Part shown: piece by piece, positions 1 through 64,000 of the stretch
Layout: every line of letters begins with the position of its first letter
Numbering within the stretch: position 1 is the first letter of the stretch
Notes under the pieces: model-generated
Seen by the model: the letters and a program-made list of their open reading frames with translations, nothing else
Databases searched by the model: none
What the model was told of the DNA's origin: nothing
Origin: an uncultured bacterium
GTDB taxonomy: Bacteria; Fermentibacterota; Fermentibacteria; Fermentibacterales; Fermentibacteraceae
Length of the DNA stretch: 64,000 nt
Direction of reading: 5' to 3'
Assembly: GCA_964603785.1 (NCBI GenBank)
Contig: CAZRWD010000009.1
Coordinates: forward strand, 18,082 to 82,081
Translations under genes and position numbers: made by a program

Positions 1-1529
1 ATCCCCCCTCGCCGTCGCGGTCGTACGTGTAGACCGTCACCGCGTACTCCCCGCCGTCCCTGCTCAGGAAGGAGATCTCCTCGTCACCCGCGGCGTCGGA
101 TGCGCTGAGCCAGCCCTGGGCCATCCTGTCGAGACCGGGACCGGACACGAACAGGTCGAGGTCGGTCTCCCTGGATTCGCCCTCCAGCCTGACGCTGACG
201 AGGGAGCCGGGCTCCACCGCGAGCAGGCACTGGTGGACCGGAGCGGACGGCGAGAGGAACCCTTCGACGGGACCATCCAGATATGGCCCGGGAAGCTCAC
301 GGGATGTCAGCCTGCATGACGTCTCCACGGCGGAGCCGTCGTAACGGGGCATCACCCAGAGCGTGTCGCCGCGGCCCAGCCATGCGGCGATCGCATCGTC
401 GCCTCGCGCGGTGCGCATCTCCGCCACGGCGGGTCCGGTTCCGCGGAACAGGAGCAGATCCCCGTCGCGGAGCTTGTCGAACTCGGCCTCCACCGAGACG
501 CAGCAGTCGTGCCCGGCGACCAGGCCGGTGATGAACCGCGAGTCGTCCGTCAGGCCGACCACCCTGTCCATCTCGACGCCGGAGGCGGGTGACAGCCCGT
601 CGACGAGGCGGAGCCTGTACCGGATGGCGTCGCTCCCGCCGAAGTCGAATGCCCTGACCTCGGCGGTGAGGCTCCCGCCACGGGCGGGCAGCATGAGGGC
701 CTCGGCCGTCGAATAGCTCGAGGAGCCCGTGAGGTACTCCCCGGATGCGTCGATGAGGGCGAGGTCGATGTCGCCCTCCGCGGAAGGGCTGTCCAGCAGC
801 AGGAGGCGCCTGGAGGGAGATGGCTCGAGCATGAACCGCGCCACCTGGCAGCCTGCGTCCAGGGATCCCGAACGGGAGTCGGAGATGGTCGGGAAGGGGC
901 CGTCAGCCGCTGCAGTCAGCCTGAACGAGCCGTCTCCGACCTTGTTGTACCGCGTGACCACGACGATCAGGGACTCGGAGGGCGAGGCCGCGACGGACAC
1001 GGTCTCGTCGCCCCCCGTGGAATAGCTGCCCCCCCACAGGCTCATCCGGGAGCCGTAGACGTCCAGGTCGAGGTCGGTCTGGCTGTTCCCCCTGAGCCGG
1101 AAGGTCCATGTCCCAGCCGAGGGTGGGACGAACATGAAGGCCTCGCCCATCTCCGACGGCGACACCGAACCGGACGCCCGCTCGCCGGGAACGAGGGAGC
1201 CGGGGGGGAGCTCGTCGACCGACAGCCTGGTGCGGGTGCCGGGCTCGCCCTCCAGCAGGATCCAGAACCAGTAGTCCTCGAACGCCGACAGCGAGACGCC
1301 GCCTTCCTCCGAGGACGCCAGGACGCTCTCGTCCTCTCCGTACACCGTCACGCGGACGCCGGGATCGGTGGAGACCCCGAGGAAGACGTAGTCCTGCTCG
1401 AGAAGCCTGAGCCAGGCGGAGCCGTCCTCCAGCACGACGGACCGGGAGTCGCCGGTGACGAGCAGGGGCAGGTCGCCTGACGGCGGCAGGATCGACATGA
1501 TGAGCGCAAGCGCTGGCTGGACCGACATC
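1..1529 (-). CDS. Secreted protein with repeated PPC (bacterial pre-peptidase C-terminal)-like domains; partial, C-terminus lies beyond window start
   Basis: My own minus-strand translation from ATG near 1529 gives MSVQPALALIMSILPPSGD..., a signal-peptide-like N-terminus. It contains three or more repeats of the D-x-D-L-[FY/A]-[VL] ... G..Y motif (TDLDLFVSGPG...GGEYAVTVY; TDLDLDVYGSRM; DIDLALIDASGEY). GC3 bias is strong in this frame. It is absent from the ORF table because no stop codon falls inside the window. Confidence 0.55.
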
Positions 1530-1599
1530 TCGTCCTCCGTGCGGGGAAGGTTGCCTTCGGTGATCCGTTGGAGGCGACACTACGGAGGCATGGGGTTCC

Positions 1600-1860
1600 A
1601 TGGCAAGCCCCGGCGTCCGAAGGCAGCCTTTCCAGCCCGAAACCATGCCCGGCGTCCGAAGGCAGCCTTTCCAGCCCGAAACCATGCCCGGCGTCCGAGG
1701 GACCGCGGTACGCGGTGCCGAGGTAGCCAGCCCAGTCAAGAACCTGCCCGGCGTCCGAGGCACCGCGGTACGCGGTGCCGAGGTAGCCGCCCAAGCCAGA
1801 AGAGTGCCCGGCGTCCGGAGGTAGCCTTTCCAGCCCGTGCGATCTCCGGCGTCAGGGGCG
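1600..1860. repeat. Complex tandem repeat array: 39-bp unit x2, 60-bp unit x2 and a hybrid unit, each starting GCCCGGCGTCCGARGG
   Basis: Direct reading of the sequence. gcccggcgtccgaaggcagcctttccagcccgaaaccat is repeated twice perfectly. gcccggcgtccgagg[g/c]accgcggtacgcggtgccgaggtagcc... is repeated twice with 3'-end variation, followed by a fifth hybrid unit. The array lies between the start of the PPC gene and the end of the MBL-fold gene. Confidence 0.8.
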
Positions 1861-2508
1861 GGCGAAGGGGTTCTCCAGCCTCTCCCTTTCGATCGTGGTG
1901 TCCGGCCCGTGACCCGGATGGACCACGGTCTCCCCGGGCAGCGGGAACAGCCTGGTGCGGATGGACTCGATCTCCCTGTCCAGGGAGGCCCCCCACAGCC
2001 TGCCGACGCCCGGGATGCTGTCGACCCCGATCGAGCCCTCGAACAGGGTGTCGCCCGAGAACAGGTGGCCCGGGCAGAGGAGCCCGATGCTCCCGGGGCT
2101 GTGGCCGGGAAGGTGGATGACCGAGAAGGTCGCTTCTCCCGCCGTGATGACCGCCCCGTCGGCGAGGAGCGTGTCCAGCCCGCGGATGCGGACCTCCCGC
2201 CCGAAGAGGTGTGAGCCGTTGACATCCGGGTCGGTGAACAGGGGGATGTCGTCGGGATGGCCGGCGATCGGCGCATGGAGCCTCCCGCTCCAGTAGTCGG
2301 CGTCGCAGATGTGGTCGGGGTGGCCGTGCGTCAGGACCACGGCCTCCACGATCCAGCCCTCGGTCATACGCGAGACCTTCAGCCGCTCTCCGTCGTCCGT
2401 GGTGGCGGGGTCGACGAGGATCGCCCGCCTCGATGCCGGATCCCCCGCCAGCCAGCACCGTGTCCAGGTCCAGCCGGTGGCCACGCCGGTGCTCCTCACC
2501 GCGAGCAT
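1852..2508 (-). CDS. MBL-fold metallo-hydrolase (hydroxyacylglutathione hydrolase-like)
   Basis: ORF table protein carries the motif VLTHGHPDHICDAD and later HLPGHSPGSIG / HPGHGP, typical of the metallo-beta-lactamase fold. Confidence 0.85.
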   Translation of the reverse strand: MLAVRSTGVATGWTWTRCWLAGDPASRRAILVDPATTDDGERLKVSRMTEGWIVEAVVLTHGHPDHICDADYWSGRLHAPIAGHPDDIPLFTDPDVNGSHLFGREVRIRGLDTLLADGAVITAGEATFSVIHLPGHSPGSIGLLCPGHLFSGDTLFEGSIGVDSIPGVGRLWGASLDREIESIRTRLFPLPGETVVHPGHGPDTTIERERLENPFARP

Positions 2509-2509
2509 G

Positions 2510-3196
2510 TCAGGAGATCTCGTCGACGAACTCGCCGAAGGACTGGAACGGGCACCGGATCGCGTCGGAAGCCTTCAGCCTGGCCGCGAGGTCGAACATC
2601 ACCAGGAGGCAGTAGCCCCTCAGGGTCGTGCGCCAGGAGATGCAGGAGCCCGTCCGCAGCCCGGGCGCCGCGAGCGAGAGGGCCTCCAGGTCGCGGGGGG
2701 CCATGAACCTGGGCCATACCGAGACCGTCGCCCTGAGACAGGGGGCGAACGGGTCCGGCACCTTCATGAGCGTGAGAAGGGTGTCGAAGTCGCCTCCGAG
2801 ATGGTGTACGGCGGCCCTCATCTGGGCGGGCGTCCTTCTCGTGTTCTGGTTCGGGCCCGGGATCCTCGTCACGAAATCCAGACCCTCGCCCGCCGGATAG
2901 CCCAGCTCCAGGAGGGCCGGGGCCTCCTCCAGGGCCGCCGCCAGCAGGTCGGAGGCGGGACCGGCCGGGAGGGTCGCCGAGACCTCGGTCACGTCCGGCC
3001 ACAGGCTGAGCGTCCTCGAGAGCCTCTCGACCCTGGAGCCGGCCGCGGTCCTGGAGATCTCGCGGACATGGTTCCGGAGGGATGCGAACTGCGGGATCCA
3101 GACAGTGGCGCTTCGCCCGCCGCTCCACCCGGCCAGGCAGTGGAGCACCCTCGACACCTGCCACGGGTTGTCGAACACGGAGGGGAAGGCCTTCAT
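2510..3196 (-). CDS. Conserved hypothetical protein (228 aa), coupled to the upstream recombinase gene by an ATGA overlap
   Basis: Internal ATG ([13 protein letters not shown]...) inside ORF 2510..3532. The XerC/D stop TGA at 3193-3195 overlaps this ATG. The N-terminal 112 aa of the table ORF overlap the recombinase gene and look like a frame artifact. Confidence 0.55.
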
Positions 3197-4083
3197 CGCC
3201 TCGATCTCGGGTGGCATGTCCTGACGACCTCGGTGAGCCATGTCCTGTCGATGTTCGTGTAGATCTCCGTGGTCCTTATGTCGGCGTGACCCAGCAGCTC
3301 CTGCACGACCCTGAGATCGGCACCCCCCTCCAGGAGGTGGGTCGCGAAGGAGTGGCGCAGGGTGTGGGGATGGACCCGGGAGGCAAGGCCGGCCCTGAGC
3401 GCGGCCTGCCTGACGATCTCCCAGACGGACATCCTCGACAGCGGCCTCCCCGAGCGGCTGAGGAAGAGGGTCCGCGACGTCCTGTGACCCAGCAGGAGCG
3501 GTCGTGCCTCCAGCATGTACCTCTCGGTCCACCTACGAGCGGGTCCGCCCATCGGGAGCACCCTCTCCCTCGAGCCCTTTCCCAGGGGACGGACCCAGGC
3601 CTCCTCGATGGAGACGCGGTCGACGGTCAGGGAGACGATCTCGCTCTCCCTCAGCCCGCATCCGTAGCCCAGCTCCAGCATCGCACGGTTCCGGAGCGAC
3701 AGGGCCCCCTCGCCGTCCCATGCCTCCATCAGCAGGGCGCAGTCTCTCGCGGTGAGGACGTCGGGCAGGTCACGGGGCACCTTCGGGGAGGCGACGGAGG
3801 ATACCCGCCCTCTCCCGCCCAGCCCCTCGGACTCGAGGTAGGAGAAGAACCCCCTCAGGACGGAGAGCTTCCTCCTGACCGTCCTCGGAGCGAGACCCCT
3901 CGAGGAGAGGGCGGCCGAGAAGGATGCCAGGTCACCCTCGGAGCAGTCCTGAAGTACGGAGCCCCGTCCGGCGGACCAGGCCCCCGCCTCCTCCAGATCT
4001 GAGCGGTAGGCCGCCACGGTGGCCCTGGAGAGCGACCTCTCGAGGGCGATGAAGTCCAGGTAGTCCCTGGCGAGTTCATCCAT
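3193..4083 (-). CDS. Tyrosine site-specific recombinase XerC/XerD family
   Basis: Carries the C-terminal catalytic motifs [37 protein letters not shown] and [11 protein letters not shown]. The N-terminal phage-integrase SAM-like region reads [17 protein letters not shown]. Confidence 0.85.
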
Positions 4084-5179
4084 CGGAAGGGTTGAGCCAG
4101 GAGACGAATCCGCGCCTCCTGGCGGACGCCGCCCCCGGCCTGAGCGAGGCCGGGGCGATGCCCACGGTGATCCCGGGCGTCTCCAGCATCCCCGCGAGCT
4201 CCGAGGCCTTCTCCCTCGACGCAGTGCAGGCGATCCTCACCGGGCGGGGCGTCCCGAGCAGCGCCCAGGCCTCCTCGGGCCGGAAGTCGAGCCTGCCGCA
4301 CAGGACCTCCACGAAACGCTCGCCCGCATCCTCCGAACAGCCGTGCAGATAGATCCCCAGCGCGCCGGGTCTCGCGGGCGGCCTCCTGCAGACCACCGGG
4401 GGCGAGGGCGTCGTCACCGGGGGAATCATCTCCAGTGCCGCGGCATCCGGTGCAACGGGCGGAATCTCCGGCCTCCTGCCGGGGGCATGGAACCTGATGA
4501 TCCCGGGCGGCGTGTCCGGCCCCCTCGACACCGGCAGAACGGGAGGCGCCTCGAGCTCGGCGACCGGAGGCTCCTGGGGAGGCGGCGGGGTCTTCCTGAG
4601 GGGTTTCTCCTTCTGGGGCGCGGCTTCCGCGACCGGCTTCGGCGCAGCGGAGGCTGCGGATTCCGGCCCGGCCGCGGGGGCCGGGGCCCTCGCCGCAGCC
4701 CTGCGCACGGGGGCGGGCTGGGAGGACGCGCCGGCGGTCACTATCTCCACGATGCCGCCGGAGTCGACGAGGGCCTTCCGAATCCGCCTGGCGGTTTCGT
4801 GGTCGATCCCGTCCCTCAGGACGAAGGGGATCCTGGAGAGCCAGACGACGACCTGCTCGGGGGGGAGCCCCGACAGCTTCTGGAGCCTCTCCCTGAGCCG
4901 GGCCCTCTGACCCGGCTGGTAGCCCGTGAGGACGACCCTGTAGGAGGACGGGCCGGGCTCGCCGGTCGGAGCCTTCACCACCTGGCAGCTCATGCCCATC
5001 TCGGAGAGGGAGGCGGCAAGGGCCCTCGCCCTCTCCTCGGGGAAGCCCTCGCCTGCGACTACGCCGTTCCTGCGCAGGGCCAGGAGAACCTCCCCCCTGC
5101 CGAGCCCGGTCAGCTCCTCGAGGGTGGACAGGGTAAGGGGATCCGGGTTCTCTGCCCTTACCAGGACCCTCCAGCTCAT
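4076..5179 (-). CDS. Hypothetical protein with three internal ~55-aa repeats separated by a Pro/Ala-rich linker
   Basis: GC3-biased ORF of 367 aa. The three repeats are [25 protein letters not shown]..., [25 protein letters not shown]... and [26 protein letters not shown].... It overlaps the XerC/D start by 8 nt and the LysM gene stop by 4 nt. Confidence 0.5.
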
Positions 5180-6207
5180 CGCACTCCGCTGCCGGCCGTC
5201 TGCCTCCTGGCGAGGTGGATCCGGTCACCGGCCTGGACGAGGTCGGCGGTGACGTTCGCCGTGACCAGGACGGACGAGGTGGTGGATCCGGCGTCCAGGA
5301 CCAGCAGCTCGGCGATCGGGATGTCGGCGGTCACCAGCTCGGCGCCCGTGATGTCCTCGTCCAGGGTCCCGTACTTGTACAGAACGAAGACGTCGCCCTG
5401 GCGCAGGCCGCTGTCGCGGCCCCTGTTGATGTAGACGACGTCGTAGGCGAACGAGTCGGTGAAGTCCTTGTCCTGTACCGCTATCACCCATGCGGTGAGG
5501 CTCTCGACGGTCGGGGAGGTGTTGACTGGCACGTTCCCGGCCGGGGAGTACGGGACGAGGATGTCGCCGTCGTTGACGGGGATGTACGAATGCTCGACGA
5601 GGGCGATCGAGGTCGCCCCGGTCACCTCGAGGATCCTGACCACTCCGGCTACCCTGATGACGCTCCCGATGACGGCGTCCGTCTCGGGATCCCTGACCGT
5701 CTCACCCTGCTCGAGAACGTGCAGGACCATGCCCGACCTGGCCCCGTCGGCGTCCCCGTAGTCCAGCTCGACGAGGTCGCCCATGTAGCCGTTCTCGTTG
5801 CTGACGAAGCCCTGGTCCTCGATGTTGACCCTCAGCACCGCCCCGAGGGCGGGGATGGTCTGGCTGGTCACGAACCCGGCCGTCTCGAGCCTGAGCCTGC
5901 TTATCATGGGAGCGGTCGCCGCGAGAGTGGGTGACCGGACGGTCGACGTCACGTAGCTCCTGTCGACGGCCGCGGCCGGCAGCCCGGCGACTTCGGGGAG
6001 GAACAGCTCCATCCCGGGGACGAGGTACTCCGGGCCTGCGATCGACGGGTTGGCGGCGAGAATGTCGTCCCAGTAGTCAGGGCTGCCGTAGAAGCGGATG
6101 GAGAGGTCCCATAGGGTGTCGCCGTAGCCGACCTGGTAGGTCGAGGCTGCGGCCGAGACGCCAGCCAGGAGCGTCAAAGACATCAGAGAGCAAATCACCC
6201 CGCGCAT
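5176..6207 (-). CDS. Secreted LysM domain protein
   Basis: Signal peptide MRGVICSLMSLTLLAGVSAAAS, followed by the LysM motif YQVGYGDTLWDLSIRFYGSPDYWDDILAANP. Confidence 0.75.
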   Translation of the reverse strand: MRGVICSLMSLTLLAGVSAAASTYQVGYGDTLWDLSIRFYGSPDYWDDILAANPSIAGPEYLVPGMELFLPEVAGLPAAAVDRSYVTSTVRSPTLAATAPMISRLRLETAGFVTSQTIPALGAVLRVNIEDQGFVSNENGYMGDLVELDYGDADGARSGMVLHVLEQGETVRDPETDAVIGSVIRVAGVVRILEVTGATSIALVEHSYIPVNDGDILVPYSPAGNVPVNTSPTVESLTAWVIAVQDKDFTDSFAYDVVYINRGRDSGLRQGDVFVLYKYGTLDEDITGAELVTADIPIAELLVLDAGSTTSSVLVTANVTADLVQAGDRIHLARRQTAGSGVR

Positions 6208-6299
6208 CCGACACCTCCGTTGCCAGGCCGGACACCGCCGGCACGAATCTCATAACTTCATAAAATCTAAAGTTGGATGGCAGGCCGGGTCAATGACTT

Positions 6300-7004
6300 C
6301 TATTTCCTGGCGGGGTATATGACCACGGCGCCATCCCCCGGAGCCTCCCCCACCGTCACGGACACCGTGTAGAAGCCCTGCGCGACTCCCTCGGAGGGCA
6401 CGCTGACGGCAAGCCAGAGGCAGCCGCCCGTTCCGGCGACCCCCGCCCAGGACTCGCCCACGCCGAACGGCCGGCCATCCTCGCCGATCCTCGCCACCAG
6501 CTCGCCGTCCCGGGCCTCCGGGGCAAGAGCGACCGAGGAGGAGGTCCGCTCCGTGCCCGAGGGTCCCGTCGAGCCCGTTCCCATGTTGGTGCGCCCGCCG
6601 GCCAGGATCACGATCTGCGAGCCCTCGACCACCTCCACGTGGGTGCAGGTCCAGCCTGCGGCGGCGCTCACGTCCATGAGCAGGTTCTGCACGGAAGAAG
6701 GGCCCCAGGAGATGCTGGCGACCTCGCGGAGCGGCACCGTGGTGTCGTATCCCGACCCGTCCACCGTCAGGACCCTGTCCTCTATCGTGACCGCTCCCCT
6801 GGTGCGGACGCCGCTGCGCAGCAGGACGACCGCCTGGGAGGAGGGCACCCCGGTCGAGAAGCCGTCGAAGACGGCCTCGCCTCCGGAGAGCGAGCGGAGC
6901 CTGCCCATGACCACGCTGCCGTCGGCGGCAACCATCCTGTCCGGGGTCCGGCTGCAGCCGGCCGCCAGGCCGGCCGCTGCTGCGAGAGCAAGGATTCTTC
7001 TCAA
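6300..7004 (-). CDS. Lipoprotein, function unknown
   Basis: Lipobox [17 protein letters not shown]. Its ATG overlaps the lon stop (ATGA). Confidence 0.55.
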   Translation of the reverse strand: MRRILALAAAAGLAAGCSRTPDRMVAADGSVVMGRLRSLSGGEAVFDGFSTGVPSSQAVVLLRSGVRTRGAVTIEDRVLTVDGSGYDTTVPLREVASISWGPSSVQNLLMDVSAAAGWTCTHVEVVEGSQIVILAGGRTNMGTGSTGPSGTERTSSSVALAPEARDGELVARIGEDGRPFGVGESWAGVAGTGGCLWLAVSVPSEGVAQGFYTVSVTVGEAPGDGAVVIYPARK

Positions 7005-9337
7005 CTGCCACCGTCCTCGACGAGGAACACCCTCACGGCGTCCTCCATCTTCTCTATCGGGACGAAATCCATCTCCCCCCTGAGAGAAGGATCGACATCC
7101 TCGAGGTCCCTCATGTTGTCCCGGGGCAGGAGCACCGTCCCTATCCCGGCCGCGTGCGCACCCAGCACCTTCTCCTTCACACCGCCTATCATCATCACCC
7201 TGCCGTGGAGGGTAATCTCGCCCGTCACGGCGGCATCCGCACGGAGTGGCCTCTCAGTGAGGGCGGAGAGCAGGGACAGGGCCATGGCGACCCCGGCCGA
7301 CGGCCCGTCCTTCGGCGTGGCCCCGGCGGGAACGTGGACATGGATGTCCATCTTCTGGAAGTCGGCCGTGATCCCGTACCGCACCGAGCTGGACCTGACC
7401 CAGGTCAGGGCGGCCTGGGCGGACTCCCTCATGACCTCGCCCAGCTGGCCCGTGAGGACGAGCTTGCCGGTCCCGGGCATCACCGTGCTCTCGACGAAGA
7501 GGATCTCGCCCCCGGCGGGGGTCCACGCCAGGCCGGTGGCGACACCCGTCCTGGGCTTCCTGCCCGCGGTCTCCTGGAAGTACTTCACCGGACCGAGGTA
7601 GCCCGCCACGGAGGATGCCGTGATCCGCTCGGCCGGGTCCTCGCCCGAGGCGACCCGGACGGCAACCCGGCGGCAGATCTTGCCTATCTGCCTCTCGAGC
7701 TCCCTCACGCCCGCCTCCCTCGTGTACTTCTCGACCATGGCGGACAGGCCGCTCCTGTGGAACCTGACCTGCCTGCCGGTCAGGCCGTTGTTGCGGACCT
7801 GCTTCGGGATCAGGTACCGCCTCGCGATCTCGAGCTTCTCGGCGCCCGTGTAGCCCGAGAGCCTGAGGACCTCCATCCTGTCGAGGAGGGCGGAGGGAAT
7901 GGTGTCGAGCTGGTTGGCCGTGGTTATGAACTCGACCCTCCGGAGGTCGAACGGCACGTTCAGGTAGTTGTCCCTGAAGCTGAAGTTCTGCTCGGGATCG
8001 AGGACCTCCAGGAGCGCCGAGGTGGGGTCGCCCCTGAAGTCGCGCCCGACCTTGTCCACCTCGTCGAGCATGAAGACGGGGTTGTTCGACCCGGCCTCCC
8101 TGAGGCCCTGCACGATCCTGCCCGGCATCGCTCCCACGTAGGTCCGCCTGTGGCCCCTGATCTCGGCCTCGTCGTGCACCCCGCCCAGCGAGATCCTCAC
8201 GAATCTTCGCTGCATGGCCCTGGCTATGCTGCGGCCCATGGAGGTCTTGCCGACGCCGGGCGGGCCCACGAAGCAGAGGATGGGGCTGGAGGCCGACGGG
8301 TTGAGCCTCTTCACCGCGAGGAACTCGAGGATCCTCTCCTTGACGTCCCTGAGGTCGTAGTGGTCCTCGTCGAGTATCCTGCGGGCCGAGGAGATGTCCA
8401 TCTGGTCGTCGGTCCCCTCCAGCCAGGGGAGCTGGAGCACCCATTCGATGTAGGTCCTGGAGACGGCCACCTCCGGAGTGCCGGGGGGCATCTTCGCCAG
8501 CCTGTCGAGCTCCTCCTCGGAGGCCTTCCTGACCTCCTCCGGCAGGTTCTTGGTCGAAAGCCTCTCGCGCAGCTCGGCAGCCTCCGGGTTGTCCCCCTCC
8601 CCCGCCCCGAGCTCCCGCTGGATGGCCTTCATCTGCTCCTTGAGCCAGTACTCCTTCTGATCCTTCTCCATCTCGGATCGGACCTGGCTCTGGATGCGGT
8701 TCCTGAGCTTGAGGATCTTGACCTCGCGCGCCATGATGTCCGAGAGGAGCTTCAGCCTGCGCAGGATGTTGTTCTCCTCGAGTATGGCCTGCTTGTCCGG
8801 GATGTTGGCCTCGATGCCGCCCGCCGCGACGAAGCCGAGCCTCTCGGGGTCCCTCAGGAGGCTCACCAGCTGGACCTCGTCCGGGATGCCGGGGGACAGC
8901 TCGACGATCTGCTTCAGCTGCATCTCCACGTTCTTGCGCCAGGCCTCGATCTCGTCGGCCTTCGGGGGCCATTCGGTCTCGAGCTTCTCCACCCTGGCCC
9001 TGAAGTAGGGCCTGGTCTGGACGAATCCGGTGATCCGGAACCTGACGAGTCCCTTCAGGCTGAGCCTGATCACCTCCCCGGGGAACCTGTAGAGCTTGAC
9101 TATCCCTGCTGCGGTTCCCGTTCCGAAGAGGTCCTCGGCCTCGACCGGCGAGGTGTCCGGGGCGCGGACGGCCACGAGGCCCATCATCTTGTTGCCTACG
9201 ACCGCGTCGTCCACCAGCCCGATCTGGGCCGGGTCGGTGACGGTCAGCGGGATGATCGAGTAGGGGAACGCCACGCCGTCCTGGAGAGGGAGGATCGGCA
9301 GGGTCTGGGGCAGGTGGAATTCGCTCTCCGGGTTCAT
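7001..9337 (-). CDS. lon: ATP-dependent Lon protease
   Basis: N-terminal LON substrate-binding region, Walker [10 protein letters not shown], and the proteolytic domain [20 protein letters not shown]. The start is either at 9364 (table) or at 9337 (MNPESEF...), which abuts the hsp20 stop. Confidence 0.9.
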
Positions 9338-9705
9338 CACCCCTCCACTGAAACGTTCGAGCACTCGTCGGGGTCGATCCCGATCCTGACCGGACCGGCG
9401 GGCATCAGGGGCATCTCGATCCTCAGGACGCCGTCCCTCATCTCGGCCGTAGCTTCGGAAGCCTCGATCCTGGCCGGCAGATCGATCTCGCGCTCGAAGC
9501 GGCCCGTCCTGATCTCCAGCCTCTCGGCCGCGAGCCCGGGGAGTATGGGACCCCTGACGCCCCGCACGACGACCGATCTGCTCCTCGCGAAGACCTCCAC
9601 GTCCGGGGGCCGCATGCCGGGCAGCTCCACGAAGAGTATCAGGTGCGTCTGCGTCTCGTAGAGGTCCACGGCCGGGGACCAGTATCCGCCAAGGCTCTGC
9701 AGCAA
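9337..9705 (-). CDS. Hsp20/alpha-crystallin family small heat-shock protein
   Basis: Alpha-crystallin domain: VDLYETQTHLILFVELPGMRPPDVEV ... RSFRL-like REIDLP...GVLRIEMP. It lies immediately upstream of lon. Confidence 0.8.
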   Translation of the reverse strand: MLQSLGGYWSPAVDLYETQTHLILFVELPGMRPPDVEVFARSRSVVVRGVRGPILPGLAAERLEIRTGRFEREIDLPARIEASEATAEMRDGVLRIEMPLMPAGPVRIGIDPDECSNVSVEG

Positions 9706-9718
9706 TGTTCCTCCCGGC

Positions 9719-11956
9719 CTACTGGACGTCGAACCTGACCTGGACGGTCGTGGGCACTTCGACAGGCACCCCGCCCTGGGTGGCGGGCTGGAAGCGCCAC
9801 TGGCTGACGGCGTCCGCGGCGGCCTGGCCGCAGCCGAGCCCGAGCGGGTCGTTGACGACCCTGACGTCCGAGACCGAGCCGTCGGTCCGGACCGTGAGCT
9901 CGAGCGTCACGTATCCGTGGATGTCGCCTCTCTCGGCGGCCAGACCCGGAACCGTCGGCGCGACGGTGGAGATGGCGAACGGCGGGATGACCGGCTGTTC
10001 CTCGATGATGTCGGGCTGCTGCTGGACCTCGGCGGCCGTGTAGCGGATCATCGTGTCCTCGCCGAGGGTGATCGTGACCGTGCTCACCTGGTCTTCGTAG
10101 CCGGGGTTCGTGAGCCGCACGGAGTAGGTTCCCGGCTCGAGCTCGATCGGAGGGAGCGGGGTCTGTCCGTAGCTCTGGCCGTCGATGGTTACCTCGGCCC
10201 AGGGTTCCGGGCCGATCAGGAGCCGCCCTGTGGTGACGTTCCTCTCCGGGGTGACCGTGGCGCTGTACCCGTCGGGGCCGAGGGTTATCGACCTGGTCCA
10301 GTCCTCGTAGCCCTCGAGCCTCACGGTGAGGGTGTGGGTGCCCCTGTCGGCGATGTGGGTCAGCCTTCTGCCGGATCCGACGGATGTCCCGTCCACGAAG
10401 AAGCTGGCCGTGCCCTCGATGTCGCCGGCTAGGGTCAGCGAGATCTGGGATGTCTCCGAAGAGAGCAGCGCGAGGGGCTGCAGGAAGCTGCCCGGCGTGT
10501 CCACCAGCACCGTCTCGGGAAGCGAGTTGTAGCCTGTCAGAACGGCCTGGAAGACGTGCGTGCCGGTCGGCATCTCCGAGGAGAGGGAGGTGCCGGAAAC
10601 GCCGTCGACGAGGATGCTCACCGAGCCGGGCTGCGGGGTGGGCTCGCCGGCGGGCATCAGGATGTTGAACGTGACGTCGGCCGTGTTCGTCCCTAGCGGG
10701 GAGAGAACCAGAGTGTCCGTGACCTGCTGGCCCTGGGCCAGATCCAGCCTGGTCTGCAGCACCTCGTAGCCCTGCGCCCTGACCTCGATGCTCCTCTCGC
10801 CGAAATCGGTCCCGGTCAGCCTGTAGGCCCCCGTCGAGTCGCGCTCGATCTCCTGCCCGTCGACGGAGAGCAGGGCGTCATCTGCTCCCGCCAGGTACAG
10901 CGACACCGAATAGGGCTGCACCGGAGGCGCCTCGACGGGCTCCGGGGATCTACCGGAGAAGAGCTTGACGGCTCCGAAGGCGACGGCCGCCACGACCGCC
11001 GCCCCGACGAGGATGGGCACCAGGGGGAGCTTCCTGCGCTCCCTCTCCTCGCGCGCGGCGGGCTCTGCCGCCGCCGGGGCCGGCGCCGCCGCCGCGACCG
11101 GCACCGCCGCCGCGATCACGGGTTCGGGGGTTCTCTCCGCCGACCTGGAGACGGGGGCGGCCACCTTGCCCAGGCGCTCCGCCAGCCCGCGGATGGTCGG
11201 GTCGTCAGGGAACCTCTGCTGAGCCTCGCGAGCCTCCTGGAGGGCGAGGTCGAACTCGTTGCCGGCTATCAGCTCGCGGATCGCCGCTATCGCCCCGTCC
11301 ACACCGGCCGGGGTCTCCTCGACCTCGACAGGCTCCTCGGCCTCGAGAGTCCCGACACCATCTGCCGCAACGAACTCGTCCACCAGGTCCTCGTCGGAGA
11401 TCTCGCCGGCGGAGGAGGCATAGTCCTCCACCTCGGCCAGGAGCCTGTCGAGCGCGGGGGAGGTGGGCCAGAACTCGAATATCTTCCGGGCCTGCTCGAG
11501 GGCTCCGGCGGGATCCGACGCCCTCAGCCTGGTCAGCCCGAGGTCGGCCAGGTTGTTGGCCTTGATGCTTCGCTTGACCGACTTTATGCGCCGGTTGATG
11601 TCGACGTTCTCGTCATCCTGCCTGCGGGCCCTCTCGAGCTCCTGGAGGGCGCGGATCTCGTCTCCTGCCTCCAGGGCCTCGTCGGACCTCCTGACGCACT
11701 CCTCCACGAAGCCGGCCGCTGCGGGCGCCGCGGCCTCGGTCGGGCTGTGCGCCCTGATCGACCGTGTGCGCTTGAAAGCCTTCATCGCCGCTATCTCGCG
11801 CTCGATGGACTGGGCCTCTTCACGGACCTCGTCGTTGTCCGGCTCGAGATCCATGGCCTTGCGGAGCGTCCTCAGAGCCTGCTCGCGCTCGCCGGACTCC
11901 ATCTGCCTTCGTGCGGCTCGAAGCAGCTCAGTGACACGGCTTTCAGCAGCGCTCAT
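9719..11956 (-). CDS. Multidomain TonB-family protein: N-terminal TPR-like region, TM segment, PEGA domains, C-terminal TonB energy-transducer domain
   Basis: The C-terminus GYVTLELTVRTDGSVSDVRVVNDPLGLGCGQAAADAVSQWRFQPATQGG is a TonB_C signature. The PEGA-type motifs are TIDGQSYGQTPL...LEPGTYSVRLTNPGYED and VRLEGYEDW. The hydrophobic TM segment is LPLVPILVGAAVVAAVAFGAV. Confidence 0.7.
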   Translation of the reverse strand: MSAAESRVTELLRAARRQMESGEREQALRTLRKAMDLEPDNDEVREEAQSIEREIAAMKAFKRTRSIRAHSPTEAAAPAAAGFVEECVRRSDEALEAGDEIRALQELERARRQDDENVDINRRIKSVKRSIKANNLADLGLTRLRASDPAGALEQARKIFEFWPTSPALDRLLAEVEDYASSAGEISDEDLVDEFVAADGVGTLEAEEPVEVEETPAGVDGAIAAIRELIAGNEFDLALQEAREAQQRFPDDPTIRGLAERLGKVAAPVSRSAERTPEPVIAAAVPVAAAAPAPAAAEPAAREERERRKLPLVPILVGAAVVAAVAFGAVKLFSGRSPEPVEAPPVQPYSVSLYLAGADDALLSVDGQEIERDSTGAYRLTGTDFGERSIEVRAQGYEVLQTRLDLAQGQQVTDTLVLSPLGTNTADVTFNILMPAGEPTPQPGSVSILVDGVSGTSLSSEMPTGTHVFQAVLTGYNSLPETVLVDTPGSFLQPLALLSSETSQISLTLAGDIEGTASFFVDGTSVGSGRRLTHIADRGTHTLTVRLEGYEDWTRSITLGPDGYSATVTPERNVTTGRLLIGPEPWAEVTIDGQSYGQTPLPPIELEPGTYSVRLTNPGYEDQVSTVTITLGEDTMIRYTAAEVQQQPDIIEEQPVIPPFAISTVAPTVPGLAAERGDIHGYVTLELTVRTDGSVSDVRVVNDPLGLGCGQAAADAVSQWRFQPATQGGVPVEVPTTVQVRFDVQ

Positions 11957-12134
11957 CTATCCTCCTCGCCTGGTGCCCGCCATCAGGACAATGAGTATTC
12001 CCCGGACCGGCCGCCCTCCGCCGGCTCCGGGCCGCCTGCCGGATATCCTCGAAGCAATATTGAAAAGCCGCTTGCCACTGGCAACCGCGCCGACGATTCG
12101 CGTTCGCGGCGTGCGGCGGAGCGGCCATCCGTAC

Positions 12135-14177
12135 TCATATCATGTTGTTCTGCGTCAGTTTGTAGCGCCAGACCAGCTCCTCCTCCAGGCCCGGGCCGGG
12201 GCTGTGCGTTCTGACGAGCTCGGATGCCTCGGAGACGAGGGCGCCGTCCGTGGCCAGATCCGCCACCCTGAACTCGGGAAGACCGCTCTGCCGGGTTCCG
12301 AGGATGTCTCCCGGCCCCCTTATCTCGAGGTCCCTCCGGGCCAGCTCGAATCCGTCGGAGGTCCCGACCATGGCCGCGAGGCGCATCCGCGCCGATTCCC
12401 CCGCATCCTCCCCCGAGACCAGGAAGCACCAGGAGTCCCTGCTGCCGCGGCCGATCCTCCCCCTGAGCTGGTGGAGCTGGCTGAGCCCGAACCTCTCGGC
12501 GTCGGAGACGATCAGGACGGTCGCCTCAGGCACGTCCAGGCCGACCTCCACGACCGTGGTGCTCACGAGCACCCTCGTCCTGCCGGATGCGAAGTCGTCT
12601 GCGGCCGCCACCTTCCGCGCCGCCGGCATCGAGCCGTGGATGAGACCCGCCCCGAAGCGGCCGAGCGGCCCGGCGGCGATCCTCTCCCAGGCTGTCGTCG
12701 CATCCTTAAGGTCCTGCTTCTCGGAGGCCTCCCTGAGCGGATAGACTATGTACGCCCTCTCTCCCGCCTCCAGCCGCTCCCTGAGGACCTCATAGGCCCT
12801 TCGCCTGTCCTCCTCCCCTATCAGCTCCGTCATCGTCCTGCCCCTGCCCGGGGGGAGCTCGTCGAGGACCGAGAGGTCCAGGTCGCCGTAGAAGGCCATG
12901 GTGAGGGTCCTGGGGATCGGGGTGGCAGACATCACGAGAAGGTGAGGCCTCCTGAGCCTCCCCCTCATGAGCTCCTCCCTCTGCGCCACCCCGAACCTGT
13001 GCTGCTCGTCCACGACCACGAGCGCGAGTCCCGGAAGCTCCACCGGGGGCTCGAGAACGGCGTGGGTGCCGGTCAGGAGTACGGGCGCGCCGCTCGCGAG
13101 CTCCTCCAGGAGCGCCCTGCGCTCCCTCGCCGGGGTGCCCCCCGACAGCTGCCTGCACGCAATGCCGAGCGGAGCGGTCAGTCTCTGCAGCGTCCTGAGG
13201 TGCTGTGATGCCAGCACCTCGGTGGGTGCGAGGAGGACGGCCTGCATGCCCCGGGTGCACGCCAGGGCGCATGCTGCGGCCGCAACGACGGTCTTCCCCG
13301 ATCCCACGTCGCCCTGGAGCAGCCGGCGCATGGGAAGCGGGCCCGCCATGTCGGACAGGATCTCGTTCGTCGACCTCTCCTGGGCCCTCGTCAGACCGAA
13401 CCCGAGGCCGCCGAGGAACCGGGGGAGGAAGGATCCGTCGAGGGGGACCCGGATCCCCTCCGAGTCGCAGGCGGCTTCGCGGACCCTCGCGAGCGCGTGC
13501 TGGTGGAGGAATATCTCCTCCAGGGCGAGCGTGCGCCGGGCCCTCCCGGCCGAGGACGCCGAGGAGGGTCGGTGGGCCTCCACCAGCAGGTCCCTCCTCG
13601 ATGCGAAGCCGTGCATCGCCATGCGCCCCTCCGGGAGAACGGACCGGAGCCCTGCGGGGAGCGAGTCGAGGGCGGAGTCGATGATCCTCCTCATCACCCC
13701 CTGGGTGATGCCGGAGGTCAGCGGGTACACCGGCAGCAGGGAGGCGGGAGGGCACCCTCCGGCCTCCTCCCCGGGCACGAGCAGGTCGGGATGGGTCATG
13801 ACGGGACCCCTCAGGAAGACGACCTCGCCCGATGCGGTCACGCTGGAGCCGACGGGCAGCCTGGAGCGCATCCAGGCGGAGTTGAAGAAGGACAGTGCGA
13901 GCACGCCGGTTCCATCGGAGACGAATGCCTGCAGCAGGCGCCTCCCTCCGCGGAGCCGCCTCTCCGAGAGGTGCGTGACCGTGCCGGTCACGGTGGCCCT
14001 GGAGAGAGGTTCGAGCGAGCCGATCGACCGGACCTCCCCCCGGTCCAGGAAGCGCCTGGGCAGGTGGAGGACCAGGTCGCCAAGGCATCTGATGCCCAGC
14101 CGGGCGAGCATCCCGGCCCTTGCCGGACCGACTCCCCGCAGGTATCTGACCTCGTCTCCGAGCGCGGTTCCGATCAT
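12135..14177 (-). CDS. recG: ATP-dependent DNA helicase RecG
   Basis: Helicase motifs GDVGSGKTVVA, DEQHRFGV and SATPIPRTL. The likely start is MIGTALGDEVRYLRGVGPARAGMLARLGI (HhH wedge N-terminus) at aa 72 of the table ORF. The upstream 71 aa look like a non-coding extension. Confidence 0.88.
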   Translation of the reverse strand: MIGTALGDEVRYLRGVGPARAGMLARLGIRCLGDLVLHLPRRFLDRGEVRSIGSLEPLSRATVTGTVTHLSERRLRGGRRLLQAFVSDGTGVLALSFFNSAWMRSRLPVGSSVTASGEVVFLRGPVMTHPDLLVPGEEAGGCPPASLLPVYPLTSGITQGVMRRIIDSALDSLPAGLRSVLPEGRMAMHGFASRRDLLVEAHRPSSASSAGRARRTLALEEIFLHQHALARVREAACDSEGIRVPLDGSFLPRFLGGLGFGLTRAQERSTNEILSDMAGPLPMRRLLQGDVGSGKTVVAAAACALACTRGMQAVLLAPTEVLASQHLRTLQRLTAPLGIACRQLSGGTPARERRALLEELASGAPVLLTGTHAVLEPPVELPGLALVVVDEQHRFGVAQREELMRGRLRRPHLLVMSATPIPRTLTMAFYGDLDLSVLDELPPGRGRTMTELIGEEDRRRAYEVLRERLEAGERAYIVYPLREASEKQDLKDATTAWERIAAGPLGRFGAGLIHGSMPAARKVAAADDFASGRTRVLVSTTVVEVGLDVPEATVLIVSDAERFGLSQLHQLRGRIGRGSRDSWCFLVSGEDAGESARMRLAAMVGTSDGFELARRDLEIRGPGDILGTRQSGLPEFRVADLATDGALVSEASELVRTHSPGPGLEEELVWRYKLTQNNMI

Positions 14178-14288
14178 GGCCCGATAGTAGTCCGGCGCGC
14201 CTCCCGGGGCAAGCCCGGGAGGTCTTGACGGTCTGCTCCCGCGCTCATATTGACGGGCCAACGACAAGCCCGGAGGTCCTCTGAACGC

Positions 14289-14804
14289 ATGGAGCAAATC
14301 TCCGTCAAGGAGCTTCAGGAAGCCGTGGCCAGCAATCCAGGAGACATCGAGGCGCGGTTCCTGCTTGCCCGGAAGTACATGGACGACCACTCGCCGAGGA
14401 AGGCGATCGGCCTCCTCGAGCAGGTCATAAGGCTAGACCCGGAGAATGCCGAGGCATGGCTCAGGATAGGCCTCTGCTGGGGCATGGCCCTGCTCGAGAA
14501 CCTCTCCCCCCTCGACCTCTGGGGCGAGGAGAAGGACGAGGAGCTCATGGTCGACAACTGCCTCCACGCCCTGGAGAAGGCCATCGAGTTCGACCCCGAG
14601 CTCCTGGGCGCCTACAACGCCATGGGGCGCATCTACGTGATCAGGGGGCAGGACGAGGAGGCCATCGAGCTCTTCACCCAGTCCCTGCAGCTCGACCCCT
14701 CTCAGCTCGACGTCGTCGACGACCTGAAGGAGATCACAGGCAGCCCGGCCTGGGAGCTCCTGGACAAGGAGACCGACATGGGCGACGAAGAGGACGCCTT
14801 CTGA
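14289..14804 (+). CDS. TPR-repeat protein
   Basis: MEQISVKELQEAVASNPGDIEARFLLARKYMDD...AIGLLEQVIRLDPENAEAWLRIGLCW are tetratricopeptide repeats, and the C-terminus is acidic. ATG 14289 is preferred over the TTG at 14250. Confidence 0.6.
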   Translation: MEQISVKELQEAVASNPGDIEARFLLARKYMDDHSPRKAIGLLEQVIRLDPENAEAWLRIGLCWGMALLENLSPLDLWGEEKDEELMVDNCLHALEKAIEFDPELLGAYNAMGRIYVIRGQDEEAIELFTQSLQLDPSQLDVVDDLKEITGSPAWELLDKETDMGDEEDAF

Positions 14805-14894
14805 CCGTACTAGACCCCGGCCCCTCCCGTTCCTATCGTATCATGAGAAGGATGATCGCCGCCCGGGCCTGACCGGGCGGGCGGGAGGTTTGAG

Positions 14895-16304
14895 ATGATC
14901 ATGCTGGCATTCCTGGTCGCGGTTTCCTCGCTCGCTCCCCTGGAGGATCCCTCACCGGCCTGGTACGACGACGTCCTGGTGTGGGACATGCAGTACGACG
15001 CCTCCTGGTACGGGGTCGGCCAGGAGTACCTCGCGGGCGTCTGCAACTCCAACGGCAGGCTCTACGCCTGCGCAGTGACCGACAGCTCGCTCTCCAAGTC
15101 CGCCGTCCTCGCCTCCGCGAACGGGGGGGCGACCTGGTACACAGGCCACCTCAACACCTCCGAGACCTCGGCCTTCTACGACCCGCAGCTCTGCATCTAC
15201 ACCCAGTCCCCGTACGAGTACCTGTTCGAGTTCGTGGTCGACCGGCTGCCGGGCACCAGGGGCAGGGTCCTGTCGCTGCAGTTCCTGCTGCCCGGGATAT
15301 CCCTCTACGGCTTCTCCATCATCGAGATGAACCATCCTGCGGCGGACACGATTAGATCGATAAGCGCATGCGCCACGGAGGACACCGACGACCTCTGGGT
15401 CTGCGCCGACGACCAGGCGGGAAACCTGTTCATCTCGGGGGCGGACACCCCGGGGGCATGGACCGCATGGGAGCAGCTCCTGACCGGAGTGGAGAGGCCC
15501 TCCCTCTGCTGCGGCCCGGGGGGCTGGCTGCACATAGCGTTCCAGGACCACGCGACATCGCAGATCCGCTGCCTGTCGATGAGCCCGACGGACACCACCC
15601 TCGTCGCGCTCGGCGGCGGGCAGCCCTACGCGGGTCCGGTGGCGGCCTGCGAGTGGACGGGAAGCCAGATGGTGGGCGTGGTCTGGCATGACGCGGCGGG
15701 ACAGGTCCGATTCTCCACGTCGGCCGACCACGGCGCCTCGTGGAGCGCTCCGGCCGTCCTCGGACTGGGCACCTACCCGTTCCTCGACGTGAACAGGGCG
15801 ACCGGGAATGCCGTCTATTCCTATCTCGACGGCACGAACGGGCTGGCCAGGGTGGCCTCGGCCGCGAGCCTAGCGCAGCTCGTCTCGGCCATCCCGTACA
15901 TCCGTTCCGAGACTGTGCCCTGCCCCTCGACGCACGCGGTGGTCAGGCAGGGACCCTCCTCGACCAACCAGGCCCTCTTCTTCCTGGCCGAGGGACCGAG
16001 CGACCTGTGGTTCGACTCGTCGGTCCTGACGGGGATCGAGGAGGGCGACGGCGCCGGAGGGCTTCTCATCAGACCGGTCTCGAACCCGTCCCCGGCCGGA
16101 TTCGCCATCGAGTTCGCGACCGGCTCCGCCGGCCCCGTGACGGTCGAGCTCCGCTCGATCGACGGCAGACTGGTGGAGACCGTCTATCAGGGTGTTTCGT
16201 CATCCGGCACCGTGCAGGCGGGGGCGGGTCTCCCCGCCGGGGTCTATGTGGCCGTCCTGAGGTCCGGAGGCTCGGAGGAGTCCGTCAGGCTCGTGAAGTT
16301 CTAG
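14895..16304 (+). CDS. Secreted BNR/sialidase-like beta-propeller protein with C-terminal T9SS/FlgD-Ig-like sorting domain
   Basis: N-terminal signal MIMLAFLVAVSSLAP. BNR (Asp-box)-like S-x-D-x-G-x-[ST]-W motifs: SADHGASWSAP and ANGGATWYTG. The C-terminal ~80 aa (LLIRPVSNPSPAGFAIEF...AGVYVAVLRSGGSEESVRLVKF) resemble Por_Secre_tail/FlgD Ig-like sorting domains. Confidence 0.6.
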   Translation: MIMLAFLVAVSSLAPLEDPSPAWYDDVLVWDMQYDASWYGVGQEYLAGVCNSNGRLYACAVTDSSLSKSAVLASANGGATWYTGHLNTSETSAFYDPQLCIYTQSPYEYLFEFVVDRLPGTRGRVLSLQFLLPGISLYGFSIIEMNHPAADTIRSISACATEDTDDLWVCADDQAGNLFISGADTPGAWTAWEQLLTGVERPSLCCGPGGWLHIAFQDHATSQIRCLSMSPTDTTLVALGGGQPYAGPVAACEWTGSQMVGVVWHDAAGQVRFSTSADHGASWSAPAVLGLGTYPFLDVNRATGNAVYSYLDGTNGLARVASAASLAQLVSAIPYIRSETVPCPSTHAVVRQGPSSTNQALFFLAEGPSDLWFDSSVLTGIEEGDGAGGLLIRPVSNPSPAGFAIEFATGSAGPVTVELRSIDGRLVETVYQGVSSSGTVQAGAGLPAGVYVAVLRSGGSEESVRLVKF

Positions 16305-17145
16305 CCCTGACCAGGGCCGTCACGGCCTCCGCCACCGGCAGGCTACGTGAGGGGTTCCCGCAGGCGAGGCCCGTCAGGCAGTCGATCTCCGTGGGTCGTC
16401 CGTTCTCAAGATCCTCGAGCATGCTGCACCTGTTGTCCGACATGGCCATCAGCATCCCGAGCATTTCGCGGGCCCCGTCCTTCGCCTCATCGGAGAACTC
16501 CGGGGGGACCACTCCGGCGAGTTCGTCGAACAGGATCCAGAGGATCCTCTCGAGCCCCCTCCCGCGTAGATCCCTGTTGGTGCTTCCGGAAAGCGCGGCG
16601 ACGGGATTCAGCGTGCTGTTGACCAGCCATTTCGCCCAGAGCGACGGCTCCATCCCCGGTCGCGTCGAGACATCCAGCCCGGCTGCCCCGAGGGGCCCCG
16701 CCGCCTTCCCCCCCTCGAGGGCGAGCAGCCCGCCGGGATGGGTCTCCACCGCCCTCCGCGCCACCAGCCTGAAGCCGCCGACGACGACCACCCTCTCGAC
16801 GAGATCCCAGCCCGCGCCCCAGAACCGCTCCAGGCCCATCCCGTTGCACAGGCACGCCACGGGTCCCGTCGAAGCCCTCCGCATGGCTCTCGAGACGGCC
16901 TCCAGATGGTATGTCTTCACGGCGACGAAGGCCATGTCCGAGCGCGGAGGGTCGTCGGAGCAGGCGAGTCCGACCCTGGCACGGCCCTGCACGGCTCCCG
17001 AGGATCTGATGGTCGCCCGCCCCCCCGGCGAGCCGGGCGGGCCCACCAGGACGACGTCCGCAACACGGGAGAGGGCGACGGAGAGGCCCGTGCCGACCGC
17101 TCCGTCGCCCCACACCGCGATGGTCCCGAACGGTGCCCCGGGCAT
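16285..17145 (-). CDS. panE: 2-dehydropantoate 2-reductase (ketopantoate reductase)
   Basis: N-terminal Rossmann IAVWGDGAVG, VKTYHLE, and C-terminal NRCSMLEDLENGRPTEIDCLTG, characteristic of ApbA/PanE. Confidence 0.78.
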   Translation of the reverse strand: MPGAPFGTIAVWGDGAVGTGLSVALSRVADVVLVGPPGSPGGRATIRSSGAVQGRARVGLACSDDPPRSDMAFVAVKTYHLEAVSRAMRRASTGPVACLCNGMGLERFWGAGWDLVERVVVVGGFRLVARRAVETHPGGLLALEGGKAAGPLGAAGLDVSTRPGMEPSLWAKWLVNSTLNPVAALSGSTNRDLRGRGLERILWILFDELAGVVPPEFSDEAKDGAREMLGMLMAMSDNRCSMLEDLENGRPTEIDCLTGLACGNPSRSLPVAEAVTALVRARTSRA

Positions 17146-17153
17146 GGCGGGCG

Positions 17154-17411
17154 CTACTTCTCCGGCACCGTCCTGTCCTCGTACTTCTGGGCCAGGTCCT
17201 CCAGCTTGCGGCGTCCCCTGGCTATGACCTTGCCGGCCTCGGTCCTTCCCGACTCCACCAGCTCACCGCCCCTGGCGTAGACGTCCTCGGCCGTCTTCCT
17301 GATCCTCCCGCGGGTCTCCGAGCCCTTCGCGGGGGCCAGCAGCAGCGCGGTGACACCCCCTATGAAGACACCCGCGAGGAACGCCCACACATCTCCGCCC
17401 CGCTCCGACAT
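17154..17411 (-). CDS. YtxH-like small membrane-associated protein
   Basis: 85 aa with GVFIGGVTALLLAPAKGSETRGRIRK, followed by a coiled, charged C-terminus. Confidence 0.55.
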   Translation of the reverse strand: MSERGGDVWAFLAGVFIGGVTALLLAPAKGSETRGRIRKTAEDVYARGGELVESGRTEAGKVIARGRRKLEDLAQKYEDRTVPEK

Positions 17412-17423
17412 CTCGTCCTCCTC

Positions 17424-20468
<3,045 letters not shown>

Positions 20469-20469
20469 A

Positions 20470-20802
20470 TCAATCCCCCGAAGTGAAGAGGCCCGCCGCG
20501 GCGATACCGGCCAGCACGCCCGCGGCATCCGCAACGAGGTCGATCGGATCGAAGCCCCGTCCGCAGGAGGCGTCGGAAGCCTCCTTCGCCAGCCCGGCCC
20601 CGGCCGCCACGCAGGCCGCGATCGCCCTGGCATCCCCTCCGCCGGCGCCCAGGTGGCTCGCGACACCGGTCGTCAGGCAGGCGAGGTGGGCGGAGAACAG
20701 GACGTGTTCTATCCTGTCCCGCCTCAGGAGGCCGCACCCCGCGGAGGCGAACATAACCGGCAGGAGGGCCGCAGCGGTTGCCCTGCGGATCAGGGGCCGC
20801 AT
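20470..20802 (-). CDS. Small VanZ-like family lipoprotein/membrane protein
   Basis: GC3-biased 110-aa ORF. It has a lipobox-like MRPLIRRATAAALLPVMFASAGC and the motifs DRIEHVLFSAHLACL and GRGFDPIDLVADAAGVLAGIAAAG, resembling VanZ-like conserved blocks. Its stop lies 1-2 nt before the secA TTG. Confidence 0.5.
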   Translation of the reverse strand: MRPLIRRATAAALLPVMFASAGCGLLRRDRIEHVLFSAHLACLTTGVASHLGAGGGDARAIAACVAAGAGLAKEASDASCGRGFDPIDLVADAAGVLAGIAAAGLFTSGD

Positions 20803-20883
20803 TCGCGGAGCCTCCGGCCGACCTCCTCGGGATGCAGGGCCGACCTCACCGGGTGCCCGCCGAAGCCGCGGAGCTTCGACGGA

Positions 20884-21869
20884 TCAGCGGACCCCGGCCA
20901 GGGCGGCCGGGGCAGCGAGAGACCGGCCGCAAGAAGCAACAGGGCGGCGGCCCCCGCGAGCACGAGCCTGGAATTCATCCAACTCCCCCAAGATCGAGTC
21001 CGCGACGGCCCGGAACCCGTCCTCCCCGCGGCCGAGGCCCGAGGCTTCGACGAGCCTCTGCCTTGAGTGCTCCGGCCTGCCCTCCCTCAGATCCTCCAGT
21101 GCGGCACTCACCAGGGCCCAGCCGAGGTTCCGCGCGGCAGCCGCCGAGCGGCGCGCCTGCCAGGCCCGGCGCAGCGCCCAGACCCGCCTCTCGGTGTCTC
21201 CCTCCAGGAGAGCCACGCGGGCATGGGCGTCCCAGTACGACTGGTCGCGACAGCGCTCCCGCCTCAGTGCGAGAAGGTTCTCCATGGCCTCCCCCTGCAG
21301 GCCGGCGTCGCACAGGGCCTCGACGAGCATGGAGCGGTAGAAGCTCTCGCCCGGTCGGAGGGCGACGGCCTGCCGCAGCAGCCCGAGGTGCGCGGAGGAA
21401 TCACCCTCCGAAGCCGCCAGCACAGACAGCCAGCAGGCCGCATCGGCGGCGGTCGAGTCGTCCGGGGAGTTCAGCGCCTCCTCGAGGAAGGCCCTGGAGG
21501 GTTCGTGACCGCAGGCCGCGGCCTGGTACCTCGCCGGCCCCCCGCCCCGCAGGAGGGCGGCCAGCCGGACGACCTCGCCCGTCTTCCCCAGCCTCCTCAG
21601 GGTCTTCATGTACTCGGACAGGAGGAGTTCGCTCTGGGGCCTCATGCGCCAGGCCTCGCAGGCGAACGCGAGCGCGCTGTCCGGAAGGTCCATCTGGTTG
21701 TATGCCCAGGCTATCCGCCACGAGGTCCACGGATCGGGGCTCGACGCGCCGGAGCGCTCCGAGAGGAGGGCCGGTATGGCCTCCTCGATCAGGCCCTCGC
21801 GCACCAGGGAATCGCCGTTCGTGAGGAGAGCGATCGAGAACAGGACTGCTGCGGGTGCGGCCGGCGTCA
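20884..21869 (-). CDS. Hypothetical Ala/Leu/Arg-rich protein (possibly TPR-like); start uncertain
   Basis: Downstream part of table ORF 20884..22260 has good GC3 bias. The upstream 130 aa overlap the small secreted protein gene and look like an artifact. No ATG is nearby; candidates are the CTG/GTG at TPAAPAAVLFSIALLTNGDSLVREG. Confidence 0.4.
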
Positions 21870-22250
21870 GTTCCCCTGCAGCGCTTCGCCCGAGAAGGCC
21901 CCGTTGACGTGGAGCTCCAGGAGGAAGCTGTCGGAGGGCCTCCAGTCGATGCCGATACCGCCGAGGTACATGCCCGCGTCCGGACCCGAGAAGTCGAACA
22001 GGCGGGTGTAGCCGAGGCTCACCTCCGCGCTGACGTCGGGATGGAGGAGGAGCCCCATGGTCCCGAGATAGGTGCCGGTGCTCCAGGATCTCCCGCCGCC
22101 GGAGGTGAACGAGAAGGCCATGGAGCTCCCGAAGGACGGGGTGAGGAGCGGGGAGCCATCGCCTTCGAGCAGGTCGAATCCCGAAGGATCGAGACCGAAT
22201 GCGAGAGCTGCCGAAAGGGGCAGCAGGGACAGCAGGGTTACGAGTTTCAC
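21867..22250 (-). CDS. Small secreted protein (127 aa), possibly a small beta-rich outer-membrane/periplasmic protein
   Basis: GTG start giving MKLVTLLSLLPLSAALAFG (signal peptide), preceded by SD GGAGGTG at a 7-nt spacing. It is the C-terminal part of table ORF 21867..24200, which otherwise runs antisense through the ABC gene. Confidence 0.5.
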   Translation of the reverse strand: MKLVTLLSLLPLSAALAFGLDPSGFDLLEGDGSPLLTPSFGSSMAFSFTSGGGRSWSTGTYLGTMGLLLHPDVSAEVSLGYTRLFDFSGPDAGMYLGGIGIDWRPSDSFLLELHVNGAFSGEALQGN

Positions 22251-22381
22251 GACTGGCCACCTCCAGCGGGAATATTGGGCGCCGCGACCCGCACGGGCAA
22301 TGTCCGCGGATCCAGGGCGGCGAAGCCGCCAGGGCGTCGCATCCCCGGGTCTGCGCGGGCTGTCCGCGCGGCCGGATCCGC

Positions 22382-24193
22382 TCAGACCCGGTCGGGAGGA
22401 CCGCCCGGGCGTCGTCCGGACATGTCCTCGCGGCCAGGCCGCGCGGGAGACACCATGCGTGAGTATAGCCCGCAGGATACGAGCAGTTCCATGTGGGTGC
22501 CGGAGGCCGCCACCGCCCCGCCGTCGATCAGGAGCACCCGGTCTGCGGCCTCGAGCACAGTCGGGTCGTGGCTGACCGCTATGCACATGAGGTCGGCCGA
22601 TATGGAGCGGACGGTGTCGAGGAGCGCGGAGGCCATCGAGTGCTCGAGCGACGAGGTGGGCTCGTCCAGGACGAGGAGGGCCGGCTCGCGCACGAGAGCC
22701 CTGGCGAGGGATACCCGCCGCCTCTGACCCTCGGACAGGAGCACGCCCCGCTCTCCCACGGGCGTATCGGCGCCCAGCGGCAGGGATGCCGTGAATCCCG
22801 CCGAGCCCGAGAGCTCCAGCGCCTTCTCGACAGCCTCGCGGGATGCGTCCGGGCTCCCCGCCAGCACGTTCTCGAGGACGGTGCCCGGCAGGAGGGAGAC
22901 GACCTGGGGGACATAGCCGATCCTCGCGCGGAGGGCGGATGTCCCGTACTCGTCGGCATCCCTGCCGTCGAAGAGGATCCTGCCCCCGGAGGGCCTGTAC
23001 AGCAGCAGCATCAGTCTGAGCAGCGTCGTCTTGCCGGCTCCGCTGGGTCCGGCCATCGCCAGCAGCCCGCCCTTCGAAGCCCTGAAGGAGAGGCCGTCGA
23101 ACAGGGGCGCCCTGCCGGGATACCCGAAGGAGACCCCTTCGAACTCGAGGGTCGAGAAGGCGGGCGCCTCCGTCCGCCCGCCGGGCACGGCCGGTTCCTC
23201 CGGCTCCACCTGCCAGATCTCGTCCAGGCGCTCGAGCGCGGCCGCGGCTCCCTGGAGATCGAGGGAGGACGAGGCGAGGAACCTGGCCGGGCTGAAGACG
23301 GCCGCCAGGTAGGCCTGGAAGGCGATCAGGGTACCGAGGCTCATCGACCCGTCGAGGACCATGCCCCCTCCGGCGAGGAGCACGCCGAGGTGGACGGCAC
23401 CCTGCACGAGTTCGAGGGAGACCGCCGCCAGCGAGCCCTGCCTGGTCCTCTCTATCCCTATCCCCAGGAGCCTGTCGAGCCTCCCTGTGAAGCCGCCGAG
23501 AACCCGCCCCTCCATGCCGTAGGCCTTGACCACCTCCGAGGCGGCGACTCCCGACACGAGGTGTCCGACCGCATCGGCGTTGCTCTCCATCGCCCGGGCG
23601 GCCAGACGTCTCATCCTCCCCGCGAAGAGCGACGCGACGAGGAAGAGGAGGGGTACGGACAGGGTCGCCGCGAGGGCCAGCCTCCACTCCAGGATCATTA
23701 TCAGGACGACGCTCCCCGCGAGGCGCAGGGCGGAGGAGACCATCCCGGGGACCGCGCCGGTGAACACCCATCTGAGCGTTCCGAGGTCCGAGGTGAAGCG
23801 GGTGGCCAGATAGCCCTCCCCGAAGCGGTCGTGGAAGGCCAGGGGGAGCCTCAGCGTCCTCTCGAGGAACCTCTCCTGGAGCTCCAGCCCGATCCTCCTG
23901 TCCAGCCTGGCGGAGGTCATCTGCTGTGCGTAGCCTGCAGCCGTTCCGGCCAGCCTGAGCCCCGCCAGCAGGGCGGCCCCGGCGAGGAGCCAGCCCCGGT
24001 CGCCACCGAGCAGGGCCCTGTCCACGAGCGATCGCGTGACGGCCGGGAGCGCCAGGGTCAGGGCGGTGCCCGCCGCGAGCAGCAGCAGGACGGCCAGCAG
24101 CCCTCTTCCGCCGCTCCTGAACACCGGGACCAGGACCTCCCTGGAGAAGGGCCTGCCGTACAGCGCCCGGAGCCCCGGAGTCCGCTCTCTCAT
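22382..24193 (-). CDS. ABC exporter, fused permease + ATP-binding domains (MsbA/bacteriocin-exporter type, no C39 peptidase domain)
   Basis: Six predicted TM helices, followed by Walker A GPSGAGKTT, signature LSEGQRRRVSLARAL and Walker B LLVLDEPTSSLE. Its ATG overlaps the kinase gene stop (ATGA). Confidence 0.85.
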   Translation of the reverse strand: MRERTPGLRALYGRPFSREVLVPVFRSGGRGLLAVLLLLAAGTALTLALPAVTRSLVDRALLGGDRGWLLAGAALLAGLRLAGTAAGYAQQMTSARLDRRIGLELQERFLERTLRLPLAFHDRFGEGYLATRFTSDLGTLRWVFTGAVPGMVSSALRLAGSVVLIMILEWRLALAATLSVPLLFLVASLFAGRMRRLAARAMESNADAVGHLVSGVAASEVVKAYGMEGRVLGGFTGRLDRLLGIGIERTRQGSLAAVSLELVQGAVHLGVLLAGGGMVLDGSMSLGTLIAFQAYLAAVFSPARFLASSSLDLQGAAAALERLDEIWQVEPEEPAVPGGRTEAPAFSTLEFEGVSFGYPGRAPLFDGLSFRASKGGLLAMAGPSGAGKTTLLRLMLLLYRPSGGRILFDGRDADEYGTSALRARIGYVPQVVSLLPGTVLENVLAGSPDASREAVEKALELSGSAGFTASLPLGADTPVGERGVLLSEGQRRRVSLARALVREPALLVLDEPTSSLEHSMASALLDTVRSISADLMCIAVSHDPTVLEAADRVLLIDGGAVAASGTHMELLVSCGLYSRMVSPARPGREDMSGRRPGGPPDRV

Positions 24194-25107
24194 CCTGCAT
24201 CCCCGAGGAGGCTCCTGACCGCGGACCAGTCCGGACCCTCCAGCGTCAGCCCAGCCGTGGCGCAGGGCACCGAGAGCGCCAGGCGCCTAGCGAGCCCGGC
24301 GGCCTCGATGGCCACCGCCGGGGGCAGGTCGTCGTGACGGCACCAGCATCCTTCGTGGAGCCTGCGGATCGCCTCGCCCGAATCGATCCTGCACAGCGAG
24401 AAGGCGTCGGCCTTCTCGAGGAAGAGGACGGCCCCGAGCGGCGCAGGCCCGCCATCCGGTTCGAGGAGGCTCCAGCCGGTCGGATGGACGAGCGGCCGGT
24501 CTCCCTCGATGCTCACGGCGTTGCAGTCGTCCGACAGGATGCGCCCTCCGTGGCCGGAGAGGACTGCGGTGGTCTTCCCCCCCTCGTCGGGGGCTACCAT
24601 CAGGACTCCCCTTCCGTCCAGGACGACGGCGGAGCTGTGGATCAGCAGGGTCGAGAAGAGCGGCGTGAAGGGCGAGACGATCCCCGGGTTGAGGGTGAGC
24701 ACCGTGTCCAGGTCTTCGGGCACCCTGTCGCCGTTGGTCAGGGCCAGGGAGGCTGCGCGGTCGAAATCCCACAGCGTCAGTGTGTCGGTCCTGCGGTCCG
24801 CGGTCAGCCCGAAGGCGCGGGACGGCTCGGGACCGAACTCCCCCGCCAGGATGCGGGCAGCCTCGCCGCAGCCCGGCCCTCCCGAGGCGACCGCACGGGA
24901 CAGCCTGTCGAACGCGGGGCCGGGGAGCCTGTCGAACACGATCCCCACGGATCCGCGCGGGGCCGATCCGTCGTCGCCGGCTCCCAGGTCCCGGAAGGCG
25001 TACCTGGTCCTTGTCCTGATCGTGATCTGGAAGCTGATGCCCGCAAAAGCGAAACGGAGGCCGCACGGGCCTCCGATCTCGATCCTGCGGTTCCGGGGAG
25101 CGGTCAA
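24190..25107 (-). CDS. HprK-related kinase (HPr kinase/phosphorylase C-terminal-domain-like P-loop protein)
   Basis: LIHSSAVVLDGRGVLMVAPDEGGKTTAVLSG matches the HprK C-terminal-domain pattern LH(A/S)SAV...G.G.L..G.SG.GKST. TTG start lies 7 nt after the precursor B stop. Confidence 0.6.
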   Translation of the reverse strand: MTAPRNRRIEIGGPCGLRFAFAGISFQITIRTRTRYAFRDLGAGDDGSAPRGSVGIVFDRLPGPAFDRLSRAVASGGPGCGEAARILAGEFGPEPSRAFGLTADRRTDTLTLWDFDRAASLALTNGDRVPEDLDTVLTLNPGIVSPFTPLFSTLLIHSSAVVLDGRGVLMVAPDEGGKTTAVLSGHGGRILSDDCNAVSIEGDRPLVHPTGWSLLEPDGGPAPLGAVLFLEKADAFSLCRIDSGEAIRRLHEGCWCRHDDLPPAVAIEAAGLARRLALSVPCATAGLTLEGPDWSAVRSLLGDAG

Positions 25108-25114
25108 GGCCGCT

Positions 25115-25330
25115 TCAGGCCATCGATCCGGTTCTGCAGCCGTAGGCGACCTGGGAGCCGAGAATGCACTCGATGGACCAGTCGGGAGCTATCCCCGTGG
25201 GGCGGCACTGGTTCTGTATGGGCTGGGAACCGGGGAGGCAGATGCCCCTGGATCCGTCGTCCGTTAATCCCCTGTCCCCCGAGAGGTCTATGGAGCCAGG
25301 CGCCTCGTAAAGCGATCTGTAGCCCGGCAT
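25115..25330 (-). CDS. Cys-rich precursor-like peptide B (71 aa), paralog of peptide A
   Basis: ATG with SD GGGGGTGA 2-3 nt upstream. Sequence: MPGYRSLYEAPGSIDLSGDRGLTDDGSRGICLPGSQPIQNQCRPTGIAPDWSIECILGSQVAYGCRTGSMA. Four Cys spaced 12/12/9, conserved with peptide A. GC3 bias is good. Confidence 0.6.
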   Translation of the reverse strand: MPGYRSLYEAPGSIDLSGDRGLTDDGSRGICLPGSQPIQNQCRPTGIAPDWSIECILGSQVAYGCRTGSMA

Positions 25331-25480
25331 TTCACCCCCGTTTCCATGCTCCCGGCTCAACAGGTCCGGGATGGCGCGTGAGCGGCTTCCACACCCTTAG
25401 AATACGGTCCGGGGGGGATGGTTCCCGTCTCCCGGCAAAGGCGAGCATAAGACGAACCCTCCGGAAACACCAGAGGCCGG

Positions 25481-25693
25481 TCAGACCATGGACCCCGCGT
25501 TGCACATGTAGGCCACCTGCCCGCCGACGTTGCAGCGGATCGGGATGTGCGGGGCGTGACCGACCGGCGAGCACTGGTTCTGGACCGGATGGGTCCCCGG
25601 ATTGCAGATGCCCGTCACACTTCCCCCCTGGAGACCGGGACCCCCGGACAGGTCCATGCAGCCGGGGGATTCGTAAAGCCTTCCCTCAGGCAT
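25481..25693 (-). CDS. Cys-rich precursor-like peptide A (70 aa)
   Basis: ATG start. Sequence: MPEGRLYESPGCMDLSGGPGLQGGSVTGICNPGTHPVQNQCSPVGHAPHIPIRCNVGGQVAYMCNAGSMV. It shares with peptide B the motifs LYExPG, DLSG, GICxPG, QNQC, QVAYxCxxGSM. It lies immediately downstream of the second rSAM gene. Confidence 0.65.
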   Translation of the reverse strand: MPEGRLYESPGCMDLSGGPGLQGGSVTGICNPGTHPVQNQCSPVGHAPHIPIRCNVGGQVAYMCNAGSMV

Positions 25694-26828
25694 CCCGCCC
25701 GCCTTCCATGCCTTGCGCCCTGAGCCTGGACGCGGGGAACAGACCGAGCGACTCGGCCATGCCGCAGAAGGCGTTGCCGGAGGATATGCTCCTGCCCGCC
25801 AGATAGTTCAGGGCCACGCAGTCACCCCTGCAGAAGTCCCTGTGGATGCAGCGCGAGCATGTCCCCCCGAGCCCGGACGGGATGGTCTCCCGTATCTCCC
25901 GCAGCACCGGCGCACTCCTCCAGACCTCCTCCAGCCCGTCGCTCCGGATGTCGCCGAAGACCAGGCCCGGAAGCGACACCCCCGCCCCGCATATCGAGAT
26001 CTCTCCCGTGTGGAGTATGCCGAGGACGGTGTGTATGTCGCAACGGGAGCAGCCCTGCCTGAAGAGGTAGCCGGGAGGGAGGAACGCGGGGGGCAGGTGC
26101 AGGATGATCCGGGGGCCGGGCTTCGAGGCCCGCTCCGCCAGCTCGGAGCCCGCCCGGAGGAGGTCGCGGGGCTCGAGGAGCTCCTCCCCGGGGACGTCGC
26201 CCCCCCTTCCGATCGGCTGGATGTGGTTGAACTTGACCGATCCGCAACCCAGGCGCTCCGCCATGTCGATCACGTCCGTGACCTCGCCCGCGTTGCCCTT
26301 GTGGAGAGTGCAGATGAGCTGCGGCCTGATGCCCCGCCCGACGAGCCTTCCGATCCCCTCCATTGCCCGCCCGAAGCAGCCCGGCACCCCCCTGAGGGCC
26401 TCGTGGGTCTCCGCCGTGGCGCCGTCGACGCTCACGGAGATCGACCTGAGCACGCCGCATCCGGCGAGCAGGTCTGCGGTGGATTCGGTGAGGAGGGTCC
26501 CGTTGGTCTCCACCACGAGCTGGATGCCGTGCTCCGCGACCATGTGCACTATCTCGCCGAACGCGGGGTTCAGAAGGGGTTCGCCGCCCGTCAGCTTGAC
26601 GCTTGCCAGGCCCAGGGGCACGGCCTGTTCGACGGCGCTCCGCGCGACTTCCGGAGACATGTGGAGCGACGGGCCGGGGGCGTCTCCCTGGACGGGGCTG
26701 ATCCAGCAGTGCCTGCAGGAGAGGTTGCATGCCCCGGAGACGTACATGTAGAGTGATGCCAGAGGAGGGACTCCGGCACAGGGTCCGGGGGGGGCGGCGG
26801 CTCCGCAGGCCGGCGGGTCACACGGCAT
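25686..26828 (-). CDS. Radical SAM/SPASM-domain protein 2 (peptide-modifying maturase-like)
   Basis: CNLSCRHC (CxxxCxxC) near the N-terminus. C-terminal SPASM cysteines CSRCDIH...ISICGAG...GGTCSRCIHRDFCRGDC. The start is ATG 26828 (strong SD GAGGGGGG) or ATG 26750; the 26 codons between them have weaker GC3 bias. Confidence 0.85.
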   Translation of the reverse strand: MPCDPPACGAAAPPGPCAGVPPLASLYMYVSGACNLSCRHCWISPVQGDAPGPSLHMSPEVARSAVEQAVPLGLASVKLTGGEPLLNPAFGEIVHMVAEHGIQLVVETNGTLLTESTADLLAGCGVLRSISVSVDGATAETHEALRGVPGCFGRAMEGIGRLVGRGIRPQLICTLHKGNAGEVTDVIDMAERLGCGSVKFNHIQPIGRGGDVPGEELLEPRDLLRAGSELAERASKPGPRIILHLPPAFLPPGYLFRQGCSRCDIHTVLGILHTGEISICGAGVSLPGLVFGDIRSDGLEEVWRSAPVLREIRETIPSGLGGTCSRCIHRDFCRGDCVALNYLAGRSISSGNAFCGMAESLGLFPASRLRAQGMEGGRDA

Positions 26829-27918
26829 CGGACACCCCCCTCGAAACGGCGAACCTCCTGTAGCAGTCGACCGGGACGACGGCGTTCATGTCGCCGGTCA
26901 TCTCCAGGGCGAGCCCGGGACAGCTCCCGGTGCACCATGCCGAATAGGCGCACCCGCCGCAGCCCGGCACCTCCTCCATCGGGATATCCGCCCTCGCCCT
27001 CAGCGCCTTCATCACGGGGTGGTCCAGCCAGACTCCGGCGAGCCCGTCGGTGGTGACGTTCCCCATCACCATCCCGTGCAGGATGTGGCAGGGGACGATG
27101 GAGCCGTCGTGCATGACGTCGATCCTGGACCATACGCAGCCGCATCCGGACAGGAACCCGCCGCGGTATCCCGAAGGGGGCGCTCCCGTCCGGGACGAGG
27201 CGGCGATCGAGTCGAAGAACCCCGTCCGGGCGGCGGGGCCGGCCTGGGCCTGTATCCGCCCGGGATACCTCGCCATGAGCTCCCTGAAGTCATCCATGGC
27301 CCTCCAGGACTCCTCGGGCGTGAGGACCCCCCCGGAGGGACCGCAGCCGGAGCCCATGCCGAAGGCCTCGTTGGTCCCGAAGGAGTCGAGGCCCAGGTCC
27401 TCCAGCAGGAACCTGGCGAGGTCCCCCAGGTGGTCGACGTTGTGCCTGCCGATGGTTGCCCGGACCGCCACGGGGAGCCCCGCGGCGCGGGCTCTCTCCA
27501 GACCCGCGACGGCGGCTTCGAACCCTCCAGGGCGGGAGCGCTCGTGGACTTCCGCGCAGTGCCCGTCGATGGAGATCTGCAGATAGTCCATCCTGGTCCT
27601 CCGCCTGCCTTCGGCCAGCCTGCCGGCCATCTCCTCCGTGAGGAGGGTGCCGTTGGAGAGTATGGAGTACCGGAGCCGGTTCTCCACCGCCCTGTCCACC
27701 AGGTCGACGAAGCCGGGCCGCAGCAGGGGCTCCCCGCCCGTGAACAGGACCCTCATGACACCCATCGAGCCGAGCTGGTCGATGAAGGAGAGCCAGTCCC
27801 GGTCGGGGAGGTCGGGCAGCAGGTTCATCTCGTTCGCATAGAAGCAGTAGCCGCACGAAAGGTTGCACCGGCCGGTGACGGCGATGCCCACGGTCCTGGG
27901 GGCTTCCGGCAGCTGCAC
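26818..27918 (-). CDS. Radical SAM/SPASM-domain protein 1 (peptide-modifying maturase-like)
   Basis: GIAVTGRCNLSCGYCFYANE (CxxxCxxC at residues 17-24, so there is no N-terminal RRE domain). SPASM cysteines CGCVWSRIDVMHDGSIVPCH and CGGCAYSAWCTGSC. GTG start lies 1 nt after the PqqD stop. Confidence 0.85.
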   Translation of the reverse strand: MQLPEAPRTVGIAVTGRCNLSCGYCFYANEMNLLPDLPDRDWLSFIDQLGSMGVMRVLFTGGEPLLRPGFVDLVDRAVENRLRYSILSNGTLLTEEMAGRLAEGRRRTRMDYLQISIDGHCAEVHERSRPGGFEAAVAGLERARAAGLPVAVRATIGRHNVDHLGDLARFLLEDLGLDSFGTNEAFGMGSGCGPSGGVLTPEESWRAMDDFRELMARYPGRIQAQAGPAARTGFFDSIAASSRTGAPPSGYRGGFLSGCGCVWSRIDVMHDGSIVPCHILHGMVMGNVTTDGLAGVWLDHPVMKALRARADIPMEEVPGCGGCAYSAWCTGSCPGLALEMTGDMNAVVPVDCYRRFAVSRGVSDAV

Positions 27919-27919
27919 T

Positions 27920-28228
27920 TCAGGCGGGCGGGATCCGGAGGACGAAGCCGGCCTTCTCCATGTCCTCGAGGAAGGAGGCCACGTCGTCCTCCACCCGCCC
28001 GGCCGGGGCTTCCTCGAAGGCCCCGGCCAGCGATGCTGCTATGTCGGAGACCGGCCGGACGCCGTCGAGGCCCGACCACACGAAGAGGCCGGTCGCATTG
28101 AGTATCCTCACCCTGTTGGCATCGGGATCGAACAGGAGCCCGCCCTCCCGGTCCTCCTCCCGGAGGGTCACGACCGGGTTGCGCGAGTAGACAGCTCTCC
28201 CCCGGGGGGTCGATTCATGCTCCGTCAT
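27920..28228 (-). CDS. Standalone PqqD-family peptide chaperone (RiPP recognition element)
   Basis: LLFDPDANRVRILNATGLFVWSGLDGVRPVSDIAASLAGAFEEAPAGRVEDDVASFLEDMEKAGFV is a classic PqqD fold signature. The preferred start is ATG at M8 of the table ORF, with SD GGAGGT upstream. Confidence 0.8.
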   Translation of the reverse strand: MTEHESTPRGRAVYSRNPVVTLREEDREGGLLFDPDANRVRILNATGLFVWSGLDGVRPVSDIAASLAGAFEEAPAGRVEDDVASFLEDMEKAGFVLRIPPA

Positions 28229-29189
28229 CCGGACCTCCGGTTTCCACAACGCATCCGACTGGCGCGGAGTTCCTGCGGCCGGTCCTCTCGATCGCGAGGA
28301 ACACGGCCCCGATCAGAACCGCGAACCACAGGGTGGCGAAGCGCATGAGCAGTGTGACCGCCGCCGCGCCGGCCCCGCCGAGCGGGCCCGACAGGATCCC
28401 GTCCATCGTCAGCTCGGTGAGCCCCAGTCCCCCCGGTATCATGGACACGGCCCCGGCGATGGTCCCCGCGGAATGAGCCAGCAGTGCGGTCCCCGCACCC
28501 GTCCCGAGGCCTATCGATCTCGCCGCGGCCGCTATGACCATCGCCTCGAGACCCCACGACAGGACCCCGAGCGGAACGGAGACGGCGAGGCTGGCGGGTC
28601 CGAGGAGATCGCCGCAGGTATCCCTGAACGAGCACAGGGAATCGCTCCTCCCCCTGAGCGGGCGGATGCGGCAGGCGAGGCCGGCGAGCGCGCCGAAGAT
28701 CCTCCTCGAGGAGAGAACGGCCACGGAGGCGGCCGTCACGAGAGCGCCGGCGGCTATCACGGGCGCCACCGCGGCGCCTCCGGCGAGGGCGGCTCCCGCG
28801 GCCGCGAGCACCGTCATGCTCATGAGGTCGGTGATCCGCTCCGCAACGACGACGGGAGATGTCCGCGAGACGGGGATGCCCTCCCTGTCGCGGAGGAGGC
28901 AGGACTTCAGGAGCTCGCCGAACTTGCCCGGAGAGACGGTCATCGAGAAGCCGGCCAGGAACACCTGCAGGCTCCGTCCGAATCCGGGTCTGATCCCGGC
29001 GCGCCCGAGGAAGTAGTGCCATTTCAGGAACCTGAGGAAGTAGTTCGCCAGGGGCAGGCCGAGGATCGCGGGCAGCCACCGGGGGTCGAACGATTCGAGG
29101 GCCGCGCCTGTGCCGCGCATGTCGCCCGCCAGGACCAGGACCGAGTAGACGACGATCGCCAGGGCCGCGGTCAGGAGCAGCTTCTTCAA
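28218..29189 (-). CDS. UPF0104 / lysylphosphatidylglycerol-synthase-TM-like ('flippase-like') integral membrane protein
   Basis: C-terminal 324 aa of table ORF 28215..30152 (the upstream part is antisense to the TPR gene). Motifs DPRWLPAILGLPLANYFLRFLKWHYFL...GKFGE, with multiple TM helices. The putative TTG start overlaps the upstream TGA (TTGA). Confidence 0.65.
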
Positions 29190-29992
29190 GAAGACGCTTC
29201 CCGGCCCCCGCCGTCCCCGCCGCAGAAGGCGGCGAGCTCGCCGTGCAGCTTCTCCCAGCCGGGCAGGCCGCCGACCAGCTTCATCGCCTTGCGGGCCAGG
29301 TCGATCGCCTCGGTGCCCTCCCCGAGGAGCCTGCTGGCCCTGGCCGCCAGCGCCAGGGCCTGGGCCCTGGGCCCCCTCGTGAGGTCGGAGGACGAGAGCA
29401 GCTCGTAGCCGGTCATCGCATGCACCAGGGCGTCCCTCGGCTCCCTCCTCTCGAGGTGGAGCAGGGCCAGGTTGACGTGGACCCCGCTCCTGGCGGAGCC
29501 CTGCCTGAGCTCCAGCGCCTCGCAGAGCAGCTCCTCGGCCTCGTCGAGCCTCTCCCGCCGCTCGAGGAGCAGGCCGGCCAGGTTCACCGCGAGGGTTGCC
29601 TTCAGGGAGGGGTCCTTCTCCATGGCCTTGCGGTAGTACTGCTCGGCCTGCACGGCGTCCCCCCTGCCTGCCGAGATGTATCCGAGCTGCCCGATGGAGG
29701 CGGCGCTGCGGTCGCCCTTCTCGATGGCCTGCACGACGACCCGTTCGGCCTCGTCGAACCTGCCCGAGCGGATCAGGAAGTAGACGAGGGCGTTGGTCAG
29801 GGGCTCGACCACCGACGACCTGTCCCTGTTCCTCTCGAGGTAGTGGATCATCTCGTCCACCCTGTCGGCGGCCGCGAGCCTCGAGGCCTTCTGGAGCTGC
29901 AGTCGCTTCCATGCCATCGATCTGGTGAGCATGATGCCTCCCAGGGCGAGGAGGACCAGGAGCGCGAGCGCCCAGGCCTGCCAGGGAATCAT
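29186..29992 (-). CDS. Membrane-anchored TPR-repeat protein
   Basis: Start MIPWQAWALALLVLLALGGIMLTRS (TM anchor) at aa 52 of the table ORF. Its ATG overlaps the PBP1A stop (ATGA). TPR repeats follow. Confidence 0.6.
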   Translation of the reverse strand: MIPWQAWALALLVLLALGGIMLTRSMAWKRLQLQKASRLAAADRVDEMIHYLERNRDRSSVVEPLTNALVYFLIRSGRFDEAERVVVQAIEKGDRSAASIGQLGYISAGRGDAVQAEQYYRKAMEKDPSLKATLAVNLAGLLLERRERLDEAEELLCEALELRQGSARSGVHVNLALLHLERREPRDALVHAMTGYELLSSSDLTRGPRAQALALAARASRLLGEGTEAIDLARKAMKLVGGLPGWEKLHGELAAFCGGDGGGREASS

Positions 29993-32241
29993 CTCGGGCC
30001 TCCCGTTCCGAGGATCCTGTCGAACTCGGTGAAGTCGGGAATGGTCGTGTCCGAGAGGAAGGGCGAGGAGGACGTGTGTATCGGGCAGGACGAGACGGGC
30101 GGCGTGCCGGCCCAGAACAGCTCGTCCACGGCCTTGTCGCCGCACTCCGCATTGGCGAGGAAGCCGGACTGCCTGCAGATGACCGCGTGCTCGACCGCGC
30201 TGGAGGGGATGGAGGGGAAACGCGGGGCCGAGGACGGATCGGCGTCGCGGAAGACCCGCCTCATGAACCTGCCCCAGATGGGGACGGCGATGTCGCCGCC
30301 GGCCTCACCACGGCCGCTCTGCAGCCTGATCCTGATCACATGGTTGTCGTACCCGACCCAGACCGAGGCCACCAGGTCGGGTGTGAACCCGATGAACCAG
30401 GCGTCGGCGTAGTCGCTGGTGGTGCCGGTCTTGCCACCGGCATCCCTTCCGGCGTACGCACCTCCCCAGTACCAGCGCGTCCCCGTCGCCGTACCGGCCC
30501 TGACAACGCTCTGCAGCAGGTTGTTCATGAGCCAGGCGCCCGTCTCGGACATCACGCGCGTGCCGGCCGCCACCTGCTCGTTCGACTCCAGCACGTTCCC
30601 GTACCTGTCCTCGACCCGCAGGATCCCGGTGGCGCGCCTGGCGATGCCGCCCGTGGCGAACGGTATGTAGGCCTGGGCCATCTCCAGGGGGCTCAGCATG
30701 CAGCTCCCCAGGGGCAGGGAGTTCACCACCGGGAGGTCGCTCTCGATGCCCATCGACCTGGCCCTGGCCGCGACGGCCTCGATGCCCACGGCCATCCCCA
30801 GCCTGACCGCCGCGACGTTGTACGACCTCGCGAGGGCTTCGCGGAGGGTGACCATGCCGTGGAAGCGGCCGTCGTAGTTCCTGGGCCTCCACTGGCCCGG
30901 GGAGAGGTCCACGACCACCGGCTGGTCGAGGATGACGTTGCCCGGAGACCAGCCCTGCTCTATCGCCTCGGCGTACACGAACGGCTTGAAGGAGCTTCCC
31001 GGCTGCCTCCTGGCCTGGACGGCCCGGTTGAACTCGCTGTCCTGGAAGTCCCTGCCGCCGACCATCGCCCTTATGTAGCCGGTCCTGGGATCGACCGCGA
31101 CGAGTGCGCACTGGATGTAGTCGGGGGCTCCCGATGCCGTGTCCCCGACCACCTGCCACCTGTCGTAGGAGCTCTCGTACCGGAGCCGTGTGAGGTCTCT
31201 GGCGAAGGTGTCGGTAACGGGATCCCAGACGGGCTCCACGAGGGCCATCACGCTGTCCACCGCCATCTCGGCGGCGGCCTGCATGTCCGGGTCTATGGTG
31301 GTCCAGACGACCAGCCCCTGCTCGTAGACCGCCGACCAGCCGTACCTCGCGACGAGGTACTGCCGTATGTACTCGGAGAAGTAGTCCCACTGCTCCTCGA
31401 GCTCCGGCCTGGAGATGCTCACGCCCAGAGGCGCGGCCGAAGCCTGCTCCATCTGGTCGCCCGTGATGAAGCCCTCCTCGCGCATCATCGCCAGGACGAC
31501 GTTCCTCCTGGCCATGCACCTCTCGGGATTGCGGAGGGGGCTGTACCCGGAGGGGTTCCGGGGCATGCCCACCAGGAGCGCGGCCTGGCTCAGGGTCAGG
31601 GCGGAGGATGAGGTGCCGTCGAAGTAGGTCTGGGCCGCCGCCTCGATCCCGTGGGCGCCCTGGCCGAAGTAGATCAGGTTGAGGTACATCTCCAGGATCT
31701 CCTCCTTGGAGAACTGCCTCTCGATCTCCATCGCGATGAACATCTCCTGGAGCTTCCTCTGCACGGTCTGGTCGGGCACGAGGAAGAGCCCCCTGGCGAG
31801 CTGCTGCGTTATCGTGCTCCCGCCGTGCCTCGCCCCGGTGGTGAGGTCGACCCAGACCGCCCTGAGGAGGCCCCTGACGCTCACTCCCGAGTGCTCGTAG
31901 AAGTTCTTGTCCTCGGTCGCTATGAATCCCATGGCCACCCAGGGGCTTATCCTGTCCATGGTGACGGGCTGCCTGTTCTCGACGAACGCGCAGGCCATCT
32001 CGTTGCCGTGGGAGTCGTAGATCCTCGTCGCGGCGGAGGGCTCCTGCCCCCTGAGGCCGGCCACGAGGATGTTCCCCCTGGCCTGCCTGAAGGCCACGCT
32101 GCAGTCGTTGTACACCCGAAGGAGGAAGCCCCCCCCGAAGAAGGCGCTCATCACCAGGGCGATGAGAAGCCAGCCCGCCACGGCCGCCGGCGTCGAAGTC
32201 CGCGCGGAGGCCCCTGCAGAGGTCCTATTCGGCGGAGCCAA
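29989..32241 (-). CDS. Class A penicillin-binding protein (PBP1A-type bifunctional transglycosylase/transpeptidase)
   Basis: GT51 motifs EDKNFYEHSGVS, GGSTITQQLAR and RKLQEMFIAMEIE. Transpeptidase motifs SSFKPF, SYN and KTGTT. Confidence 0.9.
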   Translation of the reverse strand: MAPPNRTSAGASARTSTPAAVAGWLLIALVMSAFFGGGFLLRVYNDCSVAFRQARGNILVAGLRGQEPSAATRIYDSHGNEMACAFVENRQPVTMDRISPWVAMGFIATEDKNFYEHSGVSVRGLLRAVWVDLTTGARHGGSTITQQLARGLFLVPDQTVQRKLQEMFIAMEIERQFSKEEILEMYLNLIYFGQGAHGIEAAAQTYFDGTSSSALTLSQAALLVGMPRNPSGYSPLRNPERCMARRNVVLAMMREEGFITGDQMEQASAAPLGVSISRPELEEQWDYFSEYIRQYLVARYGWSAVYEQGLVVWTTIDPDMQAAAEMAVDSVMALVEPVWDPVTDTFARDLTRLRYESSYDRWQVVGDTASGAPDYIQCALVAVDPRTGYIRAMVGGRDFQDSEFNRAVQARRQPGSSFKPFVYAEAIEQGWSPGNVILDQPVVVDLSPGQWRPRNYDGRFHGMVTLREALARSYNVAAVRLGMAVGIEAVAARARSMGIESDLPVVNSLPLGSCMLSPLEMAQAYIPFATGGIARRATGILRVEDRYGNVLESNEQVAAGTRVMSETGAWLMNNLLQSVVRAGTATGTRWYWGGAYAGRDAGGKTGTTSDYADAWFIGFTPDLVASVWVGYDNHVIRIRLQSGRGEAGGDIAVPIWGRFMRRVFRDADPSSAPRFPSIPSSAVEHAVICRQSGFLANAECGDKAVDELFWAGTPPVSSCPIHTSSSPFLSDTTIPDFTEFDRILGTGGPR

Positions 32242-33565
32242 GCCCGCTCCTCCCGAAGACCGGCACCCCGCCCTCGTACCTGAGGGTGTACTCGTAGATC
32301 CCCTCGCTTCCGACCAGGGTCACCTCCCTGGATGACGACCCCGCCACGGGCTGGGAAGAGAACTCGCAGTGGAGGTCGCTCTCGTACCCCTCGTATGTCC
32401 TCCAGACGAGCCTGTAGCCCGAAGGCCTGCCCTCGTACAGGAACAGGTTGCCGGCCCAGTAGACCACCCTCTCGGGGTCCTGGTCGCCGTTCATCTCGAC
32501 GCCCAGGGCGCGCCAGACCGTTATTCCGATGTCGTTCTCGAAGCGCTGCTCGGTCAGGTGCGGGTCAAGGCTGATGACCATCTCCTCGAGCGGTTCGTCG
32601 ACTCCGGTGGTCAGGAGGGCCGGCCAGGTCGTGCCGAGACTGTCCAGCTCCTCCACCAGGTCGCTCACGGCGAGGAAGCTGCTCCTGAGGACGGCCAGCC
32701 TGGCCAGGTCCAGCGTCGAGTCGGGCACAGGAGCCCACTCGCCGGTCGACCGGAGGACCTGCATCGCCTCGTGCCTGTTGCGAAGGACGGCCTTGGAGAG
32801 GTATGCGAGCTCCCTCCAGGAGGCGACGAAGCCGTTCAGCTCCACGGGGACGTTGGTCAGGTTGTAGGTGGCCCGGTCCTGGACGATCTGCAGCTTCGCC
32901 GAGCGCCTGATGTTGGAGAACGCCAGGCGGGCGTAGTCCTGCGGCTCGAGTGACGCGACGTAGTCCTCGAACGCCACCCCGGACGCCAGGGCGGCGTCGA
33001 GGGACGCACAGGCCTGGACGGAGTCGATCCGGCAGTCGTCGAGGAGCTGCCTGGCGAACCTCATCTCGAAGCGCATCTGCGGGTTCGCCGTTATCATGCG
33101 GGCGATCCGCTCCACGTTCAGCGAGTCCATCACCTCGTCGGGGATCTCCTCGCCGAAGGCCTCGATGAGCCATCCGTCCGCGCAGAGGAGGAAGTCGATG
33201 CGGACTATCGCCGGGTCGTCCATCCTGCGGATGCTGCAGTAGTAGGACGTCCTCGAGCCGGTGCTGTCGGTAAGCACCTCGGTGAGCCTGCCCGAGGGGT
33301 CGAAGCCCCTCCAGCGGCCGAAGATGTCCCATGGCTGGACGTCGAGGGCGGCCAGGGAGTCGCGCGTCCGGGGCACGATCAGGTCGAGGCATTCCGGATC
33401 GTTCAGGGCGAGGAGGTTCGAGAACTCCAGGGCGACCTCCAGCGGTGACGCGGGCATGGCGACCACCTGCGTCGTGTCGGGCCCGGACGACACGCCGTCC
33501 CCGCCCCCGCAGCCCGGGAGGGCGGGGAGCAGAGCCGCGAGGAGCGCGGGAAGGAGATGCTTCAT
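32225..33565 (-). CDS. Lipoprotein, function unknown
   Basis: Internal ATG giving MKHLLPALLAALLPALPGC (lipobox) at aa 160 of the table ORF. Immediately follows the GspE/PilB stop. The upstream 159 aa are Arg-rich frame noise. Confidence 0.55.
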   Translation of the reverse strand: MKHLLPALLAALLPALPGCGGGDGVSSGPDTTQVVAMPASPLEVALEFSNLLALNDPECLDLIVPRTRDSLAALDVQPWDIFGRWRGFDPSGRLTEVLTDSTGSRTSYYCSIRRMDDPAIVRIDFLLCADGWLIEAFGEEIPDEVMDSLNVERIARMITANPQMRFEMRFARQLLDDCRIDSVQACASLDAALASGVAFEDYVASLEPQDYARLAFSNIRRSAKLQIVQDRATYNLTNVPVELNGFVASWRELAYLSKAVLRNRHEAMQVLRSTGEWAPVPDSTLDLARLAVLRSSFLAVSDLVEELDSLGTTWPALLTTGVDEPLEEMVISLDPHLTEQRFENDIGITVWRALGVEMNGDQDPERVVYWAGNLFLYEGRPSGYRLVWRTYEGYESDLHCEFSSQPVAGSSSREVTLVGSEGIYEYTLRYEGGVPVFGRSGLGSAE

Positions 33566-35262
33566 TCCAGTCCCATCGTTACGGCCATCATCTCGTTGGG
33601 GGTCGTCACGCCGTCGTAGACCTTCATCGCGGTGCCGGACCGCAGGGTCCTCATGCCGTCCTCGACCGCCAGCCTCCTGAGCTCGTCTATCGTCGCCGAG
33701 CGGGCCAGGGCGGAGCGGAACCTCTCGGTCACCTCCAGCACCTCGAAGACCGCGGTGCGTCCCTTGTATCCGGTCCCCCGGCAGGCCCTGCAGCCCCTCC
33801 CCCGCCTGAAGCGGGCGTTCTCCCGGCCCGTGAGCCCGGAGGCCTGCAGCACGGAGGCGGGAGGCTCCCATTCCTCGGCGCACTCCTCGCAGACCTTCCT
33901 GACGAGCCTCTGCGCGACTATCCCGACGAGCGTGCTGCACAGGAGGAAGGGCTCCACCCCCATGTCGAGCATCCGGATCGCGGTGGAGGCGGTGTCGTTG
34001 GTGTGCAGGGTGCTGAGGACGAGGTGCCCGGTCAGCGCGCACCTGATGGCGCTCTTCGCGGTCTCCTGGTCCCTCACCTCGCCTACCATGATGATGTCGG
34101 GGTCCTGCCTCAGGATGTGCCTGAGGGCGTTCGAGAAGGTGACATCTATGGCCGGCTGCACGGCGATCTGGTTGAACTCGTCGGTGACGAACTCGATAGG
34201 GTCCTCTATCGTGGTGATGTTCTTCTCGGCCGTGGCGAGCGTGGTCAGGGTGGAGTAGAGCGTCGTGGTCTTGCCGGACCCGGTCGGCCCCGTCACGAGG
34301 ATGAGCCCCATGGTGTGGCGCACCAGCCGCTGGTACCTCTCGCGCTCGTCCTCCTCGAACCCCAGGCTGGAGAGGTCCTGCATCAGTATGCCGGGGTCGA
34401 GGATCCTCAGGACGGACTTCTCCCCGAACGCCACCGGGATCGTGGACACCCTGATCTCCACGGGCTTGCCCTCGAAGTGGGTCCTTATCCTGCCGTCCTG
34501 GGGCCTGCGCTTTTCCGCTATGTTCATGCCCGATATCATCTTGACTCGCGAGAGTATGGGGAGGTGCAGCTTCTTCGGGATGCTGTAGACGTTGTGCAGC
34601 ACCCCGTCGATCCTCAGCCTGACGACCGTGCCCTCCCTGTGGGGCTCGAGGTGTATGTCGCTTGCCCTCTCCTCGAAGGCATACTGCAGCAGGTGGTTGA
34701 CCGCGTTGACGACCGGCCTGTCGGTCGGTTCCAGATTGCCCGAGGTCTCGCTCGAGACGTACCTCTCGAGGTTCCCCAGGTCCACATCGTCCTCGCCGAC
34801 GGCCCCCACCTCCTTCGCCGCGGCGACGATCGAGCTGTGCAGGCCGTAGAACTGCCGTATCACCTTCGCAATGTCGGACGGCCTGCTTATGAAGAGGTCG
34901 ATCTCCCTGCCCAGGAGGTGGGGCAGGTCCTCCAGGGGGCGGGGGTCGACGAGGTTGCAGGTGGCCACCATCAGACGGTCTCCGGAGTTCCCGACCACCA
35001 CGACGTGGTTCCTCTGCGCGAAGGCGCCGGGCAGGGAGGATGTGACCAGCTCGTAGTCGAGCTCCAGCGGATCGAGATTGCGGAACGGGACGCCTATCAT
35101 GCCGGCGAGGAAGGTGTACAGGTCCTCCTCGGTGATCAGCCCCCTGCCCACGAGCACGTTCAGGAGGCCGGGGTCGGAGCCCTTCCAGAGGCGCGAGAGC
35201 CTCTCGAGCCCCTGCCTGCTCAGCAGGCCGGCTTCCGCGAGCTTCGCGGGGAGCGAGGCCAT
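33562..35262 (-). CDS. GspE/PilB-family secretion ATPase (type II secretion / type IV pilus assembly)
   Basis: GTPTGSGKTTTLYS Walker A, the His box and tetracysteine motif CEEC...CRACRGTGYKGR, and an N-terminal GSPII-type domain. Start MASLPAKLAEAGLL at aa 97 of the table ORF. Confidence 0.85.
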   Translation of the reverse strand: MASLPAKLAEAGLLSRQGLERLSRLWKGSDPGLLNVLVGRGLITEEDLYTFLAGMIGVPFRNLDPLELDYELVTSSLPGAFAQRNHVVVVGNSGDRLMVATCNLVDPRPLEDLPHLLGREIDLFISRPSDIAKVIRQFYGLHSSIVAAAKEVGAVGEDDVDLGNLERYVSSETSGNLEPTDRPVVNAVNHLLQYAFEERASDIHLEPHREGTVVRLRIDGVLHNVYSIPKKLHLPILSRVKMISGMNIAEKRRPQDGRIRTHFEGKPVEIRVSTIPVAFGEKSVLRILDPGILMQDLSSLGFEEDERERYQRLVRHTMGLILVTGPTGSGKTTTLYSTLTTLATAEKNITTIEDPIEFVTDEFNQIAVQPAIDVTFSNALRHILRQDPDIIMVGEVRDQETAKSAIRCALTGHLVLSTLHTNDTASTAIRMLDMGVEPFLLCSTLVGIVAQRLVRKVCEECAEEWEPPASVLQASGLTGRENARFRRGRGCRACRGTGYKGRTAVFEVLEVTERFRSALARSATIDELRRLAVEDGMRTLRSGTAMKVYDGVTTPNEMMAVTMGLE

Positions 35263-35282
35263 GTCTATCCTGGGTATGGCTC

Positions 35283-36569
35283 TCACATGACCTCCAGGAT
35301 CAGCGGCCGGTTGGGCGCGTCCCAGATGAAGCCGCCCTCCAGGGTCCCCGCGGCCTCCTCCGCCTCCGCGGCGCTCCGCGCGTGGACCCATCCCACTATC
35401 TGCCCGTCCTCGACCTGGAACCCGGAGTCGGCGGCCTGCTCCCAGCCCACGTCGTGCATCACCTCGTCGTCCATCCTGTAGCGGCCGGCTCCGAGAGCCC
35501 TGACCGCCTCGCCCGCCACACGGGCGTCGACCCCGGTCCAGTACCCGCACCTGTCGCTGCGGACCTCGCGCACCACCGGAGCCGGCCGTCTGCTCCTGAA
35601 GGCCTCCAGGTCACCGCCCTGCGCCCCGACCATCGAGGCGAACCTCTCCATGGCCGCCCCGGACGAGAGAAGGGCGGCGCACTCCGCCCTCGCCGCGGCG
35701 ATGCCGCCGGTCGAACCCCGCGCGATGGAGACCATCATCGCTGTCAGCTCGACCGAGAGGTCGCGGACCGCGCCTCCCGAACGGCCCTCGAGGATGTCCA
35801 GCGCCTCGGCGGTCTCGAGCGCGTTGCCCGCGGTCCGGCCGAGGACGGTGTCCATGTCGGTGACGGCAGCCCCCACCTCGAGGCCGCACCGCCTGCCCAC
35901 CTCGGCCAGGGTCGCGGCCAGGCCGGAAGCCTCGGAGGTGGAGGTCATGAAGGCCCCGCGGCCGGCCTTCACGTCCAGCACCAGGGTGCCTATGCCCTCC
36001 GCGAGCTTCTTGCCCAGTATGCTCGCGCAGATGAGCGGCACCGACTCGACCGTGGCTGTTGCGTCCCTCAGCGCATAGAGGATCCTGTCGGCCGGGGCGA
36101 GGGCGGCGGTCTGCCCTCCCATCGCCAGACCCGTCTCCGCTACCAGCCTCTCGAACTCGGCCGGCTCCAGGGAGGTCCTCATGCCCGGGATGGCCTCGAG
36201 CTTGTCGAGGGTGCCTCCCGTGTGACCCAGGCTCCTGCCGCTCAGCATGGGCACCCTCAGACCGGCCGCCGCGGCCAGCGGGGCCACGATGAGCGAGACC
36301 TTGTCGCCCACCCCGCCGGTGCTGTGCTTGTCCGCAACCGGCCCGCCGGGCCCGGGCCAGGCCATGACGGTGCCGCTGTCGCGGATGGCCAGCGTTAGCT
36401 CGACGGTCTCCTCCCGGTCGAGCCCCCTGATGAAGCAGGCCATGAGGAGGGCCGCCGCCTGGTACTCGGTCACGGAGCCCGACACGAGCCCGGCGACGAA
36501 CTCCGCCAGAGCGCCCGGGGGCAGCCTGCGACCGTCCCTCTTCAGGGCTATCAGCCCGGACGGCTTCAA
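35283..36569 (-). CDS. Thymidine/pyrimidine-nucleoside phosphorylase
   Basis: KHSTGGVGDKVSL, GRSLGHTGGTLDKLE and SKKLAEG-like motifs. TTG start overlaps the upstream TGA (TTGA), giving MKPSGLIALKRDGRRL, which aligns to the family N-terminus. Length ~428 aa. Confidence 0.85.
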   Translation of the reverse strand: MKPSGLIALKRDGRRLPPGALAEFVAGLVSGSVTEYQAAALLMACFIRGLDREETVELTLAIRDSGTVMAWPGPGGPVADKHSTGGVGDKVSLIVAPLAAAAGLRVPMLSGRSLGHTGGTLDKLEAIPGMRTSLEPAEFERLVAETGLAMGGQTAALAPADRILYALRDATATVESVPLICASILGKKLAEGIGTLVLDVKAGRGAFMTSTSEASGLAATLAEVGRRCGLEVGAAVTDMDTVLGRTAGNALETAEALDILEGRSGGAVRDLSVELTAMMVSIARGSTGGIAAARAECAALLSSGAAMERFASMVGAQGGDLEAFRSRRPAPVVREVRSDRCGYWTGVDARVAGEAVRALGAGRYRMDDEVMHDVGWEQAADSGFQVEDGQIVGWVHARSAAEAEEAAGTLEGGFIWDAPNRPLILEVM

Positions 36570-37636
36570 CTGATACCCAGCCGCTCCAGAATCCTGAGGT
36601 CCAGGTCGAGGGGGTCGATAAGCAGGAAGACCACGGCCAGGGCCAGGACCGTGAGGACCCAGAAGAGCCATCCGGGCAGGCCCCTGCGCCTTCCCCGGAG
36701 CAGCTCGAGGGCCCGTCCGACGCTGCATCTGCCGTCGGGCAGGCCGGGATGAACCACGTCGTCGAAAGAGTTGATCCTCCTCCTGCGGAGCAGGCGGGCT
36801 ATCTCGCGGGCATCGCCGGCCGTCACGACTCCCCTGGATGTGACGATCCTGTACTGCTCCGTCCCGTCCCCGCCGCCGGACGCCTGGAGAGCGGCCCCAT
36901 CGGCAGGCACGGTAACGGCTGCCGGCCCGCCTGCCGCCTTGCCGTCGGCCGGGACGCCTTCCGCCGCCGCCTCGAGCATGGCCTCGGCCTCTTCCTCGTC
37001 GGGCTCGTCGGAGACCGTCTCCCCCCATGCCCCGCGCGGCCAGGCCTCGGGCTCGAATGCGCCGCATTCCGATATGGGCTCCCAGGGTCCTCCCGAGAGC
37101 GAGATCTCCGCGTCCACGGCGACCCGCGACTCGGCTATCCACCGCTTGATGGTCTCGATGTCGCCCGGATGGTATTCGACACCGTCGATCCGCAGCCGCG
37201 GAGGCGATCCGGGGCCCTGGACCAGAGGCGGCCTGAGGAAGGGCGCCAGCCTCGGCAGCCCCTGGGCGAGCACGCCCCCGGGAGGCGTTCTCGGCCCCTC
37301 TATGACCGCATCGCTCGTGACGCGGCCCTCCCGCGTCCACAGCACTATGGCCTCGAAATCGGGGGCGATGTAGGAACGATCCCCCATCTTGACGGTCCAC
37401 CAGTTCGAGGGGTCGAGAAGCCTGGCGATCTCGGGCATCTCTCCCGCCGGCTTCCAGTCGGCCCCGCCGACGGGTCTCACACCATCCTCCGCGGAGATGC
37501 GTCTCTCGCGCGCCCAGCGCTCCAGGACATCCATGGAGGCTGCCCTGTAGACCTTATCCCCACGCCTGAGCTCGAAGGCGCCGCTTTCCGCCATCTCACC
37601 CTCCCAGCGTTCCATGGCTTTCGCAACGGTCAACAT
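36566..37636 (-). CDS. Hypothetical protein with three GYF-like/DUF4339-like repeats and C-terminal TM helix
   Basis: Repeats YRAASMDVLERWARERRISAEDGVRPVGGADW, EYHPGDIETIKRWIAESRVAVDAEISLSGGPWEPI and QYRIVTSRGVVTAGDAREIARLLRRRRINSFDDVVHPGL. TM helix WLFWVLTVLALAVVFLLI. Confidence 0.5.
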   Translation of the reverse strand: MLTVAKAMERWEGEMAESGAFELRRGDKVYRAASMDVLERWARERRISAEDGVRPVGGADWKPAGEMPEIARLLDPSNWWTVKMGDRSYIAPDFEAIVLWTREGRVTSDAVIEGPRTPPGGVLAQGLPRLAPFLRPPLVQGPGSPPRLRIDGVEYHPGDIETIKRWIAESRVAVDAEISLSGGPWEPISECGAFEPEAWPRGAWGETVSDEPDEEEAEAMLEAAAEGVPADGKAAGGPAAVTVPADGAALQASGGGDGTEQYRIVTSRGVVTAGDAREIARLLRRRRINSFDDVVHPGLPDGRCSVGRALELLRGRRRGLPGWLFWVLTVLALAVVFLLIDPLDLDLRILERLGIS

Positions 37637-37675
37637 AACAGGAGTGACCGCCCGGTGCGAGAGCAGGCTCCCGGG

Positions 37676-39652
37676 TCACCTGAACCGCACCCGGGCGCCC
37701 ATCGCCCCTTCCGCCTCCGCCTGACCGATCCCCCCCCTGTTCCGGGCGTAGAGGATCAGCCTGTCCAGATAGTCCTCCCACCAGCCCGGCACCTCCCCGC
37801 GCTCGAAGAACCTGTGATAGATCCTCGGCCCCGGCAGTATCGAGACCAGGAAGGCCGTCTCGCGGATGCCCATCCCGGAGGCGCCCACGCCGAAGTAGTA
37901 CCTGGCCCCCTGGTCGAATCCGAAGACCCCCGGACCCAGCTCGACGATGTTCGCGTAGATCTCGAGGATCCTGTCCTTCGACAGGGCGCTCTCCAGCCTC
38001 CAGGTCAGGAAGACCTCCTGCAGCTTCCTTGCCAGGGTGCGCTCCCTGGACAGGAACAGGTTGCGCGCGAGCTGCATCGTTATCGTCGACCCCCCACGCA
38101 CGAACCTCCCGGCCCTGAGGTCGTCCACCAGGGATCCCCTGATGTGGTCGAGGCTGAACCCGTGATGCCTCCTGAACGATCCGTCCTCGGCGCAGCAGAG
38201 GATGGGCTCGAACCAGGGCGGCATCTCCGACAGCCGGACGAAGGAGTCGTTGAGCGCCGGGTCCAGTTCGATCCACCGGCTTCCTCCCCAGCTGTCGCGC
38301 ATCCGGACTCCGCCTCCGTATGCGTACCGGCCGACGGCGACGGGGGAGTAGCCCACCCCGAGGCCCGAAACGTCGATGTCGACCGAGACGTCCGAGCTCT
38401 CCGGGACGTCGGCGTCGGCATGGAGGAGGATCTCGAACGACATCTCCCCCGTGAGGGACAGCCCCTCGAGCGGGCCCAGGAGAGCCGAGGGAACGGACGC
38501 GGCGAGGTCCTCCCCCCTGATCCGGGTGCTCCACACCCTCAGGTCGACCACGCGCGACGCACCCGGCAGGTCGACCGAGAAGAACAGGGGGAGCCTGCCC
38601 AGGAGCAGCAGGCCCTCCTCGACGGTCACGCCGCGGGGTCCGGCCGTCCCCCGCATCCCGAGGGAGCAGGACGGCACGAAGACGGTGTCGGAGGCGATCC
38701 GCGCCGAGGAGAGCACTGTGCTGTCCAGCCTCGCGGAGACCTCGAACAGGCAGCTGTCCCCGCCGTCGTAGGTCACCCTCACCGTGCCCGACGGCCTGGA
38801 GGATACGCATGCCCCGGGATCGAGGAGCCTCACTGCGGCCTCCACGGTGCCCCCCGTCCCGGAGACGTCCGTCTCGAGGACGACACTCCCCGAGGACCGC
38901 CCGGCGCGCAGCGAGAAGGGCAGGACGGCCCCGCCGCCGTCGAGTCCCGCGACTCTGCCGGAGAGTGTCAGGGAGTCCCCGGCCAGCCTCCCCTCGACCG
39001 ATCCGGAGAGCAGGAGCCCCCTGAACGAGCAGGAAGGTCCCGTGAGCCCGTCCGGGATGCTCGAGCAGCGTATGAACTCGGCGCTGAGGGAGTCGCCCCC
39101 GGGAAGGCCCTCGATGCGGATGACGGCAGATCCCCAGCGGCCCGAAGCCGTTCCGGAGAGCATCCTGTCGCTTCCCGAGGAGCAGGCCGTGCCGCTGAAG
39201 AACGTGGTGTCCGAGCCGTGCACGACGAGCGCCCGTCCGATCCTGGTGGGGGGCAGGTCATGCCCGCCGCTGCCGCCTCCGCGGCCGCCCTCCCGGCCCG
39301 GGAACGCCTCGAGCGTGCAGGCGGGGACGAGCAGGCTGTCGATCACGGGGCGGAGGCCCTCGATGTGCCACCATGCGTAGACCTCCCCCGCATGGAAGCC
39401 CCTCGACGGGAGCATGACGTCCGAGATCAGCAGGATTCCCGGCGCCACGACCGCAGCCCCGGCGGAGGCGGCGGGGTCTATTCGGCGGAGAGCCCGCCTG
39501 GTGAGGGATGCCGGCGCCTCCCGCAGCAGGAGGAAGATGAGCACGGGCAGGAGGACCGCCAGGGCGGGACGGACCGCCCGAGCCCACGGAAGGCCGTCCC
39601 GGGGCCGCCCGGCCCTACTGCCGGGCCCGGGCGATCTCGTCGAGTATCGCAA
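37676..39652 (-). CDS. Membrane-anchored protein with large N-terminal domain and C-terminal monofunctional peptidoglycan glycosyltransferase (GT51) domain
   Basis: C-terminal RHHGFSLDHIRGSLVDDLRAGRFVRGGSTITMQLARNLFLSRERTLARKLQEVFLTWRLE is a GT51 transglycosylase signature. N-terminal Arg-rich tail plus TM LAVLLPVLIFLLL. Start (TTG 39652, 38 nt overlap with pyrF) is uncertain. Confidence 0.72.
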   Translation of the reverse strand: MRYSTRSPGPGSRAGRPRDGLPWARAVRPALAVLLPVLIFLLLREAPASLTRRALRRIDPAASAGAAVVAPGILLISDVMLPSRGFHAGEVYAWWHIEGLRPVIDSLLVPACTLEAFPGREGGRGGGSGGHDLPPTRIGRALVVHGSDTTFFSGTACSSGSDRMLSGTASGRWGSAVIRIEGLPGGDSLSAEFIRCSSIPDGLTGPSCSFRGLLLSGSVEGRLAGDSLTLSGRVAGLDGGGAVLPFSLRAGRSSGSVVLETDVSGTGGTVEAAVRLLDPGACVSSRPSGTVRVTYDGGDSCLFEVSARLDSTVLSSARIASDTVFVPSCSLGMRGTAGPRGVTVEEGLLLLGRLPLFFSVDLPGASRVVDLRVWSTRIRGEDLAASVPSALLGPLEGLSLTGEMSFEILLHADADVPESSDVSVDIDVSGLGVGYSPVAVGRYAYGGGVRMRDSWGGSRWIELDPALNDSFVRLSEMPPWFEPILCCAEDGSFRRHHGFSLDHIRGSLVDDLRAGRFVRGGSTITMQLARNLFLSRERTLARKLQEVFLTWRLESALSKDRILEIYANIVELGPGVFGFDQGARYYFGVGASGMGIRETAFLVSILPGPRIYHRFFERGEVPGWWEDYLDRLILYARNRGGIGQAEAEGAMGARVRFR

Positions 39653-40346
39653 TTGCGGCGGAGCGGGGGTCGGGCGAGGCCGTGACCGGCCTTCCTACGA
39701 CGAGCGCATCTGCGCCTGCCCTCACGGCGTCGGCGGGGGTGGAGAACCTCTGCTGGTCGCCGGGAGCCGAGCCGGCCGGCCTGATGCCTGGCGTGACCAC
39801 CATGAAGCCGGGGCCGCGGGACTTCCTGACCCCGGCGGCCTCGAGGGGCGAGCAGACCACGCCGTCGAGGCCGGATTCCCCGGCGAGGGCTGCCATCCGG
39901 AGGGCCAGCCCGGACGGATCTCCCCCGTAGCCTATCTCGCCCAGGTCGTCGGAGGAGAGGCTCGTCAGGACGGTTACGGCTATCACGCGGACCCCGGTGC
40001 CGGAAGCCGCCTCGGCGGCCGCCCTCATCATGGCCCTGCCGCCGGAGGCATGCACGTTCAGGATGGAGGGGCCCAGGGTGCACGCGGCACGGACCGCGCC
40101 GGCGACCGTGTGGGGGATGTCGTGGAACTTGAGATCGAGGAAGACCGGGAAGCCCATTCCGGAGAGCCTCCGGACCAGGTCGGGGCCCTCCGCCGCGAAG
40201 AGCTCCAGCCCGATCTTGATGCCCACGCCCAGGCCCGAGAGCGGGCGTGCCAGATCCTCCGGCGTCCTGCCCATGTCGCTGGTCATCGCGATGTAGAGAG
40301 GGGCATCGCCCGTCCCCGGCGTACCGCTGCCACGGCTGTCGATCAC
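39615..40346 (-). CDS. pyrF: Orotidine-5'-phosphate decarboxylase
   Basis: [12 protein letters not shown]..., [24 protein letters not shown] start overlaps the rlpA TGA (GTGA) with SD GGAGGG upstream. 243 aa. Confidence 0.85.
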
Positions 40347-40765
40347 TCCCGGCCCTCCGATTCCCGCACGCCTACCACCCTGAGACGGACTTCCGCGGTG
40401 CCCTGGGACAGCATGCCGATGCGGTCCGCGGCCCCCTTCGACAGGTCGACTATCCTGCCCGAGACGAACGGACCCCTGTCGTTCACGCAGACGACCACGG
40501 TGCGCCCGTTGGAGATGTTCTCGACCTCCAGCATCGTGCCGAACGGCAGCGTGCGGTGCGCGCAGGTCATGGCGTACATGTCGAACCGCTCGCCGCTCGC
40601 GGTCAGCCTCCCGTGGAAGGCGTCGGCGTAGAAGCTGGCCGTGCCGCGCTGCTCGAATCCGTCCACGAGGCTGGCGACGCACCTTGCGCTCCCGCGGTAA
40701 ACGGGGCGGGGCACGAGGCAGCCCGAGGCGAGGAGGATCAGCGCGACGAACGCGAGGCGCCTCAT
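40343..40765 (-). CDS. rlpA: Septal ring lytic transglycosylase RlpA-family lipoprotein (DPBB domain)
   Basis: [16 protein letters not shown] lipobox. DPBB motifs [22 protein letters not shown] ... [32 protein letters not shown]. Confidence 0.8.
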
Positions 40766-41649
40766 CGCCGCCCACCCGAGAGGCGTGCGATCTCCGCGGC
40801 GATCTCGGAGGGCAGCCCCGGTCTCCTGAGGACTCCGGTGCCGATCTGGACCATCGACGCGCCGGCCGCGAGCAGCTCGAGCACGTCCACGGCCTCCCAT
40901 GCCCCGCCCGAGGCTATCACGGGGATGCCGACGCTGCGCGAGACCTGCCAGACCCTGGCGACCACGAGCGGGAGGAGGGCCGGGGAACTGTACCCCCCGA
41001 CTCCCCTGGAGAGGGCGGATTCGCCCGTCCTCCAGTCCAGCTTCATGCCGAGAAAGGTGTTGCAGACCGTTACGGCATCCGCTCCGGCAGCCTCGGCGGC
41101 CCTGGCCGCCTCGATCATGTCGCCGGCGTTCGGGGTCAGCTTCACCGAGAAGGGCCTCTCCGTGGCCTGCCTGACCGCAGCCGTCACCCGGGCGACCATT
41201 TCCGGATCGGCTCCGAAGGCCATCCCGCCGGACTCCACGTTCGGACACGAGACATTCACCTCGTAGCCGGCTTGCACGGCGCTCTCCTCGAGCACCCGCA
41301 CCACCCCGGCGTACTCCCCCACCGACTCGCCGGCGATGTTGACGACGATCGGGGGGCCGAGCCCGGCGGCCTCCGGGAGTATCTCCGAGACGACCCTGCG
41401 CGAGCCGGGATTGGCCAGGCCGATGGAGTTCAGGAGGCCCCAGCCCGTGTCCGAGAGCCTGGGTGGCGGGTTGCCCGCGCGCGGCTCGAGGGTGACCGCC
41501 TTGGTGAAGATCATCGCGACGTCGCGGAGCGCCCCGAGGTCGCGGAGCTCCAGACCGAACCCGCAGGTTCCCGAAGCCAGCGCCACGGGACCGGGGACTG
41601 GGATCCCCCAGAAGCTCTCCGGGATTACCGCCGGGCGGCCGTTCGTCAC
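40762..41649 (-). CDS. pyrD: Dihydroorotate dehydrogenase, class 1B catalytic subunit
   Basis: [27 protein letters not shown] and IIASGG motifs. GTG start overlaps the pyrK TGA. 295 aa. Confidence 0.85.
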
Positions 41650-42401
41650 ATCGCACCCCAGTCCAGCTCGGTAGCCCTGAAAACCGGTCCGTCGATGCAG
41701 CACGAGAGGTAGCCGCCCCCCGACGCCGGCACGGCGCATCCTCCGCATACGCCCCAGCCGCAGCCCATCCTGCTCTCCATCGACACCTGGATCCTCTCCA
41801 GGACGCCGGAGGGAGCGGCCAGGACCACCGCCTTCATCATCGCGAGCGGGCCGCAGACGGCCACGGCATCCCACGCATGCCAGTCGGTCCGCGCGAGAAG
41901 GTCGGTCACGAGGCCGGCCGTGCCTCTCGAGCCGTCCTCCGTCGCCACCTCCGCCCAGTCCGGGCAGCAGGCAACCCTGTCGGCTCGGGACGCCCCGACG
42001 AGCATCCCCCCGCAGGTGAACTCCGAGAGGAGGAAGGGGAACCCGGCGGTGCCCATCCCGCCTCCGACGAGGAGCCACCTCCCGTCCACCGGCTCGTATC
42101 CCCTGCCGAGGGGTGCGAGCATGCGTACGGTCGATCCGGCGCTCCTTCCCGCGAGCAGCGCCGTCCCCCTCCCGACAACCTCGAACACGAAGGAGGCCGT
42201 GCCCCGCCCGCGGTCGACCCCGCTGAGCGTGAGCGGTCTGCGCGTCACGGGGAACCTGTCCCCGGACGGCTCGAGCATCGCGAACTGGCCCGGGACGGCC
42301 ATCCTCACGGCCTCGGGAGCCTCGAGGACCATCCTCCGGACCCCGGGGAGGATCTCCTCGTTCTCGATGACTTCGGCCTCGGTGTCAACCGCGCTACTCA
42401 C
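41646..42401 (-). CDS. pyrK: Dihydroorotate dehydrogenase electron-transfer subunit (FAD/2Fe-2S)
   Basis: FAD-binding RPLTLS, NAD-binding [12 protein letters not shown], and C-terminal 2Fe-2S cysteines [11 protein letters not shown]...CC. Confidence 0.8.
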
Positions 42402-44046
42402 CCCCGCCCCCTTCCCCGCCGGTCCGGCCGAGGCGAAGGGCTGCCGCGGCGGCCTCGTCCGTCCCCGGGTGATCCCTGACGAGAGCCGCGAGGTAGCCCT
42501 CGACGAGGCTGTCGTCCATCTGCGCGGCCTCGGCGGCGAGGTAGGCGACCCATAGGAGCCCGGCTTCCGCGTCGAGGCTCCACCGCGACCGCAGGGCGCT
42601 CGAGGCTGTCTCCCAGGCCTCCGCGAAGGAGCCCTCCCCGTACAGCTCCCAGGCCCGCTCGAGGAGCGCCGAGGGCCTGACGGCCGCTGCTGGACCCGGT
42701 GGGAGCCCGAGCTGCAGCTCGATCCTCCCCGCGAGATCGCCGGAATCGGCCAGCGCCAGGGCCTCCATGAGCATCGCCCCGGCGGAGTCCGGATCGTCGG
42801 TGAAGCGCTCGGCCATCAGCACGAGGGCCATGGACGCCGTGCGCGGGTCGGCCGACAGGGCGAGGGTCTCGAGCTCCCCAGAGATCCCCGGGGCCTCGCC
42901 GTAGAGGTCCAGCCGCTTCTCCGCGGCAAGCAGCCGCAGCAGGTCGCGGTCGGCCGGATCGGCGAGGGGGAGGCTGTCGGTGTAGGTCGCCAGGAGGTCG
43001 AGATCGGCCTTGCGGTCGGCCGCCAGCCTGATCCACACATGGTCGCCGCTCCTGGACGAGAGCTCCCCGAGAGCCCCGACCGCCTCCTCCGTCCTGCCGA
43101 GCTCCTCGAGGAGCAGGGCACGCCGCCAGAGGGCCTCCGCCCCGACCTCCCTCGAGAGGTCGAGCTGGGCGGCATCCTCCCAGGCCGAGAGAGCCCCGGC
43201 GTCATCACCCGCGGCCTCGCTGGCGCGTCCCGACAGGAGCGAGATGGCGGCCAGCTCCCTGCTGGAGCTGTAGGATGTCCGCAGCGGGGCGAGAACGGCC
43301 GCGGCCTCGCCCGGGCGGCCCGCCTCGAGGAGCGCCTCGGCGGCACCGGTGACCGCCCTGTAGAGACCCTGCCCCCTCCTGAAGTACCTCGAGGCCTCCA
43401 GGGAGGCGGATGCCGCGCTGTCGGGCAGGCCCATCCCCAGGAGGGCCGCCCCGCGGGCAATCCACACCTCGCCCCTGAGACTGTCGCTGAGCCCACGGTC
43501 GCCGAGGCTGTCGAGGACTGCGAGGGCTTCGAGGGACCTGCCGTCGAGCGTCAGCGCCTCGGCCAGGCCCAGCCTCGCGGCCGTCCGGATGTCCCGCTCC
43601 GAGTCGCCCACCGCCCCGAACGAGGCGGCAGCGTCGGTGTAGCGCCCGAGCTCCATGGCGGACCGGCCCATGCCCAGGAAGGCCCGTTCGCGTATCCCGG
43701 GGTCGTCGGTCATCACGATGGCTGAGCTGTAGGCCCTCATGGCGTCCTCGAAGCTGGAGGTCCCGCTGCCCGTGACCGATCGTCTGCCGAGGAGCAGGAG
43801 CGCGTCGCCGATGAGGAGCTGGGCGTCGTCGGCCCACCTGCTCCCCGGATAGAACGAGAGGACCTTCCCGGCGCCCTCGATAGCCTCCCGGAGCTTCTCC
43901 GCCTCCGCCGCCGAGGGGTTGTCGGGGTTCTGGCGGGCGGCCCGCAGGGCCTCGTCGTAGTTCTGGCGGGCGTTGTAGAAGGTGTTGAAATAGGCGCAGC
44001 CCGACGCCATGAGCACCACCAGGGCGAGAACGGCCGGTCTAGACAA
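42394..44046 (-). CDS. TPR-repeat lipoprotein
   Basis: MSRPAVLALVVLMASGCAYF lipobox, then ~12 TPR-like helical repeats. Sits between pyrC and pyrK. Confidence 0.6.
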   Translation of the reverse strand: MSRPAVLALVVLMASGCAYFNTFYNARQNYDEALRAARQNPDNPSAAEAEKLREAIEGAGKVLSFYPGSRWADDAQLLIGDALLLLGRRSVTGSGTSSFEDAMRAYSSAIVMTDDPGIRERAFLGMGRSAMELGRYTDAAASFGAVGDSERDIRTAARLGLAEALTLDGRSLEALAVLDSLGDRGLSDSLRGEVWIARGAALLGMGLPDSAASASLEASRYFRRGQGLYRAVTGAAEALLEAGRPGEAAAVLAPLRTSYSSSRELAAISLLSGRASEAAGDDAGALSAWEDAAQLDLSREVGAEALWRRALLLEELGRTEEAVGALGELSSRSGDHVWIRLAADRKADLDLLATYTDSLPLADPADRDLLRLLAAEKRLDLYGEAPGISGELETLALSADPRTASMALVLMAERFTDDPDSAGAMLMEALALADSGDLAGRIELQLGLPPGPAAAVRPSALLERAWELYGEGSFAEAWETASSALRSRWSLDAEAGLLWVAYLAAEAAQMDDSLVEGYLAALVRDHPGTDEAAAAALRLGRTGGEGGGGE

Positions 44047-45331
44047 AGCGGCCCTCCATGAATGCGAGCCCGTTCCTCCAGACCGCGCGGACCCTGCCCT
44101 TCAGCGTGCGGTTCCGGAAGGGGGAGTTCGAGGAGGCGGAGAAGCCCGCCGTGCGCGCGGGCACCCACTCCTCCGAAGGATCGAAGAGCACGGCCTCGAG
44201 GGGTGCGCCGGGGGTGAAGCCCCCGTGCGGCAGGCCGAGTATCGCCTCGGGCCCGGTCGTGAAGAGGGCGATGCAGTCCGCGGGGCTCATCCCGGCCTCC
44301 CCGGTGAGGACTCCGAGCGTGACGGACAGGGCTGTCTCCAGCCCGGTCACGCCGAAGGCGGCGCCAGCGAGGCCCCCCTCCTTGAGGCATGCGGCGTGGG
44401 GGGCATGGTCGCTCGCGACGGCGTCGACCATGCCTGCGGCGACCATCCCGACCAGCGCCTTCCTGTCCCCGGGCGACCTCAGGGGCGGGTTCATCTTCGC
44501 ATCCGCCCCCAGCTCGATGACCGCCGTCTCGTCGAGCGCCAGGTGGTGGGGCGTCACGTCGCAGGTTACCCGCGCCCCCCCGGAGACCGCTTCCGCGCAG
44601 AGGGAGACGGACTCGGGAAGCGAGAGATGGGTCAGGTGGATGCGTCCCCCCGCCGCCGCCGACAGGGCCCTCTCGACCCCGCGCGTCTCGGATGCGGCCG
44701 GGATTCCCCGGAGGCCGAGGACCCGCGATACGGGACCCTCGTTGACCGCCCCGCCTGCCGAGAGGGATGCGTCCTCCGGATGCTCGATCACCGTCACGCC
44801 GAGCTCCCCGCATATCCTGACCGCCTCGGCCAGGAGGCTCCCGTCCGCCACGGGAGATCCGTCGTCACTGAAGGCCCTTGCGCCCGCACTGGCCATCCCG
44901 GCCAGCGGGGCCAGGGTCCCGCCCCCGCGCCCGAGGGTGACGCAGCCCACGGGGACGATTCCGGCCAGGCCCAGCCCGGAGCTCCTCTCGACGGCCTCCG
45001 CTATCATGGCGGGGGAGTCGGTCGGCGGAGAGGTGTTGGGCATCGGCGCGACCCTCGTGAAGCCGCCTGCAATGGCCGCCCTGAGACCGCTTTCGTAGGT
45101 CTCGGACCTCCCGTCCCCCGGCTCCCTCAGGTGGACGTGCATGTCCGTGAGGCCGGGGAGGAGCCAGAGGCCGCGGCAGTCCACGATGCGGACCCCCGGG
45201 GGCGCGGGGGTGCCGGGCGATGCCAGGAACCCGTCCTCGACCAGGATGTCCGCGACCTCGTCCACCGGTCCGGCCGGATCTATCAGCCGGGCTCCCGAGA
45301 GGAGGATCGGAGCCCTGCGGGGATCAGTCAG
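44039..45331 (-). CDS. pyrC: Dihydroorotase
   Basis: GLTDMHVHLREPG, the carboxylated-Lys region, and ASDHAPH. The N-terminus ILLSGARLIDPAGPVDEVADILVEDG aligns to the family. Start tentatively CTG at L27 of the table ORF; the first 26 aa look like frame noise. Confidence 0.8.
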   Translation of the reverse strand: MTDPRRAPILLSGARLIDPAGPVDEVADILVEDGFLASPGTPAPPGVRIVDCRGLWLLPGLTDMHVHLREPGDGRSETYESGLRAAIAGGFTRVAPMPNTSPPTDSPAMIAEAVERSSGLGLAGIVPVGCVTLGRGGGTLAPLAGMASAGARAFSDDGSPVADGSLLAEAVRICGELGVTVIEHPEDASLSAGGAVNEGPVSRVLGLRGIPAASETRGVERALSAAAGGRIHLTHLSLPESVSLCAEAVSGGARVTCDVTPHHLALDETAVIELGADAKMNPPLRSPGDRKALVGMVAAGMVDAVASDHAPHAACLKEGGLAGAAFGVTGLETALSVTLGVLTGEAGMSPADCIALFTTGPEAILGLPHGGFTPGAPLEAVLFDPSEEWVPARTAGFSASSNSPFRNRTLKGRVRAVWRNGLAFMEGRFV

Positions 45332-46592
45332 AGTAGTCCCTCCCGTCGGCCCTCGCGCCCTTCGAGGCGTCCGGGGCCGCATCCGGCCCGTAGTCGGCCC
45401 TGTCCGCAACTATCCCGACCGTCGGCGTCGCGTTCCAGTCGCCCCTGCGGACGATGTCCGCGATCACCTCGGAGCCCGTGCCTATCGAGCCGAAGGCCTC
45501 GAAGTAGCGAAGGGCCCACTCCTCCGTCTCCCTGACGATCCTCTCGCGGTACTCCCGCGGCATCGAGACGGTGTAGGCGTGGAACGGGAGGTTGAGGCTC
45601 TTGTAGTCCCCGGAGGACCGTGAGAAGCCCCTCCTGTCCGCTTCGGCGACGATCGCGGCCCAGAGGTCGTCCGGAACGCCCCTGTCGGGTCTCTTCACGT
45701 AGGAGCCGTTCTCGATTACCGCGTTCCCGCTTGAGGGATCGACCTCCAGGCCGAACACCACGTTCTGCCAGAGGGTCCCGACGTTGCCCTTGTGGATGCC
45801 GTACTCGCGGAAGTGCCCGACCTTGTCGAGGGGTGTGCCGCTGATGCCGTGCTGGGCAATCACGCATCCGAACCGGGAGATGGCGTTCGCTATGTCCCGG
45901 GTCCTCGGGAGGTCTATGCCCTCGCTCTCGCCGGCCGACGCATCGTAGGTGCCGTGCTTCGAGCCGTTGGAGATCGCCAGGTAGTCCGGGAAGACGCCCC
46001 AGGAGTTCAGGCCGCCGACGAAGTAGGAGGCCTCCTCGACCGTGGACAGGACCCCGGCGCCCTTGATCTCGCCCACCTCGACCTCGAGGCCGATGTAGGA
46101 GGGGATGTGCATCGCGACGTCCCTCGTGAAGACGAGGTTGGTGTGGTCCGGGTTGTGCGAGGCGTCTATCGCGACGGATGTCCACCCCCCGGCGAGAGCC
46201 CTGGGGATCGAATGCACCGCCTCGTCCCTGTCGGTCTCCGACTTGACCGCGTAATGGTCCATGTGCAGCGCGAAGACGACCTGGTCGCCGAGGTCGGCCG
46301 ATATCGACAGGGCGGTTGCCGGAAGGTTCCCGTAGGTCACGCCGGTGTACCTCGCCTCCGACTTGGCCAGCTCGAGCATCACGAAGGAATCCGCCCTGCG
46401 GGCCGCCGACAGGATGCCCGCGGCGCTGAGAGGATTGCGGATGTTGGCGGCCATCACTATGGCACCGCGCCTCCTGGCCGCCGCGCAGATGTCGCGCCCG
46501 CTGACGAGGGCGCATCTCGAGCCGGGGAGGGCGGTTCTGACGTTGAGCGGGCGGAGGGCGAGAAAATCGTCGTACGATGAAGCGCTGGACAT
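45324..46592 (-). CDS. Class II (metal-dependent) aldolase family protein, fructose-bisphosphate-aldolase-like, long form
   Basis: IVMAANIRNPLSAAGILSAARRADSFVMLELAKSEARYTG...VVFALHMDHY resembles the class II FBA/tagatose-bisphosphate aldolase N-terminal half and the HxDH zinc site. Start MSSASSYDD at aa 40 of the table ORF. Confidence 0.65.
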   Translation of the reverse strand: MSSASSYDDFLALRPLNVRTALPGSRCALVSGRDICAAARRRGAIVMAANIRNPLSAAGILSAARRADSFVMLELAKSEARYTGVTYGNLPATALSISADLGDQVVFALHMDHYAVKSETDRDEAVHSIPRALAGGWTSVAIDASHNPDHTNLVFTRDVAMHIPSYIGLEVEVGEIKGAGVLSTVEEASYFVGGLNSWGVFPDYLAISNGSKHGTYDASAGESEGIDLPRTRDIANAISRFGCVIAQHGISGTPLDKVGHFREYGIHKGNVGTLWQNVVFGLEVDPSSGNAVIENGSYVKRPDRGVPDDLWAAIVAEADRRGFSRSSGDYKSLNLPFHAYTVSMPREYRERIVRETEEWALRYFEAFGSIGTGSEVIADIVRRGDWNATPTVGIVADRADYGPDAAPDASKGARADGRDYSD

Positions 46593-46756
46593 GCTATCCC
46601 CTCTCTTGCACGGCTTGACCGCGGTGTCCGGTTCGCTAATATGCGGCTGTCGGAGGGCGGAGGGAATGACGACCCCCGGCTTCCGGGCACGGGACTGCAC
46701 GGGATGCACGATCGAACGCGGACGATGCCGTATCCCGGCCGGAGAGTGGAGACTCG

Positions 46757-48475
46757 ATGAGGCTCAAGGCGGGTCTGCGCCTGATGGACATCGCCAGGTC
46801 GACCTGGCTGGCGGCGGTCGTTCCGGTTCTCACGGTGGCCCACTACGGGGCGGGGATACCCGCACGGTGGGTATGGCCCGCCTTCCCGGCGATCGCCCTG
46901 CTGCACCTGCTGGCGATTGTCCTGCCGGACGGCAGGACCATTCGCGAGAGGATCGCCGACGACGCCTGGACCTCCCTGATCGTCGCGCTGCTCGTCCTGT
47001 CGCTCATCGCCCTCGAGCTCCTGCCCGGCGGAGCGGACCTGCGCGCCTCGAGGCTGCTCGTCGGCGGCGCCATGATGCTCGTCTCCGCCAGGATCCTGAC
47101 GGTCCGCTCCGGGTCGGCCCTCACCGAGAGACTGCCCCTCTGGGCCATACTCCCGGTGTCCTTCGGCTGCATAATCGCGGCCGGGACGGCCCTCCTGCTC
47201 CTCCCGATGTCGACGCACGGAGGCATCAGGCTGCTCGACGCCCTCTTCACCTCGACCTCCGCCGTCTGCGTGACCGGTCTCGTCGTGGTCGACACGGGGA
47301 CTTTCTTCACGACCTTCGGTCAGGCGGTCATACTCCTCCTGATACAGGTCGGCGGCCTCGGCCTGATGAGCTTCTTCGCCTTCTTCGCCCTCTTCCTGGG
47401 ACACGGGGTGGGCATAGTCCAGAGCGTCACGCTGAGCAAGGCTGTGGACGCCCAGTTCCTGAGCGACCTGAAGAGGACCATAGCCTCGGTGATAGGCTGG
47501 ACCTTCACGATCGAGGCGGTGGGCGCCATCCTGCTCTACACCTCGATGCAGCCGGCGAGGGTGGGCGCGGGTTCCGCCAGGCTCGCCTGGGAGGCCGTCT
47601 TCCACAGCATATCCGCCTTCTGCAACGCGGGCTTCAGCCTGTTCCCCGACAATCTCGAGCAGTTCGCGAACAACCCCTCCGTCTGCTTGACGGTCTCGTT
47701 CCTGATCATCGCGGGCGGCCTGGGCTTCGTCGTGCTGACCGGGCTGGCCGGATGGATGATCGCAAGGCTCCGCGGGTCGGGCGGGTACAGGCTGGACGTG
47801 CATTCGAGGCTCGTGCTGCTGGTCTCGGGGGTCCTGCTGGTCGGCGGCATGATCCTCTTCGCGCTTCTCGAGTGGGACAACACGCTGTCCGGCATGGGTT
47901 TCCTGTCTAGATTGAGCAACTCCTTCCTGGAGGCGGCCACGCCTCGCACGGCCGGGTTCAACACCGTCCCCACGGCGTCCCTCGGGGCCGCCACACGATG
48001 GCTCTTCGTCATCCTCATGTTCATCGGCGCCTCGCCGGGAGGCACGGGGGGAGGAGTGAAGACGACCACGGTGGGGCTGCTCGCGGCCTCGGCGCTCTCG
48101 CTCCTGCACAAGAGGCCCCAGCCGGAGATGTGGCGCAGGATGATCCCCCTGGCCGACCTGCAGAGGGCCGCGGTGATCTGCTTCGCCTCGATCGTCCTGG
48201 TGGTCGTCTCGGGAGGTCTCCTGCTCCTGTCCGAGAGCGCGGCCATAAGGCCCTGGGGGTTCGCGGCGGACGACTACGTCTTCGAGACCTTCAGCGCCTT
48301 CGGCACCGTCGGGCTCTCGACCGGCGTCACCCCGCATTTGACCACGGCGGGCCGCTGGATAATCATATTCACCATGTTCCTCGGCAGGGTCGGGATCTCG
48401 GCGCTGGCGGCGCTCATCGTGAGGTCCAGGATCCTTCCGTACCGCTACCCGGTCGGCAGGATCGGGATGGGATAG
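46757..48475 (+). CDS. trkH: Trk-type K+ transporter membrane subunit
   Basis: Repeated selectivity-filter-like motifs TSAVCVTGL, NAGFS, TAGFNTV, GGTGGGVKTTT and STGVTP. Confidence 0.88.
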   Translation: MRLKAGLRLMDIARSTWLAAVVPVLTVAHYGAGIPARWVWPAFPAIALLHLLAIVLPDGRTIRERIADDAWTSLIVALLVLSLIALELLPGGADLRASRLLVGGAMMLVSARILTVRSGSALTERLPLWAILPVSFGCIIAAGTALLLLPMSTHGGIRLLDALFTSTSAVCVTGLVVVDTGTFFTTFGQAVILLLIQVGGLGLMSFFAFFALFLGHGVGIVQSVTLSKAVDAQFLSDLKRTIASVIGWTFTIEAVGAILLYTSMQPARVGAGSARLAWEAVFHSISAFCNAGFSLFPDNLEQFANNPSVCLTVSFLIIAGGLGFVVLTGLAGWMIARLRGSGGYRLDVHSRLVLLVSGVLLVGGMILFALLEWDNTLSGMGFLSRLSNSFLEAATPRTAGFNTVPTASLGAATRWLFVILMFIGASPGGTGGGVKTTTVGLLAASALSLLHKRPQPEMWRRMIPLADLQRAAVICFASIVLVVVSGGLLLLSESAAIRPWGFAADDYVFETFSAFGTVGLSTGVTPHLTTAGRWIIIFTMFLGRVGISALAALIVRSRILPYRYPVGRIGMG

Positions 48476-48482
48476 GAGAGAA

Positions 48483-49154
48483 GTGCAGTCTCCCCCGCGC
48501 AAGTTCGCCGTCCTCGGCCTCGGGAACTTCGGCAGCGGCCTGGCCTGCAGCCTGGCCAGGGCCGGAGCCGAGGTCATCGCTGTGGACTCCGACGAGACGA
48601 GGCTAGAGGATGTCTCGGAGGAGGTCTCCCTCGCCGTGTCCTTCGACGTCACCGACGAGCATCTCCTCAGGGCCAACGGAATCGACAAGGTGGACATAGC
48701 CGTGGTTGCGATGGGCTCCGACTTCCGCGCGAGCGTGCTCGTGACCACGATCCTCCACGAACTCGGGGTCAAGGTGCACTCCCGCGCCACCACCGAGAGG
48801 GAGGAGAAGATCCTCCGCGCCGTGGGCGCCAGCCACATCTACATGCCGGAGAAGGAGCAGGGCGAGCGTGTCGCGAAGATGCTCATGCACGACAACGTGG
48901 CCGCCTACGTGCCGCTGGCCGACGGGGTCGACTTCATCAAGGCCAAGCCCAAGCAGGGGATGGTCGGCAGGAGCGTGAAGGACATCGACATCCGGAAGGT
49001 CTTCGGCGTCAACATCGCCTACATAGGCAGGCTGTCCGAGGCGGAGGGGCTCATGACCTACCGGATACCCCTGCCGGACGACGTCCTCCAGGCCGGGGAC
49101 GACCTCTTCATCCTGGGCGGCAGGCCCGATCTCGAGAGATATCTGAACTCCTGA
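48483..49154 (+). CDS. trkA: Trk-system K+ uptake NAD-binding peripheral subunit
   Basis: Rossmann FAVLGLGNFGSGLA followed by an RCK_C-like domain. Lies immediately downstream of trkH. Confidence 0.85.
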   Translation: MQSPPRKFAVLGLGNFGSGLACSLARAGAEVIAVDSDETRLEDVSEEVSLAVSFDVTDEHLLRANGIDKVDIAVVAMGSDFRASVLVTTILHELGVKVHSRATTEREEKILRAVGASHIYMPEKEQGERVAKMLMHDNVAAYVPLADGVDFIKAKPKQGMVGRSVKDIDIRKVFGVNIAYIGRLSEAEGLMTYRIPLPDDVLQAGDDLFILGGRPDLERYLNS

Positions 49155-49164
49155 GCCCGGGAGG

Positions 49165-50118
49165 CTACTGGCCCCCCTCGAGGAGCGAGGCTATCCCCAT
49201 GGCCTCCAGCGCGAGCTTGCTGTGCTTGTTCGAGCTCAGGAACAGCTTGTTGCACGCGCCGGGCGACGGATGCTTCCTGCACATCGTGCGCACGATGTTC
49301 GCGAAGACCGAGGGGATCTTCTCCGTCTCGGCCGGGAGGGCCTCCAGGAAGAGCCCGTCCTCCACGTCGTAGGAGAAGCTGGAGAGGCACTCCTCCTTCT
49401 GCTTCAGGGTCTTGAAGACCGTCGAGGCGATGTTCGCGCACTCGGGCCAGGTCGGCCTGGCCGCCTCCAGCCAGTTGTTGAACGAGGATACCAGCAGCTG
49501 CGCCTCGGATATCCCTACCCCGGCGGGCTCGGCGGTCTGCCCCGGGTATAGGTCCGCGACGGCCTTCGGGGGCAGCTGCTCGGTCAGATAGGTCAGGATG
49601 GCCTTGCCCTTGAGGATGGATCCCGGGCCGAAGGCCATCTGCAGCTTCCCCTTCTCGACCGGGACCAGGGTGGACTGCCCGAGCGCCCTTATCCTCAGCA
49701 GGCCGGACTCCTCCTTTCGCCTGAGGGCCCGGAGGACGTCCATGATGTCTCCCGTGTCGTTGTCGAGGTCCTGGAGGACGGGCTCCTCGGTGCAGCAACG
49801 CAGGAGATACGGCAGGGAGTTGTGCTCCATGAACCTGTAGGTGAGTGTCAGCTCCCTCTTGTCCTTGCGGAGCCAGTTCATGAAGGCGTTCACGCTGGGC
49901 CCGGAGTAGCCGATGATCCTGTAGGGCCTGCCGCCGCGGAGGATCAGGTAGGCCTGCGGTATGTCCTCGGAATCGATCTGCCAGTAGGCGTCCCCGGCGA
50001 ACCTCCGGTCCTCGAGGGAGCCCTTCACGAGCTCGTCGAGGTTGATGAACTGGAGGGGCACCTTCTCGAAGAACGTCCGGCTGAACGGCAGGGCGTCCTT
50101 GACGACGATGCCGCTCAA
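49165..50118 (-). CDS. Hypothetical Lys/Phe-rich protein (317 aa), compositionally atypical for this genome
   Basis: TTG start overlaps the lepB TGA (TTGA), giving MSGIVVKDALPFSRTFFEKVPLQFINLDELVKG.... I recognise no family with confidence; there is a faint resemblance to DUF4388-type N-terminal domains. The upstream 94 aa of the table ORF are frame noise. Confidence 0.45.
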   Translation of the reverse strand: MSGIVVKDALPFSRTFFEKVPLQFINLDELVKGSLEDRRFAGDAYWQIDSEDIPQAYLILRGGRPYRIIGYSGPSVNAFMNWLRKDKRELTLTYRFMEHNSLPYLLRCCTEEPVLQDLDNDTGDIMDVLRALRRKEESGLLRIRALGQSTLVPVEKGKLQMAFGPGSILKGKAILTYLTEQLPPKAVADLYPGQTAEPAGVGISEAQLLVSSFNNWLEAARPTWPECANIASTVFKTLKQKEECLSSFSYDVEDGLFLEALPAETEKIPSVFANIVRTMCRKHPSPGACNKLFLSSNKHSKLALEAMGIASLLEGGQ

Positions 50119-50846
50119 CGGGCTATCCTCGCGATCCTGTCGAGCCTGGGAAGCCCGTGGCCGGGCGCCCACGACCAGTAGATGAACAGCATCTCGCCCT
50201 TGACCAGATCGACGTCGAGCGGGCCCCACACGCGGCTGTCGCTCGAATGGTCCCTGTTGTCGCCCATCATGAAGACGTGGTGCGGAGGGACGACGTAGGC
50301 GACCTCGCCGCCCGGCGTGAGGAAGCAGCCGGCCGCGATCTCGTCGAAGGCCAGGTCGGCGACCCGGTTCCGCAGCTGGGGCAGGCAGCCCGGCCAGCAC
50401 TCGTCGAGTATGCCGGGGGCGAGCCTGTCCTGGTCGGCGACCGCCCAGGGAGAGGGCTCGCCGTTCACCAGCAGGGTGTCGTTCCTCACCATCACGGTGT
50501 CACCGCCGACCGCAACCACGCGCTTTATGAAGTCCCTCTCCAGGTCGGCGGGATAGCGGAAGACGCATATCTCGCCGGGCTGCACGGTGTCCAGCGCGGG
50601 CATGAGCAGGCCGTGCCCGCCGCCGCGGAACGAGTGCAGGAGCGGCTCGACCCGGTCGGTCCACGGGATCCTCTGGCCATGTGCGGCCTTCAGGAGGAGC
50701 AGGTGGTCGCCTATGAGCAGGGTGCCCTCCATGCTCGGGGAGGGTATCCGGAAGCTCTCGACCACGTATGGCCTCAGGAAGCCGAAGAAGATGACCAGAG
50801 CCAGGGCAAGCTGCACGAACCAGTCGAGAATCCTCGCCCTCGACAA
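50115..50846 (-). CDS. lepB: Signal peptidase I
   Basis: TM anchor, SPSMEGTL (box B Ser), KRVVAVGGDTV, GDNRDHSSDSRVWG (box E). Confidence 0.85.
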   Translation of the reverse strand: MSRARILDWFVQLALALVIFFGFLRPYVVESFRIPSPSMEGTLLIGDHLLLLKAAHGQRIPWTDRVEPLLHSFRGGGHGLLMPALDTVQPGEICVFRYPADLERDFIKRVVAVGGDTVMVRNDTLLVNGEPSPWAVADQDRLAPGILDECWPGCLPQLRNRVADLAFDEIAAGCFLTPGGEVAYVVPPHHVFMMGDNRDHSSDSRVWGPLDVDLVKGEMLFIYWSWAPGHGLPRLDRIARIAR

Positions 50847-51037
50847 TTCAACCTCCGGTCAGGAGTTCAGGCAGGCAATGAATAGGCCGGACTCCTCACC
50901 GCGTCAACATCCGGACCGTTCTCCCGGGATCGTGCCCCGCGCCGGGGGGCCCGGGCCGTTGACACGGATGAGCGGGCCTGTTCATCATGCCCGGGCACCC
51001 CGGTCCCGCCGGGGTTCCCGGATGGAGGGGTCCTGCC

Positions 51038-51724
51038 TTGAGAACCGGCTGCGAGGGGCACAGGGGCCGGCTGAGAGAGCGCTACATGCGTGCGGGCCTC
51101 CGCGGCTTCGACGATCGCGAGATCATCGAGCTGCTCCTCGGCTACGCCGTCCCGAGGAGGGACCAGAGGGAGACCTCCTTCCGCCTGATGGAGGCCTTCG
51201 GCAGCCTCCACGGCGTGATATCCCAGCCGGTGGCCATGCTCGAGAAGGTCGAGGGGGTCGGCGGCGCCTCGGCCGTCCTGCTCTCTCTGGTCTCCCAGGT
51301 CACCGCCCGCGCCCTCGGGCCGGAGAGGGGCGCGGTCGTGCTGGACAGCGCGGCCTCGGTCAGGGAGTACCTGAGGCAGAGGCTTGGTACGCAGAGGAGG
51401 GAGCGCCTCGTGGCGCTGCTGCTCGACTCGGGCGGCCGCCTCCTGGCGGAGAAGGATCTCGAGCTGGGGACCGTCGACCGAGCCTCGGTGCACCCCAGGA
51501 ACCTCGTGGAGCAGGTGATAGCCCACAACGCGACCTCGGTGATCCTCGTCCACAACCACCCCGGCGGGAGGCTCGAGGCCAGCAGGGAGGACAGGGCGCT
51601 GACCGCTCGGCTCGAGGACCTCGGCCGCAGCCTGGGCTTCAGGATACTCGACCACTTCATAGTGACCGACGGCGGCGTGCTGAGCCTGCGCGAGCTCGAC
51701 TCGGGCGCCGCGGGGCGGCCGTGA
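51038..51724 (+). CDS. radC: RadC-family JAB-domain protein
   Basis: N-terminal Hh[39 protein letters not shown] motif HNHPGG. TTG start preferred (SD GGAGGGG 8 nt upstream) over the table ATG at 50987. Confidence 0.78.
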   Translation: MRTGCEGHRGRLRERYMRAGLRGFDDREIIELLLGYAVPRRDQRETSFRLMEAFGSLHGVISQPVAMLEKVEGVGGASAVLLSLVSQVTARALGPERGAVVLDSAASVREYLRQRLGTQRRERLVALLLDSGGRLLAEKDLELGTVDRASVHPRNLVEQVIAHNATSVILVHNHPGGRLEASREDRALTARLEDLGRSLGFRILDHFIVTDGGVLSLRELDSGAAGRP

Positions 51725-52407
51725 CTGCTGTTCTTCTGGCTGCGGCGATGCACCTCGCCGCGCCCTCCCAGCCCTTCTATGCCACGGACGGAGCGGGGGT
51801 GCGCAGGGTGAGCCTCTCCCCCGAGGTCGACCTCGAGGTCATAGGAGCCGACTCCTCGTGGTCGTCGGGGGAGATCAGCCTGTCCTACTCGGTGGAAGGC
51901 CTCCGGCTGATCTCCAGGCACGGGGCCGACACCCTGGCCTGGGTCTCGACGACCCCCGCCGAGGCCATCGCATCGGCGCTCTCGGCCGGCGCCGTCCGCT
52001 CCCACGAGAGCAGGACGCTGAGGATACTCGCCTGCACCATGAGCTACGTGGGGGGAGTGGTCGAGGTCGACGCCTCCCGCGACGGCAGGACCACGATGGA
52101 CTACGAGGCCTTCAGGAGCTGGCTCATCGACGGCACCCCGCTGGATGTGGAGTCGGTCGTCCAGACCGACTCGCTCTTCCAGGCCAGGCTGCGCTCGGCC
52201 CTGGGCGTTCCGGAGGGTGCGAGGATTGAGGCCTGGCTGTGGACCGACGGCCACTGGCTGGATCCGCAGAGCTTCCTGATCTGGCGGAGCGGCGACGAGG
52301 CGGTGCTGGTCCTGGGCCTGCCGGCCTGGAGGGGCGGCGAGGCCATGAAGGTCGTGCAGCTGGACCTGGACAGCCTGAACACCGCCCACGGAGCGATGCT
52401 GGACTAG
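51721..52407 (+). CDS. Hypothetical secreted protein (228 aa)
   Basis: GTG start overlaps the radC TGA (GTGA), giving MTAVLLAAAMHLAAPS (signal-like). GC3-biased C-terminal part of table ORF 50587..52407. Confidence 0.5.
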   Translation: MTAVLLAAAMHLAAPSQPFYATDGAGVRRVSLSPEVDLEVIGADSSWSSGEISLSYSVEGLRLISRHGADTLAWVSTTPAEAIASALSAGAVRSHESRTLRILACTMSYVGGVVEVDASRDGRTTMDYEAFRSWLIDGTPLDVESVVQTDSLFQARLRSALGVPEGARIEAWLWTDGHWLDPQSFLIWRSGDEAVLVLGLPAWRGGEAMKVVQLDLDSLNTAHGAMLD

Positions 52408-52931
52408 CTCCCCCCGCCTGCCCCCGCGTACTCGAAGAGCCCGCCCGCGAGGTAGATGTCCTTCGCGACCCCGCTCATCGGCCTTCCCTGCCGCGAGCCG
52501 GCGGCCCCGGTGACCAGACCGGTCTCCAGTTCGACGATCACGCTCTCGTGGTGCCGGAAGAAGCCGTCCGGCAGGCCGGGGAGCTCGACGACCGGCAGGG
52601 CGCTGTTCACGGCGTTCCGCCTGTAGATGGCCCCGAAGGAGCGCGCGAGGATCGCCTGGACGCCCAGGGCCTTGAAGCAGTCGACCGCGTGCTGCCTCGA
52701 GCTCCCGGAGCCGAAGTTGTCTCCCGCCAGCACGATGTCGCCGGGTCTCGCCTCCCGCGCGAAACCCTCGTAGCCCGCGAGGTTGCCGAAGGCGTACTGC
52801 CCCATCGCCGAGACGTCGGTCACCGCGAGGTGGGCGTTGTGGTAGATCATGTCGGTGTCGATGTCGGAGACGAGGCTCCCGTCCCGCCGGAGCACCCAGA
52901 GGCGCCCCTCCAGCCTGAGTGACGCTCCCAC
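52404..52931 (-). CDS. Aconitase-family small subunit (3-isopropylmalate/homoaconitate dehydratase LeuD-like, short type)
   Basis: GDNFGSGSSRQHA and VIARSFGAIY-like motifs. At 175 aa it is typical of the short LeuD/HACN small-subunit type. Confidence 0.78.
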   Translation of the reverse strand: MGASLRLEGRLWVLRRDGSLVSDIDTDMIYHNAHLAVTDVSAMGQYAFGNLAGYEGFAREARPGDIVLAGDNFGSGSSRQHAVDCFKALGVQAILARSFGAIYRRNAVNSALPVVELPGLPDGFFRHHESVIVELETGLVTGAAGSRQGRPMSGVAKDIYLAGGLFEYAGAGGGS

Positions 52932-52933
52932 GG

Positions 52934-54181
52934 CTATACCCCCTCGAGTTCGCCGACGCCGGCTATGCGTCCGAGCACGGCGGAGGCCACCGCCGTGCCG
53001 ATCCCTGCCAGGTAGGTGTCCCCGCCGCCCTGCTTGCCGGGGAAGTTCCGGTTCGAGGTGCTGACCTGGATCTCACCCCTGCCGGTCATCCCGATCTGAC
53101 CGGAGGCGCATCCGCCGCACCCCGGGTTGCTTATTATCCCGCCGGCCTCGAAGATCGTCCTGATGAGGCCCTCCTCCATCATGACCCGCCAGACCTCCCT
53201 GGTGGCCGGCACCACCTTGAGCATGACCCCGGGGGCTGCGTGACGGCCCTCGAGAAGGCGCGCCGCCAGCCTCATGTCCTCGATGGTGCCGTTGGTGCAG
53301 CTCCCTATGAAGACGCCGTCGACCCGCACGTCCGAGTACTGATCGACGGGGTGGACGTTGTTGGGGTTGGGCGGCGCGGCGACCAGTGGCTCGAGCCCCT
53401 CGACGGACAGGGTGAACTCGCTCTCGTAGACGGCGTCCGGATCGGCATAGACGGCCTCCTCCGCGCTCATCCCGAAGAAGTCCAGGACCTGGCGGCCGGG
53501 GGGCAGGAGGATCGTGACCGCGCCCATCTCCGTGGCCAGGCTGGCCAGGGTGATGCAGTCGGAGAGCCCGGCCTGCTCCACCCATGCCCCCGTTACCTCG
53601 ACCGACTTCCCGAGCAGCTCGTGATGGTTGAACCTGCCGAGCATGGCGAGCGCCACGTCCTTGGCCTCGCTGCCGGGGGCGGGCATCCCCTCGAGGGTCA
53701 CCTTCACGGAGGGAGGCACCTCGAACCAGACCTTCCCCGAGACGAAGGAGAAGGCTATGTCGACGTCGCCCATGCCCTGCCCGAAGGCTCCGACCGCGCC
53801 CATGATGTTCAGGTGGCTGTCGGTGCCGACCGTGGTCGACCCGGGGGTGGCGAGGCGCTTCTCGATCACCACATGCGAGCCGATCCCGGCGTCCACGTCG
53901 TACACCCTCAGGTCGTGTCTCCTCGCGAACTCCCTTATGACCTGCTGGTTGTTCGCGTAGGGGATCGTGTTGGCTGGCGCGTTGCAGTCGAACGTGAAGA
54001 AGGTCTTCGAGGCGTCGGCAACGGGCCTGTCCCCTCCGTGCCTCTCCAGGTTCGCCACGACGCTGGCTCCCGCGAAGTCGCGGGCGGTCCTGTTGTCTAT
54101 GCCTATCCAGACCTCGTCGCCGGGACGGCAGTCACCGCCTCCGTGGGCTCCCAGGATCTTCTCGATCATTGTCCGGCCCAT
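52934..54181 (-). CDS. Aconitase-family large subunit (3-isopropylmalate/homoaconitate dehydratase LeuC-like, short type)
   Basis: VGTDSHLNIMG, GSCTNG, NPGCGGCASG (the 4Fe-4S ligand cysteines). 415 aa. ATGA overlap with the small subunit. Confidence 0.85.
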   Translation of the reverse strand: MGRTMIEKILGAHGGGDCRPGDEVWIGIDNRTARDFAGASVVANLERHGGDRPVADASKTFFTFDCNAPANTIPYANNQQVIREFARRHDLRVYDVDAGIGSHVVIEKRLATPGSTTVGTDSHLNIMGAVGAFGQGMGDVDIAFSFVSGKVWFEVPPSVKVTLEGMPAPGSEAKDVALAMLGRFNHHELLGKSVEVTGAWVEQAGLSDCITLASLATEMGAVTILLPPGRQVLDFFGMSAEEAVYADPDAVYESEFTLSVEGLEPLVAAPPNPNNVHPVDQYSDVRVDGVFIGSCTNGTIEDMRLAARLLEGRHAAPGVMLKVVPATREVWRVMMEEGLIRTIFEAGGIISNPGCGGCASGQIGMTGRGEIQVSTSNRNFPGKQGGGDTYLAGIGTAVASAVLGRIAGVGELEGV

Positions 54182-54938
54182 CTCTGCCTCCAGTATGTGT
54201 CATCCGTGTGCCACTGCCCCCTGGGGTCGCGCCCGAGGGCGATCGATCTCGTGAACACGTCCGGCACGCCCGCCGAACGGCAGTCGGCCTCGTAGCCTTC
54301 GAAGTCGTAATCCAGCCGCACCCACGCAGGGCACGGCCCGCCCTTCCTCGACGGCTCCAGTATCATCGCCGTGCCCGCGGCAGGAAGAGTGCCGCCGCCC
54401 ACGCTGCCCGGATTCAGTATCCAGCCGGCCGGCCTGCGCACCAGCGCGGGGGAGTGCGTATGCCCCACCACCAGCACGTTGCACGAGTTCCTCTGCAGAA
54501 GGATGTCGAAGAGCTCGTCGGCGCCGGACCCCGGGAGGGACCCGGCGACGACCCCGGGAAGCCCGTGGGTGAAGAGGATCTTCAGTCCGTCGAACTCGAA
54601 TCGGATCTCGTCGGGGAGGTCCCTCAGCCAGGCCCTCGACCTGCTGTCGAGCATCCCGCGGGTTCGGACGAGGTGCTCGGCGGCAAGGTCCTCCCAGTAG
54701 GTGTTGACGAAGGCGTCGCCGGTGGCCTTCCTCCCCCTCGCCACGGCCCTGTCGCAGTTGCCCTGGATCGAGGACATCTCCGTCTCCATGGCCAGGCGGA
54801 CGCACTCCCCCGGCGAGGGGCCGTACTGCACCAGGTCACCCAGGTTCACCAGCTGGTCGACGCCCTCCCGTTCGAACAGCTCGAGCGCGGCCCTCATCGC
54901 GGGCAGGTTGGCATGGATGTCCGAGAGAACGCCTATCC

Positions 54939-54942
<4 letters not shown>
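54166..54942 (-). CDS. Calcineurin-like metallophosphoesterase (YfcE-like)
   Basis: TTG start overlaps the upstream TGA (TTGA), giving MRIGVLSDIHANLPAM. Motifs GDLVQYG, GNCD and VVGHTHS. Confidence 0.75.
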
Positions 54943-56105
<1,163 letters not shown>

Positions 56106-56107
56106 CG

Positions 56108-56872
56108 TCAGAAGTTCAGGCGGTCGCCCCGCATGAGGAGCACCGCGCCGTCGCTGAACTGCCTCGACAGGTCGCGGTCGATCTCCTGCCTGAACCAGGG
56201 CTTGAGGTGGAATGCGTAGATGGGCACGCCGGGCCTGTCCAGCTTCCTCATCTCCCTCTTGAGGAGGTTCGGGGTGAGGTGGTCGCTCGATATGGCCAGG
56301 TCCTCCAGCTTGTCGGGGAAGGAGACCTCCGCCACGACGGCGCGCAGGTCCTCCATCTGCGACGCCCTCGCCCAGAGCTCGTCGGTGGGGCCGGTGTCGC
56401 CGGTGTAGACCAGGCTGCCCGAGCCCGAGGAGAAGACGAAGCCCCTGGCGCCCGCCCCGTGGTTGACGGGTACCGGCAGCGCCCGGAACCCGCCCGGCAG
56501 GTCCAGCCATTCGAAGTCGACGAGCTCCTCGTAGATGATGGCCGGGCCGTGGCTGGTCCTTATCCGGCTGAAGTCGGGCCATACCAGGTCGTTCATGTAG
56601 TGGGTCCGCACCGCGTCGATGCAGGCCGGGCTGGCGATCACCCGGAGCGGCGAGTTGCGCAGGCTCGCGGCGGCGTCGGCCAGGAAGCCCAGCTCGAGGA
56701 TGTGGTCGAGGTGGGCGTGCGTGAGGAGGAGGACCTCTATCCCGCGCTGCTCGTCGTCCCGCAGCCCAGCGGCCGACCCGGCGTCCAGGAGCACGGACTG
56801 GCCGAGGCGCATCGACACGAGGTTGCTCCCGGCATGCTTGCCGCCGTCGGCGCCGAGGACGTCTATGAACAT
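56108..56872 (-). CDS. MBL-fold metallo-hydrolase (class II cyclic-nucleotide phosphodiesterase-like)
   Basis: LLLTHAHLDHILELGF, then VNHGAGARGFVF...GDTGPT. Start MFIDVLGADGG at aa 382 of the table ORF. Confidence 0.65.
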   Translation of the reverse strand: MFIDVLGADGGKHAGSNLVSMRLGQSVLLDAGSAAGLRDDEQRGIEVLLLTHAHLDHILELGFLADAAASLRNSPLRVIASPACIDAVRTHYMNDLVWPDFSRIRTSHGPAIIYEELVDFEWLDLPGGFRALPVPVNHGAGARGFVFSSGSGSLVYTGDTGPTDELWARASQMEDLRAVVAEVSFPDKLEDLAISSDHLTPNLLKREMRKLDRPGVPIYAFHLKPWFRQEIDRDLSRQFSDGAVLLMRGDRLNF

Positions 56873-58029
56873 GCCCCAGCCTCCGTTCCGGGACCACGCC
56901 CGGCATCGACAACCGCCCTCGGCAGGAGAGGGCTTATCCTGGTGACGATCTCGTAGTTGATGGTACCCGCCCACGAGGCCATTGTTTCCGCGGAGACGGT
57001 CTCCGCACCGCTCCCGCCCAGCAGGGTGACCTCCTCCTCCAGGACGGGATCGGGGATGTCGGTGAGGTCTATCATGGTCAGGTTCATGCAGACTCGGCCG
57101 ACGATCGGCGCACGCCTGCCCCTCACGAGCACGAAGGCCGTGTTGCCGAGACCCCTGTCGAGACCGTCGGAGTAGCCGACGGGCAGGACCCCGATGAGGC
57201 TGCGCCTGGTGGTCCGGTATGTGCACCCGTAGCCGATGTAGCTGCCCTCGGGCATGTCCTTGACCTGGACGACGCGGGTCTTCCAGGAGAGCACCGGGCG
57301 CAGGTCGGGCACGCGGCCGCCTCCGGAGACCGCCGAGAGGTAGGTCTCCCGCGAGGGCCAGAGGCCGTAGAGCCCGATGCCGGTTCGGACCATGTCGAAC
57401 ACGGTCTCCCTGAACAGTATGCAGGCCGCGGTGCATGCCGTGTGGACGACGGGCGGCCGGTCGGGGCCCAGCGCGTCCAGCACCCGGCCGAAGATCTCGA
57501 GCTGCATCTCGGCGTACGAGTGGTTCAGCGTGTCCTCGATGTTGGCGAAGTGCGTGGAGAGGCCCTCGACCTCCACTCCGGGGATCTCCCTGGCCCGTCT
57601 GACGAGGGCCAGCGCCCCGGCGGGCTGGATGCCCTGCCGGCCGGTACCGGTCTCGACCTTGATGTGGATCCTCGCGGGCCTGGACGCCGAGGCGGCCGAC
57701 TCCAGGGCGGCGACCGTCTCCGGATTGTAGACCGTGAGCCTGAAGCCGCCGTCCAGGGCCTCGCCCAGCCTGCAAAGCGGAACGTGCCCCAGTATCAGGA
57801 CGGGCCTGGTGACACCGAGGGAGCGGAGCTCGACGGCCTCCTCGAGGGAGTTGACCGCGAACCAGTCGGCGGAGGGCAGAAGGGGGACGATCTCGCGGAC
57901 TCCGTGGCCGTATGCGTTGCCCTTGACCACCGCGCACATGAGCGCCTTCCCGCCGGCGGCCGTCCGCAGCTCCCGGAGGTTGCGGTCCGGCGCCTCCCTG
58001 TCGATTTCGACCCATACGAGGCTGCTCAT
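56863..58029 (-). CDS. alr: Alanine racemase
   Basis: AVVKGNAYGHG (PLP lysine region), the YGLWP-type motif, the C-terminal VCMNLTMID and GTINYEI. Confidence 0.85.
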   Translation of the reverse strand: MSSLVWVEIDREAPDRNLRELRTAAGGKALMCAVVKGNAYGHGVREIVPLLPSADWFAVNSLEEAVELRSLGVTRPVLILGHVPLCRLGEALDGGFRLTVYNPETVAALESAASASRPARIHIKVETGTGRQGIQPAGALALVRRAREIPGVEVEGLSTHFANIEDTLNHSYAEMQLEIFGRVLDALGPDRPPVVHTACTAACILFRETVFDMVRTGIGLYGLWPSRETYLSAVSGGGRVPDLRPVLSWKTRVVQVKDMPEGSYIGYGCTYRTTRRSLIGVLPVGYSDGLDRGLGNTAFVLVRGRRAPIVGRVCMNLTMIDLTDIPDPVLEEEVTLLGGSGAETVSAETMASWAGTINYEIVTRISPLLPRAVVDAGRGPGTEAGACS

Positions 58030-58083
58030 GACGAAAGCATAAGGACGCCCCCCTCTCGCAACAATCCCCGTCGGGGTTCCGTC

Positions 58084-58097
58084 GGGGTCAGGCTACT
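58084..58097. repeat. Copy 1 of 14-nt motif GGGGTCAGGCTACT (minus-strand sense AGTAGCCTGACCCC), ~55 nt upstream of alr
   Basis: Exact 14-mer seen three times in the window. This copy sits within a larger imperfect match including CTGCAATAG. Confidence 0.7.
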
Positions 58098-58137
58098 CAA
58101 GGCGCAATCCCTTCTATTGCAGCAAGGTGCAATTTCC

Positions 58138-58151
58138 GGGGTCAGGCTACT
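58138..58151. repeat. Copy 2 of 14-nt motif GGGGTCAGGCTACT
   Basis: Exact repeat 54 nt downstream of copy 1, preceded by CCGG as in copy 1 (GTCGGGG context). Confidence 0.7.
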
Positions 58152-58351
58152 TTGTGCGTAACACACCGGTCGCAGCTGATCCGCGTCCGTATCCAACAGC
58201 AGCGCAATTGCATGGCAGGATGCTGACCGTCCGCGACGTCGGCCGGCAGACTCTTCCGTCGCGATCGGCCTGCGGGGGCATGCGCAGTGTCGTCCTTGAC
58301 TGTTCGCTGCGATGCAGATATCTCCCTTTCATGTGGACGAAGGGGGGCGTC

Positions 58352-58978
58352 ATGAGACTTGTGGTCCTTCTCGCTTTCGCGACGGTCTTCGCATCGACGG
58401 CTTCTGCCGACGGGCTGCGCCTCGACAGGCCGGTCACCGTCGATTCTCCCGATCTGGTTCTCCAGTACGACGACGGAAGCGCCTACTGGCTCACATGGAC
58501 CGGGCTGTACAAGGGGGTCTGGTTCAACATCGACGACTTCGGCCAGGGGCTCATGTGGGTGGCCGAACAGAGCCAGCTCTGGTTCTATCACCACCCGAGC
58601 TACTCCTGGGACACGTCATCCTTCTACTGCGAGCTGTACAACGGCGACCAGTCCGGTCCGGTCCCGGTCAGCCTGATGGATCAGACCTCGATGGCCGCCA
58701 TACACTACCAGCCGGTGTACACCTACCACTGGCCGGCACCCCAGTGCGGCCCCGACTTCTGGATAGTCGTGAACTCGGAGATGTCCTCCGGCGGGTGGCC
58801 GTCGCTGCTAAGCGACGGATCGACGAGACCCGTCGCGCACAGCTTCCACAGCGACGACTTCGAGGTCTGGGAGCCCTGGTTGTCGGCCACCCAGAAGTGC
58901 GACTACATGATACGCTCCACCGGGTGGCAGACCGCCCTGGAGAGCGCGACCTGGGGTTCGATAAAGGCCATCTTCTGA
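58352..58978 (+). CDS. Secreted Trp/Tyr-rich hypothetical protein (208 aa)
   Basis: ATG with SD AAGGGGGG at a 4-nt spacing. Signal peptide MRLVVLLAFATVFASTASA. GC3-biased. The upstream 75 aa of the table ORF cross a lower-GC intergenic region. Confidence 0.55.
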   Translation: MRLVVLLAFATVFASTASADGLRLDRPVTVDSPDLVLQYDDGSAYWLTWTGLYKGVWFNIDDFGQGLMWVAEQSQLWFYHHPSYSWDTSSFYCELYNGDQSGPVPVSLMDQTSMAAIHYQPVYTYHWPAPQCGPDFWIVVNSEMSSGGWPSLLSDGSTRPVAHSFHSDDFEVWEPWLSATQKCDYMIRSTGWQTALESATWGSIKAIF

Positions 58979-59163
58979 AACGGGGCAGGCTGCTCGGCTC
59001 GTAAACGACTGATCTGCAGCAATCTGACAGAATCGTATCAAGACTGCTCGAATGCAGCCCGACTGGTCGTATCTACCCGGGGCACCTGCAAGCCTTTCGC
59101 CGATGGACGAGGAGCCTGACACCGCCCTTTTCAAGCCATTGCTGATCAGGCATCTGCAATAGC

Positions 59164-59177
59164 AGTAGCCTGACCCC
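59164..59177. repeat. Copy 3 of the 14-nt motif, here AGTAGCCTGACCCC on the plus strand, ~40 nt upstream of the DUF362 gene ATG
   Basis: Reverse complement of copies 1 and 2, preceded by CTGCAATAGC as in the minus-strand reading of copy 1. Confidence 0.7.
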
Positions 59178-59216
59178 CTCCACTTGCCTTATGAATACCT
59201 CCTCACGGAGGTGGCC

Positions 59217-60302
59217 ATGTCCACAGTGTTCCTGAAGAGGATGGAGCCTGGCGGGGGGACGGGCGACCTCACCCCCCTCCTCGGGCGGTTCGCGGGATCG
59301 GTCGCCGCCAGCCCCACCGACCTCGTCGCGGTCAAGATCCATGCGGGCGAGGCGGGGAACACGAGATTCATACCGCCGTCCGGCATCAACGAGGTGGTCA
59401 GGGCGCTGGAGCTCCCCGGGGGGAGTACGTTCCTCACCGACACCACTGTGCTGTACCGCGGACGCCGGCTCACCGCTCCGGCATACCTGCAGCTGGCCCA
59501 CGAGCACGGGTTCGGCCTGCCCTCGACCCCGCCCTTCATAGTGGCGGACGGGCTGCGCGGCACGGACGAGACTGCGGTGAAGCTTCCCTCCTGCTGCGAC
59601 GGGCCGTCGGCCAGGATCGCCAGCCTCATCTGCGAGGCCGACTCGATGGTGGTGGTGAGCCACTTCAAGGGGCACCTCCTGGCGGGGTTCGGCGGCGCGA
59701 TCAAGAACATCGGCATGGGCTGCGCCTCCCGCGGGGGCAAGCTCTACATGCACTCCTCGGTCAAGCCTGCGGTCCGCGAGGCGAAGTGCACGGCATGCGG
59801 CACATGCGTCGAGCACTGCCCCGTGGGGGCCATCACGGTCCGATCGAAGGCGGTCATCGGCGACTCGCGGTGCGTGGGATGCGGAGAGTGCATACAGCGG
59901 TGCCCCTTCGGGGCGATAGGCGTGAACTGGAACCAGGAGCGCGGAGTGTTCACGACACGACTGGCGGAGTATGCGGTGGCGGTGGCCTCGGTCACGCGAA
60001 TCCCCGTCTATGTGAACTTCCTCGTGAACATCGCCGGGGACTGCGACTGCCTGGCGGACTCGGGCGGGCTGCTGGTCCCGGACATCGGGGTCGTGGCTTC
60101 CACCGACCCGGTGGCCGTCGACCAGGCCTCGCTCGACCTGGTGACCTCGGCGGCGGCGGGGACGGGGTCGCCCGTAGCCGGCGCGGGGCCCGGCGTGGAC
60201 AAGTTCAGGGCGCTGCGGAAGGACATCGACGGCTCGGAGGTGCTCGAGACCGCCCAGTCCTTCGGCCTCGGCTCCCGCCGATACCTCCTTGAGGAAGTCT
60301 AG
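59217..60302 (+). CDS. DUF362-domain protein with central 2x[4Fe-4S] ferredoxin domain
   Basis: CTACGTCVEHCPVGAI and CVGCGECIQRCPFGAI (two CxxCxxCxxxCP motifs), flanked by DUF362-like N- and C-terminal regions (VKIHAGEAGN..., VNFLVNIAGDCDC). ATG 59217 with SD GGAGGTG. Confidence 0.75.
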   Translation: MSTVFLKRMEPGGGTGDLTPLLGRFAGSVAASPTDLVAVKIHAGEAGNTRFIPPSGINEVVRALELPGGSTFLTDTTVLYRGRRLTAPAYLQLAHEHGFGLPSTPPFIVADGLRGTDETAVKLPSCCDGPSARIASLICEADSMVVVSHFKGHLLAGFGGAIKNIGMGCASRGGKLYMHSSVKPAVREAKCTACGTCVEHCPVGAITVRSKAVIGDSRCVGCGECIQRCPFGAIGVNWNQERGVFTTRLAEYAVAVASVTRIPVYVNFLVNIAGDCDCLADSGGLLVPDIGVVASTDPVAVDQASLDLVTSAAAGTGSPVAGAGPGVDKFRALRKDIDGSEVLETAQSFGLGSRRYLLEEV

Positions 60303-60313
60303 TCCGGGGTCAC

Positions 60314-60357
60314 AGTCAGAAAAGACAGAAAAGACAGAAAACGGTGACGACCGGTCC
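60314..60357. repeat. 44-bp A-rich direct repeat, copy 1: AGTCAGAAAAGACAGAAAAGACAGAAAACGGTGACGACCGGTCC
   Basis: Perfect 44/44 identity with 61424-61467. Begins 11 nt after the DUF362 gene stop. Contains an internal tandem AGAAAAGAC x2.5 and a small hairpin CGGTgacgACCG. Confidence 0.9.
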
Positions 60358-60594
60358 TGACCCGGGGGCCCCGCAGTACGAAGCCCATGCCCCGAACGAC
60401 CTGCTCACGAGAGGTGCGCCCTCGACACCTCGCACCCCCCAGGGAGGTGTGATAGACCACCTCCCGTAACCAGCCTGTCTACATCCGCCTGCCCCCCGGC
60501 CTCCCCGATGTCGCCGTCGACCGCCGTCCCCGATTTCCTTCCCACTTGGCATTGTTGTATCATGCCGCAACATTCTCCAGCGGAGGTTTAATGA

Positions 60595-61425
60595 ATGACA
60601 TGCCTTGCGGTCCTGATGGCTCTCTCGCAGGTGATGACGGACAAGGGGCAGGCGGCCTACTTCTACGGGGAGTTCGAGGAGGGGATCGCGGTCGTCTGGT
60701 GCGAGGCCGCTCTCCTGTCCGGCCCCGTGGAGGATGCTGACACCGTGGAACTCGTCACTCCAGGCACGATGGTGGAGATCTGCGGCCCCCCCGACGGTTC
60801 GCTGATCAGGAACGGTGCTGGCACCGAGTGGTACCCGGTGGTGACGGACAGGCATCAGGGCTACCTCGCCGGCATCGAGCTGGCGATGGCCTTCACAACC
60901 CTGGACGACGGGACCGTCCTCGCATGTGCCCTGACCGACCGCTCCGGGAAGGTCTACCCGGTGTTCCACGGCGCCGTGATCGCGCTCGACGGGCACGGGG
61001 GAGTCCTCGACTCCGTGCCGGTCGACATGCCCCACATGCTCGACGAGATACCGCCGGAGGGCGTGTACGGATACTGCGCTGCATTCGAGGAGGCCGACAC
61101 CGAAGGTCTCGAAGGCATCCCCCTCGGGGCGATGCTCGCCTTCGACTACGGCGCCTGCGGCTATGCGAACACCGACCAGCTCGTCGGGTGGGACGGGGAG
61201 AGGCTCGTTCCAGGCCCGAAGGTCGCAATGGTAGTCGAGGCCGGCGTCTTCCACTGGACCCAGACCATGGTCCTGCCCTCGGACGAGGGTGGGCGTCCCA
61301 ACGAGGTGCTGGTGGTCGAGGTCAGCGAGGAGTTCTCGGAGGATGACATGGCCTACTACGAGACCGCCCGCGACACCACAGTGGTCTTCTGGGATGGAGA
61401 GGACTTCTCCGGCCCGGACTCGTAG
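60595..61425 (+). CDS. Hypothetical acidic protein (276 aa)
   Basis: ATG with SD GGAGG 8 nt upstream. Good GC3 bias. No family recognised. Flanked by the two 44-bp repeat copies. Confidence 0.55.
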   Translation: MTCLAVLMALSQVMTDKGQAAYFYGEFEEGIAVVWCEAALLSGPVEDADTVELVTPGTMVEICGPPDGSLIRNGAGTEWYPVVTDRHQGYLAGIELAMAFTTLDDGTVLACALTDRSGKVYPVFHGAVIALDGHGGVLDSVPVDMPHMLDEIPPEGVYGYCAAFEEADTEGLEGIPLGAMLAFDYGACGYANTDQLVGWDGERLVPGPKVAMVVEAGVFHWTQTMVLPSDEGGRPNEVLVVEVSEEFSEDDMAYYETARDTTVVFWDGEDFSGPDS

Positions 61426-61467
61426 TCAGAAAAGACAGAAAAGACAGAAAACGGTGACGACCGGTCC
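61424..61467. repeat. 44-bp A-rich direct repeat, copy 2
   Basis: Identical to 60314-60357. Its first two bases overlap the TAG stop of the 60595..61425 gene. Confidence 0.9.
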
Positions 61468-61472
61468 GGGGG

Positions 61473-62075
61473 TCAGTCGGGTTCCCCCGACCGCTCCCAG
61501 CTGCTCCTGAAGACCCTGTAGACGTGGTAATGAACCGGCGCGGTGACCTCCCGCACATCCGGCGGGAAGGTGTAGACACCCTCGTCGACCTTCTCCCCGC
61601 CCACTGCCTCCTGCATGCGGATCGATGCCGCATTGTCCCTGTTAGGGATCGCCTCCACGGCCGTGCAGCAGGTATGTGTGAACAGGTGGTCCAGCAGCAT
61701 CAGCTTGGTCTCTGTTCCATAGCCCCTCCCCTGGCGTGCGGGGAGCAGCTTGATGTCCGTCCGGGCGATCCCCCGGACGTCGGGTCTGTGCATCATGCAC
61801 TCCCCGATCGGCTCGCCCGATGACATCTCGACCACTACAAGCAGTTGGCCCAGGAGGCCCTCGCCCATGCAGGCGATGCGGTCGCGCACACCGTCCACGT
61901 CCACGGCCAGCCCCTCGGGGAAGCCCACCCAGGCCATGACGCGAGGGTCCGTCCACAGCTCGACGAGCAGCTCCGCGTCGGCTACGACCGCTCTGCGCAC
62001 CATCAGCCTGGATGACCTCAGATCTGCCGGGCCTGCTCCTCCCGGGTCCGATCTCCGTCCTGCCACCCGCAACAT
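61473..62075 (-). CDS. GNAT-family N-acetyltransferase
   Basis: RLMVRRAVVADAELLVELWTDPRVMAW..., and LLPARQGRGYGTETKLMLLDHLF (acetyl-CoA binding Q/RxxGxG/A). Start MLRVAGRR at aa 50 of the table ORF. Confidence 0.72.
   Translation of the reverse strand: MLRVAGRRSDPGGAGPADLRSSRLMVRRAVVADAELLVELWTDPRVMAWVGFPEGLAVDVDGVRDRIACMGEGLLGQLLVVVEMSSGEPIGECMMHRPDVRGIARTDIKLLPARQGRGYGTETKLMLLDHLFTHTCCTAVEAIPNRDNAASIRMQEAVGGEKVDEGVYTFPPDVREVTAPVHYHVYRVFRSSWERSGEPD
61476..61491. terminator. GC-rich hairpin GTCGGG-TTCC-CCCGAC between the convergent 60595..61425 (+) and GNAT (-) genes
   Basis: 6-bp perfect stem with a 4-nt loop. On the minus strand it is followed ~25 nt later by the T-rich complement of the 44-bp repeat (TTTTCTGTCTTTTCTGTCTTTTCT). 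No U-tract directly abuts the stem, so terminator function is uncertain. Confidence 0.3.
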
Positions 62076-62229
62076 CCCTCCATCCTGCACCCGGCCGACT
62101 ATGATCGTCAGCCCACGCCGACCGCCAGCACGGGAGCGGGAGCAGGTGACCCTCACCGGACCTGCCGTTCCCGGCCGGATCGATGAAGGCCGGCGACCAT
62201 CCGGTGCCCCAGAATGTGACATCGATATC

Positions 62230-62264
62230 TTGACATCTTGACATCAGACTGTCATAATCCTCCC
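62230..62264 (+). promoter_or_regulatory. Sigma70-like promoter of the MerR-family gene, with operator dyad TTGACA-N6-TGTCAT inside the spacer; likely leaderless transcript
   Basis: -35 TTGACA at 62230-62235; -10 CATAAT at 62253-62258 (17-nt spacer) or TAATCC at 62255-62260 (19-nt spacer, the MerR-type geometry). A second TTGACA at 62238-62243 forms an inverted repeat with TGTCAT at 62250-62255. ATG 62265 lies ~7 nt after the -10, with no SD between. Confidence 0.45.
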
Positions 62265-62642
62265 ATGAAGCAACAGAGATACACCATCGGCGAGCTCGCT
62301 GCCCTCACGGGGGTCAGCCGCCGCACGGTCCGGTTCTACGTGCAGAGGGGGCTCATCCCCCCTCCCCTGGGCGCAGGACGGGGCAGCTTCTACACGGACG
62401 AGCACCTCGGACTGATCAGGGGCATCAGAAGCAGGCAGGCCGCGCCCGCGCCCTGCAGCCCTTCGTACACGTCACCGACGAAGCCGGCGCGCCGGGTCGC
62501 AGTGACCCGGATAGAACTGGACCATGGTGTCACCATCGAGCTGTCGGCGGGGCTGCCCGTCCCGTCCGACCGCGTGCTGGGCGAGATCGCCCGAATCCTC
62601 ATGACAGGAGAGTGCACAAGTGTCTCCGAGGAAGAGCGTTAG
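62265..62642 (+). CDS. MerR-family transcriptional regulator
   Basis: N-terminal HTH YTIGELAALTGVSRRTVRFYVQRGLIPP. ATG 62265 preferred over the table TTG 62238, which lies inside the promoter. Confidence 0.8.
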   Translation: MKQQRYTIGELAALTGVSRRTVRFYVQRGLIPPPLGAGRGSFYTDEHLGLIRGIRSRQAAPAPCSPSYTSPTKPARRVAVTRIELDHGVTIELSAGLPVPSDRVLGEIARILMTGECTSVSEEER

Positions 62643-64000
62643 AACCGGCAGCGGAGGAGGAGCCCCGGAGCCCGAAGGGCCCGGCCTCCGCACGACCGGG
62701 GGAGCACCGGTCCCCCTCCTGGGGGTCGATGTCGCCGTCACCATGACCGATCTCGCGGTGCGCACCGTCCTCACACAGCGGTTCCGCAACCTCGAGGGCG
62801 AGCCGATCGAGGCCGTCTACAGCTTCCCGCTCCCCGAGGACAGCGCCGTCTGCGGCTTCGAGGCCGAGCTGGGCGGCAGGCTCGTGAAGGGCCGCATCGA
62901 GGATCGGGAGAAGGCCTTCGAGGACTACGACAAGGCTCTCGCGGAAGGCCATTCCGCGCTCCTCCTCGACCAGTCCAGGCCCGACATCTTCGTCGTCTCC
63001 GTCGGCAGGCTGATGCCGGGCGAGGAGGCGACGGTGAGGATCAGCCACGTCTCGAGGGCCGAATCGCACGACAGGGGCCTCCGACTGCGCATCCCGACAA
63101 CCGTCTCGCCGAGGTACGTCCCCCCGGAGCAGCTCCGCACCGGCGACCCCGCAGACCTCGACGCGATACTGCCGCCAACGGTCCTGGGCCGGGTCCCCTA
63201 CGGCCTGACAATGAAGGTGGAGCTGTCCGCCCCCGGCCCGGTCAGGCGCATCGCCTGCCCGTCCCATCCGGTCGAGGTTTCCGTCAAGGGCAGGAGGGCG
63301 ACGGTCGCCCTCGCCGGACGCGACATCCAGCTCGACTCCGACTTCGTCCTGGAGATCGAACTCGAGAAGCCCTCGGCGCCCGCGGTAACCGTTTGCCGCG
63401 ACGGCGACGGCTTCGCCCTGATGGTCCGCACGAGACCCGACGTCCCGGCCGGGGACGACGGGCCGCGCGACGTCCTCTTCGTCATCGACAGGTCCGGCTC
63501 CATGCAGGGCGAGAGCATGGAGGAGGCCAGGTCGGCCCTCCTGCTCGCCCTCAAGTCCCTGCGGGAGGGAGACCGTTTCAACGTCACGGGCTTCGGCAGC
63601 AGGTGGGAGAGCATCTTCGACAGGCCGGCTGACTGCACGCAGGAGTCCGTGAGCGGCGCCCTGAAGGCCATCGGGGGGTGGGACGCCGACATGGGCGGCA
63701 CCGAGATCCTCCAGCCCCTCAGGGCTGCTCTGGAGAGCCTGGACGGCAAGAGGCCGGCCAGCATCATCCTCCTTACAGACGGGGAGGTCGGGAACGAGGC
63801 CGAGGTGATCGCGCTGGCCGGGAAGCACCGGTCGCGGTGCAGGATCTTCACCTTCGGCATAGGCAGGGGCGCGAGCGGCACGCTCGTCAGGGGCGTCGCG
63901 GCGGCCTCCGGGGGCGCCGCCGAGTTCATCTACCCAGGCGAGCGCATCGAGCCCAAGGTCATGCGCCAGATGGCGCGCCTCTCGGGGATGTCCGCCCTGT
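62620..64000 (+). CDS. VIT-domain + von Willebrand factor type A (vWA) domain protein; partial, continues past window end
   Basis: My own translation of the plus strand (it is not in the ORF table because there is no stop within the window). The VIT block is TDLAVRTVLTQRFRNLEGEPIEAVYSFPLPEDSAVCGFEAELGGRLVKGRIEDREKA. The vWA MIDAS is VLFVIDRSGSMQGESM...ILLTDGEV. Start GTG 62620 (overlaps the MerR 3' end by 23 nt) or ATG 62743. Confidence 0.78.
   Translation, partial: MSPRKSVRTGSGGGAPEPEGPGLRTTGGAPVPLLGVDVAVTMTDLAVRTVLTQRFRNLEGEPIEAVYSFPLPEDSAVCGFEAELGGRLVKGRIEDREKAFEDYDKALAEGHSALLLDQSRPDIFVVSVGRLMPGEEATVRISHVSRAESHDRGLRLRIPTTVSPRYVPPEQLRTGDPADLDAILPPTVLGRVPYGLTMKVELSAPGPVRRIACPSHPVEVSVKGRRATVALAGRDIQLDSDFVLEIELEKPSAPAVTVCRDGDGFALMVRTRPDVPAGDDGPRDVLFVIDRSGSMQGESMEEARSALLLALKSLREGDRFNVTGFGSRWESIFDRPADCTQESVSGALKAIGGWDADMGGTEILQPLRAALESLDGKRPASIILLTDGEVGNEAEVIALAGKHRSRCRIFTFGIGRGASGTLVRGVAAASGGAAEFIYPGERIEPKVMRQMARLSGMSAL

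Follow-up and report, generated by a model that had tools for sequence, protein, structure and literature searches.

An exact 44-bp A-rich direct repeat on either side of a single gene in an uncultured member of Fermentibacterota

The window, which is the whole 64-kb stretch of DNA analysed, is ordinary chromosome and encodes SecA, Lon, RecG, PBPs, a T2SS ATPase and TrkH. Its G + C content is 68.8%, close to the value of 70% first given for the genome. The gene order at the locus is alanine racemase (minus strand), a 208-aa secreted hypothetical protein (hyp208, plus), a DUF362 protein (plus), repeat copy 1, 237 nt of DNA, ORF276 (plus), repeat copy 2, a GNAT acetyltransferase (minus) and a MerR-family regulator (plus). 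Coordinates are given in Table 1. The hyp208 gene is a second single-gene insertion of 1.1 kb, located just upstream of DUF362 and bounded by 14-bp inverted repeats that begin with GGGGTCA. No tRNA or tmRNA is present in the window. No integrase, transposase or recombinase is listed in the Pfam tables of the genes within about 10 kb on each side.

Table 1. Positions of the two repeat copies, of the segment between them and of the adjacent genes in the window.
Feature	Position	Strand	Description
DUF362 protein, left neighbour	59217..60302	+	Two 4Fe-4S motifs; last gene of a block syntenic across Fermentibacteria
Repeat copy 1	60314..60357	+	Exact 44-bp direct repeat, 11 nt past the DUF362 stop
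9-bp tandem CAGAAAAGA x2.8	60317..60341 (copy 1), 61427..61451 (copy 2)	+	
Bracketed segment, putatively inserted DNA	60358..61423	+	1,066 bp, 65.9% GC; 237 nt of upstream DNA and the gene
Promoter/RBS-like stretch (TGTnTATC ... GGAGG), approximate	60530..60594	+	Aligns upstream of the L027 and L032 homologues
ORF276	60595..61425	+	276 aa, uncharacterised family
Repeat copy 2	61424..61467	+	Exact 44-bp direct repeat between ORF276 and GNAT
GNAT (Acetyltransf_3), right neighbour	61473..62003	-	Convergent, accessory gene; homologues at most 61% identical, in other phyla and contexts

The repeat, AGTCAGAAAAGACAGAAAAGACAGAAAACGGTGACGACCGGTCC, is an exact direct 44-mer on the plus strand. Its two copies have 0 mismatches and a spacing of 1110 bp, as stated in the initial annotation. 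A third match with up to 3 mismatches is found neither in the 64-kb window nor in 100 shuffles. The 44-mer is the longest dispersed exact repeat of the 64 kb, exceeded among all exact repeats only by a tandem array at position 1609. Identity is lost sharply at both edges, and flank-to-flank similarity is at background level (permutation test, four flanks, p=0.16-0.73). The 9-bp tandem lies within each copy. G + C content of the repeat is 47.7%, well off the background composition of the window, as had been noted. The A-rich tract consists of 17 A, 5 G and 2 C in 24 nt, and is therefore not the 25-nt tract of A and G only that was described at first; purine-only runs of 18 nt or more are absent. 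Besides the two copies, the window's only A-rich tract is an intergenic AT-rich patch at roughly 6175-6271. 

Both copies lie close to the stop codon of a plus-strand gene. The earlier description, which placed each copy right after a stop codon, needs adjusting at both sites: the first two bases of copy 2 are also the end of the ORF276 TAG (61423-61425), which they complete, and copy 1 begins 11 nt past the DUF362 TAG (60300-60302). The 3' edge of copy 2 is 5 nt from the stop of the opposite-strand GNAT gene. ORF276 and GNAT converge across a gap of 47 nt, nearly all of which copy 2 occupies.

The presence of both copies was examined in Logan contigs (k=31) from many samples (>20), fetched by exact-protein look-up of DUF362, ORF276 and GNAT. 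Every contig recovered for DUF362 (ten contigs), for the cassette (three) and for GNAT (ten) terminates within the 44-mer, and one of the cassette contigs is present in at least 20 samples. In a simulated de Bruijn graph, a true two-context repeat shorter than 2k breaks contigs in the manner seen. Since the k=31 contigs of every flank stop within the repeat, each of the four junctions occurs in independent read sets. The pair is not an assembly duplication; the artefact considered in the initial annotation, a single copy in the raw reads, is thus excluded.

The k=31 graph does not pair left with right flanks, and the linkage used here is that of the window's own assembly, which joins both junctions in the order given above within a contig reported as 89.5 kb. 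This linkage could be an assembly choice, the true arrangement being an empty site (DUF362-44-mer-GNAT) together with a free or tandemly amplified circle of 1,110 bp. A k=31 graph with two paths into the 44-mer and two out of it is equally compatible with such a circle. The arrangement is nevertheless very improbable: to join both junctions, the 89.5-kb contig needs k-mers or reads longer than 44 nt across each of them, the branching is seen in every sample that has the flanks, and the 1.1-kb unit carries no replication gene.

Left-anchored Logan contigs end at repeat positions 16/18 and 26/29, where the simulation predicted 30. These early ends hint at extra branching in the A-rich tract, caused by population heterogeneity or by error k-mers.

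The bracketed segment carries a single gene. Within its upstream DNA, positions 60358-60520 have no match to anything, no remnant of an ancestral divergent 288-aa gene is detected by tblastn in 60358-60594, and no further copies of the 237 nt were found. ORF276 has no match in Pfam, NCBIfam or PADLOC, and no homologue in plasmids or phages. A profile search with ORF276 returns 249 representative clusters of similar length. The SH3_3 domain (bacterial SH3 domain) occurs in 28 of 52 sampled members of the family, ORF276 itself being without a Pfam match. The AlphaFold model of ORF276, built with the family alignment, has a pLDDT of 95.2; in a Foldseek comparison with the PDB it matches an SH3b piece only, with no whole-protein fold match. 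GC3 of the gene is 0.87. Since this value is typical of the genome, ORF276 is regarded as native to this lineage or to a close one.

Close homologues of ORF276 form only two clusters in a word-indexed search (P0002, 63%; P0003, 61%). Both are taken to represent other species, not paralogues, because their samples differ from most of those of this organism. The two homologue loci share a conserved block, PTA-SSF-POR-POR-288aa(-)-homologue(+)-568aa(-), unlike the neighbourhood in the window. In this block the homologues overlap the convergent neighbouring gene, and the A-rich element is absent. DNA homology between the window and the homologue loci extends from about 60530 to about 61412-61423 only and ends where copy 2 starts. 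It comprises the coding region and the short promoter/RBS-like stretch, and lies wholly between the repeats. ORF276 and its homologues share the protein end point except for the last three residues.

On the left side, the block S26 peptidase-RadC-aconitase-metallophosphatase-NamZ-lactamase_B-AlaR-DUF362 is kept in six relatives. The genes past DUF362 vary among the six, being usually MscL-Dabb-RF1, sometimes others, and never GNAT or ORF276. On the right side, the nearest homologues of GNAT belong to mixed phyla, and the nearest one examined stands in an unrelated context. Because the downstream genes differ and the context of the GNAT homologue is unrelated, synteny is taken to break at the 3' end of DUF362, with accessory genes past this point. 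The hyp208 insertion lies on the other side of DUF362; for this reason the DUF362 locus is considered to accept insertions. The best matches of the DUF362 protein assign the organism to Candidatus Fermentibacteria; by the same protein (70% identity), the nearest GTDB representative is a complete 2.5-Mb Fermentibacteria MAG chromosome. An empty site DUF362-44-mer-GNAT was sought from the DUF362 and the GNAT sides and not found, the flanks being adjacent in no genome retrieved; in the nearest relatives of this search DUF362 is only 70-75% identical and is followed by other genes.

The 44-mers may well be the duplicated junctions of a recent, lineage-specific insertion, either attL/attR-like or a long target duplication. 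A piece of 1,066 bp, comprising a gene of an SH3b-associated family and its own upstream region, would have entered the few nucleotides that separate the convergent genes DUF362 and GNAT, and one 44-bp stretch would have been duplicated and left on either side of the insert. By one route, a circular copy of the segment would cross over with the chromosome at a 44-bp sequence common to both, by means of a site-specific recombinase acting in trans or of RecA. By another, the target would be opened by staggered breaks and then filled in. Judged from the sequence, circle crossover and fill-in target duplication could equally account for the structure. The 44-mer would need no present-day function. 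The observations themselves are the exact repeat, both junctions in independent reads, the other location of the gene in close relatives, the confined homology, the breakpoint and the lack of further copies nearby; the insertion event, its recency and its route are inferred.

Several observations argue for the insertion: identity of 44/44 between copies with unrelated flanks, the four junctions in k=31 assemblies of many samples, the location of ORF276 elsewhere in close relatives, the confinement of homology between the repeats, the coincidence of the site with a synteny breakpoint, the restriction of the 44-mer to two closely spaced copies in about 70 kb, and the second insertion beside DUF362. 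Against it, 44 bp is far above the length of ordinary transposase target duplications, and the insert is without terminal inverted repeats. Each copy adjoins a TAG stop, a placement not expected from a duplication by accident alone, and the alien composition of the 44-mer (48% G + C, with a tandem 9-mer) suggests something other than ordinary spacer. No empty site was found, nor any integrase or transposase within about 10 kb, nor a tRNA or tmRNA. Among the options offered by the initial annotation, the attL/attR-like scar has the best support, from the relocated gene, the confined homology and the breakpoint; an empty site, a recombinase and a tRNA target were not found. The absence of differences (0/44) implies neutral divergence of less than about 3% since duplication, unless the copies were homogenised.

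The position of the copies at gene ends also admits a different explanation, in which the 44-mer belongs to a dispersed family of short repeats or is a functional 3'-end module placed after stop codons. Such a module could be bound by a protein or an RNA at its A-rich sequence, serve as an insulator or work as an unconventional terminator; the two adjacent genes would each happen to have one, or it would move along with genes. The starts of the copies at, or 11 nt past, the TAG of a plus-strand gene are consistent with it, as are a composition extreme for the genome and an internal 9-bp tandem that resembles a repeated binding motif. Canonical intrinsic terminators are not enriched in the window, and other 3'-end signals may be used. 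The ends of the Logan contigs, earlier than a two-copy graph predicts, could mean more contexts or variants.

The distribution of the 44-mer speaks against such a family or module. Its 21-mer core has 0 matches in GTDB representative genomes, including the complete 2.5-Mb Fermentibacteria chromosome, and 0 in viral contigs; three matches in JGI metagenomes fall on otherwise dissimilar low-GC contigs and are due to chance. A sequence-only model search of the window and 5.8 kb beyond it (about 70 kb of this genome) and of about 150 kb of relatives' loci recovers only the two known copies, with their truncated images in Logan contigs. No diverged copies occur in either set, whereas real families usually vary. 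The two copies are 1.1 kb apart (p of about 0.03 if random; for two random copies in 64 kb to fall within 1.1 kb the chance is 0.034), and some 50 other gene ends in the window are without the 44-mer. As RNA from either strand, alone or in its flanking context, the 44-mer does not fold better than shuffled sequences (z -1.5 to +0.3), and its sole internal helix is the 4-bp CGGU/ACCG. The window has no Rfam match at the gathering threshold, and a permissive local scan gives chance matches only (E>1). A dispersed family or 3'-end module is accordingly rather unlikely. The conserved 3'-UTR or sRNA element proposed at first is not supported, there being no copy in relatives or public collections, no significant fold and no Rfam match.

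Stop-codon readthrough was considered and rejected. The copies are in different frames relative to the upstream genes and give no common extension peptide.

On the complementary strand the 44-mer could act as a terminator of the GNAT gene, with the hairpin CGGUcgucACCG followed by a U-rich tract, which would have been copied when the neighbouring gene arrived. The layout exists as initially described: the 4-bp minus-strand hairpin is directly followed by UUUUCUGUCUUUUCUGUCUUUU, and copy 2 is 5 nt past the GNAT stop. The remainder of that proposal fares poorly. The stem has only 4 bp, and the whole 44-mer folds at -6.8 kcal/mol (z -0.4); intrinsic terminators have a GC-rich stem of at least 5 bp and an immediate U tract, and the stem here falls short of that length. 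A terminator scan of 57800-62800 calls no terminator-like site. No minus-strand gene lies upstream of copy 1. The equivalent convergent junctions of relatives use GC-rich hairpins. A GNAT terminator is improbable on these grounds.

The structure was compared with known mobile and repeat systems. Cis-mobilizable elements (CIMEs, as defined in PMC5704250) are similar in that identical direct repeats of tens of bp, attL and attR, flank foreign or relocated DNA without integration genes. Likewise, the end repeats of the cassette are identical (44/44), and ORF276 follows DUF362 in none of the relatives examined. Unlike in a CIME, the block is 1.1 kb long with one cargo gene, no tRNA/tmRNA or cognate integrase is seen nearby, the place of a gene 3' end is taken by an A-rich sequence that contains a tandem 9-mer, and neither an excision product nor an empty site was found.

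Integron cassettes share with the locus a single promoter-proximal ORF followed by a repeat resembling a recombination site, the same repeat standing after the preceding gene. They differ in that the repeat here is an exact 44 bp without an imperfect-palindrome fold, and the cassette has its own upstream region. attC cores (GTTRRRY/RYYYAAC) are absent within about 100 nt of either copy on both strands; IntI is absent from the Pfam tables for about 10 kb on each side and from the large ORFs of the window, which are housekeeping. A broader proposal is that the A-rich 44-mer is the recombination site of an unrecognised system in Fermentibacteria that shuffles single-gene cassettes, with the recombinase encoded elsewhere, the 3' end of DUF362 as a cassette-acceptor hotspot and hyp208 as a second example. 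The 44-mer would then function like integron attC sites or plasmid pdif modules, with unrelated sequence. This proposal, taken as a whole, is given little probability.

Transposases and casposases also leave the target directly duplicated, with one copy at each end of the insert. The duplications of IS elements and transposons measure about 2-14 bp and those of casposons about 14-15 bp. The repeat differs in its length of 44 bp, in the lack of terminal inverted repeats and in the lack of a visible transposase. No inverted similarity connects the two ends of the insert (L2 vs rc(R1) score 10, p=0.73), which, with the 44-bp length of the duplication, sets it apart from DDE transposons, MITEs and MICs.

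REP elements are imperfect GC-rich palindromes that number tens to hundreds per genome. Like REP/BIME elements, the 44-mer is a short non-coding repeat between convergent genes, just past stop codons; unlike them, it is A-rich, unstructured and exact, with only two copies in the approximately 70 kb searched. CRISPR arrays have at least three repeats with spacers of about 25-70 bp; here two repeats are separated by 1,066 bp and a gene. Diversity-generating retroelements have a TR/VR pair that differs at adenines, with the VR in a target gene and a reverse transcriptase (RT) close by; here the copies are identical and non-coding, and no RT is present in the neighbouring gene tables (about 10 kb).

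Most likely the structure is an insertion scar in a gene-flux hotspot, a single event and not a new system of regulation or mobility. If the insertion is true, the locus would record a clean, recent relocation of a single gene within or between genomes of Fermentibacterota, an uncultured phylum often present in anaerobic digesters. Its junctions would be unusually long and exact, and the 3' end of DUF362 would be a local hotspot of gene flux. The cassette could be lost or amplified through recombination between the two copies. Insertions flanked by direct repeats are a familiar class, of which the 44-mer would be a new example and not the opening of a new field; greater weight would attach to it only if the 44-mer brackets other genes elsewhere in the genome.

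A transposon end was considered as well. On this explanation GGGGTCAC together with the 44-mer would correspond to a terminal repeat of Tn3/Tn21 type, and the direct orientation would result from one-ended transposition or from decay of a TIME/MIC-like cassette. The left flank and copy 1 read GGGGTCACAGTCAGAAAA...AGAAAACGG, comparable with the verified Tn21 inverted repeat GGGGGCACCTCAGAAAACGG..., and GGGGTCA also opens the 14-bp inverted repeats of the hyp208 insertion. Against this, the alignment score is 21 in a window background of 18-20, the GGGG flank is present at copy 1 only, the similarity of the flanks is not significant, and the copies are direct, not inverted. Tn3-family ends are 38-bp inverted repeats of the form GGGG...TAAG, accompanied by TnpA and a 5-bp duplication; the locus has no TAAG end and no 5-bp duplication, and no TnpA is found among the large ORFs. 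The chance that the 44-mer is a transposon end of this kind, with either origin of its orientation, is very slight. The resemblance to the Tn21/Tn3 inverted repeat was dropped, its score being near background and its orientation wrong.

Mobile insertion cassettes (MICs) and Tn3-derived miniature elements (TIMEs) are small non-autonomous units in which a passenger gene may travel. Having inverted ends of 14 bp, the hyp208 unit is closer to this description than the 44-mer cassette, whose repeats are direct and bear no significant resemblance to a Tn3-family end. The alignment of the flanks is likewise not significant, and the heptamer GGGGTCA, shared by the flank of copy 1 and the hyp208 inverted repeats, seems locally enriched.

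Left-anchored Logan contigs (k = 31) of both the DUF362 side and the ORF276 cassette end 1–14 nt short of position 30 within the A-rich tract of the 44-mer, the exact direct repeat bracketing the ORF276 segment. Position 30 is the end predicted from a two-copy k = 31 graph. Right-anchored contigs end exactly where the graph predicts for them. The early left-anchored ends suggest that the 9-bp tandem of the 44-mer is heterogeneous or gives error-prone k-mers.

A short sequence match could hint at derivation of part of the 44-mer from the donor locus. The 44-mer contains GACGACCGG in its 3′ part (61449–61457). The reverse complement of this sequence, the 9-mer CCGGTCGTC, lies directly 3′ of the stop codon of the ORF276 homologue in both relatives (L027, 10871–10885; L032, 6013–6027). 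A related sequence, CCGGACTCGT, occurs at the end of the window's own ORF276. The chance estimate for the CCGGTCGTC/GACGACCGG match, made post hoc, is about 0.01–0.03.

The family of ORF276 (60595–61425) is uncharacterised and comprises about 250 clusters at 50% identity, with members of 260–300 aa, a conserved YEACGY motif and, in many members, an SH3b domain at the N-terminal end. AlphaFold models the protein with very high confidence (pLDDT 95); the larger, beta-rich domain of the model has no match in the PDB by Foldseek. The hairpin upstream of ORF276 is without a T tract and matched, in a permissive Rfam scan, only a miRNA model, by chance.

Coordinates of the features (window positions)
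Feature	Position	Details
Mosaic tandem array, non-coding	1607–1830	just 3′ of MBL-fold gene (1852–2508, −)
hyp208 unit	58084–59177	1,094 bp; gene 58352–58978, +; other side of DUF362 from ORF276 segment
Logan contig ends, left-flank-anchored (L004–L013; L001–L003)	60329/60331; 61449/61452	
Perfect 8-bp hairpin GGGAGGTG-TGATAGAC-CACCTCCC	60441–60464	upstream part of inferred inserted segment
Near-consensus sigma-70-type promoter (predicted)	62227–62258	upstream of MerR-family gene
hyp208 paralogue	about 69470–69806 (past window end)	same strand as hyp208; on Logan contig L014

The hyp208 unit, which carries the gene of a 208-aa secreted hypothetical protein, is a second insertion of a single gene and spans about 1.1 kb. 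The gap between the alanine racemase gene and DUF362, occupied by hyp208 in the window, is only about 60–100 nt in six relatives. Perfect 14-bp inverted repeats enclose the unit: GGGGTCAGGCTACT at 58084 and its reverse complement at 59164–59177. At both ends a subterminal CTATTGCAG comes next, and an additional direct copy of GGGGTCAGGCTACT lies at 58138. No target duplication is visible around it. The unit looks like a non-autonomous cassette with a passenger gene. The hyp208 paralogue, about 10.5 kb downstream, shows 75% nucleotide identity to hyp208 across 208 nt; the GGGGTCAGGCTACT motif is absent upstream of it, and breaks of Logan contigs fall within it.

Two further features lie towards the window ends. 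The tandem array comprises five units, each with GCCCGGCGTCCG(A/G) at its start: two of 39 bp (100% identical), two of 60 bp (88%) and one partial. The predicted promoter reads TTGACA-17-CATAAT with a TG (11 of 12 matches) and is overlapped by the 8-bp tandem ATCTTGAC, present in 2.4 copies.
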